Notes: generated by a model not told the origin, from the sequence alone. 64,000 bases of DNA from Lingula anatina (GCA_051362555.1 CM120644.1:17134534-17198533), one strand, 5' to 3'; positions 1-64,000 are shown, counted from the stretch's first letter. Numbers and translations: made by a program.

Positions 1-304
1 CGCTAAATCATTATTCTTGTTGAAAACAATAATTTCAACAACAAACTCTAGACAAACAAGACCATATACTGTTTACTTATTCAGACATATCACCTATACA
101 GTTTAATGCAATTAAAAAGCAAATCAGACAGCTCACCCGCCTTGACCTAAAACTATACATTCCATCAAAATATAAATAAAGCTGCCAACCCTCAAAAAAA
201 TATAGCAAGGTATGGCTACCAACTGTTTAGCAATTCAGGCAGTTCACCAACCCAATACAAACAGTCAAGTGTTTTTTTAAGCACTACCAGACTTTGATAA
301 TACA

Positions 305-650
305 TTAAACCCACCAAGTGACGGTATAATAAACCCACTAGGCTGTGGTGCACTGAACCCACTAAAATGGTCCATTAAACCCAACAAGCAGTGGTACAAT
401 AAACCCACCAGGCAATAGTACAATAAACCTACCAAACATGGTTGCAATAAACCCATCAAAGAACGGTACAATAAACCCACCAAGCAGTGGTACAATAAAC
501 CCACCCAACGGTGGTACAATAAACCCACCAACGAACGGTGCAATTAACCCACCAGGCAGTGGCATATAGACCCACCAAACAGTGGTGCAATAAACACCCC
601 AAACAGCAATGCATTGAAACAAACAAGCACTGGTACACTAAACCCACATA
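305..650. repeat. 24-bp minisatellite, ~14 units
   Basis: Consensus AATAAACCCACCAAGCAGTGGTAC; explains the 8-aa periodic ORFs. Confidence 0.9.
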
Positions 651-2260
651 GCCCCAAACCTGGATGGTTATCCATTTTCACCATCCCTCCAATCAGACAT
701 CTAATGTACCCAGTCCCAGGACTTGTAAAACACTTCATCTCATTGTAAATAATACGGTAATGCAGCATCTATTTATATTCGTCCCCTGTGTGACTAGGAC
801 TACTGCCTGGCTACAGCAGCAATAATACAGGAGATTTAATTGGCTCTACTGCTATTTTTACCCAGAATTATTGATCTGAAATACACAGGAGAGGAGAACA
901 ATTTGACCCAACTCTCTGCAATACAGCAACAATAATCTTAATAAGATATTGGGTAGGGTATAATTTGATGGCATGGGAGTAAGTAAAGGTGATGGCCATG
1001 CTACAGACGGAAACAATGCACAAAATAATGAGGATATCCTTTTTCCATAAACTCACATGCAATATCTCCATACTGCATAAATTCAATTTGGAGCCAGTGT
1101 TAGAGGAATGAGAGCTGCCTCTTTCCTTTTGATTTTCAATGCCATCTTAACTCATCTTTTTAAGTCAATAAGACCACAAAAATAAATTGTTTAGAGAGAT
1201 ATTAAAATGTCAAAAATGATAATATCACCATACATATTTTTTTCTAACATAAAAATCAAGTTTATAGTAGAAAATTAGTTAACATGAATCTTAACAGTAA
1301 ACCCACAATAGTGACTGAGAGAAAAATACAAAATGTCTTCAGAATTCCTCGATTTACTATTAACAGTACATGTGCATAAAAAACAGCAAGGAAACTTCCA
1401 CAAACTATTAGTCGGAAGACCAGAAAGCACTATTCTACCTGGCCAAGGCAAGATGTACCTACAACTTGCTCTACAACTAAGCTGTCAAATAAAATGAGCA
1501 CATAACCAGATAAAATTACCAGGAAAAGCTGCAGTTCCTGCAATTACCAAGATTCTGTGCTAAAAATGGACACTCGACTTCCTTCTGCTGCACAAGACGG
1601 ATGGTTTCGAATGCAGAACCTTTTTTTCGTCTAAAAGCAAACACATACTCCAGCCATAACAGAAGCACCTCATTTTGCCTTTTGGCATTTTACAAGAGGA
1701 GACGAGTTTACAGAGAGTTTTTAAACTCTGAATGGCAGAGATTAAAGGATGGTTCAAAGCAGGAGAGCATCAGACTCTGATATTAAACTCAAGCACCAGT
1801 TATGCACTTTCCATCTGAGATATTTAAGAATTTGGTGTTGCACTACCATGAGACTGAAGGCATGCTATAAACAGTATAAGCCAAATTACAAAAAAAAATC
1901 TCATCATATCACATCAGCATTAAAATGAATACATTTATTGTTTGTATCTGCATTTTCGCATGTATGCGCGGGTTTATGCATGCTGGTGCACACATAACAA
2001 CTACGAAGATGCAGGCATGTATGCTTTCGAATAGCACATATCTTTTATATCAAGCGCAGGCATGAAATGATGCTGCTGCATGGTTTGATATTGGAAACAT
2101 GTACACTTTTCTTTATCATGTATGTCATGAGCCTTGAATTTCTGTTTGAACGAGCAACTGATAAGAAGACTATTCTCCGAGCAAGCCTGACCTTATCAAG
2201 GTGAAGAGAGTTCCTAGTCTATCTATAAACCTATCTGTAACACACTGCCATATCAATATA

Positions 2261-2294
<34 letters not shown>

Positions 2295-3286
2295 GGTGTG
2301 TCACAGGAAAATATCAATAGACCAATAGCGCAAAAGCAATAACCATCTTGCAGAATCCGCTAATCATTATTCATCTATTGCAAATATATCTATATCAATA
2401 GGCGCTGATCACAATAGTATGCAGGGCATCAATGTCCATTGCACTGTACTGAACAATCAAAAAGGGGCATATTGAAAAGTACATCTGCCCCAATTGTCAG
2501 GAAATTTTGAAAAGGCCAAGTTATATGCTGCACATAATTATTGGCCATAATGAGAGCTCTGTTTCACTACAAAACTTTTAAGTTGGAAACTGGTTTTAGC
2601 TAAGCCTAAAAGAAATCTCTGCCAGACAGAGAATCTATCCATTATGATGCTCATTTTGTCTTTTTAGTCTTAAAACTAAAGCAAAAAGCCAAACATCACT
2701 AGTCTAGAAACTTTTTTTTGTCAAAGTGACCTCTGATTTTTGTTTCATAGGAAAAATGGCGTATCTATTACAATAAAGGGGCAAGCTGACTGAAGACACA
2801 TTCAGCAATTAATATACAAATTAAAATTAACATATAACAGAAATTCGGATTGCTTTTGGGTAAAATCATCTCAATGCATATAAATCAGCAGTATTTACAT
2901 TCCTTGCCAGTTTTTCATAAAACATTTTAACAACAAAACCTCAACACAGATTCTTAAGAATTTTCTTTTCTTCTCAGCCTCCCAAATTATTCATAGCCAG
3001 CCGAGAAAAAAAAGAGCTTACCGGGAATGTCATAAAGCAGCCTGGGAAACTGCATAGGTATCAGGCAATGGTCCAGTGCAGCAAATTTCATCAGAGTAAA
3101 ATCAATAAATGCAGAGAAGAGCAGGCTAAATATAGCAACTCTGATTGCTTAAATGTGACATTCCGAGGACAAATAGTCCTCTGGGGAATCGGGACTTTGG
3201 TTTAACAAATGATGCAGACGACCCTGGCCGTGATGGCTGCAGAGGAGTTTCCAGGAAGAAGTACGTACCTAGAGCCCTAGAGCAAC

Positions 3287-3890
3287 GAGGAAGGTTTAAT
3301 TAGAAACAATTGTTATGATGCCCTAGATAAAATGTGCTAACATCCAGTGTAGGCAATGCCTTTAAAATGTATACTTTAAGTATGTGTGAAGAAATAGACA
3401 AGACCATAGACAAGACTGTTAGAAAACTTCAATTTTGAAAAACAAGGAAGGTTTGATTAGAAATGATTGCTATGATGCCCTCGATAAAAAGTGCTGACAT
3501 CTAGTGTAGGCAAAGCAAAAAAAAAAAAAAAATTGAATCATAAGTATGTGTGATGAAAGAGACAAGATTGTTAGAAAACTTCAATTTTGAAAAGCAACAC
3601 AAGGAAGGTTTAATTAGAAATGGTTGCTATGATGCTTTGCTTGAAATGTGTTTCTATCTAGTATAAGCATTGGCTTTAAAATAAATCACAAGTGTATGTG
3701 TGAAGAAATAGACAAGATTGTTAAAAGACTTCATACAATTTAGAAAAACAACAAAAGGAAGGTTTAATTTAAGATGGTTATGAAGCTCTACTTAAAATGT
3801 GTTGGTGACTATTACAGGCAGCTTTAAAATAATAAGTTTATGTACACATAGACAGCAGTAAAAAATGACTTCATACAACTTTGAAAAGCA
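3287..3890. repeat. ~157-bp tandem repeat, ~4 units
   Basis: AGGAAGGTTTAATTAGAAA-like motif at ~3288, 3445, 3602 and 3756. Confidence 0.85.
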
Positions 3891-4032
3891 ATACTCTTCT
3901 ATAAGCTATTCTAATTGGCCTGGCTATCATTGTGAAATACTGCCAATACACTTGTGATTTTTATCATGTTTTACAGATAAGTAATCATTTTTCTTTCAGA
4001 ATGAATTCTTTTTGTACCTTGACCTTGACTTG

Positions 4033-4222
4033 GACCCCATTTCCACAGATTTAAGATCAATCTATCCCCCTGGGGAGCCGGCTTAAATGTCTGTCCTGTC
4101 TACTAAAAGCTGTAAGGGGGTAATTAACTACCGTGCACGCTCGGCTGACAGCAATTTAGCGTGAACCCCCAGGGAGTCAGGTCAATCTAGATGGATCGAT
4201 CTAAATCTATGGGAATGCAGTC
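4033..4222. mobile_element. Palindromic MITE (same subfamily as 6193-6437)
   Basis: TIR GACCCCATTTCCACAGATTTA...TAAATCTATGGGAATGCAGTC; shared GGCTTAAATGTC core. Confidence 0.7.
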
Positions 4223-6192
4223 TTGAATATAGTGACATGTCAAGGAGCTAGCAAATGAGACAAGTTGGAACTTAAACCATGATTACCGCCAGCAATCACG
4301 CTGGTGGTACTAATATTTAATACAGCTTTCGATGTTATACGTCAACCCTGATACAGTTTTTTTTTTTACATAAAAATGTACAGGTGGATGATAGTGGATC
4401 TGAACGGTTAAATTATTAACATTGAAAAGCTCTTTGGCAATTTCATTTCATGAAGGGAGAAGTCATTTTAAATATTGATACATAAAAAGAATCAATTCAA
4501 ATCTGATTTTATAGGACAGGTAAATCTGATGGTAGAACAAAAAATAAATATTGAATTTCATTTGCCGTAGAAAAATCAATACAAACAAGGCAGTAAAGCT
4601 GTCAAATGTACACACATAAAGCAGAAACTAATAGTGATAGTGCTAAAAATAATTTTTTTTTTGTCAATTTTGATGCAATATTACATGTTTTTAACAGCAT
4701 AATCACCATCAATTTTTCATCATGTACAACAGATATCATGGACATTCAGAAATGAGATTAGTATGTGGCTTCAGGTCCATAGGGTTTCAAAAGTACTCAC
4801 TAAAAAAGCAAATGTGTGAAAAAAATTCCACAAAAAAATGCATTATGTCAAGAATTATAATCCCAACAGGTTGATTTTAGAACTTGGTCTATATTTTAGT
4901 GTCATAAATCATTCCATTGAGTTTGAGGATAACAAGTCACATACTTTTCCATACGTTTTTGTTAACAGTAGTAGTACATAGTGATGACGCAGACACTGAC
5001 AAATGCAGATAACAATTATATGTGCAAACAGACTGCATCTGTATATAAGAAGGCTACAGGTTTTAAAAAATCTGAATATTTAAATCAATAATATTGTGAA
5101 GCTCTTTGGCAATTTTTTTTATTTTTTAATTATTTCATGAAAGGGAAAGTCATTTTATGAAAGATAAAGTCATTTCAAATATTGAATCATAATAAGAATC
5201 CATTCAAAACAGAGTACATATGACAGGTAGGCCTGATGTCAGGCCTGAAAAAAATTATAAAAATAATAAAACTATACCAAAATGAGACGTTTAGAACATA
5301 AGTTCTTTTGTTATCTTTGACAGAAATACTCTAACCCGAAGATGCCAGATTGCCTTACATGTTCAAGTATTTTTAGAAATTCAACAAAGTCCAGCCTGAC
5401 AACTGCAGGATTTTCTTTTCAGACATACAGAGAATTTTTGTCAGGTAATAACCACAGCTTGTTTTCCTAGAACAGCAAATGGCAGATGAAAACCAAGCAT
5501 ATCCTATATATACCTATACCATCAACCTTTCATAAGCCACGGGCTGTAATTTTCATGGCCTTGTTCACATCAGATTTACCTTACACCTGATCTTGTTTAA
5601 AACTCAGCAACTTAACAGATTAATAACCAATAAGACAGTAGACATACACTCAACTGTATACTTCTGATAATTAACTGCATGCATGCACACATACATACCC
5701 ACACATACACAGGTCACATGTGCACACGAACGTCTTTATTTAATAATCTGATATGTTGGTGCTTCATGTAGAGACTGGCCTCAAACAACAAATTCAAGGA
5801 TTGATTCATTTTATCCAGGAGACTTATATTTGGGACCAAATTAAATCACATGTGAACACAACTTTAAACTGATTCTATAATGCATCAAATAAGAATACAG
5901 TTTGTAACAATTTCTTCCTTTGTCATTTTACTTTTTGATGAATAATCTGGCAAAGAGTTTTTTTTTTCTTACTTGGAAGCCAACTTGCAAATAAAATTCC
6001 TGATAATCCACACCTCTGTAAATGACATATATTTAAATGTATTTTATACAGGTCCTTTCATCCAGGTAATAGACTTGTCGTAAAAGTAAGAAGTCTTTTA
6101 AAATACAAAAAAAGAAATACAATATGTCACTGCAAAGAGACCTATTTACATGCAATTTAAGCAAGCAACACAATTAGCTGCCTATACACTAT

Positions 6193-6437
6193 GGGACCAT
6201 TCCCACAAATATTTGGATCAAACTATCTCCCTGGGGAGTCTCACTACATTGCTATCAACTTAATCGGCTTAAATGTCCGTCACACCTAATAAAGCTGTTA
6301 GGAGGTAATTATCTTTACCCTAGCTGATACAATAGGCATGACAGACATTAAAACCAGTTTAGTTGATAGCAATATAGTGAGACTCCCCAGGGAGTTAGAC
6401 GGATCCAGATGGATCGATCTAGGGATGGGAACCCGTC
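6193..6437. mobile_element. Palindromic MITE (family A-related subfamily)
   Basis: CTCCCTGGGGAGTCTCACTA...TAGTGAGACTCCCCAGGGAG inverted arms; relatives at 4033-4222 and 43378-43590. Confidence 0.75.
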
Positions 6438-7104
6438 TAGGATATCACCTACCTCCTGTCTGTGAGATACTAACTGAACCTTGTAGCTTCTTGAGGATCT
6501 GCAAAGAGGAAAAAGAAATCCATATATCATAACACTGCAGATGCATTAATTTATATACAACACACTCTCAAAGTCCTGCTCAAGGTCTTTATTCACAGTC
6601 ATGGATTCACATTAAGAGTTGCCTGGTTGAGTTTTGGGCAAGCAATTCTTGACCAACAGCTGTCCGACAATGCATCCGATTCCATTTTGAATATTTTTCA
6701 TTTATTGTATGTTTTACAGTGTGTTTTATGGCATTGGCTCCTCTTGGTAAACGTGTAGTTCTTTGTGTTAGTTATAAGACAGCAATAAAATATTTATATA
6801 TCATATGTTTTCTGTAATCTTTTTCTGTAAAAAAAAAAATGCAGTGAAACTGGCATATCCTTTTATATGGAATTTTTTTTAATCTAGAAGAGCAACCAAA
6901 CCACTAGGCCTGGTTTCATCAGTAGCAACTGAGTGGAAAAAAGTTTGTGTTGCCTTGACAGTGCTCACCCAGTTTAATGTGGAATCACCAAGTTCTCATT
7001 GACAACAAATCTATTTTTCTACATAGATAAATCCAACTCTGCAGGGACTCTTGCTGAATGCAATCTGATTAACATGTCTCCTCCTGTTTCCAACATTCTC
7101 ACTC

Positions 7105-7350
7105 AACTTTTTCAATGGACAAAAATGATCAGCCTTTCAGATGCATAATTACATAATAATAAAAAATTCATTTCAATGTAGTATTTGTGGAGCTTTCATT
7201 GCATAGAATAAATCTATAGAGTGACCTGCCTTTTGATTTTGTTGCTACAATTTAACAGGAATGCCTTCTTTTAATAAATTATGACTTAATAAATACCGTA
7301 TCTGTAAAATTCACAATTTTACCCCATTAGAAACATCCAAGTTACTACCC
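7105..7350 (+). repeat. Dispersed ~240-bp repeat (unclassified), 3 copies in the same orientation
   Basis: TTTTCAA..GG.CAAAAATGATCA ... AAATTCACAATTTT.CCCCATT..AAA.ATCCAAGT..TACC also at ~13488-13725 and ~38135-38410. Confidence 0.65.
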
Positions 7351-7887
7351 CAGGTCAGAAATGCACCAGTGCAGGCTAGCAAATGTGCATTGGGGCTGGT
7401 TATTATTTGGTGAGTGTTAAATTATCTGAACCCTGGACTTGTAAAACAAAACAAAAGAAAAACTATTTGCTTGAGATACCTGCTGCTTGAGATACCTGCA
7501 GGAAGATCAATATTCAACAGTCTGTGTATTTAATATCACCCTATTGTCCCCTTCCTTTTTCTGTTTTTTTAAACATCACCAATGAGTCTTTGATCAGCAA
7601 ATGAAATATTTCCAGTATAAAATCTAGCCCCATGCTGACATTAGTATTGACTGCTTATAACTTTGGCTGATAAAAATGAAATTAATATTCATTTACTTGC
7701 TAGTAGCGAAACAACTGTTCCAATCCAGCTACAAGCTATTATCATTTGTAAAATATCTCCTGCTCAGTCAGTTTTAAGATGACAAAATGCTTGATTTCAC
7801 ACATCCCCCCCCCCCCCCCCCCCCCCCCCCCCGTCTATACCCCCTCCTTCCTAATGCAATCCTTCTGCATTTCTTAATACTAACTGA

Positions 7888-8053
7888 AAGAACAGTGGAC
7901 TATCTAGTCCGCGGGTCAATTATGGCGACCCACTAAAAACCCTGCCGTCTAATCCCCCTACAGACACTGAATAGATTCCCTGAGGGAAAGTCTTCAAGTG
8001 GGGCGGCCATATTTGACCCTCGGAATAGTTAGTCTATTGTTCTGAATGCGGCC
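7888..8053. mobile_element. PIF/Harbinger-like MITE (family B), left end eroded
   Basis: Internal palindrome; right end TTCTGAATGCGGCC-TAA. Confidence 0.7.
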
Positions 8054-10414
8054 TAAGTACAACTCTAATCCAAAGGCGGAGTATAACAACAAAGAAAAAA
8101 AAACAAACACTACCAAGAGTTGGCATCTTATTCTCAAAAGTTATTACACATTTGCATACATGTATACGTACAAATACAAAACCCACCAAATCTCAGATTG
8201 CTTCTCTTAAAAGTCACCCCGTCATGGGACGAACTGCAACAGGCGAATTGAATGTAATTACAACTCCAACTCCAGATGAATAGGAAAGCTTACGGGCACA
8301 CCGCGCTAAGATCTTGTCTCTACTTCAAGTGCACCAAAAAAAAAAATGCCCCATGAACGTGATCTTATAAACTGCCTAAATCACCTTGTAAAAATCCACG
8401 CCCAAGTTCCAAAGAAACATGCATTTCCTTCTCTGAAATCACTGAATGGCCTCGGCAAAGATCTCAGGTCCTGGTCGGTAGTTAAATCCAACACGTATTG
8501 ATCTTAGAAAAATTAATGATTCATGCAGATATGAGACTTTTATCATTAAGCCCGGCATAATATTGACACAAAAGTCGGGGACTGGGCACAGAGAAGGTCA
8601 ATAGAGTTCCTGGAATTCAGGATTGAGGCATGGAGAGAGAGAAGGGAGGAGGAGGAGGAGGACAAGAGAAAGAGAGAGAAAAAGAGAGAGAAAGGAGGGG
8701 GAGGATGGGAGAGCGAGTGAGAGAGGGGGAGGGATAAAAGTGAATGAAGAGTGAATGCTTGAGGGTAAGAACTGTAAAAGAATATTCAATGGCGTATGTG
8801 TGTGTTTCTATTTGCATGAGAGAGAGAGAGAGAAAGAGTGTGTTTAAAAGAGAGAGAGAGAGAGAGAGAAACTAGTAAATGAATAACACCCACAAATAAA
8901 TCTGTGGCACTTACAAAGTATGGAAATCTTTATGATATTCACATATTGTCTCCCAAACAATGAGACACCATTATCCCATTTTCACTGTACAATTTGCTTT
9001 TGAAACAGTTAAATTTATAGATATTCCTACTCCATCCTAATTCAGATGGGTGAAAAATTGCATGCACAAGACTAACACTGAATTTCCAGAACCTTCAGAA
9101 ACTGAAACATTTCCAAGTTTGCACACAATCTGCATCTCAAAAATATAAACACACTAAAAATGCACAAGCAAAGATGGGACCATTAAAAGCCACTGGTGCA
9201 TTTCAAAAATGGAACGTTTCCACCTACATGAAAAATCCTCCTACATGTCCCCGCAGATAGAAAGTGGTCTCCTGGCAAAAAACATAAAGGCATGCAACGT
9301 GCAATTACCTCCAAATCTCTTTCAGAGGACATTTTTATGTCCCAAAAGACCACCTACTACTATCTTTGCTGTACTTTTTTTCTTTACTTACTTTACTGGC
9401 CTATTCTCTTAAGTACAAGTTTAAATTTTCTCCATCACATTACATTAGCCCTTTTTTTGCCATTGAACCCATTTTTGAGCCAATCCGACCGTTATCAATT
9501 TTGCAAATTTCCATTAAAAAACCTCCACGGACGTACAATTTATACATGAATCCAGTAATAGCACCATCTTTTTTTTGCAATAATAGTTTTACAAGAAAAC
9601 ATATATCAAACCCATTAATTCTAATTTTCAATAATCAAACTTTGTCAATTTTCATTAAACAAGTTAAATTGACTTAAACTAGTCATCAAGGAAATTCCAT
9701 AACACTATATCATTTAGTATACTTCATTCAACCATTTATGGGCATATTAAAAAAACCTGTGATATTGTTAACTTTACGATAAGACATAATTAAGACTTCA
9801 TCCAACACTCCGGAGGTCAATTTACAAATTTACAGGAGAAACAATTCTCTATAAATTTGTATGCACGTGCCTGTATAATCAAACAAATTTTCCAATGCCA
9901 CAATTAAAATATACATAAATCCATCAAATTTCCAGCATTTCTTAAAAGTGCACCCGTGACAACATCTTATCACCAAACGGCTCCGGCTTCCAGGAAGCAC
10001 TTTGAGAAGCAGACGCATAATTTCATCTCCAGCAGGCCGCCCCCTATTCCCACGAGTCCGCCTACCTCTCCCCAGGGTCCCTCCTACACCATGACGTGCC
10101 AGCAATGATGAAAGATTTAATCAAGTTACCAGTGCCCATTATTGAGTGTATCAGCCGTTTTGTAGCCAAGAACCGTTGTTCTGAGCTTCAATTACTACTG
10201 CCCGGCAAATTCAATTTTTCTATTTAGCCAGCCTGCCTGGCTCCTGATGAATGCTGGAGGGGATGAACTGTAAGAGAATATTCAATGGTGTGTCTCTGTT
10301 ACTGTTTGCCAGCTCTGACTTGGTGCTTGAACTTGGTGGTCCAATTCTTTTTCTTAATTTGTTAAAATTGCCCCAATGTTCTGCCTCATATGTTGCATAT
10401 TGGGCAATGTTTAA

Positions 10415-10503
<89 letters not shown>

Positions 10504-10520
10504 AGAAAGAGAGAGAAAGA
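10415..10520. repeat. Compound (TG)n(GA)n microsatellite
   Basis: Direct reading. Other simple repeats: (GA)n 2264-2291 and 8817-8868, poly-C 7805-7832, (CT)n(GT)n 16735-16810, (GT)n 31830-31857, (AC)n 41503-41542, (TAAA)n 61430-61478. Confidence 0.95.
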
Positions 10521-13500
10521 TCAGCTTGTCTGGGGGAGAACACCAATTACAAAACAGGATTGAGAATACAACAAATCACAAGTGCAAAAGCAATAATTTC
10601 CATGCAGGATTCAATAATCAATAATTATCTATTGCAAAATTAAAAATCTCAGGTGGGACTAAGAGATGGTAATGTATTTCATAGGCTGTTTCTGCAAGCA
10701 TAAATAGCTAACTCAACTTCTATTTGCTAACAGAATCCTGTCCAACTCTTTTACAAACCTGCTTAGCCTTAAAAATACTTTACATGAGATGTATTGTTAT
10801 CAGCAAGTATTGACTGAACAGCAATTGGATTGTTGCTCTACGTAAAATGCCAACAGCATGGATGGGATGCTCGCCATAATCACAAAGAGAGCTGGCGCCA
10901 AAGATAATACCTAACTCGTAGCTAATTTGATAAAATTGAATTTCAGTCGATAGTTTTTGGACTCCTATAACAGTCATGGCCAGCAGAATCCTAGAGCTTT
11001 ACTTGTTGTACTAATATGATTACATAAACATACTGTGGCTCCACCTATGGTCTGGTTTTTAAGTCACACTAGCCTATTGCCTGATGCCCTGCAATACGGG
11101 TGATGCAGGAGGAAGGCAAAAATATATAAGAGCGAACCTTTCTTGTATGCCTGCAACAGAACCCAATCAGTGAAGTGGAAGGTCAAAAGGAGAAGGAATC
11201 CTCATGTATAGCAGTTTTAAAAGAATCACCTTTTTGTTTTGGCCAGAAAACACATATTATGGGTTTGAAGCCTTTTCCTAAGTTAGGTCAATTATGAAAG
11301 GGGGGGGGGATTGAGTTTCAGGGGAAAAAAGAACACTTAATCTCAGGAATTGCTGGCTTAAGGATTGCAGAAAATTATAATGAACTTTCTCATGCATTAC
11401 TAACAAAAGACTCTTTGGTGTAATATAACTGATACAAATTTGCTGAGCAATTAGCATATTTGCTTTTCTTATGGCATATGCATTCTGTCCATTTTCACTC
11501 TGCACCCATGTAATGAGAGATATCAGTAAATTTGCACAATTTCCAAATATTATTCCAAGTGTGTGGAATGTGTGCATTTCTCGTAAGAAGATATTCCAAA
11601 CATCTTTAATGTTCACAAATACAGTGCACACACACTCTAGAGAAAGAAACATCAATATATAGAACTGATATTGGTGGATTATATGGTTTTACACAACTCT
11701 TACAGAATAACTTTCTACTACCATTGACCACTATTAGCCCAATGACTGACCTATTGATTTCTTCCCAATAAGTTTCCAGATATTCGACCTACTTTCTTTG
11801 CAACTTACATTAATTGTCCATTCATTTTTATTGATTTTATCCATCCACTTTTTTTTAAATATCCTTCAATTGAGTAAGATATAGCGATCCTTCTCCCTCA
11901 TCTTCTGAAAGCAAATTGGTTCCTTTAAAAATCTGTTTTTTCTAACGTCATGGATTCTTCTGTTTTTTTTTTCTTAACTATCTACTAATAAGAGTACAAG
12001 TGGTAAAGGGGCTTGGGAATTCTTCAACGTTCTAGGAAACCGTAAACAAACTTTTTCCGATCAAAGACTAGACGCACGGCTTCCAAGGACAAATGGTAAC
12101 CTAAACATTTTATCACCACGAACCAAGGCCTACAAAATGAGAAGTGAAGACATTTATTACTAAGAAAAGCTGTCACATAATTGGGCTGATATAAATATAA
12201 TGACAGAAAAGGAGGCCAAGGTAACCGTTTAAGTCAGTTCAGTTCACTGACCGTTCTTGGTCTGAGTAACTTGGGCCGAGATCGGGTTTGACATTCAGAC
12301 AAAAGATTGACCACCTGTCGGCATTTATTGGATATTGATCATGACACGAGGGTCAATATGTGTCCATATGTCCACAAGTGTCCTTTGCATTTTTTTGGAA
12401 AGAAGCTAGGTTCAGCAACTTGGTCACACTAATGGTTTACAATATTGTATGCATGCAATGACAATTATTTGAGTAAATCACACCAGTTAAGCAAATGACT
12501 CAACCAAAAACATGACATTCAGAAAAAAAATCAGTTATTACTTAAAATAAGAATGGTAACAGTTCAAGAGGGGATCAATTCATATTAGGTAAGAAGACCA
12601 ATACTAATTGCATGACTGACCGACATGGATGATCACTTCCTATATTTACTCATTCACCCCCGAATAACACCACAGCTTTCCAAACCAACCAGCCAATTTA
12701 TCAACAATTTACATAAGTCTTTGTAACTTTTAATGATATATCGGAGTCTGTCTAATCATAACATATAGGAGCCTTTGTATGTTAGATGTATTATTTCCAC
12801 TCTGACTAGTTCTAATTTATGTCCGTATTTGAACCGTAATTCCACCTTGTTCTGTGTCAAATATGTGTATCGGTGATTCTGACAAAATTTTCGAGGCCGA
12901 GTAAATTTTCAAGTTTTTACCGTACTCAACGAAAGACAGGAAAATGAAATGAATGGTGTGATTGAAGAACACAGTATACATATCCTATAAGAAATAAGAA
13001 CAATTAGGAAGTATTCAAGTGGGGGCTTTTGAGAATGGTTGGACTTTTAGTAATTGATGTCATGAAGTTAGCTTCTTTCGCCTTTTTTGTTGTGCGCAAT
13101 GTCTTTGGAAGAAATCATAAATCTGCATTCCTTTTCTCATAATATGTCAAATCATCCATCTAAACATTCCTTATTTCTTAATTTTTAATTTTTTTCTTTA
13201 TTTTTAAAACTCAGATTATAAATTAGTGATTCAATATTAAGTTAAGTTCATACTCTTGCAAAATTGTAAATTCACAGTACTGAATCTTCTGGTTGGTCAT
13301 TGTTTTCTTGTTCTATTTTTTCATCAGTTCATTTAGGGTTAACTACTTTCACAAAACATTAGTCTACATTCTCAGACCCTCAGGATAATATGAATAAATA
13401 AACATTAAAAACCCTCACCTACCAGTAAGCAATAACTGCTACTTTAATAAATGTGATTTTAACATGATACTACTGCAATTTCTCTATCTTTTCAACAGGC

Positions 13501-13849
13501 AAAAATGATCAAACAGATACCACATCATTTTAAAGCCATAAAAACCGTACTTTTGTATAGCATTTGCAGTGCTTTTAATGCATAGAATAGAACTATAAGT
13601 TATTCTGCTTTATTAGTTGCTACCAGTTGATAGGATTGCTCTTATTTTAAGAAATTAAGGCTTAAAAAATATATTATCTGAAAAATTCACAATTTTCCCC
13701 CATTTAAAAGATCCAAGTCATTACCGTAATGGTATATCTTCAATCATCCTAGGGCAGAGTATTATAACATTCCACCACGTGGACAATGCCCATGGTAGCC
13801 CGGCTCATTCTAGAACACCACAGTCCAATAATATACCAAAATTCTTATG

Positions 13850-14460
13850 GAATGCCACGATAATCACACCATTGTTTTTTGATGTAAGACAAAATTACTG
13901 TTGTGTCAAAATGCTGTCTTTTAGTGTCATGCCACCATTCTTTGTCACAACAGAGTCCTATAATGTCACAGCTTTCTTCTGTAATGACGCGATGTTGTCA
14001 CACCATTGCGCTGAATTGTTATTCAGACAACTGTTATGTAATATCACAACACTGTCTTTAAGCGTCACACCATTTTTCTTTGTAAAAAAAAAACAGAATC
14101 CAATAATGTCACAACTGTCTTCTGTAATGTCAAATTGTTGTCACACCACTAAGCTAAAATGTCACACAATTGTTACATTACCACAAGACTGCCCATTGTG
14201 CCGCGCCATTGTTCTGTGTCACAACACTATCCTATATTTTAATGTGACAGCTTTTTATCTGTACATAACGTCACACTACTGCCCTCAAGTCTCATGCATC
14301 ACCATCCTATAATGTAACAGCTTTTTTCATTACATAATGTTACATCACTGCCCTAAAGTGCCATGTACCACTTCCCTATAATGTCACCACATTGTTCTAT
14401 AAAGACAACGCGCCATTATACAATGTCGCAGCACCTACCTATATTGTCGTCATACAACTA
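13850..14460. repeat. Degenerate ~21-22-bp minisatellite
   Basis: Recurring AATGTCACA-C/ACCATTGTT motif; the overlapping 177-aa ORF is a by-product. Confidence 0.7.
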
Positions 14461-17400
14461 GGCAATTACCAACTACTAAGGCCTGGTATTTCCACTAACT
14501 GTTCATTCCCAGTACTGCTTATTTGTGTATTTCTTCTGTGTTAATGATTCCTGGAGAAATCGTACCCCAGATGTCTAATCACATGATAAAGTCTTTCACT
14601 CTATAACCAGTGCTTTTTTTCCGCCTTTTCAGTACACATGAACTAAACAAATGAATATTAGTTCAATCAATAAGATTGATCTGTGAAAGACTCAAGTGTT
14701 TGGGGTTGTGGAATGGGAGAATGGAGAGGGCGGGACAGACAAAAGGACCAATCACACTGGCAAGTAAAACGCGGTCCAATAAACCCTGATATAAATGCAG
14801 CTGAAGAAGTTTTGCTTGTGTTCACACTTCTAAGGGCAACGATTGCTTCTCGTCAATCATAATTCTTGTTAAGCATGCACGCTATTGTTCACAGTAAAAA
14901 GTGTTGATATGAACAATATGGCAGGTACTCGAGCTAGGTTGTTATATGCTATGTAAAACAATTATTTTACTTGTAAAAACTAACACTTCCATACAGTACT
15001 GTGAAAAACTGGTGAAACATGTTAACTAGCCCGCTCATGTGCACAAGTACCAAAAGTAAACACACGATTTAGAGTACACCCCGATAGCATCCAAGTCCCG
15101 ATCTGAATTTATTTGGACCACAGTCAGGGGTACATAGTCTGTTCCTATTAGAAAACTGCGAAAGAGCAGCGATTAGGAGTTGATTACAGTCAAAATTGCC
15201 AGTGTGAATGGCCCTAAGTGTGTTTGTATGTGTGTGCAAGTGTACGTGTTCGCGTGCATGTTTGCATAATCATGCGTCCTGGGGTTAAAAATAAGGACAC
15301 ATAAGGCGTAAGTACGACAACACTTCCTCTTAAAAAGTAAAGAACTATTTTCACTTAGTTTGTAAAATAAGAACTGTGTCAACATCATTTCAATCCATAA
15401 TTCAGGCGATGCACATCCTTTTCCTTTATACAGTAAATGCTCCTTTCAAAGTATCACTCACAAACAGCATGACTTCACTTTTAAAAAGGCAGAAGAGGTG
15501 ACATTTTCTTTTTCAACAGATCGATGCATTTCGGAATATAAAGTTAGTTTTATTTCACTTCCGAATCAAACAAAAGCCAATGTTTTTCCAGTGAAAACCA
15601 TTTGAATTATTAAGTGCATGCCTTGCAAAAGCACTATCCTTGTTATCTATTTCATTGGACATCAACAAGCTGTAGTTGTTCTAAATGCATCCCACAACAT
15701 GGTCTGGGTCATTCCAAAATATATGATATCAAAAAATCTCATAGAATGAGCTCAATGGACCATGACCAATAGTATTGATCAACAACTTATAAAAACTCTC
15801 AAAACAACTAAAAGGGATAACGACTGTTGGTAAGATATCCATATTTCACAATAAATACATTGTTTACATACAACTCATAGAATTGTAATAAATTCTATTT
15901 TACCACCAAAACGGCGGTTAACACAATTATTCTGGAATTTGTGTTCTCCATCACTTCAGGTGAACTCCATAGATGGCTACACTCTGTAATAATCTCTTAA
16001 GAGAATATTACAAAAAAAAAACAAACTTTTTATTAAAAAAAGGGGACTTACTTTGAATGTGGGAATGGATTCATTAACCATTGGTAAGTATGGGAAAATT
16101 GTCCTTTATCCCAGGAAATACATTTTTTGGCCAAAATGAACAGTTGTTATTCCTTTAATAAAACTCCTAAAACAGCTGACATGATCCACCCCCCCCCCCT
16201 TTCTGCTGTGTGCAAAAGCATGTGCATGTGTGCAGAAAAAATGTAGAACAATTACAGAGAATTGCTTTGTTCTTCTCCCTTTCTGCTGACGTCAATGCTT
16301 AAGGTCTACCTCACACAATGTTTGTTCCAATATTGATTTAATATGCCAGTCATACCGCAGCCAGTTGACTCTATGCTAATTAAACTGAAACATCTTTTCA
16401 TTAAGTGAGCTCCACTGGTGGAGTTGAAAACATGGATGCTAAGAGGCTATATAACATATGTTGCATGCATCATGCAAGAGCTCAGGGCCACGCAAGTACA
16501 TTATTATTTTTTTTTAAGCAAGTCAAATGTCGTTAGAGATATTTTCTTAGCTGCCGGTGAACACTGTAAGAACTATAATTAACTATTTTTCATGGGCATT
16601 AACTTTGAAATATTCATACCTTTTTTGACTCCTCCCCTATTCTTTAACAAATGCTTCTATCTGGCTTGAAATCTGTAAAAAAAAATCAACAAATGAGTAA
16701 TGAATGCCAACTTCAGTTTGTGACAACCAGATTTCTCTCTCTCTCTCTCTCTCTCTCTTGCTGTGTTTCTGTGTGTATGTGTGTGTGCGTGTGTGTGTGT
16801 GTGTGTGTGTACATGTATGTATACGTAATATACAGGCATTACAAAATGCAAAACAAATTCTAACCCACAAAAGCTAACAAGCGCATCACTTTGTAAATAA
16901 TATAAACACAAACACAACATCCAAGTTATATGTAGCATATATACTTGTCTACTGTTACGATCATCCAAGTTTCCGTGGATGTAAATAGAAGCACATCAAT
17001 AACACTTGATATCTAGCACTACAGAGCCAAACTAGCAAAGATATCATCACACACACAGGCCTCCCGCAGATCCTCAGTAACTGATTCATGAAACTTGCAA
17101 ATGGACATATAGCTGGGGTGGCGCAAACACTTTTATTATCTAGAATTTAGCCAGATACTAAAACTGACTTAAATTGGATTAATAAAAAGGACATGATTTG
17201 ACTAATTTTAGTCAAATTGAAACCATTTGGTTCATAAATTGACAAAAAAAAAAAAAAAAAAAAAATGGTGATTTGGCTAATGCTACCCCAGCATAGACTG
17301 GACTGATTTAAGTTTACTATGTCTAATCACAGGAAACCAATCTGCTCCCTCTGTTTTCCCACCTCAATACCACTAAAACTGAGGCAGGTCATACAGGTTA

Positions 17401-18477
17401 TATTTAATAAGAACCAACTTCCTTTTTTTTTCCAAATTTATAGAAACCAGAAACCCTGAAGTGTCACTCTGACTGGTTGCACTGAGTTGGGACGAGTCAA
17501 CTTGTTTGGGAATGCGACTAATGGCCTGGAAAGACTTCAACTAAGAAACAGTCTTAACACAGTTTTAGCGGGTGTAGATCATTTATCATGCTGCCTATAT
17601 GGTGCCGATGGCTTCACTGTACTATTTCCCAGCCAGAAGTGGAATCCTGCTGGGCTGAAGCAACACACAGACAGAAACCTGCTGAGCTTAGAACAGTACC
17701 TTATCTATGAGCTGATACTTAGGAAAGATCCGACCACCACTGCCCATTGCATCTACGAAGGAATTTTACAACTACGGAAACTACTATCATGTACTATAGC
17801 TGTGTTCACAACTGAACAAATTTACAGTGGAGATATATATATATGTCTACTAACTTGCTGGGTTAGAACTGAGCTTTGTTTTTGTCAAATACTATGGATT
17901 TGTCTTAAATTTAAATACTAGTTGACAAACATGAAATATTTAGACCTATTTTCAGGTGTAAGCTTCTAAATCACAATTTTTTATGAAAACATGTCCTCTT
18001 CTAATATGTTTTACTCCCTCCAGCAGTGAGAGAAATAGAGAAAGCTACATACATGCTGATCTCTGGCAAGAATCAGATCTCAGAAAACGAGAAGTTTATT
18101 TCACAACAAGCGATCAATCAGACCACCATGTCTTATCTAGATTTCCTTTTATTCAGCCAAAAATATTACGAAGACAATCCGGTACGAGGGATAAATGTAC
18201 TTTATTCACAACTCACATAAAAAATGTATATAATTTTCTTAGAGTTATCAAGGCTAAAACAAAATTTGAAGGTCAACCAAAAGAGCGATAACAAGTTACA
18301 TCGTTACTCTTGGTTCACCAGGTGCTCTCTTCTTAACAATATACCCATGGCATTGCCATGGCAACGGGCAGTAAGAATTCATAAATATGATTACCTCCAG
18401 GTGACTAGCATAAAAGGTGCAAATATGTCATGATGAGCAAAATATTCAAAAGCCCTTCTCATAGTGAGTGACATACT

Positions 18478-18738
18478 GAGACCTCATTCTCACAGAGACC
18501 ATCGATCTACATGGATCGACCCAACTCTGCAGGAACTCTTGTTAAGTGCAATCAGCTAAATTGAATGACACGCCTCCTCTTGTTTCCAATATACTCGGAT
18601 ATATTCAGCCCCCTTTTCTGTATTCTACTTCATGATGGGAGGAGGCTTGTTTATCTGTTAAGCTGATTGCAGTCAGCAAGAGTCCCTTCAGAGTTGGGTC
18701 CATCCGCGTACACTGGCAATGTCTATGGGAACGGGACC
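18478..18738. mobile_element. PIF/Harbinger-like MITE (family A)
   Basis: Long imperfect palindrome (CCCAACTCTGCAGGAACTCTTG / CAAGAGTCCCTTCAGAGTTGGG); a half copy lies at ~6990-7100. Confidence 0.75.
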
Positions 18739-21700
18739 TATACGAGCTCTATACAGTCTGTACTGGTATATTGACAGCTTAATGGAGTATAAGGGTGTTA
18801 ACAAAACAGAGTCCCCACCCCTTCAATATTATGATTCCTTTTTTTATTAAAGAAATTTGTACACTGACCTGATACTAGTAGGACAAAACGTGTTATATAG
18901 GGGGACTGAATGTGACCTTGGCAACAAACAACAGGTTCTATCAAGAGAATACCATGAGGTGATAGCAAACATAGTAAACCTTCAATTATTACACTGTAAT
19001 AATACCACACAGTAAGAATATTCTACATCAGTTCACTTCCATTCTTAAAAAAAAAATTATACGAAAGTATGCATCACAATATAAGGGCCCTGCAACACAG
19101 TTATCAAGGCACTTTCATGAAAGAAACATTTAACCATAAGGAAACAAAAATTGTCCCAAAGAAATACCAGCATATTACTATGACTACATTAACTCTTCAC
19201 AAAAAAATAACAAGGGATAATTAAACACTATACCACACCGTCGTCATAAGAGATCTCCACTGACGTCACTTGTGGCCTAGAAAAGTTCACATTTAATGAA
19301 AAACAGTTCCTGGGGTTGGACTGAAAGGTCACAAAGGCCAATTCACATCAGGGTTTTGCATTAAACATTGGTGCAAAGCTGTTGGTTGCAACCCTCCCCC
19401 CCCCCCTCCCCCACCCACACCACCTAACCCACTTTTTATCTTTCTTGGAAAAAAAAACATGCATTAAAATACATAGCCACTTAATGCTAGGGTTGCTTTA
19501 TGCTAGCATGCAAGTGGGAAAGAGGAAATAGGGCATAAAGCTCTGTTCCCCCACCATTAGTAAGTTCCAATTTAAAGCCAGGTGTGAACTGGTCCGAACT
19601 TTCAGTCAAGGCTGCACTTAAACTTGACCTAGAAGTAGGCCATACACAGAGAGTGCATTTCTATAAAAAAATTCTGTATGATTAATCAGACCTTGCAAAT
19701 AAAAGTTTGCATATATATGTTCTACGATCTCATCTCACTTTCCATCATTTTTCATTCTGGCTAAATATATTTTTAACCAAACCATTGGCTAAAAAAGTAG
19801 CATTTTCATTTACTGTTAGTTCATTTTAGTATCTGGCAAACCTGTTAATGACATGCAGTGACTTAACTCTGACCAAGGGGTTCACAGTGTGGAAAGTTTG
19901 AACATTTTACTTTTAGAAATGAAAATGCAGAAGATTCCACTACCCAACAATCCAAAAATAAATTTTATTTGTCATGAAGAGTGCATTTCACTCTTTTGCT
20001 CTTAGTATTCATATATAAGGGACCTATTAATGGGTAACTGGCCAGCCGCCTATTAATAACAGCAATTTATCTGGAGGTTTTGCATATTTTTCATGTTTTC
20101 TTCCAGACAGACAGAGAGACAGACAGACATAGAGAGAGAGAGATGCTGCTCTTACCTTAGCTCTCCCATCATTTGGTGTAATACAAAATAAACAGGAAAC
20201 CCTGGTAAATCTTTTGCTGTTATATCACTTACCAAGGCAGCAGCTTGTTTACTCAACCTCAACAGTTAGGAATTTTTTTAAAATACATAAGATAATAAAA
20301 AGATGCCATTTTTTATTTACATCATGCATCAAGGCATTAAAATTCTAACCTGATACTTGGGTGATTTAAATGTGACAGCTTGAATCGGCTCATGACGTTA
20401 GACCAAACACAGTTTTGCGTCAGCAAGACTTCAGTGAATGCAAAGCTTGTCCTATTTAGAACATGGTCAACGTATGAAACTGGGGAGAAAGGAATTTCCT
20501 TATTGATTCTAGACAGCGATGTATCTTGTCTTAAAGACATTACAGAGATTCTGCACCCACTGGCTTTCTGACTTTTCGTTGCCATTATTTCTGATTATGT
20601 AAGCAATTTATCACAGCAAATGCCAAACTGGCAAATAATAAAAAAAAAAACTTTCTCCATCAACTTACATCTTAAGACATGTATTGGATAGAAAAACTCA
20701 GTATTATCTTACACAGTAACAAAGTAATTCCTTCTTTTTCGCTAATGAAAGTACTACCGTTTAAGCGAAAAATATTCAGTTTAAATTGTAAGGATTTCCA
20801 AATTCCAAATGCATCATCTAATTCAAATGATGATATTACAGGCTTTAAAGATCCATTTCAATATTCCTCAGCCGCAATTCCAGCAAATTTGTGATAGTTA
20901 TAGTGCATCCCAGTTCAACAGGCCATTTTAATATCTAACCAGAGGAAACCAATCCGATCTCTCTTTTGTCCCATCCATTGCAAAGTACTTTAAAATATTC
21001 ATCAGCATAATGACAGTTTTGTTTTTTTTTAATTTTCCCAGAACACATCGCCATTTTCATCAGACACACCTCCCAAGTCCACGTTTTCCATAAAATTTAA
21101 AATGCAGTACCTGGTTGCGTTCCCTTGCATTCCCTCCCTCCACGGATCAAAGCTGCAGAAATAATTTTAGATAAATCATTTTTCGACATTACCAATCAAA
21201 CAGCAAAATCAGCAAAATCTTTCTCTAGACAAGACGATCATGTTGAAATAGCAGTATGTGAATATTGTTTATTTGTAAACACATTAATTTGTGTTGTGCT
21301 GGCTTTTGCACAATAATCATGTTCCCTGCATCTACCTGCACATTCTGCTTTTAAATAAATGTCTAGGTACTTGAATATTTCACAAAGTGTACGGTAAAAA
21401 CTTGGAAATTTTCGTCACTTAAAAATTTAATATTTTTAAATGCATGAATCCGACCAACCCATATTACAAGACAAATTTTACAAAATTATGGAGAGGTCCA
21501 TTTTCAAGTTTGATGTGATTTTAAAGGTGAAAATAATAGTGTAGGCAGAGAATGGTTTTCTGACAAAATTTTGAAGACACTAAATCCTCAAATTTTCACC
21601 ATATTTTTTAACAACAATCATACAAAGGTTGCCAATAGATTCTCACCCTGGACTCCTAATTATGATCATTACAATTCAAGTTACTGTAAAGTTCTGGGTT

Positions 21701-22327
21701 AGAAAATGAAGGGAATCCCTATTAATTATATTTAAATTCTAAACTGTTTCAAGGAGCTACAAAAAAAGGTAAGTAATAAGTACCTCTGTTATTTAAGTGT
21801 AAGCAGGACATTATCATCCCTCTTCTGTCAAGAAATATTTAACGCACATATTTCAAATTAAATGGATGTCAAGTCTAAATTTGGATCATCATTCATTTGC
21901 TTTTCATGCAACGCATATATATGAATTTTTCACTAGGTTTTTACCAGGTTCTATTTGAAGGCAGTTCATTTAGTTCGATGAGGGATTGGGCCTTTCGAAA
22001 AGTCTCCCTGCCTCGTCAGATATTTCAATTTCTTATTCACTTTCATTACAACCCTAAAGCATCTATGGAGTTGGGACAATGCCTCCTTTACTTGACCCCC
22101 CCTCTACCCCCATTTATTGCATTTTCATCACTGTGCTTTGTCTCAAAAAATTCTGGCCTCGTTGAAAATATTTGGCTATTAAGCATGCATGAGACCTTGC
22201 ATAGTTTGGTACAGGCATTCTGATTGGTTGGTCATCATGCACCTTAAGTTTCAGAGGTCGCCTGAAACAAGCCAAGAAAAAAAAGTGGAAATTTTCCAGT
22301 TGCTTCTGAAACACAGGGTGACATTAT

Positions 22328-22566
22328 GAACTCATTCCCATTAAAACTAACATTCTACGTAAAGCGATCCAACTCTATGGGGGTGCAGTCAGATTTAGAG
22401 ACCAACACACCTCCTCTTGGTGGACTAGAATACAGAAAAGCTGGTGATAATACAAACATTGGAAACAAGAGGAGTGTTAATATGTTTATCTGATTGCATT
22501 CAGTGAGAGTCCCCACAGTGTTGGATCGAACTACGTAGAACATCAGTTTCAGTGGGAAAAAGCCCT
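22328..22566. mobile_element. PIF/Harbinger-like MITE (family A)
   Basis: Imperfect palindrome with the same arms as 18478-18738. Confidence 0.65.
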
Positions 22567-25500
22567 ATGAGGTAGAGGCATGCAATGTGGTCATTAGTAA
22601 CAGGTGGCAAAATCGCTGACATTTCCCGTTCAGATGCTTCGGGGGGAAATCACCATGAACCTCCAACTATTTAAGTAAATGAAAATCACTGTGAACTATT
22701 AAAGTACTGGAACACCTGAAAAATATGCGGAATTCTCGACAATAAAGCGATGAGGCATGCAATATAATTTTACTCCTCGGATCAAAGCCGCAAAAATATT
22801 TTTAGATAAATCATTTTCGGACATTACCAATCATACAGCAAATTTTTTTCTCTGCACAAGTTGATCATGTTGAAATAGCAGCATGTGAATATTTTAAAGG
22901 TTTTAAATATACCTGTCCGTTATAAAAACTCAGTGCAATGGGAGGACATGGAAGAGACATCCCATCATAACTCAGACAATCAAAGCATTGATGTGTTGCC
23001 TTCATGATGCAAGTACAGTAAATCAGCCAATTTTTTCTGTTTTTATGCTATCATCAACATTTTTTGTTTAAAGATTAACTGCTGGTTGAACTCCTTTATG
23101 CTTAAATTTAAAACAAGAACAACGACTGCCTTGTGTGAAGAAGATATTTATTATAAGCAACAGCCTGGATATTTGGACAATAAAGAAAATTAATACTAAT
23201 TGTAAATTTTTCCTGGTCAAATGCAGAAGGATTACAGTGACAGTCGCTAACTGGGTCAGGGGTTGGGCGTAAAATCAGGATCATGCGGTTAGTTCATACC
23301 AAGTCTAGCTTGATCCAGATGTAGTTAACTTACATCACCAATAAACAGACCACACAAAAGCCTTCAGCACACCTTGTAACTTTTTTAAATAGCACTTTTA
23401 GGTGGTTTACTGGTATCAATAATGAATTAAATTATTTCTACGTGCACATAGCAGGAAATGGTGTCACTTCACCTAACTGGAATCAGAATATTTCTGAATG
23501 TGCCTTACGACAGGAAGGGAGGGCATAAAATGCAGATCAGTCCTCAAACAATGCAGCAGTGTATAAAACTAAGAGACATTACCAGTGACTAATGCATTCA
23601 ACATGCTTTTAATTGCAGTTATAGGTATTTACGTGCAAGGCCCGAGGTGAGAAAGCCACTAGACAAAACTTTGTTCCGTGACTGCGTTCACACTTGTTGC
23701 ACAGGATTCTAACCTGAACTGATCTTAACAGAAGGGGCATTTTGATCAATTTCTGCAATCAATAAACATGTTATAGGACTAAGGGAGAGGAGGGGGGCAG
23801 GGGAGAGAGACAGAGATAAGATGAAACATTGTCACTTGGGCCTGTCCACTGCATTGCAGTTTTAACATTAAAAACCTACATAACCGATTCAGGTTAGAAA
23901 CACTTTAAACCGTTAAGAGGGCAGCCTTGAGGCACTGAACCGTTTGCTATGAAATCATGCAGTCACAATAAATAAAACTGCAATGTCCCACTGATTGCCA
24001 TATAAAAGGTTTCCCCAAGGTTAAGGCTAATGTTGGTTCAGTTGCACTCACCATTGTGTTGCCTCCAATAAAGTCAAAAGACATCAAATTTAACATGCAT
24101 AAAGAGGGTGCTAGTATTCAAATTAATCCAGTTTCTTATACAAATTATAAAATTCTGCTTTCTCTTGCTTTGTGGTGAGAAATGTTCTAGTTAACAGGTT
24201 CTGGACAACATGACTTGGCAAAGTAGTTAATCTGCTACAGTGAGTAATAACACAAAAATACTTTTCCAAAACATTTTCCCCTTCAAGTTTTGTGAAACAA
24301 AAGATTTGTTTCATCTTAATGAATATCACTGTAGTCTGTGGATTTTCTTTTACGTCATACTTTGACATAAATTTCACAATAAATTTTTGCTGTCTGTTTT
24401 AACCCCTTTTTTTTCTCCAAGTTAGGTATGTTAAGCAATTTCAAAGTGAATCAAACATAGATAACAAGCCAGATTGGAAGAAAAGCATATGTCAACTAAT
24501 AACGTATTTGCATGATGTAATGCAATCAAATGTCCATTTGTCCTGTGAATGCATCTGGAGAGATGCAGTCTAAGGACTGGTTTACTCTTTATAGATCTGA
24601 GTGAATGCATGCATACAATACATTACAGAGGCTACTACTCAATTTGCTAAGAACAAATCTATGCTTTACACATTCCAACTGAGCATTTTTTTTTTTTTTT
24701 TTTTTTCAATAAAAAGGCTAGGTGCCAGTATTTCTCCACAAAACAATTTTAAACAATTACACATTTTGACTTATAACAATGACCAAAAAATACTGGCAGT
24801 CTTCAGAAAGACCGAGGAGACTATGTAAATAAGCCTTTATTTTTAAGTTTATTAGAAGCAGTTCTAAATTGCCACTTTCTGACCCAAAAGCTAAATGCAA
24901 ACACATTATTGACATCAAAAGTGTTGCCACTAGTACTACTTTATAATCCAAACCTAAATTAAATGTCACCAATGTACTCCTAGTAGCCACTGGGAATACA
25001 GGTTTCTTTACCTTGTGTTACTGGTTAAATTCAAGCCTAAGCCATGACTCATATGTTTTTTCTATCTTAAATCATCACAATGATGGCACGGCTATTTCCA
25101 CCGAAGGTCAACTGTGACCTAAATAGTCCAGACTTACATCCTACATTTGGAGATACAGGTGTGATTCTAATCATTGTTCAGTATTGTCAATCACCAAGGG
25201 TAGAATCACCAAAAAGTCTATGAAGGTGTCTTGGAGTCACTCATTGACACATTATCACCTACATCTGATTGTTTTGCTCGTTCTGATTCACAGGGGCCAG
25301 ATATTTAATTTAAGGGATAGGAATGACAACCACATTCTTCGATTCTGGGTGTGGTTTTCTTCGCAATAAATTACGACAGAACTTTCCAGGGCAGCTGAGC
25401 CAGCCGAGCGACTGCAAGTCCTACGTGCACGCTACTACTTGTCATAATAACCCGATTAAACACACAAGGAAACTCGGCCCTGAAATCGACATATTGAAAT

Positions 25501-25659
25501 TTACAAATGCACCGCACACGTTGTGTTTACATCCACGTTTCAGATTAACCCCAATGCACACTCGCATACAAGCGCACTCCAAATCACCTCCAATATCTTG
25601 TTAATTGATGCACTGTTGATACACAAGCAGATATGAATGATAAAAGCGTGAAAACTCAC

Positions 25660-25800
25660 CGAAATTCAATCGCTATCGAGCTCAGGCCTCACAAACAGTC
25701 GCCATTGCAAGCGAAGTCACGTGATAATTGTCGTCAATCCGTTCTAAAAATAGGCACTCTATTCATTGGCGTAAATCGAGCGCACGCGAGGATATAAATA
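25660..25800 (-). promoter_or_regulatory. CpG-island-like promoter of the left-hand gene
   Basis: GTCACGTGAT E-box (USF/MiT-TFE type) 25716-25725; CCAAT on minus strand ~25766-25770; ATGGCG at ~25700-25705. Confidence 0.55.
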
Positions 25801-26343
25801 GAACTGATAAACAACAATGCAGTGGCCTGTGTTGAGAGAAAGGGAGCTTTTCGGGGCTGCCACCTGTTCTAGCCGAGGGTTAAACTTTTAAAGAATATCC
25901 AGTTGTTTGTTTATTTGTTCTAATTTTACGTAAGCCAATCATTAGTATTTACTACATTTTACGCACAAAAAATGATCCAGGCTTTTATGACTATTTGGTA
26001 TTGAACGACCCCCCGCTTTTATTGGCATAGTAAATTTTATTTGCACACTTTCAAAGAGGATTGGCGGTTGGCTTTCTTGCAGTTAACGTTTTTTCTTAAG
26101 AACTGTTATACAAAAGAAAGAAGTTAATGAGAATATTTATTAGTGTGTATTTATTTGTTTGCACTTATTGCCCCGTTGTATAACTGCCGTTTATGTTGAA
26201 ACAAAATCTGCTGGTTATAAGAAATTTACTGGCATTAGTCAAATCGGTCCTCACAAACCTTGCTAGAAATAATGGGTACAAGTCTACAGGCAATGTAGAT
26301 ATATACACACTAGGGCAAAATAGGAAGCAAAAGAGACAAATAT

Positions 26344-26559
26344 CAGGGGCGGATCCAGGATTATTTGAAGGGGGGGTCCGCAGATGCGAAGCCGACCCCC
26401 TCTCCACTTTTGGTATTTTAGAGGGCGAACAGTGCCATTTGGTACGGTTAACTTAAGAACAATGATGCGGCTAGTCAAAATTCTAATTTCAAGAGGAGAC
26501 CAGAAATCGAGGGGGGGGGGGGGGCAGGAACACCTGACCCCCCTCTAAATCCGCCACTG
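26344..26559. mobile_element. CAGGGGCGGAT-type MITE
   Basis: TIR CAGGGGCGGAT...ATCCGCCACTG; interior shared with 61747-61984. Confidence 0.75.
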
Positions 26560-27748
26560 GTGTGATATATATTCAGAAAGAGATGGGGAGGAGGGGTCAG
26601 GGGAGTCCTGACCCATCCTCCTCTAAATCAGCCACTGACTTTTCAGATGCTAAGTTTAAAAAAGGCAGGCACGTTCCAGTAAATATCGAAAATATTTCTT
26701 TTTATTATTATTTCATGTTAACAATGACCAACTTCGTGGTATGTACGTATGCCTGGCTTCCAAAACATGACTGCTCCTATTGCACTGAACTTGTTGGCTC
26801 ACACAAATTATCAGTCTAATTCTAAACCCTGTGTTCGGATTCAGCTCTTGATTTAAAATTCCAATTGATAAAAGAAATGCTGCAGCCACAATATTACTTC
26901 CAGTAAACTTTAATAAAATCGTTAATGGTACAATTCTGACACGCAACAACCCAACTATAGAAAAACCTTTACCCACCTCGAATTAAAAAGACAAATAGCT
27001 GCAGAAATAGCTTAAAACAGAGCTATGATTGCTTGAAAATAAATATTGAAAACACCGCCCCGTTCATTTATTATTACACATAATGGCGCATATGTTTGCT
27101 TCTTATTGGCCTAACGAGGATGGATGTATATTGCTTTTTATAGCGACACAAGCATGAGCTATAAGTCGCATCACAAAAAGGTTACTTTAATGCATGATCA
27201 ATATCCTGGAAAAAACGAAATATTTTGATACAATTTTTACATGTCAAAACCCCTACACACAGCCCAAATTGTAACATATCGGGTTAAAGAAATCGATCGC
27301 TGGACAACAGGATTACAAAATACCACAAAACGTAACATAATTTTCCTATTAAATAAGCAATCATGCTACAAAGCCCATCAGTAAAACAAGAAATACGGGT
27401 AAGCAATTATGTGTTGGCAATTATAACAATAGATGTCTCGGAAGCGACGGTACAAACGGACTCAGGGGTCAAAACATAGGCAGAAAAAATTAGCGTCCGT
27501 ATGTAAAAATAAGACGGGACGACGAAGAACAATAAACACCACTGCAATAAGTAAAATAAATAAAAAGTCAATAGGACGGTTACTTCGGAGGTCGATCGAT
27601 TTACCTAAGAGCGCAATGCTTCAGATAGACGCCTTTTTACGATTTCTAACCATATAGGTTGTCATTCTTATCCTTTTGTGGTTCCACCTATGCCAATGTC
27701 ATTGCTCAAGGTGCGATATTGCAATCACATTGTATGATGACACAGCTC

Positions 27749-27980
27749 AACTAGAAAAGCACTCCGAGAGCGCAGACCTTTTGATTATTAGTGATTATTG
27801 ATAGATTATTGATCCGGATCACCACCATAAATTAATCACTTCTATACGTTAACCCATTTCCGACCAACCCTGAAAATTTCATCAAAATTGGTCCATAACT
27901 TTTTGAGTTATGTTGATGACAAACAAACGAACAAACAGACAGACAGGGGTGAAAACATAACCTCCTTGGCGGAGGTAATT
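27749..27980 (+). mobile_element. Short HINE/pearl-like element (second family)
   Basis: AACTAGAAAAGCACTC start, (ACAA/ACAG)n microsatellite, terminal hairpin ACCTCCTTGGCGGAGGT followed by AAT. Confidence 0.7.
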
Positions 27981-28962
27981 AAGGTTGAACTGTACCTAAG
28001 CAGGGCTAAATATCATGGTTTTATAGATAAAATCAAGAGTAAGTCTTTAAAGAAAAATCCCCAAGCCCCTTTTGTAGTACTTTGTTTAAGTGTTATAATA
28101 TTATTAAAAGCATGTTAATAGCTGTCCATGAAAATTGTGTCTTTGACCAAAAATCCCGATATTACGTCACACGATGAATTTGGAGCTGTGTTTCAAGCAT
28201 AAAGATAAAATTAAGATAAAATCTCCAACATGCAGTCCTACCTTAAGCCATCAAACAGCACTGGAAATGCGGAATGGCCACGTGCATTTTTACAAAACAG
28301 ATATCTCTGAAATTTAATTCATATAAATATGTATGTGGTTGTAGAATCTGAAACGGGCTCTAGTGTCGTTGCCTTTTTAATTGATCATGATGTCCCATAA
28401 AAGTTTGCATGACTGCACGCTCTGGCAAATGCCATTCTTTCTGTGTGCTTTTTACGCGTTCTGTGAGTTCCGTTATTAGATTGGTACAGGACGCACGAAC
28501 GTCATTAAATATCCCCAAACACTTCCGTGTTGCTATTGATCGGCGTGACTTTTGGTAATATATACCTGTCTCTTTTTACACTTATTAAAATGAAAAGTTT
28601 TTCCTCGATGTTAACTTCGTTCTCCGGTGTTAAATGTTGCAACTTTTTAAAATTGGAAAGGCTCTTAACTGTAATGGTGTATTTTCCTTTGAAGTTATAG
28701 CCTAAAGAGTAGTTCAAATAAGGTCTCAGAACATAAAATATATATCTATAAACACAAATTTTTATTTCGTTGCCGGAATAAAAGGATTGGCCTAATAAAA
28801 AATAAAAGCCAGGGGCAACGACCAACAGATTACTTCCCCAAGTGATTTTAACAAGGCAAAGCATATTCATAAACATGGAATAATCTGCCACAAATTCCCA
28901 AAGGTGAGTATTAGAAATTAACCGTTTAAGTAGCCTATAGAACCAGTCTCTTCTTGGTGTAA

Positions 28963-29481
28963 GACCCCATTCCCACAAACACCATCAGTCTAAGTGGATC
29001 AACCCAACCCCGGAGGGACTTTCGCTGAATGCAGTCAGTTTAACTGATGAACACGCCTCCTTCTGGCGTCAAGTACACACACTGGACAATAGAAGTGTCA
29101 ACCCTACTGAACCAATACTTTGGGGGAGATAAATGACTGTGGAATGATATACTCCTAATATCATTTTATTAACATCAAATTTCACAAAAAAAAAACAAAA
29201 TAAATAAATAAATAAATAAGAATAAAAAAAATGTAGACCAGGCATTATAACTACTTAAGATCTGCCTACTTTGATTATTGATTACTTGATTATTATTTGA
29301 TTACTCTGATTCAAGGGGTGACACTTCTATCGTCCATTGTGTGTAGAATACGGAAAGGCTGGCGGTTATACGAGTATGTTGGAAACAAAAGCAGGCGCGT
29401 CATTCAGTTGAGCTGATTGCACTTAGCGAGAGTCCCCGCAGAGAGTCCCTCGCGACCAGTGGTGTCTATGGGTATGGGGTC
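28963..29481. mobile_element. PIF/Harbinger-like MITE (family A)
   Basis: TIR GACCCCATTCCCACA...TATGGGTATGGGGTC; subterminal arms shared with 18478-18738. Confidence 0.75.
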
Positions 29482-31826
29482 TTATACGGGCTAAGATCAG
29501 CTTAATTCCTTAAGGAGTATTTACACTCATACAACTCAGCATCCCAAGACTACCGAATCTTAATTGTTTGGGGATAAGTCCAATGTCGTGTATGAAAAAT
29601 TCAAAATGATTTATCACCAGTACTGAAACGCACGGCAGGACACCCTGCGTTGTGTAGGTACCTTTCTGATATCAGGGGCTTCTAAAATAGTATACAAAAT
29701 TAAAGTATCACAATAATTTTGTAACAGACGACTAGCGAACCCCGTGGTCTGAGAGTGTAGGTTTTTGGAGGTTGACCAAGGGTTTCTTACTACTACTAAT
29801 AGTATAGGACTGTGGATTTAGGATGATCGCGAGCGTAATCCATGACTGGATTTTACAAATCAACTCTCGTCGAAAGAAGGTCCCAATATTAAAACTGATA
29901 GATTGAGTCTATTTTAATTCAAGGCTGTCCGATTGAATTAAGGATGTTAATCCCACTGCTAAAAAAGTAAGGAAATGGATAATGTTTTCGATCCTCAGTC
30001 CTTTTAATTTGGTGTATTTTCGATTGAAGTTAACCAAAAAGTCAGAGCCTTAGAGTACTAAAACTGAGTCTAAGTATTGAGAACGTTCCAAGTCTTGTTA
30101 ACTAGCCTGGACAAATAAAAGCCTTAAGACCATTTTACATGCAGACGTCATGCGCTTCTGAATGTTATACCCTCTGAGAATACTCTTTTTCGCCATTTGG
30201 AGACACGCTGTTCAGATTTGCCCCTTGAAAAACAGGGTGGCTCCGTCGGGGACGCTGAACAGATACCCATACCTTCAGGATAGAGCCAGGGTGCAGGTAG
30301 GACAATCAATTTGCGTGTCAATAATTCCCCAGCGACACTTAACTGGATCAGCCATTTATCTCGATACTGATTGGAACCGTGTTGTGATTTAGATTCGTCA
30401 CCTGCAGGCAGATACCGGGAAAGGGGGGGGGGGGGGGGGGGTAGCTGGGAACTCTCTCTCTCTCTCTCGATTGCCAAAACTGGCGGGTTAAAAAGTGCTC
30501 GAAATCTCAAATATGGCACATCTATATTCAATTTCATGATTGTCTTCATCCATCCCTCTCCGATTTGTCCTTGTCGGGTAGATTAGTGGTCTAGATATAA
30601 TTCTTGCGACTGTGGCCATGACGTCCATTCTTACCACAAAGAGACGCATTAATATAGATAAGATGATAAATATGAAAGTATGGGAAAGGTCAACAAAATT
30701 TAGAAAATAAGAACCTGGCATTTAAGATCGTCTCGCTTTGCATGAGTATGGATTATCAACTACAAAATGTCAGGACCCAAAGTCTCATTTCTTCGTTGCT
30801 TTTCATTAATCTACACATGCGACTCATCGCAAATTTTTCTTTTTTTTTCCCGAAGATAACAATCTCTGACGCAAACAGGAAAAATATCACCATTATTTCA
30901 GTTCGTCATCAATATAACGTCTGACGATGAAGAGTTCGGCTCACGCTGGTTGCTATGCTATCGGACATAGAGCGCATTCTGAACAGATGATCCGCGGACT
31001 AACTTGGACCCGACGACTAAATATGGCCGACCACACTTAAAAACTAAAACGGCACTCAGTAGATAAAAGTTCGAATCAATATTCTCTTTTTAAATTTCCT
31101 GCCACTCAGAGTCTCCCTGAGCGATCTTTTCTTATTTAGTTTGGTTTCTTTAAATATTTAGTTTGATAAATTTTTTAACGCTCATTACAGCAACCCCTGA
31201 TTTATCTGACTCCAAGAATTCTTCTTTTAAACATACATTGAACTTTCTTATGAACTTCAGTAATATAGAGATCCTTTTCTGAAATAAATCACGGTTTTTG
31301 GAATCATGTTTCTTTCAATGCACGAATCACGTTAGAAAAGACCACAGGTAAAGCCAAAAACATTGTGATATTTCATTTGAGTAGTTATGACATATATCTT
31401 GGACATATAACGAAATCTTATCCACGTATAGATCAACAAAAATGTATGAAAACTGTTGAGGGGAAAAAGCGTAAAAATGTAAAGTTATATGGTGAAGACG
31501 ATTACAGCAAAAGTGTCATTAATTTCGACTTAGCAGATCATCGTCGCCAGCTATTAAAACAGATTTTTGTTAACACAAATCACTTGGCGCGGAGTTCGTA
31601 CATAAAATAAGAACGCTGAATATAGAAGTCACGTTATTAAAAGACGTTATTAAGAGATTAACGCCAGATTTCCTTTACTGGAAATAAGAGAAAAACGAAC
31701 ATGATATTGAAAAGTTGTAGGAAGCTTGGACATAATAACGTTATTATGTCCAAGTAGGAAGTGAGTGATAAAATGGATGAAAGAAAAAAATACCCTGGGG
31801 TTCCCCTTCTTACAGATTATCTGGAT

Positions 31827-31857
<31 letters not shown>

Positions 31858-32026
31858 GCATGAGAATCGCCCAAAACGTGCATGTGAAGTATTGAAAACG
31901 AAGAAGTTGGGAAGCAGCGAATATCTGAAGTTCACGAAAGGAAAAAAAGACGACAGTAGATGCGTTGTCTGAAGAGTGGACTCTGGGAGCCGCTCCGCCC
32001 ATCCTTCGAAGGTTAACCAAAGTAAA

Positions 32027-32197
32027 CAGGCCCGTAGCCAGGGGGGTTCGGGGGTTTAAAAGACCCACCCCCCCTTTTAACTGGGAAATGGTCCCCTCTG
32101 GGTAAAATTTTATTTTGGTACACAAAGATTTCATGGCAAAAGGTTTACTTTTTCAGAAAAAGGAAACACCCCTTTGAAATCGCTGCCTACGGGCCTG
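32027..32197. mobile_element. hAT-like MITE with 5-bp TSD
   Basis: Same TIR and interior as 43056-43226; flanks GTAAA/GTAAG. Confidence 0.8.
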
Positions 32198-34018
32198 GTA
32201 AGGAACCGATTAATACGAAGGAGAAGGGGATGAGGCGGCACAAGTGACAATATAATGGTCGTTTTGCGTAATACAGTGTAGCCTCATCTTATTCCAGCTA
32301 CAACTTGCCTGTAGGAAAATCATGATTTAATATTGATAAGATTAAGGTTTAATGCGTCATATGTTTCTATCTAGAAAATAAAGAAAGTGTGCTATTTGAA
32401 AATTACGTTCCACTTTGTCTACATTATACTACATCATGAATTATCAAAGAGATTATGCTGTAGTTGCAGCGTTTGGTGCAAAGAACTACACCAATTTGAA
32501 CATGACGCAAGGTTAAGTAAGTAGTTAATTGCAGCGATTAGGACACGTGGATTAACGCTGTGGGAGTATTGAGAAACGCGAATAATTAATTTGAAGAAAT
32601 GCTATTTGTCGATCTACCTGCGGGGTAGATGATGAATTATTAAGGAATACTAAAACAACACATGTAACAGATGAAAGCAGCACCTTTTATTGTAATATTA
32701 TCATCAATTATGCATCACACAAGAATTTGTTATCCAATGCAGGAAAAAAATACTGTTGTTTTCCCTGATCCACTAATACTACCATGATGGTTTTTTGATA
32801 AAAGTCTGGTCCATTTGCTCAATATACGTTTACTTAACAATTCATGATTCATTCATGACAGCTACTTAACAACAGACAATGGTGAATATTTCAAATTATC
32901 CATTAAATAATAGCCTCACATAAACAAGACTCTCAAAAGAAATGATATGAAGTGAAATAAAATGAGTGTTTGACTGTTTATCCATTCCTAATACTGCTTT
33001 TTATTATTGACTAGCCATGTTCTTTTATCCTAAGTTACCATAGCCTTTCCCTCTCAAAATAATTTGAAAATGTCACAAAATGAAATTTTTTATGCCTACA
33101 TATCTTGCAAAGCTACTCATCTTTCCCAATCCAGACATTAAAAATTATAAATTAAGGTTCCTATTTTAATTTGTAAAATTTCCTTTTGAAGTGTTAGGAA
33201 GACATGGCATTTTAAGTACCTGGCCAGACATGTAGAACTAAATTATTTAATAAGAAATGGTGTGCAGGCAAGTAGCTGGAAGGGGGGGGAGGGAGGGGAG
33301 GGGAGGGGGGAAGGGTGGTGGCGATGGTCAAATCGCCCATTTCCACAGAAGAAAGCTCCTCTGGTGAGGCTTCATGGTTAAAGGTCCACTTTTTCAAAAG
33401 AGGAACCCTACTTTTGAAATTACTGGCTTTGGACTTGGTATAAATCATTGTACCCAAGTGCAGGGGTGGGGCAAGCAATGATTCATAGCTAAGCAAAATT
33501 TGGAGTGGAAAAATTTAATTAAGCTTGAACCCTGTATAAAGTTCCTTTGATATAAGTGTTGACAAAATTCCACTTTGGCTCTTTAACTTGAGACAAGGAA
33601 AACATCACCATTTTTGATGATATGAGGTAAGAAATAGGCACATTTGCTGCTGTCTAGAAAAAAAAAATATATATATATATATCTGCGACAAAAATGTTTA
33701 TCAACTACCTTTAAAGGAATGCAAAACCATTGTTTTGAAAAAATAAATGCCATTTGATTTTTCCTTTATGCATATGTCTAAAGCCTTAAAAATATATCAA
33801 TTTTCTATTAATACTACATACTATTTTGTGCTATTGTGCTTAATGACGATCACATTCACAAGGGACTTCTATATAATTACAGTAGTCATATAAGTCAATA
33901 TTCCCTATTCAAAAGTCATTAATTATTGTGCATATTGAATCAAATCATTCATTCATTTATGGAAAAATGCTCTTTGGCACCATCTTGTACATGCTCCCCC
34001 TAGTGATCTGTTGCATGT

Positions 34019-37000
34019 TCACAGTTTGGAGGATCGGGTGAGCCAGTTGAAATCCTGGAAATCAAATAAATAAAAAAAAAGAACAAATGAATAACAATTC
34101 TAAAAGATGATATTTGATAGTTTTCATTATTAGTCCATGTCATTTTCATCTGTATTATTGTTAATCTTCTTGCATAAAAGTTGTCCAAAAAAAAAATAGA
34201 ATAAATAAAAAACAAACAAACAAAAAAAAAAAAAAAAAAAAAAAAAAACATGAATTGAAGCATCCAAAAATTATCTAATCAATGACCTCTTTGGTACGCA
34301 CTGGGGTGCATCAAACCAAAATTGCCAAACTGTTTCAACACCTGACATCCTAACAGTGGCGCCCCCTATAAGTGGAGCTCTTTCCTCAGAAGCTATACCC
34401 CATACCCCAGATTTGCCTACTAAAATTTGCCACTGTTCAGAGGTAAACCACCTCACCTGTTGTTTTCTGGCAGCATCCCCCCTGATGATCACATTCACCA
34501 GGGACGGCTTCACTTTATCGTCCAGGCATTTCCTCAGAGACGAGGTGATTTCATCCGGGGTCATGGCAAGGTACCCTTCACCCCCCAGCGCTTTCATCAT
34601 CTGATCGTAGCGTACCATGGGAGATAAAGAGAATGGTGGACTCCTAGAATTAGTGCACGCATGTTTATTTCTAGAGGTTTAGCAAATTATATATATTTTA
34701 CTCCCTTTTATTTTCTCATTAAATGTGTCTCATCTTTTCAAAATGTAAAGGACTGCAATAAGGCTGTTGTGATGTACCATAATTTTGAAAATCAGTTTTC
34801 TCCCTCATTTCAGATATAGGGATATATACTACTACATGTACCAGACATAATGGCTATTCTAAGTTACTTTGCCCATTTTTGCCTCCTCTTCAAAGTTTAT
34901 AAATGGTTTTTTACTAACATGTGGAGTGACGCAAGGCAAAAGCACAAATCTGTTCATGTTCCCTGCTTCCCAGGCCCATCAGTTCTAGGGAATATTCACA
35001 GATAAATGTAGATAATGTAATATTTACGCAATACAGGGGTCCTCCTCATTTGTCATGGAAGTCCACGTTTCTTTGTCTATGCCATGCCCAATACCACTGT
35101 TGTTTACGACAACAAAGACGATGGGCAGTTTGTACCTGTGGAGATAGGAAATAAAGGTTACACATATGTCATCAAAATTACAAGATTTGTATTTGCAGCA
35201 ATATGTTAACTTTTGTCTACACGGCAGCTATAGGATTTAAAAATGTTTTTGGTTGGTCTACCCCTGCTTGAACATTTTCCATTTCAGAATTTTAACCTGT
35301 GGGTTGTAATTTTCAGAAATAAATTTTCTTACATTGGAAAAATTTTCCCTAAGCAACATATTAAACAACTTTTGCACAAGATAACAATTTGTTAACCAAT
35401 AACAAATGATAAAAGTTCTATTCCTAACCTTACGACAGTTTCCATTTCCATTCCAGAAAACCCTATTGCACTGTCACCCTCAATGCAGACGACACGCTTT
35501 CCAGGCTGGTGGTCTCGACAATAGAGGGCTGCAGCCAAGGCAAACCCAACCCCAACTCCCATCGTACCAAAAGTGCCAGCATCAAGTCTGAAATACACAT
35601 TTTTTTAAACAATTTTCTGTATTAACATTTGTGCTTTCATCTTTATTACTTTTCCTAATTGAAATAGCATCAAGGAACTAAACTAAATGCAAAAAAGCTA
35701 CGTACATCTTGAATGAATATATATAGTTGTAATGAAAAACTCAATCTCATTTTTATACGCAAAATGAAAAACACAAAGAGTTAGCATTATTCAGAGTTTG
35801 CATCTAATTTTTCAATAAAGTAGTATACGTTGTACAAAAACCACATATCTGATACAAATTTCTGCTACCCACCCAATATCAAATATTTAAAAAGTTAGAA
35901 TGCCATTTCAAAAATTTCTAGAATGTGACAAAAATCATGTCTCCAAACAAATAATTTACCTGTGCCTGGGAAAAGTGTTGGGTAACATGGTTCTTCCTAT
36001 GTCCATTGTGTTGGACCCTTCATTCACTATGATACAGTCCTTGGGGAGGAGAGCATTGATCTAAAACACAAAAATTTTAAATTTTCAAAGCCAGACATCA
36101 TGTTTTAAATTATATATTCTGCATTTTGAATGTAAAATAAAATAAAATGGACAAATGCACAGTAATCATTTCATATTAATGCCAATGCCATGCCTGCATG
36201 GACAGATACATCTCCTTTGTTCTGCTTTATAAGTATATGTTCTCTCCCAATACATGGATGTTCATATACGTACATTATATATGGATTACTGCTAATGGAT
36301 CTAGTATATCAAAACTTATTACAGGCCCATAGTTAAAATCCTCAAAATTTTCACTCTATAGCTTATACACAACAACAAAATTTTGACTTAATTTCTAAGG
36401 TGGATGTGAAAAAGCCAGCCTTAATTTCAGTCTATAACTTTTGACTTAATTTCTAAGGTGCTTCTGGGAAAGCCAGCCTTAATTTCAGTCTATAGCCTTT
36501 GGCTTAATTTCTAAGGTGGATGTGGGAAATCCAGCCCTGCTTACCCTGTCTAAAGCAGTGTAGTAATTCATAGGAATCTCTGTGTCCTGGATGAGTTTCT
36601 GAAAGTAAAGTATAAACATATAAGAGCGCATTCAGAATAGCTGACTTACAGATCCGCGGATCAAATATGGACGGCCCACTTTAATGCTCGTTGCATAATC
36701 CCCAAGGGGAATCTATTCAGTGCCTAATCGAGAATTAAACAGTAAGCATGTTTAATACGTTTCATGCTGAGGCCTTTGTCCAACAGTGGAACACTATAGG
36801 CTCTAAATGATGATGATGATGATGTTTAATACGTGGATCTGTTAGTCCGCTCTTCTGAATGCGCTCTAACATAAGCCATTATCCAGACATCTATCGATGC
36901 CTTTTTGAAGAATATTGGTTATTTTTTCCCTGTTCTCAACTATGAAAAAAAATTTTTTTTCTATGAAAGGTGTGATTTAAATTCAATTTTAATTGAAAGT

Positions 37001-40000
37001 ATTATAAAATGAAGACCATGGCTTAAGGGAAATCGAAAACACACCATGTTTAGTTCACTGTGAATGTGTTTACTACATGTAGTAGACAGGAATGCACAAA
37101 CAACAAAGGATCCATCTTTGTTGAGCAAAAAAATTTCCACGGGGATTCCACTGACTCCTTAAAACATTCATCATTAAAAAAAAAACAACTTACATTGGAA
37201 TTCTGTTTGTTCTGTTCAATCTTCTGTTTGAGGCTGGTCCACCATTCAGATTTGGGGTCAAATCTAAAACCACTGGGCAGCCTTTGCAGCTCTTCCAAAA
37301 ACTGAAAAAAAAATATGAAAGATCCAGCAACACTTAATTTATATTGAGATGTATATTTTGAATAAAATTTGATGACACAGGGTGTACATGTCAATTATTA
37401 TTATTATTATTATTTTTTTTTTTTTTGGGGGGGGGGGGGGGGGTAATTATCCTACAGCTGCAGAATTAAAAGTGAAATTTCTACAAGCATTTATTGATTC
37501 AGGTTCATTTACATGTAATTCAGTGACGTTTGTCTCAGACTTAATCTTCCATTCATGACTTTGATAACATTCAAAACATCATCCAAAACCAATTCTGCTT
37601 GTTTAGGTCTGAAAATATTCATTCACTTTTAGGTGACATTTGAAGACCTTAAACAGTTCTGATTTGTCTTGCCTTCTGAATGTATACATATATTTGCCAT
37701 TGGATGTTTGTAATGCACGAAAAATAGAAAATGAAAAAAAAAGACCAAATTTCCAATTGATGATTGTTTTTAAATGTTTTTGTCCGTGATTTTTGTATTT
37801 ACTCACTAAAATTAAACCTTAATTACTCAGCTGAGGCCCAAAAAAGATTTATGACCTCAGCAACTTGAAATGGAAGCCAATATCTAATGAAATTCCTAAA
37901 AAAAGGTTTCCTGGAATCACAGCCAAAGGTTAAAAACAAACATCTGCGTCATCAAAACGGTAAGAGAAATCTGATATACCAATATAATAGACAGAAACTG
38001 ATTGGTGACTCATTTCATTACATGAGATGTAAAAATATAAAGTAGAGCATTCTGGATATAGCAACTGCATTAAAATGTTTTTGGTTTGACAAGTGCAACA
38101 GTGACTGTCTCAACAGGTATACAGCAATGACTCAATCTTTTAAATGGGCAAAAATAACAAAGTTTCAGATTAATAATTTTATAATCACAAAAATGATATA
38201 TCTATATGGCATCTATGGTGCTTTTAGTGCCTAAAATAGATCTATGGAGTAGCCTGCTTTCTGATTTTGTAACTAACATTCGAAAGGAATGTTCTGATTT
38301 TGTAACTAACATCAATAGGAATGTTCTTATTTTAAGAAATTATGACTTAAAAATAAAAGTGCCTTTAATATTCACAATTTCCTCCAACTGAAAATACTGA
38401 GTAATTACCTTACTGAAAAAAAATCTCATTTCCCATTAGTTTCACCAAACAAGTATTGTGATCTTGCATTTTTTTTACATGTTTACGTAATTTAAAGCCA
38501 TTCATATAAGAATTAATTATCCTTCTTTATTTGCCATTAATGTTTTTTTATAGCTCTTTTACCAGTGCCTATTTCTAAGGGGGTGAGGGGGACTGGCATT
38601 AAAAGAAGTTGAATGCATGATTCCTTTAATGCCAATTCGAATACTATAGGTCAGTTTTACAAAAATTTTCTAATTAAAAGATGGCATAAACTTTTGAACC
38701 CTACATCATAGTAGGTGTCTACTTATATGGAACATTGTGTCCATTTCATTTTAAAAAGAAAGAAATAGCTAATTTTTGACTTTATTTTAGTGAACTATTT
38801 GGATTCATCCTTTATTAAAGTAAACCAAAATTATTTTCTTTAAAAATGAAGATCAATTTTTTTGAATATTTTTTTCATGTTTTTATGTTCTTTTGTAAAA
38901 CTGCCCCAAAACCAATTTCACAAAAATGTCAAAAGTTTACTTTTTGGCTAAAATCTTGGGTTATAAAACCCCACTGGCTAAGTTGTTTTTCAGCACATAA
39001 TCTAAAGGCTGTTTACCTTGATTCATTGGTCTGAAATTTTACAGAATTTAGTACAGAAGCAAGTCTGAGCTGAGATTGTCATGGGGGCATTCATTGTTCA
39101 CCCATATTTTTGTTTAACAGGAACCTGACCACCATTACATCCCATAATACTAACCTGCCTGACCACACAGTCCACATCACCATGCAAGGCCGTAACTGGA
39201 CGTATGTTATTTCCAAGCTCCTCCGGACACAGGTCAACCTAAAACAGGGAACAGAAGTTTTAACTATGGGATATAACACATTTATGCCCTGAGTCGATGG
39301 TATTATAAATCTACATGTTTTTAAAATGCACTAAACCTGCAATTTGGAATGTTTAAATTATACTTTTTATGGTTAGTAACAAGATATTGGTTTGAAGAAT
39401 AAAATTATTGGATTGAATTTAGTGATCGAGTAACATGCACCACTTTTACAGCACCAATGGTTTTCAACCCCACACTTATGAGCACATTTAATGTTTATAT
39501 CCTATTTTTAAAAATTACTTACAAGATATTGTAAAGAAGAATCGAAAAAAGTGATTGAATGAAAAAACAGTAAAAATATTGGTCGTCCACCCTGCACAAA
39601 CCTGAATGACTTTAACGTCTGGCCTGAATCTGGGAGGCTTTCCAAAATGAAGGATCCAGTTCAGTCTGGCACCCAACAACAATATAACGTCTGCTTGTAA
39701 GAGAGCCCTGAATTATACATATCAATTAAATTGTAAATGTCAAGCATACTAGTATCTTATGACACATATATGTTTAAATCTGACATTTTTCATGAAGAAT
39801 AAAATCATCCTAAGCTTCTTATGTTTTGCGTGTGATCATGGAAGTTTATCTTCATATAATTCCCTGGTGTGATGAAGCAGTTTTTCAAAACACCTTTATT
39901 CATTTTACGTCAGTGTAACTTTCCATGAACATGCAACCACTGAAGTGCATGAATGTTGTTTGATATATATTTTTAGCCACCACATTTCTTTTTCTAAATT

Positions 40001-41500
40001 TCTCCAGGAGGAGTGTGACAAATTCAATATGTATGCATATACTGTCTAGTATGAATGTGACACAACCATCAAATGCTCTGATTTGACAGCTTTAGTGTGT
40101 TAGTTGTAACATATCTAGTGCAGCAAGGTGTTGGTATGGGCAAGTAGTGGAGAAGACAAAATACTGTATGAGGAGCAAGTTCATCACTTGGATTCAATCA
40201 GAAAAGTTTTGATATTTGAACTTCCATGCACATACCAAATCCATTTCAAAGAGTATCAATCTGAACCTAAATTATTTTTATTTTTTTCTGTACATCTGTC
40301 ATCTGTATATCTGTCTAACAAAAGCTAGAGGGTGATGAATCCGACCATGTATTACTGTGGGTTTACTGACCTTGACCTTGCAGCGCTGACACAAAGTTCA
40401 TGTTCGTCTGCTACCACACCTTTTCCCATGGGTGTCGGTAAAAATGGCAGCCCACATGTCTCCAAGAACATACGAATAGAGCCCTCTGCTCCACTGTATC
40501 CTGCACCTAAAATAAATCAAATAACATGTTTCAGGTATTTTTTCCTATCTATTTATAAACTTATGCCCATATTTATACATGCAAAATACATGTACTAGTT
40601 CACATCCCAAATGCAAAAAAATCTATAAGAAAAATGCACTTGAACAGATATCAACATACCAGTAAAAGGCAGTATGGTAAAACACTGCAGACAAGCTTAG
40701 TGCTACAAGTGCAAAAAAAATATAAAATGTATTTTTGCAGTGTATCAATTAATACAGTTAACATATTTGCATATTAGATACTTATGACAAAGGCAGACAG
40801 CAGAAAATTTAGGTTTATAGGTTTATAAACACTAATGCAATGTGTCATGCTCCATCAAGCAGTGATGAACACTCTAAGGGTCCGTTCCCAATGAAAGTAT
40901 CCCCCCTGGCATTGAGTAGAATACAGAAAAACTGGTGATTTAGATTATACAAGTAAGCTGTAAACAAGAGGAGGCATGTTAATCTGTAAATCTGATAACA
41001 TTCAGCGAGAGTCCCTGCAGAGCTGGATTTATCTACGTAGAATAATAATTTCATTGGGAATAGACCTTAAAACTGTGGTCACCTTTTCCTACAATGACCA
41101 GTGGTCTCTTAGCTCTCATCAGCTCCTGTATGGCCGTCTTCACACTGCTGGGGTCAGCCAGGGTTTTAGGTGGTGGTGGGCAGGGAGTCAACTGCCTGAA
41201 ATGTCCAATATAACGTCTTTAACTGCTGAAGTGATGGAGGTTATAAACCAAGGGATGGGGTGTTTTAACTATGACATTAATCTAGGTATTTGCAATGCAT
41301 TTTAGCTTTTTTGGGTATTACAACTACTTGTATGGTCATCTTAGTACTGATTAGGTCAGTTAGGGACTACCAGGGAAATAAGGTCTATACAGGTGATTTG
41401 CCTAAGATAAAAGGTCCCCTTTATGCTCTTATAGTGCAAGATTTCATTCTTGTTTTAATTTGGTAAATCTACACTTTTGGCAGCAAACATGCATGTGCCA

Positions 41501-41544
<44 letters not shown>

Positions 41545-44500
41545 ACCACACTGCGCTCTCTGCCACAGTTCCTCTGATCTGATTCCCAGCTAAGTCAATG
41601 TAGCAAGCACCTGGTCTGCCATAGGTACTGTACCGTACTGCCTTGAAAATGTGAAAAAAAGGAGGTTAATAATAATAGTATTACAACTCTAAGGCACTGG
41701 TATACATTTTTACAGGAACATTTTTTTATCAAAGCTCACTTTTACTTGCAGTCCGGGTTTCAGGGTACTGAAGAATCACAACCTGAGTGTCAGGGTACTA
41801 AAAAACCACAGCCTGAGTTTCAGGGTATTAAAAAATCACAGCCTGAGTGTAAGGGTACTAAAAAATTGTAGGCTGAGTGTCAGGGTACTAAAAACTTGTA
41901 GGCTGAGTTTCAAGGTACTTCCCCCAACAACATACATATTCCATCAGTTCTTCAATGTGTGTATACAGCATATGTTGGTTGAAAGGTGGGTACATGCATC
42001 TGGCATTCTTTGAATCTCATGATGGTTGACTTTAATGTGTACTTAAACTTACCTTTTCAATATAGAAAGGGATTCTCTCAATGCTGCTTGGTCGAGCAGA
42101 GAACTTGCTGAAGATACGTGTGCTTTCCACCTGTGAAATAGATCACAGAAAATTGTGTAACATGTGTGTATGTGTGAGGTGTGATTGTGCTAGTGTAGTG
42201 TGTTCATGTCTTTTTGTTAGTGTTCCTGTATGTTCATTTAGGTATAAAACATGCCCTGTCTCATTTTGAGGCACATTTGCCTATTCACATGTGTCGCATA
42301 CGTCCAGGTCTGGCAAATAAACAATATGTTTCTTACAAACTCATGGTTTTGAGTCGTTCTTGAATACAATCACTAATACAATAACTTCTAAACTGAACAC
42401 AGACAAAGAAAGAAATAAAGTTACAGATACAGAATGTATACAAACATGTATGCCTTTACCTGAGGAAATTCCTGAAATCCACCCTGACCCTCCTGGTCAG
42501 CATCAGTAGACCCACCTATTACTATCAGTGGCCTGTAAAACACATGTTATAAATATAATTATATAATATATACTATATATAATATATGCTATATATATAT
42601 ATAATATTTCATTGATTGGTTGATTATTAATAAACACCAGCAATAAAGTTGGTGAAAACGGTGAAATATTGAACATTTATTACAAAATCATCCTTTATCA
42701 AGCCAGTTATGACATCATCATTACCAGATCCTCAGTCAGAATAATCAATTAGGATTGCACTTATAGTAGACTAAGTGAAGCACTTATTTCCTAAACCTTA
42801 TCAGTTAGCAAACTAATCAGTTTGCAAGCAACTGTTTGCACATTGTTGCAAGCAACATTGCTGTTGCTGCAAATCTGCTGCAAGTTTTAAGACTAATATT
42901 TTTGGGAAGTTTGCAAAAAAGTCTTTAGACCTCATCTGCATGGCAAAAGTTCTTGAAAACTTGCAGCAAGTTTATTGCAAATGGACGTAGTACATTTGCT
43001 GCAGTGAACGGAACTATGAAGTAGTCTGCTTTTCAGTTTTGTTTGAGTCATTACTCAGGCCCGTAGCCAGGGGGGGGGGGGGTTCGGGGGGTTCAAAACC
43101 CCCCTTTTGCTGGAAAAAAGGTCCCTTCTGGGTAAAATTTTATATAGTTACATGACAGTTTCATGGTAAAAGGTCCACTTTTTCAGAAAAAGAACCCCCC
43201 TTTTGAAATAGCTGGCTACGGGCCTGTTACTAGTACTGTATTGATAACTCACCAGCCATTTTCATTGGCATTGGACATCCCTGCCAGAGCATGTACCAGT
43301 CCTGGCCCTGAGACAACAAGGCACACAGCAGGCCTAGAAAAAACAAAATGCTGTTATTTACTTAAATTTTAGTCATAGACCCCATTCCCAGACCTAGATC
43401 GATCTAGCAAGATCGTCCCATCTCCCAGGAGATTCTTGCTGAATTACATTTAGCTTAAGCGGCTTAGATGTCTGGCATGCATAGTAAAGCTGCTAAAGGA
43501 TAGTTAATTACCCGCTAACAGCTTCAGTAGGCATGCCAGACATTAGATCCACTTAAGCTGAGTGCAATTTAGCAAGTAACCCCTATTAAAGTGGAGGCTG
43601 GTTGTTCAAATAGTGTTAGTAAGTAAAAATCCTCGGAATCATGAACAATCTTTTTGATTGAGTTTTATAAAAAAGAAAAAAAAAAGACATGATGAAATAC
43701 CATATCTAAGCCATTCTCTCCTATCTTTATATCCCACTAGACTGATATTCAGAGTTGCTTGTAGTAAATGTACAATATAAAATGAATGATGCTCCAAATG
43801 ACTTAAATACTCACTTTCCTGTTAAATACCCTATGCAACCAGCAGCGTAAGATGCCTGAAAAATGATGCATTGACCATGGATATAAAATGAAAGTTTTGC
43901 CATTCAATAACTGAATGCGTTTACAAATATCAATATTTCACATGCACACACAGACACACACAGAAGAAAAAAAAAACAACAACAACAGTTACTGCTCAAG
44001 ACTTATGCACTAAATAAAATATCTTATTTTAAAGTCAAGAGCCAGGAACAAACCAACCACACTATTCTTGGCATCTTTTTAACCATCAAAAGAATACTCA
44101 CAGTAACTTAAATGATCATTAATGACATTTGAAAACACTTTCCCTCACACCCTCACATGTTAAACAGTATATTTCATTGGGAGAATACCTACTGCCTGTT
44201 CATTCCTCATTCCTACGAACTTGATTCCTTCTGCCTGGCATGCTATAGCCACCTCTGTTACTGGAATGCCCACAATCCCAAATATGTACTCCACTCCCTA
44301 GAATAGATAAACCAGAGTTGAATAAATAAATAAATAACAATACTGTGTTATAGTTAGCAATAGGTTATGCAAGCTCATTATAAGTATTTCACGCTCTATT
44401 AATGCAAGGCATATCAAAATAATGAAGTAGTTAAAAAGATCTATAACAATAACCAATGTCAGTTTTAATTTCCATTCAAAATACATGTACCAGTACATGA

Positions 44501-44925
44501 TACAGTGTACCAGTGTAAATAAAAGTCCTGATGTTTTTTAGTTTTTTCTTTTTTCAGTTTTTTTTTTTAATAAAACCTATAGACTACATAAGGACAAACA
44601 TGTTATTGCAGTGAAAACCTGAAAAACGGATGTTAAATTTGGAAGTCGAAAAAATTCACTGTTATCCAATGCGTTTGTGACAGGTCAGTAACTAGGTACA
44701 AACTAAAAGCAAACTCTTGTGAGCTCGAATATAATTCATTAATTGCAATTTATATATAGCGCTCAGTTGCGTTAAATAACCAACTCAAATTCAATATAAG
44801 ATATGGACCTTAGCTCAACATTGAAATCAAATGCTCCCCTTTACTTTTAAATGAGGTTAACTAACCTGAGCCTTCAACGATTGAGCTACGATGCTTGCCC
44901 CGTCTACCATCGCTTCGTCCGCCAT
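34019..44925 (-). CDS. HACL1: 2-hydroxyacyl-CoA lyase 1 (ThDP-dependent, peroxisomal alpha-oxidation), complete, 18 coding exons, 574 aa
   Basis: Exons joined by hand, all GT-AG and phase-consistent: 44925-44866, 44297-44193, 43855-43815, 43333-43253, 42532-42460, 42130-42053, 41641-41547, 41195-41083, 40506-40371, 39707-39602, 39238-39155, 37301-37194, 36598-36545, 36060-35960, 35587-35429, 35135-35028, 34643-34457, 34054-34019 (1725 nt). Motifs: [19 protein letters not shown] (catalytic Glu), [28 protein letters not shown], ThDP motif [11 protein letters not shown]...VVNN, C-terminus [11 protein letters not shown]. Confidence 0.96.
36380..36540. repeat. ~59-bp tandem repeat, ~3 units, abutting a HACL1 donor site
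   Basis: TTGACTTAATTTCTAAGGTG...GCCAGCCTTAATTTCAGTCTATA repeated. Confidence 0.85.
36624..36866. mobile_element. PIF/Harbinger-like MITE (family B)
   Basis: TIR GAGCGCATTCAGAA...TTCTGAATGCGCTC with TAA target duplication; relatives at 7888-8053 and 30969-31040. Confidence 0.85.
36761..36821 (+). mobile_element. 61-bp retroelement 3' fragment (RTE-like end) nested in a MITE
   Basis: Flanked by the 13-bp direct repeat ATGTTTAATACGT (36748-36760, 36822-36834); ends in (ATG)n; core GAGGCCTTTGTCCAACAGTGG. Confidence 0.75.
40878..41067. mobile_element. PIF/Harbinger-like MITE (family A)
   Basis: TIR GGGTCCGTTCCCAATGAAA...TTTCATTGGGAATAGACCT, TAA duplication on both sides. Confidence 0.8.
41755..41920. 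repeat. 30-bp minisatellite, ~5.5 units
   Basis: CAGGGTACTAAAAAATCACAGCCTGAGTGT-like unit starting at 41761, 41791, 41821, 41851, 41881. Confidence 0.9.
43056..43226. mobile_element. hAT-like MITE with 5-bp TSD
   Basis: TIR CAGGCCCGTAGCCAG...CTGGCTACGGGCCTG with TTACT duplicated on both sides; copies at 32027-32197, ~33330-33435 and ~57643-57945. Confidence 0.85.
43378..43590. mobile_element. Palindromic MITE (same subfamily), right end missing
   Basis: GACCCCATTCCCAGA start; inverted arms around TAATTA. Confidence 0.65.
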
Positions 44926-45010
44926 TTTGTCTGGTCACATGATCAGGCAGTCTCCTCTCCCTGGAGGTCTGATCCTGCTTCGTTGTGTAAACATTAGTTG
45001 CATTTCGCGC
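44915..45010 (-). promoter_or_regulatory. HACL1 core promoter region (possibly bidirectional)
   Basis: CpG-rich; YY1 motif AAAATGGCGG overlapping the start ATG (44925); E-box GTCACATGAT at 44934-44943. Confidence 0.55.
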
Positions 45011-45299
45011 GATTTTATATATTTTTCTAAAAGCTTCATTAACGGCCTTTCTGCTCGCAATATAGACTTTATTTTATATAAGTTATGTCGTCCCTTTGTG
45101 AGTGAATTTTAGCAGATTATTAAATTTCTTAATTGCTATAAATGAAAGTGGATGCAAATATAATTAAAAAATATATATCTGTCTGGCCAGATGTTTTGCA
45201 CTAATTTGTTTGTCTGATGAGTAATTAGGTAAAGAATATGCATGAGCTTTGAAGTGATCAAATTTGTGACGGTAATTATTCATTAAAGCTGTGTATTGA

Positions 45300-45430
45300 A
45301 AGTCCGAAGGTTCATTGGTCCGAATATTCACTATAGAACCTTCGGACAAATGAACCCTTGATTAAAAAATTGATGAAAGTGTTACCACTTTTCGGACCAA
45401 TGAGCCTTCGGACTATCGAGACGCCCCCTA
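45300..45430. mobile_element. Small palindromic repeat (MITE-like)
   Basis: GTCCGAAGGTTCATTGGTCCGAA ... TTCGGACCAATGAGCCTTCGGAC inverted units. Confidence 0.6.
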
Positions 45431-45449
45431 TTGATAAATGCACAGATCA

Positions 45450-48400
45450 CAGGTAAGTCATGAGATTGAGATGATAAGTGATATGTTTGCATATATCAGA
45501 GTTAAGTACCTGTAGGTATAAATATCATGGTAGTAAAAAAGCCATTTAAATTATTTGCTCTTGAGGGTGTAGTTGAAAAGGTGTGTGGAGACAATATATC
45601 AGTTAAGGTTCTCAGGCAGAAGAATTAAGGTATGTTTTAAATAATTTTGTAATATGTAGGCAATTGTGTAGAAAGCTAAGATGACGGAGTAATGTTTGAG
45701 GTGTAATAGGGTGAATCACCGTGCAACTGATTTCTACATGTATTATGGAAACATGTTTCATTTGAGTGTTTGGCATGGTTGCTTTTCAGTGATATTCTGA
45801 CATCAAAACCTTTGGTCTGTGACAGTATTTTAATGCAAGTTTAATTTGTTGTATGTAATGAAGAAATATAAAGGAGGATATATTTTGTGTACGTGATTTG
45901 TGAATGATGAAATTAATTGTTTACTTAATTTTAAAATGGTTATTTTAAAGGTATGGAAAGCCAAAACATGTATGAGATCTTGTTGGATGAAGGAAATGAT
46001 TGGGTGGAGACCCCACACAAAACTTAATCATGAAGAGTCAGTCAAAATGTTGGAATTTAAGGGCACTAAACCTGCTGATTCATTTATTTTGAAATATTTA
46101 TCTCAGATATGGAAAGAGGAGAGACTATCAGAATTCGCTAGAGAGGTTACGATTGGTTGTTAGAAGAAAGTAAGGTTGACGTAAAATTTAAATATAACAA
46201 AAGAAAGTGTGAAGTTTACACTTGGCGAGAAAATGTTTTGCTGTTATCGCACAAAAGAAATACCTCTGTGGCAGTATTTTTTTGATATTTGCAGATGTGA
46301 CGTTTTTTTTATTCAAAATCAAGAGAAATGTTAATTGAAAACTTAGAGAAAATAGTATAAACAGAAAACAATGTCTAAATTTACTATATTTTATGAGAAA
46401 CAAGTACTATTTACAGTGAATTTTTTTATCACAGAAAGTTATTTTCTTAAACTGTTTATAATAATGATAATAATATTTATTGAGCACTAAAATGCATACA
46501 TATTACATTTTACAGGCTCTCTACACTAGTCATAACAACTTAGCAATAATTTTACAAATCTATACAAATACTTATTGAATGATTACTGGGAAGCAGCACA
46601 GAATAAAACGACTATTAATTTGCTATTGGTGGGTGTGTCGTTTTTTCAAACTTTCAGTTATATGTAGATATATTGTTCTCAAACACGATTCACTTTTTGG
46701 ACTGAGCAGCCACTGAATTTTTTCATGATCTGTTTTCTGCTCAGGAGGTATCATTTATGTAAATTTCTTGTATTATTTAGGGAATAGGGATAGTATTCGG
46801 TTATGGCATAGCTCTTTAATGGTCAATTTTTGGTGTAATTTTTTTGTTAAATGTTCATTTTAGTTGGAAGGGTAGGAGTTGTATTAGTTCAAATGATAGT
46901 TTTTTGTTTGCGAGTGAAGTCTCTTCATAGTTATGTGTGGAGGTTAAAACCCATGGTTTGGGGTGGAGGAGACAAAGGAGAGGAGGCTATATTTGAAAGG
47001 TGAGTTAATATATATTTTGAGTTTTCAGAGTGAAGGGAAATAAGAGCATTGAGTGGAATGGTTTGTATTTTGGCTGTAATAAATATAAATAGTAATGAAG
47101 ATTTATATGATAGTTTAATTTTGTGAAGGTACTGTTTTTTATTATTATCAATCAATCAATTAATCAATCAATGATGTAACAATCTGTATTAAAGTTAATG
47201 AAAAGTAAGTGGAAAATTGTCTGATGTTTGGGGTTTATAGAGGTTCATAAAATGTATATTTGAAATGATTTATGTAATGATAGAAGTGGGAGGAATGTAT
47301 TGTAAAAGAAATTAATGAGCATGTTTGGCAATGCTAGAATATTGTTTTTATTACTTCTGTCAGGGAGGTTATTTTTATACATATCTTTGTTTGTGTTTTT
47401 CTCTGTTATAAAGATAAATAGAAAAAATTGTGGATTGTTTTTGATAAAATTTTCTGAAACTGTAAGAAGTGGGCTAAGGAACAGAGGATTAGTTTTTGGT
47501 GGAGTTCTGGATCAATAATCATGTAATTATTAATAATAAAAAAAATTGTTGTCTTGGCTGAGGTCTGCGCTCTTAGAGTACTTTTGTAGTCTTATTGTTG
47601 TTTTGATATTTTTTGCAGTGATGGCAGGTAGATTTATATGATGTAGGAAATAATATGGAATTAGTAATGGGAGCAGGGTCAGTATAGTGATTAATTAATC
47701 ACATGGTATTATTTTTCAGAGTAAACAAATGGTGATTTTTAATAGGGAAAATTTACATACACATTTTTTTTAGTATGGGAAATGTGCTTTTGGTTGTTGA
47801 TAGAGTAATGGAGTGGCATTTAGTGTAATTTATGTAAAGTTAATTGAATAATTTATTGGATTTTTGATTATGAATAAATATTATTTTTGTAGTAGAAATA
47901 GAAGTCAATTTGAACTGACAGAGTATTTTTGTTATAATTATAACATTTATTTGTGGAGATGAGTGTTTGGTATATAGACATGTTGTTTGTAATTTTTTTA
48001 TTTATATATTTTTGTTTAATTTCTGGTTTCTTAGGAATGATTATCATTGCATGTAGAGGAAAAAGGATTGGTTAAATTACAAATTTGTTTAATTATTTGG
48101 TGAGTATTTTTCTGTATTGGAAATGTAGGAATTTTTCATAATGGCAGATTAAGCTGCATAGATAATATTTATTTGTCTAGTGTATATTTTGTGGTATATG
48201 TATATGCTTATGTAATATTTTCTTAGTTAATGGATTTTTCGTACAGATGTGATTTTATGTTTAAGTAAGTATAAATGTATTTATAATTTTATTGTATGTT
48301 TACAGGCACCTTTGGGAAATTCAAAAGGTTATAAGTTTCAAGGAAATGGGAGAAGATAGACCTATGACTTTTTGCATTATAATAATTTTTTTTGTGAGGT

Positions 48401-49800
48401 AAGAGATATTTTGTTGGTTTCATTAATTACATTACATTTGAAGACAAATGTTCATATTTATTATATGGATTGTCAATGAGTGGAATAAATATGTAGTATA
48501 TTGCTTTTATAATCTAATTGTTAACACTTATGTGACAAATGATGTGATGTTTTGATCTCTTTATATTAATACTATCAGCGGGCGATGTCGATGAGCCAGA
48601 AACAACAGAAATACCGTCCAGTTCCAAAATCAGAATAGTTGCTTTATTGAATTTCACTTAGATTTTTATTACAGATTACTAGTCAAAATAACATTGTTTC
48701 ATGTTTATTTCTTTGACTTTCCACTGAGAAACTCTGGAAGATAACTTTCACACACACCTAATGCATGCCAGCACATCTTCAATTTTTGACTTCATTCAAG
48801 TATGTGTGAATAGAATACCTCCACAGTCCCTCAGCTTTACACCTAAATAACCTTATCATAATACTTATATTTTTGTTTTAGGCAATTGTGACAAAAGGAA
48901 TTTGGAAGATTGGATATAAAAACTTTTTCTGTGTCAAGATGGATATAACATTTTTTTATGTTGTCAACTTGAATATTATGTTCTAAAGTATGAAAAAGGT
49001 ATTTTAATGAAACTTTTAAAGCTAATTTTTTGTGAACTTCTTTAAATGCGTTGCGTTATTTGATGATGATGATGATTTTGCTATAAATAATTTTGGTAAG
49101 ATGTGAGTAAAATGTAATGTTGTATATAATGTTTAGAGTATAATATAAAATTAGTTTGTAAAGTAGTTTGTATTATTGAATCTATATTAATTGCTCTTAG
49201 GATTAGAAAAATATGAAAATTGGAAATATATTTTGATTATGTACTTTTAATGAAGTGGGTATTTGTGCAATCATAAATGATAGTTTACATCATAGAGAAC
49301 ATTGTTCAAGCATTGTTTTGGAAAGTGAATAGTTGTTTGCAAAGAAAATTGATGTTAAAAATTTTGAACTACAAGATGACAAGTTGATATGATTATATTA
49401 AAAGGAAGCCGATTTATAAAATGATTACTAGGTGTTGTTTATCTTTTGTTATGGGTTATGTTTCATTTGTATTAAGCAGAAGAAAGAAGTTATATGTATT
49501 TTAAAATATTTTCTTTGTAATATGAAATTTGTTTTGTGATGTACTGAAATTTAGACAATGAAATTATTTAAAAATTTGAATTATAGTGTATTTTAAAGAG
49601 AAAGTCTGGAGAAATAGTTACATTGAGTTACATAATTATTTCACAATGGCATATTTTTATGTTGAATACATTTTATATATGTTTAATTAAATACAAGGTT
49701 GCAATACGATTGTTAGGACAAGATTATTTATTGAACTGAAATTATAATAAATATTTTACTTTGAAATTGCATACATTTGGCTTGTTTTTTTAATGTTTAT
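45450..49800 (+). other. Cytosine-depleted block, putative spliced + strand transcription unit divergent from HACL1
   Basis: Many 60-nt lines have 0-3 C against 9-16 G (e.g. 47761-47880, 49081-49140). AG/GT-bounded purine-rich segments at 46107-46169, 46931-46999, 48306-48398 and 48882-48998; AATAAA at 49746-49751. Confidence 0.45.
47350..47590 (-). mobile_element. Decayed inverted copy of the 27749-27980 element
   Basis: Aligns by eye to the reverse complement of 27749-27980 (ATTACtTCtGtCAGGGAGGTTAT ... GGATCAATAATC ... GGTCTGCGCTCTtaGAGTaCTTTTgTAGT). Confidence 0.75.
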
Positions 49801-50229
49801 AGTAACATTCAGTGTATCATTGTTGACTCATACCCAGCATTTAAAGTTTCACCTCAAGTGCGTTCTTATAATTTAAGGTATATTTCGTCAAAAAATAATA
49901 TTAATAATATGATATATCGAGTTTAGAATATTTTAGATTTTACTCAAAAGTAGCATTATACATTTTTTATTTGATGCTACTGTAATAATAGGTTGCAAAA
50001 AGCAGAAAGTTATTGAAAACATTTTAATTTTGACAAAAAACTATACAATTCTGAGCAAAGATAATCAAAATGCTCACATAATTACATGGCTTTAAATCAG
50101 TATTATTCTGTGTGATTTTGCACGGCCACTGTTGTGAAAAAGCAGGTTAATTTTTGTAAAAATTGCCCCGATCATGCTGCTTTACAAAATTGACCTACGT
50201 ATTATGAATATTTACCAGTTCTGTAATTT

Positions 50230-50740
50230 TCAAGCCGGTCACAGTAAGATTGCCAGTATATGACTTCCTGACTATTGACTTATCTCTGCCAGTTTTGGAG
50301 ATATAAGGGACTAAATGTTACAATTTTGGAGTTACAATAATGTGCCATAAATTTCCTAAAAAAAATTAATAGAAATAAAGAGTAGGACATTTTGGTTGAA
50401 ATTCTAGAAATGAGAGGTGCTTAGAAGTTCAGATGTTCAAAATTCATGTAATAATGTCACTTTTGACCAGCCCCGCCAAGCCTTATGTTTTATTTTCCAG
50501 AGGTTCAAAATTTATTATCCATTACTGTTAAAAAAAACCTGGAGGTTCTAGTTGAGGTTATATGTGACCTAAATCCAAGAGATGGGGACAGGGGTCCTTG
50601 CGGTCTAGGAGGAGAAGCGGTAACGGTGACTTGTATCCAGCGCCAGTACGCGGAGCCGGTGGAGCCAACGGAGCTGGACGAGACGGGTCGGGACTAAAAC
50701 CACGAGTACCGCCAGCGTACACGCTGGTGGTACTAATAAA
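50230..50740 (+). mobile_element. 5'-truncated copy of the same HINE-like family
   Basis: One satellite unit (50230-50325) plus the same 3' region and terminal hairpin as 54790-55020. Confidence 0.75.
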
Positions 50741-51455
50741 GCAAAAGTTAAATGTCATAGATCAACATGGGGGTTTGGGAAATATCATTAGAAAAATATT
50801 CATTTTTATTAATGTCCACATAAATGGAGAGTTTCATCTCTGACCATTCATAAAGAAGTGAACAATAAGCATGAAATGTGACCATAAGCTAAATGAAACT
50901 CACATATGCAATAACAAAAATTTATTTGATTATTACCAACATTGTCAACTTCAAAATGGGCTAGACTGTTGGCTAGACAGTTTTTGTGCACACAGGAAAA
51001 AAACCCCAACAAAATCCACACTTTACATAACTATTAAAGAAGAAAGAAAAAAAGTTACCAGTAAGCTTAAATTAAAAAGATAAATAAAAGACAAAAAAAA
51101 TCCAATAATAAATATTATAAACAGGTGACGGCTATATGTTCAGGACTACCGTCTATGCATTAAAAAATTCCTAACTTTTGAAAAAACTTTAATAATTAGG
51201 CAACAATATAATCATCACTTAGCACAATTATAGAGATCCACATCAAAATAATTTTACCCCTTTTCCAAAGGCAAGTTTTATCCACTTAAAAAGCAGTTAT
51301 ATTATCATCTCAAATACCTTGTTAATGTAAATTATGACTGAAAAAATGTATTTACAACAACCTCTGTTTTACAGATATAAATGCGCATATCACTTTGCTT
51401 GGCATTACACAAAAACAATTTTTATGTATAAACAGATTATTTTACAGTAAATACA

Positions 51456-54400
51456 TCACTGAAGAGTTGTTTGAAAATGGTTCGTAGTAAGATAAAGCAA
51501 TGCAGTTGTGGCTTCATTGGAAGGAATAAAAGTATTTTGTTCATAACCTTCCAAAGTCACTTCCACTGGCGTTCCGTTGGAAACAGACACAGGCACCGCG
51601 GTGTTAGTTCCTTCATGAGTAATATGAACAATTGTCTGTCCGTCTGCTGTCTGATGAAAGTCCTCCGGCTTGATAAGGATCTGAGTAGACTGGACTGTAG
51701 GGGGCAGTTGTGTCGCTTGGCTATGTATCACTTGCTGGACCTGCTGAGTAACCTCCTGTGTCTGATTATTTAAGGCGTCGTGTGTCCTCTGGTGTCTCAG
51801 CAAGGCGTACTTCGTGTTGAAGCGTTTTGGGCACTGACCGCATTCGAAGGCTCGCGGGTTTTTGTGTATGGTCTCCACGTGTTTTCGTTGGACTGATTTA
51901 GTCTTGAAGGAAGCTCCACATATCTCACAGAGAAATGAACGTATACTAGTGTGCATTGCCATGTGTTCTGCTAAGTGCGCCTGAGAAGAAAAAACAATAA
52001 CATTTTAATTTCATCAAGGAATTCAAGGTCTACTAAAACTCAATATTGTACATTGACCACTCATACAGTCACCTAAAACAACACTGTCCAATGAGCAAAT
52101 TTGTAGATTTTGACTCATCAGACTGAAAGAGACATCTCAATAGGACAACTGACCCTTTAAAGTGCCAAAAAGATGGTCAATAAGAATACAAGCAATATGG
52201 CAGTTTTCAGCAATTTTACAAGTTTTTATGTTATCTTGGAGAGCAATATTCCAGTTTTACGACATAAAAATTGTGTTGATTTTAGATTGAAATGTTAATA
52301 TGGTCTCTTGTCAATGGTTATTATAAACCTACCCTTGAACGGAATGGTTTGTCACAGGTGGAGCATTTAAACCTGAAGATGCGAGATTTCTTTTCCATGT
52401 GGATCACTCGGTGTTGGCGCAGGGCATCCGCTCGCTTGAAAGAAGTCCCACACAAATCGCACAAAAATGGCCTTTGATTGGTATGGACGTCTTTAATATG
52501 TCGCAAATAGTGTTCCTTTTTCTTAGTACTGTAAGCACATTTCTCGCACTGGTACCTCATTATTATTTTGTCCGTGCCGTTTATGATGTCCGCGTGACAG
52601 GACAGATGGCGCTTAAACTGCATAATACTATGGGACGAGTACCCACAATCCTCTGTTGGACACAGAAATCTGTTGACCTTCTTCTTTCCCTCGTCATGCT
52701 CTTTATGCTTGTACTTGATATGGCGTTCTAATAATACAGGGTTGTCTGTCCTATACTTGCATTTAGCATTAGGGCAGCTTTTGCATTCTTTGCTGTGGGT
52801 GTTTATCTCGTGCTTTTTGAGGACACTGAGGCGTATTGTTTTGAAAGTACATTTTGTGCATGCATACAGCTTCTTGTAGACTTTATGGCAAGTCATGTGC
52901 TTGTCGAATTGAGCTTTCCTTTTAGTTTTAAATGAACACATTTTACACCAAAATTTGAAGGGTAAAGTATCCTCATACTCTTTGTTTTTTTCACCTGAAA
53001 AAATGTATTTGAAAAGTAATATGCACAAATGTTTATTAAATCAGGTTACTTTTGTAAATACTGAATAAATAATAGTTCAGACAACATACTTAAAATTTAA
53101 TAACCAAAGGAAAACAAAACTTAAGCATCTGCCTCATTTTTGACGTTTAAAATAAAACTTAAATTTTTCAATATTAAAACTAGAGGATCAGAGAGGCGAT
53201 ACCGCCTCCGGATATTGTACCACCAGCTGGAGTAAGCCCATTCGTATGGACCCCCCACCCAAAAAAAGGGACTCCACCACCAGTCTTGTGCTTGACAAGC
53301 TCTATAAAATGCAATCAACAAGAATTCTCAAAATATGCAAAAAAAAAAAAAAAAAAAACTAAATATGGTACAATCAAAGTTCAGTTCATCGTAAAAAGTA
53401 GGTCAAGGGTCACAGTAAATTGCCTCTAATGACTTTCTATTCCAGGTCAATAGTAACTATGGACCTATCTCTGCCAGTTTTGGAGAGAAAACTTTCAAAA
53501 GGGAACAAAATTTGCAAAGTTCAATTCATGGTTAAAAGTAGGTCAAAGGTCAATTTCAAGGTCACATTTAGATTGCCAGTATATGACTTTCTACTCAAGT
53601 TCAATAGTAACCATGGACCTATCTCTGCCAGTTTTGGAGATAAAAGGGAACAAAATTTGCAAAGTTCAATTCATGGTTAAAAGTAGGTCAAAGGTCAATT
53701 TAAGGGTCACAGTAAATTGCCTCTAATGACTTTCTATTCAAATTCAATAGTAACTATGGGTGTATCTCTGCCAGTTTTGAAAATAAAAGCATAAAAAAAA
53801 TTGCAAAGTTCAGTTTATGGTTAAAAGTAGGTCAAAGGTCAATTTTAAGGTCACAGTAAATTGCCTCGTATGACTTTCTATTCAAATTCAATAGTAACTA
53901 TGGGCGTATCTCTGCCAGTTATGAAAATAAAAGCATTAAAAAGTTGCAAAGTTCAGTTTATGGTGTAAAGTAGGTCAAAGGTCAATTTCAATTTAGATTG
54001 CCAGTATATGACTTTCTATTCAAGTTCAATAGTAACTATGGACCTATCTCTGCCAGTTTTGGAGATAAAAAGGAACCAAAATTTGCAAAGTTCAATTCAT
54101 GGTGAAAAGTAGGCCAAAGGTCAATTTCAAGGTCACATTTAAATTGCCAGTATGTGACTTCCTATTCAACTTTAATAGTAACTATAGACCTATCTCTGCC
54201 AGTTTTGGAGATATAAGGGACTAAATGTTATAATTTTCACAACCACAATGTACTTTTTGATACAGCATAACTCAAAAAATGTATGGAATACGAAAAAACG
54301 GACACCATCTGCAGTGTTAGGCTTTACATGCTCTACAAAATGCAAAAAAGAACGGGTCTCTAGCATTAATGGTTCCCGAATTATAGACAGTTTTCAGTTT

Positions 54401-57400
54401 CGGTATCTTATGGTTGCTACTCCCGTGAAAATGCACTGATTGACCCCGAATTCACGGAGATGAAAGATGACCCAAAGGGGAACACTTTCCAATAATATTA
54501 TTGGTTAAGTCTGTGTAGTGTCTGAATAACAGCAAAAATAATTTTTTTTTTCGTAAAAAAATTCGTTTTTTTGAAAATTTTGGCCCATTTGACCTTGAAA
54601 CAAAGGTCAAAGGTCAAATCCAAGGGCATATTTGAAATCTCCACATATGACTTTCGGTCAGTCGTCTGTAGAAATTTTTCCCATAATTCCTTCCGTAGGG
54701 TAGATAATTGGCATTGAATTTTCAAAAATTTTGACAAGGGTGCAATTCAACGAGTGTCACGCCAAGGTCAATGCACCGACTGAGACAAAAAAACTTGGGG
54801 GTTCAAGTTGAGGTTATATGTGACCTAAATCCAAGAGATGGAGACAGGGGTCCTTGCGGTCTAGGAGGAGAAGCGGTAACGGTGACTTGTATCCGGCGCC
54901 AGTACGCGGAGCCGGCGGAGCCAACGGAGCCAACGGAGCCGCAGGAGCCGGCGGAGCCGGACGAGACGGGTCGGGACTAAAACCATGAGTACCGCCAGCG
55001 TACACGCTGGTGGTACTAATAAAGTCCAAAATCCAATATAAAATCCTTAAAATTAAAAATATTTACATTTTACTGCATCTCTCTTTGACCGCCTGTGTTG
55101 TGTGGTGCCCTCCTCTGCATCACTGAGACAGGAGTCATCCGGGTCTTTGTTCTCCGTGTTATCATTGCTGAAATCTGGCTCTTCTTCTTCTCCTTCTTCA
55201 TCATCATCATCATTGGAACTGTCTTCTGGCTTCACATCTCCTTCTTGATTGATATCCTCATCCCGTATATCAGAATTTGAAACAATAACTTTTGTTTCGT
55301 CAATGGTTCCATCGCCTTCCCACATGTCGCCATCATGTTCTATGATAACAGAAGGATTCGGTTCTTTCTTAGCACTGGTGATTTTCAAAGGTGTTTTAGT
55401 TTTTCTCCTACGTACTGGGGTTTTCACAACCAGATCTTCACTGTCATCATGGTCGGAGCTATTAAAATCATCAAAAAATTCAATGGCATCTTCTCTTGTT
55501 GTTGGTTTCACCTGACGTCCAGACCGCGTCACGGTGACAGGTTTCAGCAGTTCACACATCACTCCTCGGTCATTTTTCCCTTTATCATGCCCATTGACCA
55601 ATCTTTGCAGGTCTCGACGGATTGATACCAAAGAGTCGAGGTCTGTAGAGATGGTGTACTTGTCATCAGTTTCATCCATTTGGAAATCACGAGTCTCTTG
55701 CAAGTGTTTGAGATGGACATCTATGGAGCCGGGAATCAGGGGCTGCAGCTGCTTGGAGATAGTGGCTGTGACACTTTCAAATATCTGGAACAAAAAGAAA
55801 TTATAACATAGCTGACTTTACGTCCAAAATTCACATCTTTATAAGCAGACAAATTTTTCATCATAATACTAAATATGTGGGGTATAATTTCAGGTGACCA
55901 GTCTGACCAGGTCATTTACCTAACCAAGTGAAAGGTCTCAGGTTAAGACTTCAACGTCGGTCAGTTGCTAATGCAAGTTCCGGAATCCAGTATCCGAGTC
56001 ATTCATGTTTTCAGTACTTAACCAGTACCATTCAGACAATGAATGAAAATCTACTAGAAAATCAGTTAAGTATTTTATCACCTGTGTTTGGCTGGAACCA
56101 CCTTACCTTGGTCTCTTTCTTGGCACTGCCCAGTTTCCACAAATGCTCAAATGTATCCTGGAAATCAACAAGTTGTCCACCATAATTCTGTAACTCATCT
56201 TGGACTGAGACACTTGGCTTCACGTCTCTGTCGATGGGCACTTTTTTAGAGACCTGCCGTGCCACTTCAGGAGCTTCCTTCAAATTTTGCTGTGACTTTT
56301 TCTGTTGCTGGTTCGGGTTGGGAGGGGGTTGTAGTTTCTGAATCCCAGGTGCGCTTTTCTGATCCACTTCCTGTTCCTGTTGTGGTTTACTTTGCAGCTC
56401 TTGCTTTGGTGGCGGAGACAGACGCTGAGACAACTTCTGGACCTCGTCACGCGGCAGCACAGACACGTGGATTTGTTGGCCATTTGGCAGAGTCAACACC
56501 TGTTCTTCCATGCTTTCCGTTGCTGAGGCAACGCCCATTTCTACAGCGCTGGTTATATCACCTATGGTGAGACTCCCATGTTGGCCACCCAAGAAGCTCT
56601 CAGGGCCTTTGTTAACCCCTGTTTGACTGGTATCTCCCATATTGTACACCACACCCCCTGAATTTGCATAAAAAGAAGTGGTGTTGATCGAATTTCCACT
56701 TCCAGTTTGATTAATCGGGTTGACAGCAGTGACTGCCGGCGGTGGACTTTGTCCGAGAAGTGACCGCCCTGGGACGTATATAGTGACCCCTTGCTGCTCA
56801 TAACACATCACACTCTGACCCATGGCAAGAGGGGAGGCACTGGTCACCACACTCATAGGGAGAGACTGAAGGGTTGAGGTGGTCTCTACAGAGGGCTGAC
56901 CGGTACTCATTTGTTGGTCCATTCCTTGAATGGACCCAACTGGGCACGATGTATTTAGTATCGAGACTTGATCTAATTGGGAGGTGATCGACGGCTGCTG
57001 AACAAGTTCACTAGTTCCTGCTAAAGTTGTCATATTCATTTGATTGACAGCAGAATACTGTTGTTGAGACTGCTGCTGGGCATCTGCTGTAAGTTGTTGT
57101 AGGTGCTGTATTTGCTGCTGCTGCTGTTCAAGCTGAGATTGTTGTAAATGCTGCTGGATCTGTTGCTGTTGTTGCTGCTGAGCTCCCGTTGTCAGTTGCT
57201 GAAAATGTTGCACTTGCTGTTGCTGATTTTGCTGTGTCCCTGTTGTCAGCTGCTGTAACATATCTGGGGTGATGACAATTTGATCTTGCTGCTCTCCCTG
57301 CTGCTGCTGCTGCTGAATATTTACATGAGTTGTTGACTGATGTTGAGAAATGTGGTCTCCCTGCATACTGTGTTGTCCTATGCCTGATGAGGCATCAATT

Positions 57401-57544
57401 TCATTGACCTTTAACCCTGAGTTCATGTCACCGGCTTTTAACCCTGACGTCAAACTGCTGATGCCTGGTAATTCTGTGGTGTGCTGTATTGGAGAGGCTG
57501 AACCTGTGGGTGCCAATAAACTGTTGGTTTGGATGTGGGGCTCC
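51456..57544 (-). CDS. C2H2 zinc-finger protein (~1070-1110 aa): Q-rich N-terminus, acidic middle, 9 C2H2 fingers, Q/T-rich tail; probable transcription factor
   Basis: Phase-consistent GT-AG exons 57544-56107, 55784-55067, 52994-52333, 51980-51456 match ORFs 56062..57570, 55053..55793, 52321..53028, 51456..51962. Fingers include CDLCGTSFKRADALRQHRVIH, CSTCDKPFRSR|AHLAEHMAMH (split by an intron) and CGQCPKRFNTKYALLRHQRTH. Start codon uncertain; the first in-frame ATG in the large exon is at 57426 (1074 aa). Confidence 0.92.
53178..55020 (+). mobile_element. Helentron-associated (HINE/DINE-1/pearl-like) non-autonomous element with internal satellite array, in a zinc-finger gene intron
   Basis: Starts AACTAGA, contains ~6 x 144-bp tandem units and a GC-rich 9-bp microrepeat, and ends with the hairpin AGTACCGCCAGCGT-AC-ACGCTGGTGGTACT followed by AAT. 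Its 3' part is nearly identical to 50535-50740. Confidence 0.7.
53375..54230. repeat. ~144-bp tandem array, about 6 units
   Basis: GGACCTATCTCTGCCAGTTTTGG-like motif at ~53461, 53615, 53759, 53902, 54040 and 54185. Confidence 0.92.
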
Positions 57545-57675
57545 CTAAGAACAAGAATGAAATAAAACATTTAGGCAAATAATTACAAAAGAAGTATTAT
57601 TTCCCAATATGACTATCATACTGACTCTAAGATGTTCTACATCAGGTCCATTGCAAGCAATTTCAAAAGGGAGTT

Positions 57676-57841
57676 CAGGGGCGGATTTAGGCCATCTTCT
57701 GGGTCTTCCGGAAGATGGCAGATTTTCAAATTTACATTGACAGGTATCTATTTTTTCTGTCGGATGATGGTCAAAAATGGATGTTGGATCAACAAAGATA
57801 ATGTGGAGGAATGTCAGAAAATATCTCTGGATCCGCCCCTG
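57676..57841. mobile_element. CAGGGGCGGAT-type MITE nested within a CAGGCCCG-type MITE
   Basis: TIR CAGGGGCGGAT...ATCCGCCCCTG, flanks GAGTT/GGGTT; the host element continues on both sides. Confidence 0.7.
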
Positions 57842-58429
57842 GGGTTCTTTTTCTGAAAAAGTGGACCTTTTACTATGAAACATTCATGTACCTAGTTGAT
57901 AAATTTTTACCCAGAGGGGAGCTTTTCCAAGCAAAAAGGGGGCAAACTGATTTAGATTAGTGCTACATGATAGATCACTAGAGGCACAAATGCACCTGAG
58001 TACGTTTTCACTGAATAAATGACAGGTTTTAACAGAAGCAGAAGAGATACAAAGCCCTATCAGGGGTGGAGCAGACAAACTTGCATTTAAAATGAAATGA
58101 GCTCCATGTTCAAGGTTCATATTCACACATCATCCCTCTACCCTCCGTTTCTCATTTAAGAGAAAAATGATTTAGTGACGGCATACGTTAAATCTTACAT
58201 TAAATGGAAAACCTTTAGATGTTACTTAGCAATAGTAGTAGTACCGAGTTTAACTTTCACAAAAATCTTGACATGCATTTCTTATGAAAATTATCAAGAC
58301 TTACATCACTCAGTTTATTATCCAGTAATTTCAGGACGTGGAAATATCCCTTCAGAGGCTAAGAGTATGTAACAAGAAAGATTCCTCCTTGGAAGCTTTC
58401 TAAAAATGCAAACGTATTACAATTACAAC

Positions 58430-58610
58430 CTGGGGCAAAGCCCTAAACAAAGTCGCCATCTTGAAGAAATAGTATTGCTAGCTTGCCATTGGTCAAAATA
58501 TTTGAATGCTTTAGGCGAGATCGCCTGTCACCTCCGACACAATGCTGGCCCCGCAAAGAGTCGCATGCGGTGCACGGGCATTTCAGGTTATACGGCACTT
58601 CCGGCCTTTC
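58430..58610 (-). promoter_or_regulatory. Probable promoter and first exon of the zinc-finger gene
   Basis: CpG-rich patch; YY1-type CAAGATGGCG (58454-58463), ETS-type CCGGAAGTG (~58596-58604), CCAAT near 58490; donor CAG|GTTGT at 58430/58429. Confidence 0.6.
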
Positions 58611-58747
58611 TTGTTTAGCAAGTTTGAATCAAGAAGATTTGCACATAAGAGAAAAATGAGTTTATTTTTCAATTTTGGATCATTTGAAAATTTTGAAATA
58701 AATATTAGAAATAAATGTGTTCATTTACCTTTAATTTGATGTGTTAT

Positions 58748-59090
58748 TTTAGATTAGATTAGATTAGCGTTGATTTCCGATTCAGGTTCCAACTGGATTT
58801 ATCGGACTTTTCCTACAAAACTAACTTGTGACTTCTGATGATGTTGATTTAGGACCTATAATTGTCATATTTGAGTTCCTGGTCATCCCACCACTTGCCT
58901 AATCTGTTCTTAAAAGAGTTGAGGCTTTTTGCCCTGATAACTTGATCGGGTAGGCTATTCCATATTTTTGTTGTACGCACTGTGAAGCTGTATTTTCTCA
59001 AGTCTAATTGGCTCTTTGAAGGAATAGCTTGAAACAATTTCCTCTATTACCAGACCTATGTGAATGACTGGACCATAATTTGATGTTATA
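58748..59090 (-). mobile_element. 5'-truncated CR1/L2-type LINE remnant (ORF2 C-terminus and tail)
   Basis: ORF 58849..59037 LRKYSFTVRTTKIWNSLPDQVIRAKSLNSFKNRLGKWW is the typical CR1/L2 ORF2 C-terminal motif; (TCTAA)n tail at 58748-58767. Confidence 0.85.
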
Positions 59091-59223
59091 TTTCATATCA
59101 GAGTGAAATTTTACTGCCTGTGGCCAGTTTTACATGCCCACCCCCCCTGCTGCATTTTAGTGCTTATTTTGGCCGACTGGCGGCAGCACCTTACGGTCAT
59201 GTCATGTCACTGGCAGGCTATCC

Positions 59224-59850
59224 CACGCTCGGCTGTCACCTTGATTGGATAGTAAACGATTGTCGTAAAATAGCTAAATGATATAAAAACCGGGTGCATA
59301 AACTTGAAAACCACCTAGGACAACCTTAGACTGCCACATTCATCCAATACAATACAAAAATAAACTATAACAAGCGGTTAAAGCCTTCAAACCGAATGTC
59401 GTAAAGTCCCCATATACCTCCATAGAGACAATAAAATAGAGGAAGCTTGTGAAACAAAACTCAACCATTTTAAACATAATAATCGAAATAAAATACTGCC
59501 GGGCATCGGAGCGGCCTAAAACTTGGCACGCTTACCGCAAATACTGCAGGCTACATCACCCCGTCGCTCGTTTGTAAATTCCGTGCATGGCATATGCACA
59601 ATCAAACCGTAAATCAAAATTCCACCTCTGATGTTTATTTCGGTCCACTCTAACCTCCAATTACGAAAAAGAAGCCATGCCATTGGGCAATACGACCTCT
59701 GCGGTTACGTCATTTCCTGAATTGTATTGGATTAATGTGGCAGTCCAAGGTGGTCCTAGGTGGTTTTCAAGTTTATGCACCGGGTTTTAATATCATTTAG
59801 CGATTTTACGACAACCGTTTACTATCCAATCAAGGTGACAGCCGAGCGTG
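59224..59850. mobile_element. MITE with ~125-bp terminal inverted repeats (CACGCTCGGC...GCCGAGCGTG)
   Basis: 59224-59352 is a near-perfect reverse complement of 59721-59850. Confidence 0.85.
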
Positions 59851-60057
59851 CCGTCAGCGCTCGAGCTCTCTCGTCTCGAGGTGCAAACTGCAAACAGTGA
59901 CTAAATGGCTTCTTGATATTTTAACATTTCTGTACAGCTGTAAATATTTTTGATTTTGTTGACAGAATTTTTATTTACCTTAATGATGAATTCAAATTGC
60001 GTTAACGGCACGTGCAGGCCCCCAATGTCCAGTCAGTATGCCCTCCCCCCTGCTGCA

Positions 60058-60059
60058 TT

Positions 60060-60121
<62 letters not shown>

Positions 60122-60250
60122 TTATTGAGCACAAAGTAATGGTTTACATTTACAGGCTCTCTAACTAATACAAATATTACAAAGAATAATTTAAGTAATA
60201 AACTATGCTCATCCACGCAGTGATACACGCTTTTTACTTGCACTAATTTT
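60058..60250 (-). mobile_element. Truncated retroelement 3' end with (ATT)n tail
   Basis: (AAT)~20 then TTTATTGAGCAC...TTTACAGGCTCTCTA; a related sequence lies at 46458-46570. The insertion interrupts GCTGCATTTTAGTGCTT, which is intact at ~59150 and ~60670. Confidence 0.7.
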
Positions 60251-61433
60251 TAGTGCTTATTTTGGCCGACCGGCGGCAGCACCTTACGGTCATGTCATGT
60301 CACTGGCATTAATGTACCCTGATTTTTTGATAATGTTTAGGCCTTGAGTTAAAGTATTCAAACCTGAAGTGTTGTGTTTGTTGAAGCATGGGAAATATTT
60401 TAAGAGAATTAAACGTTACAATGGAAGTGAATGGGATTTTTAATAGTGGTTTGTAACCGTCAACGCTCGAGGCTCTCTCGTCTCGAGGTGCAAACTGCAA
60501 ACAGTGGCTAAATGGCTTCTTAATTAATATTTTAACATTTCTGTACAGCTGTAAAAATTTTTGATTTTGTTGACAGAATATTTATTTACCTTTATGATGA
60601 ATTCAAATTGCATTAACGGCACGTGCAGGCCCCCAATGTCCAGTCAGTTTTACATGCCCTCCCCCCCTGCTGCATTTTAGTGCTTATTTTGGTCGACTGG
60701 CGGCAGCACCTTACGGTCATGTCAAGCCACTGGCAGGCTATCCCATTCCGCATATTTGCTGGTGTTTTTCGTGACAATCCCAAAAAGAAATTAGGGAAAT
60801 GTAAGTGGTGAATTCGATTATTTGAAACATATAAACATAGCTCAATATATAAAAAGCGCCCAAATCTACTTATATGTTTAGCAAATATTTTGTGAGTAGT
60901 AACGGGCCCATCGTTCTACAGATATTTAAAATCTTCTATCAGCGTTTTGTGTTTTTATCAACTACATAAGGTAAACGGTAAACTGTAGTGGCGATTTCGG
61001 GGGGGGGGGGGGGGGGGGTCAAGACCGCTCTGACCTCCCCTTCGATTTAATTTAACAAAAAAAAAAAAAAAAAAAAAAAAAGAAAGAAAGAAAAACGTCT
61101 AGCTGAATCATAGTTCTAAACCGTAACAAATGACGCCATTTGCCCTCCAAGACGCCAATTTTTTTTCGGGGCCATCGAGCATGTCCCGAACCTGACACCA
61201 AGGAGCTAGATGATCGGTCTGCCTCACAATCCCTGGTTTGTCAATCCCTAAAAAACCGTACCCCCCCCCCCTTCAAAACATTCTGGATCCGCCCCAGAAT
61301 TTTACAAGCCTTTTAAAACTTTTCAGTCACATTGTCTATGTCTACATCATACCTGTTAACACTGACAGTTTCATATTTCCTTGCGCACTTTACGTACGTC
61401 TCCCATCCGACACACCACACGTGCACAAACAAA

Positions 61434-61476
<43 letters not shown>

Positions 61477-61746
61477 ATAGATGAAATAATAATGATGATA
61501 ATAATAATAAATAAATAAAATAAAAAGTATAAATTAATAACCATGAAAAAATTTTTTCTTTTAATGCGGAAGGAAAATCAAATCAAATCAATATAATCAA
61601 ATACCTCGACTACGTAGGCCTAATGATTAAGAAAAATCAAATCGCCAAGTAAATGATTTATCTAATTTCAAATCAAGTCTTTCAGTGTTTTACATACAAC
61701 AATTGAACATTAATAATATGTTTTGTAAAGATATTCATTGGCTGTT

Positions 61747-61984
61747 CAGGGGCGGTCCGCGGATGTGAAGTCGCCCCCCCCCACCCTTTGCCAGGGGCCC
61801 GGAGCCCGCTAAAGTGCCCCGAATTTTTTTATTTTAGAGGACAAAGGTGCCATTTGGTACCGCTCAGAAATATGATTCAGCTAGTCAAAATTCTGATTTC
61901 AAGAGGAGACCATTAATGTGATTTTTTTCAGAGATCGAAGAGGGGGTCAGGACCCCCCTGACCCCCTCCCTAAATCCGCCACTG
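61747..61984. mobile_element. CAGGGGCGG-type MITE
   Basis: Shares GTGCCATTTGGTAC...GCTAGTCAAAATTCT..TTTCAAGAGGAGACCA with 26344-26559; a further relative at ~60985-61295. Confidence 0.75.
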
Positions 61985-63925
61985 TGAAGGTATCACCACC
62001 GGGTTTATTGAACATTCGTGAACAGTTTCAGAAACAACCTTTCACCTAAAATGAGCTATACCTGTTGTTATTTGCATAACAACAAGTTGTTCATCGTAGT
62101 GCGAGCTGTCTTCCCGAATGCTCACTTGGCAGTTAGACAGAGTCGGGTGTAGACGCATATGGTATGTGTGGTGCAGTCAGAGGGTCGAGCTTTTAGAAGG
62201 CGTGGAAGGAAATACATGTTTGTGAGTATCACTTTTTCTTCATCAACCACAGCCATTAAATAATAAAGGCGCAGAAGTATAAGGAAAATATTTACGACAA
62301 ATATTTATGACATGAATCCTTTTACTATATTTCCATTGTTACTTGCATGTCACTCAGAATGGTAGAAATTATTGCTTACAATGCATTGGGACTCCAAATA
62401 TTCAGGATAAACGGCGTATTCATCCGACTTTTGATGATAACTTAAGTTTGCTTGAAATACTTTGCACTTTGTAACCCTCTGTTTGAACATTTTGTGTGCC
62501 CCGGCCTTGACAATTAATTTTGAATATTGTGACCTAATTTAAAATGGCGTGTTGGTTTAAATGTAAGTATTACCACTCAAATGAATTAATTGGATGATGC
62601 TTGTCACTGTTCTGAGCTTCTGATCCAAGGATTTCGAGTGCTCATTACACATTGATAAACAGATACATATCTTATATTTCACACAGCCTGCATGTCGTCT
62701 CCATTGTGCCGTGTGTTGTGTATCCATTACACGATTCACTGTATGAAAACTTATTATATATGTGCGATATATTTGTTTTAATTTTTGAAGAGAATTTGTA
62801 AATGATCTCTTTCTCTGAAATGCGTCAACATGTACTACAATACGTGTTATAACTTTTAATATCAAGAGGAATATGTTAACGGTCGTAGCAATTACCTCAC
62901 CCACCCTGCAAATGAAATGGGCTGTGCTATCAATGTTACTTTTTTTAACAAGAGGCCTCAAATAGTTATATTATTAACTAATTCCAGATCATAATTTTGG
63001 TTTTGCGCTTGCTGAACCTGAACATTATGCAGACTAGTAAATAAACGTGCACGCCATTCCATTTATATGTGCCTTCTGCCCTCATGCATTATTAGAATGT
63101 AAAGAGCCTGTCTGTTTAGTTCAAAGTTGCAAACATCATTTTATCTTTTCAGGAGCTCAACGAGATTCTGCACAGCATCCGCCTGAAAGCAACATATGAA
63201 GTCAGCCTAAATTTGTTTCACACACAGGAACCCACGCTCCTTCGTACATCTATTATATGAAAACTCAATAAAAAAATTTTGCAACTTGGCGTTTTATTTT
63301 TCACTTAGTTATAAAATTATTATGATAAGGTTATAGTAGTAATCAATAGAAAGAGTTATTTTTAGTGTTTAACTTTGAGGACTTTCAAATTCAATCTGAA
63401 CTGTAAATACGTACTGTCAATGTTTTTGTGGTTGACGGTTTTCTGTGGTACCTAAATTTTAAATAGTTGTAAAATAACCAATATTTTCTAGATAACCCCT
63501 CCAAGCTGTTTTAGCAAACTGAAATAAAATATCTTAAATGGTTTTCAACAGCCTACATTTAACTGTTTAGTTCAAATTTATATAAATTTACAATCCCGGT
63601 TTTTAAAAACACGAGATTTTTGTTCTTTAGCACATGGAACTAATTTATTTGGATATAACTTTTCCTAGATATTTTCTTATATAGGGAGGGTCCCATTTTG
63701 ACGGGGTTTGGCCTTTGCTATCATGAATTGTTTTAATTTCGCGGCCTATTCTTAGTATAAATACTTAATTTGATATTTGAACGTAATACTGAAAAGATGG
63801 CATGATTCAAGTTATTGTTTTTGAATTGATACAGCTGAAATTGGCCAAAAAATTTAACTTTTGAGGGTAAAACAATTTCTACAGTTCCTGTTCTCTGAAC
63901 CAAATTGGGAAAATTACAAGTCTCG

Positions 63926-64000
63926 CCCCACCTGCCACCCCTCTGATGCAATGGACTCGTCCCACCTGCCACCCCTCTGATGCAATGGACTGGCCCCACC
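63926..64000. repeat. ~35-bp tandem repeat running off the window end
   Basis: CCCACCTGCCACCCCTCTGATGCAATGGACT twice plus the start of a third unit. Confidence 0.8.

Follow-up and report, generated by a model that had tools for sequence, protein, structure and literature searches.

Loss of cytosine from the non-template strand of a probable germline non-coding RNA gene beside HACL1 in Lingula anatina

Within a 64-kb window of the Lingula anatina genome (GCA_051362555.1 CM120644.1:17134534-17198533; 64,000 nucleotides, numbered here from the first letter), about three quarters of the cytosines are gone from the RNA-like strand of a 4.7-kb stretch that lies next to HACL1. This deficit is real and no assembly artefact, the stretch is a plus strand transcription unit, and C has been lost in place from its non-template strand, more so with age. 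We read the unit as a likely long non-coding RNA gene, spliced and with germline activity. On balance, we think it probable that the non-template strand of this presumably germline-active gene lost most of its C through transcription-associated deamination.

On the plus strand, positions 45450-49800 consist of 33.1% A, 8.6% C, 19.3% G, and 39.0% T; the rest of the window holds 19.1% C, 17.7% G, and 30.6% T. GC skew over this interval is +0.38 (z about 13), outside the range of -0.13 to +0.07 found in 502 overlapping windows of the same length elsewhere in the 64 kb, and it reaches +0.54 in a repeat-free core of 2504 bases comprising the oldest parts of the block, where C/T is 0.14 and G/A is 0.59. 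A preliminary description of this locus had quoted 0 C and 9 G for 47821-47880 and 1 C and 12 G for 49081-49140, counts that proved exact, and had placed the skew far beyond that of neighboring genes, which agrees with sense skews of only about +0.05 for HACL1 and about +0.04 for the zinc-finger gene downstream (minus strand, 98-99% identical to a Lingula anatina protein). HACL1, also on the minus strand, is skewed in the same direction and far more weakly, with an index of 1.14 versus 4.2 for the block. As G/(G+A) in the block is normal (0.33-0.43), the deficit is a loss of C rather than a gain of G. In the core, G exceeds C by 342 and T exceeds A by 220, so that roughly two thirds of the missing C is now T.

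A two-rate changepoint fit to C/(C+G) across 43000-52000 put the start of the block at 45427-45478 and its end at 49600-49834, near an AATAAA at 49746, in agreement with the earlier placement of the block between a point just past the HACL1 promoter and this signal. The strong deficit itself, originally described as spanning about 4.3 kb, stands, while its extent is refined to about 4.7 kb and it is found not to be uniform. Since C is low from about 45100 (C/(C+T) is 0.19 at 45100-45290, upstream of a young MITE-like insertion), the transcription unit probably starts near 45050-45100, and the depletion is patchy, with C-normal islands at 46445-46753 and 48567-48858. Features of the region are listed in Table 1, in which the promoter elements are consensus matches only.

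Table 1. Features of the C-poor unit and its surroundings, positions as in the window.
Feature	Position	Strand	Basis and remarks
HACL1, next exon	44160-44297	-	Pfam TPP_enzyme_N match; best PDB matches 2-hydroxyacyl-CoA lyases
HACL1, first coding exon	44864-44928	-	Start codon near 44928, read from sequence; head-to-head with C-poor unit
Shared bidirectional promoter (putative)	44930-45100	.	E-box 44936, E2F-like 45003, MYB-like hexamer 45040, TCT-like initiator 45046, TATA-like 45075
C-depleted transcription unit, spliced lncRNA-like gene without recognizable protein	45050-49800	+	Composition, changepoints, X13 plus strand RNA, no Pfam, Rfam, or protein relative
Young MITE-like insertion, very high copy, normal C	45293-45430	.	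Self-complementary inverted repeat; bin depth 188,000 versus about 100 for unique DNA; C 31, G 27
Inferred exon (5' border uncertain)	45951-46999	+	Donor GTGAGT after 46999; joint from 46999 in X9 DNA contig and X14 reads; X19 extra DNA depth over exon, not over next intron
Young C-normal insertion	46445-46753	.	C 49, G 45; missing in X9 and X19; joints 46444-46754, 46426-46753, 46453-46753
Old non-autonomous DNA-transposon-like repeat, intronic	47340-47590	+	Most C lost in place; present in X9 orthologue
Inferred exon	47619-47677	+	X14 loose end behind 46999 fits 47619-47648 at 26/30 letters; joint from 47679 in X9 and X14
Inferred exon (5' border 48028-48035)	48028-48099	+	Joints 47679-48049 and 48098-48305 (GT..AG); raised X9 DNA depth
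Inferred exon, left out of one processed copy	48306-48398	+	X9 joints 48098-48305, 48358-48880, 48097-48880; one X15 plus strand RNA read over 48098-48305
Young C-normal insertion, 7-base target-site duplication	48567-48858	.	C 64, G 39; missing in X9 and X19; joint 48566-48859, 7 letters fit both sides
Inferred last exon	48882-49800	+	Acceptor at 48881, joints into 48880; ends after AATAAA 49746, X13 RNA ends in bin 49522-49772

Independent reads back the C-poor consensus. Each of six listed contigs from a conspecific DNA run (X1) shows 0-10 differences from the block (44971-45259, 45445-45979, 46727-47037, 48053-48521, 48833-49487, and 49480-50173), and a seventh, short contig (48053-48333) has 21 differences, so that an assembly artefact is ruled out. 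Orthologous pieces from two diverged lineages, X9 (6.4% different) and X19 (8.9% different), are equally C-poor.

The shape of a transcription unit, first read from composition, is borne out by stranded RNA. In run X13, RNA over the block comes from the plus strand only: first-mate-minus reads occur in 18 of the 19 bins covering 45004-49772, introns included, at 0.07-5.7x outside the MITE bin, and first-mate-plus reads come from both minus strand neighbors, HACL1 (itself at 0.2x) and the zinc-finger gene. This plus strand RNA begins in bin 45004-45254 and stops at the poly(A) signal, in bin 49522-49772, the next bin having 0 on that strand. The accompanying proposal of extremely high transcription found no support in steady-state RNA, which was low or near zero, at a sample-dependent level, in all five RNA runs examined out of nine available (tissue of origin unspecified). 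Over the unique parts of the block, poly(A) runs X10 and X16 have next to no sense coverage, and X14 and X15 have it in patches, at 0-7x, with none past 49066. RNA counts dominated by repeats fail to separate the strands (15:4 versus 11:8, p=0.30).

The exon structure was read largely from DNA contigs that lack introns. In X9, taken as a DNA run by guess, contigs with a depth of about 100 run directly from 46999 to about 47619, from 47679 to about 48030, from 48098 to 48305, from about 48398 to 48881, and from 48097 to 48880; every one of these joints falls on splice sites of the window, and four introns or intron pairs are skipped. Exons have extra DNA depth over introns in both X9 and X19, and only one sense-strand RNA read (X15) crosses a splice joint. 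The intron-less contigs, which were seen without tails or target duplications, are best read as processed, retro-copied copies of the spliced RNA, since the lone one listed with differences is 11.6% diverged, above the 6.4% of the X9 orthologous pieces. Processed copies in DNA would imply that RNA of the unit was present in the germline. Furthermore, 90 letters shown from these copies contain 6 C and 22 G (counted by eye), indicating that the locus was C-poor when they arose.

No protein-coding gene or pseudogene was found in the block, the longest stop-free stretch being 88 codons. Its six read-through frames gave no match in Pfam, a protein word search found no relative, and the read-through frame 45900-46331 had none among 1.84 billion protein representatives. 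The 88-codon frame (45897-46163) was rejected as a protein remnant, as it had no match in the word or protein-representative searches. A decayed LINE reverse transcriptase on the minus strand was also discarded, its apparent motif being part of the short repeat at 47340-47590 and the Pfam search being empty. An Rfam scan of the block returned nothing beyond one chance match (E 5.5). A snoRNA host gene was likewise set aside, given no Rfam snoRNA and a single weak C/D candidate (45678-45730) that was equalled in 11 of 100 shuffles; this candidate lies outside the contig coverage of X9 and X19.

Insertions of different ages record the loss of C within the unit. The insertions at 46445-46753 and 48567-48858 are young, as both X9 and X19 lack them, and the repeat at 47340-47590, presumably of a Helentron-associated, non-autonomous family, is older, being common to the window and X9. 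At 24 of 37 C, as against 15 of 50 G, this old repeat departs from its sister copy at 27750-27982 (Fisher p=0.002), the 24 changed C now being 14 T, 6 A, and 4 G; overall, C was lost at 24 sites and gained at 6, and G was lost at 15 and gained at 12. Measured against the majority of outside copies (32 distinct ones out of 38 metagenome loci, for the most part aligned over their first 100-175 bases and biased towards the sister copy through their selection by exact match to a sister-copy motif), the old repeat has changed at 18 of 25 C as against 11 of 31 G (p=0.008). The contrast is weaker on the strictest sites, those at which the sister copy has the outside majority's base (11 of 17 C versus 9 of 27 G, p=0.063), and the sister copy itself, outside the search motif, differs at 8 of 17 C versus 4 of 25 G. 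Over a 31-base stretch in which the loose-end consensus of 323 X15 reads equals the sister copy, 7 of 7 C are gone from the old repeat. These comparisons support the preliminary claim that C was lost from the non-template strand.

Differences between the window and the two diverged runs are spread unequally over C and G. In summed counts, repeat copies included, each class holds about 50 events; per C, C/T differences are 1.8-2.1 times as frequent as G/A differences per G in X9 and X19, and T/C differences per T are 0.76-0.85 of the A/G differences per A, a pattern in which faster C>T and selection against T>C are inseparable. The counts lean towards faster C loss, with weak selection also possible. 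Sites with C only in the window and C only in the run number 36:36 for X9 and 42:47 for X19 (repeat copies counted), and as gains and losses balance, the present composition is a steady state rather than a demonstrated net loss. As a point against continuing net loss, among the best-supported 40 of 382 differences, 13 listed sites have X9 and X19 in agreement against the window, which shows 5 gains of C and 1 loss at these sites (p=0.22). Of the X1 variants listed in unique block DNA (among the best-supported 40 of 370), 4 of 10 fall at a window C, with C making up 7% of bases (p=0.004). Loss of C is context-free at positions -2, -1, and +2 (p 0.62, 0.24, and 0.19), and at position +1, CpG is the most and CpA the least depleted (p=0.016).

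In the course of events that we consider probable, Pol II would fire divergently from the HACL1 promoter in germ cells, and the displaced non-template strand would be single-stranded often enough for its C to deaminate to U without sequence preference. Unrepaired U would lead to C>T, making up about two thirds of the deficit, and excision of U to abasic sites could account for C>A and C>G. As the sequence of the RNA is hardly constrained, exons, introns, and inserted repeats would all drift to an equilibrium of about one C per seven T. The non-template strand's exposure as transcription proceeds and the deamination of its C are described in the available portions of PMC10030826 and 10.1101/2025.03.26.645593. 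Ordinary transcription alone fails to account for the strength seen here, which is about ten times the 4% skew given for the top germline-expressed Drosophila genes in the excerpted text of PMC5786239. We nevertheless prefer transcription-associated mutation of unusual strength, as it fits the data with fewer assumptions.

A different source of deamination, which we regard as unlikely, would be a brachiopod AID/APOBEC-like enzyme recruited to the unit in germ cells and acting on the non-template strand, that is, locus-specific germline hypermutation. The strength of the deficit, far above that of adjoining genes, and the C>A and C>G changes alongside C>T in the old repeat would be in keeping with such an enzyme. 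However, the preliminary suggestion of an AID/APOBEC-like target found no support in vertebrate-type motifs, which the Lingula enzymes may not share: neither the AID motif WRC (odds ratio 0.255) nor the APOBEC3 (A/B) motif TCW (0.291) is depleted beyond the odds ratio of about 0.24 overall. Antibody hypermutation peaks near the promoter, whereas the depletion in this unit stays level up to the poly(A) site, without a promoter-proximal peak. LaAIDL1 of L. anatina is an active DNA mutator in E. coli assays, but LaAIDL transcripts are enriched in digestive tissues (PMC5956068, excerpts), and off-target AID/APOBEC activity has been proposed as the source of C>T in vertebrate histone genes, where the non-transcribed strand shows an excess of it (10.64898/2026.06.11.731563, in part). 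The enzyme explanation stays possible because L. anatina has this active AID-like mutator, for which the accessible passages of PMC5956068 state no target motif. An undescribed hypermutation system is possible but unproven.

Ranking after this, and also improbable, is weak selection on a piRNA precursor or some other RNA for a U-rich, C-poor make-up, with T>C disfavored and C>T favored. Such selection is suggested by the lowered T/C rate (0.76-0.85 of A/G) and by the zinc-finger gene, whose 3' UTR is also C-poor on the sense strand (C/(C+T) 0.21). Precursor status would suit the divergent promoter with its MYB-like hexamer at 45040, which we take to resemble A-MYB pachytene piRNA promoters, as well as the low steady-state RNA, the trapped repeats, and the fast divergence, but it would explain germline transcription without requiring selection on C. 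C is scarcer in introns than in exons (C/(C+T) 0.11 versus 0.17), which argues against selection on the mature RNA; introns and the intronic transposon remnant are in fact the most depleted parts, and selection would be needed on thousands of interchangeable sites. Doubtful too is a combined scenario in which an AID/APOBEC-like deaminase of relaxed specificity targets a non-coding gene of the germline, possibly one that produces piRNAs, heritably stripping non-template C and making inserts into U-rich RNA.

Asymmetric repair is very unlikely. Lesions at C, such as UV photoproducts at dipyrimidines, would be cleared from the template by transcription-coupled repair and persist on the opposite strand, a direction that fits the block (PMC10030826, in part), and C loss is slightly stronger after a pyrimidine than after a purine (odds ratio 0.205 versus 0.268), but this 5' context difference is not significant (p=0.24). 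Template C should also be safer under such repair, yet plus strand G/(G+A) is no higher than in the flanks, so the non-template strand was hit more and the template was not spared. Finally, arrival of the block in a C-poor state (a mitochondrial insert, hyper-edited retroelement, or viral DNA) or an artefact of assembly, to which the sharp borders and the stretch 45432-45900 with no X9 and almost no X19 contigs might point, is highly improbable and largely refuted by the matching independent X1 contigs, the in-place loss of C from the inserted old repeat, and the GT-AG introns and poly(A) signal, a nuclear mitochondrial insert in particular being rejected by the empty Pfam (six read-through frames) and Rfam results, the lack of a tRNA, and 66-76 stops in each frame when read with the invertebrate mitochondrial code (table 5).

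Pachytene piRNA precursor genes and 5'TOP snoRNA host genes are non-coding, spliced, divergently transcribed, and poorly conserved, with low steady-state RNA and retrocopies. The block resembles both in being non-coding, spliced, divergent, poorly conserved, low in RNA, and retro-copied, and differs from snoRNA host genes in having no Rfam snoRNA and one weak C/D candidate. Like AID somatic hypermutation and APOBEC3 kataegis, which act on single-stranded DNA of a transcribed locus, the block shows C loss with C>T, C>A, and C>G; unlike in those systems, its loss is heritable rather than somatic, without WRC or TCW preference and without decay with promoter distance. Its skew is confined to a transcription unit, as in the intronic transcription-associated bias of human and Drosophila genes, which available passages link to germline expression (PMC10030826; PMC5786239), and the excess of G over C and T over A on its non-template strand is that of human genes (PMC10030826, same passages). 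In Drosophila, intron skew tracks germline expression and reaches only about 4% at the most expressed genes, with C, not G, in excess (PMC5786239, excerpt), as compared to 54% in the core of the block and 5% in HACL1 next door. An excess of non-template C>T at particular, highly transcribed loci is likewise described for tRNA and replication-dependent histone genes, and attributed to off-target AID/APOBEC in vertebrate histone genes (10.1101/2025.03.26.645593; 10.64898/2026.06.11.731563, both in part). In contrast to those short, intron-less, conserved genes, the Lingula block is a 4.7-kb, multi-exon invertebrate locus with little constraint, at compositional equilibrium, and with no deaminase motif.

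The process is known in kind, while in the literature searched no description was found of its strength, of a reach of 4.7 kb up to the poly(A) site, or of its dated insertions. Literature searches, consisting of listings and the beginnings of abstracts, turned up neither a paper about a comparable locus nor one about piRNA or lncRNA loci depleted of C in lophotrochozoans, and no description of a C wipe-out as a feature of pachytene piRNA precursors or 5'TOP snoRNA hosts. PMC9925758 contains no passage on skew or deamination, and repeats and mismatch repair are the subject of 10.64898/2026.09.25.754379, as far as its available text indicates.

For transcription-linked mutation in the germline of an invertebrate, the block amounts to an experiment of nature that carries its own dates: insertion ages record the pace of C loss from one strand, and the effect is about tenfold stronger than the one reported for highly expressed fly genes. 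Should blocks of this type mark non-coding or piRNA genes of the germline, such genes could be located in lophotrochozoans from sequence alone. The targets of invertebrate AID/APOBEC-like deaminases were left open in the available text of the paper describing these enzymes (PMC5956068), and if an AID-like enzyme is responsible, the block would be the first endogenous genomic target of such a deaminase. Deaminase targeting, if true, would mean a germline, locus-targeted hypermutation system outside vertebrates.

In the C-poor unit, the C-depleted transcription unit on the + strand, the 5' segment at 45432–45900 was covered by no contigs from X9 and almost none from X19 (runs from two diverged lineages), with contigs placed at 82% likeness. 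The depletion of cytosine is milder in this segment, with a C/(C+T) of 0.22, and this portion of the unit may be younger or replaced. The MITE-like element listed in the table showed a summed contig depth approximately 2000x that of unique DNA, and the box C/D-like motif was no stronger than expected by chance.

Features in and around the C-poor unit
Feature	Position	Strand	Remarks
MITE-like element	45293–45430		in 5' part of C-poor unit
Weak box C/D-like motif	45678–45730		inferred intron of C-poor unit; terminal stem, CpGs kept
Repeats akin to 144-base tandem array	50170–50776 and 53375–54239		
Zinc-finger gene	51456–57570	-	matching Lingula protein

The Lingula protein matching the downstream neighbor has multiple C2H2 zinc fingers and an N-terminus rich in Q, and its source label, “mediator of RNA polymerase II transcription subunit 26”, looks to be a wrong name. 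The sense strand of the gene's 3' UTR (50780–51450, - strand) is likewise C-poor, with a C/(C+T) of 0.21 and a skew of +0.18. For the array-related repeats, reads from other copies were plentiful and heavily biased to one strand in stranded runs, reaching 450–590x versus 5–7x in the RNA run X10, and their joints jump backward by 72–79 bases.

A low-depth contig from X1, an independent conspecific DNA run, carries 21 substitutions and 11 gap letters within 290 bases over 48053–48333; this is a divergent haplotype or paralogue that includes the intron. Diverged spliced reads on the strand opposite to the C-poor unit were detected in RNA runs X14 and X15, at 45906–46063, 46854–46999, 47619–47679 and 48050–48100, and X10 probably contains such reads over the unit as well. 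A processed copy located elsewhere, that is, an intron-less DNA copy of the unit's spliced RNA, seems to be transcribed antisense to that RNA.
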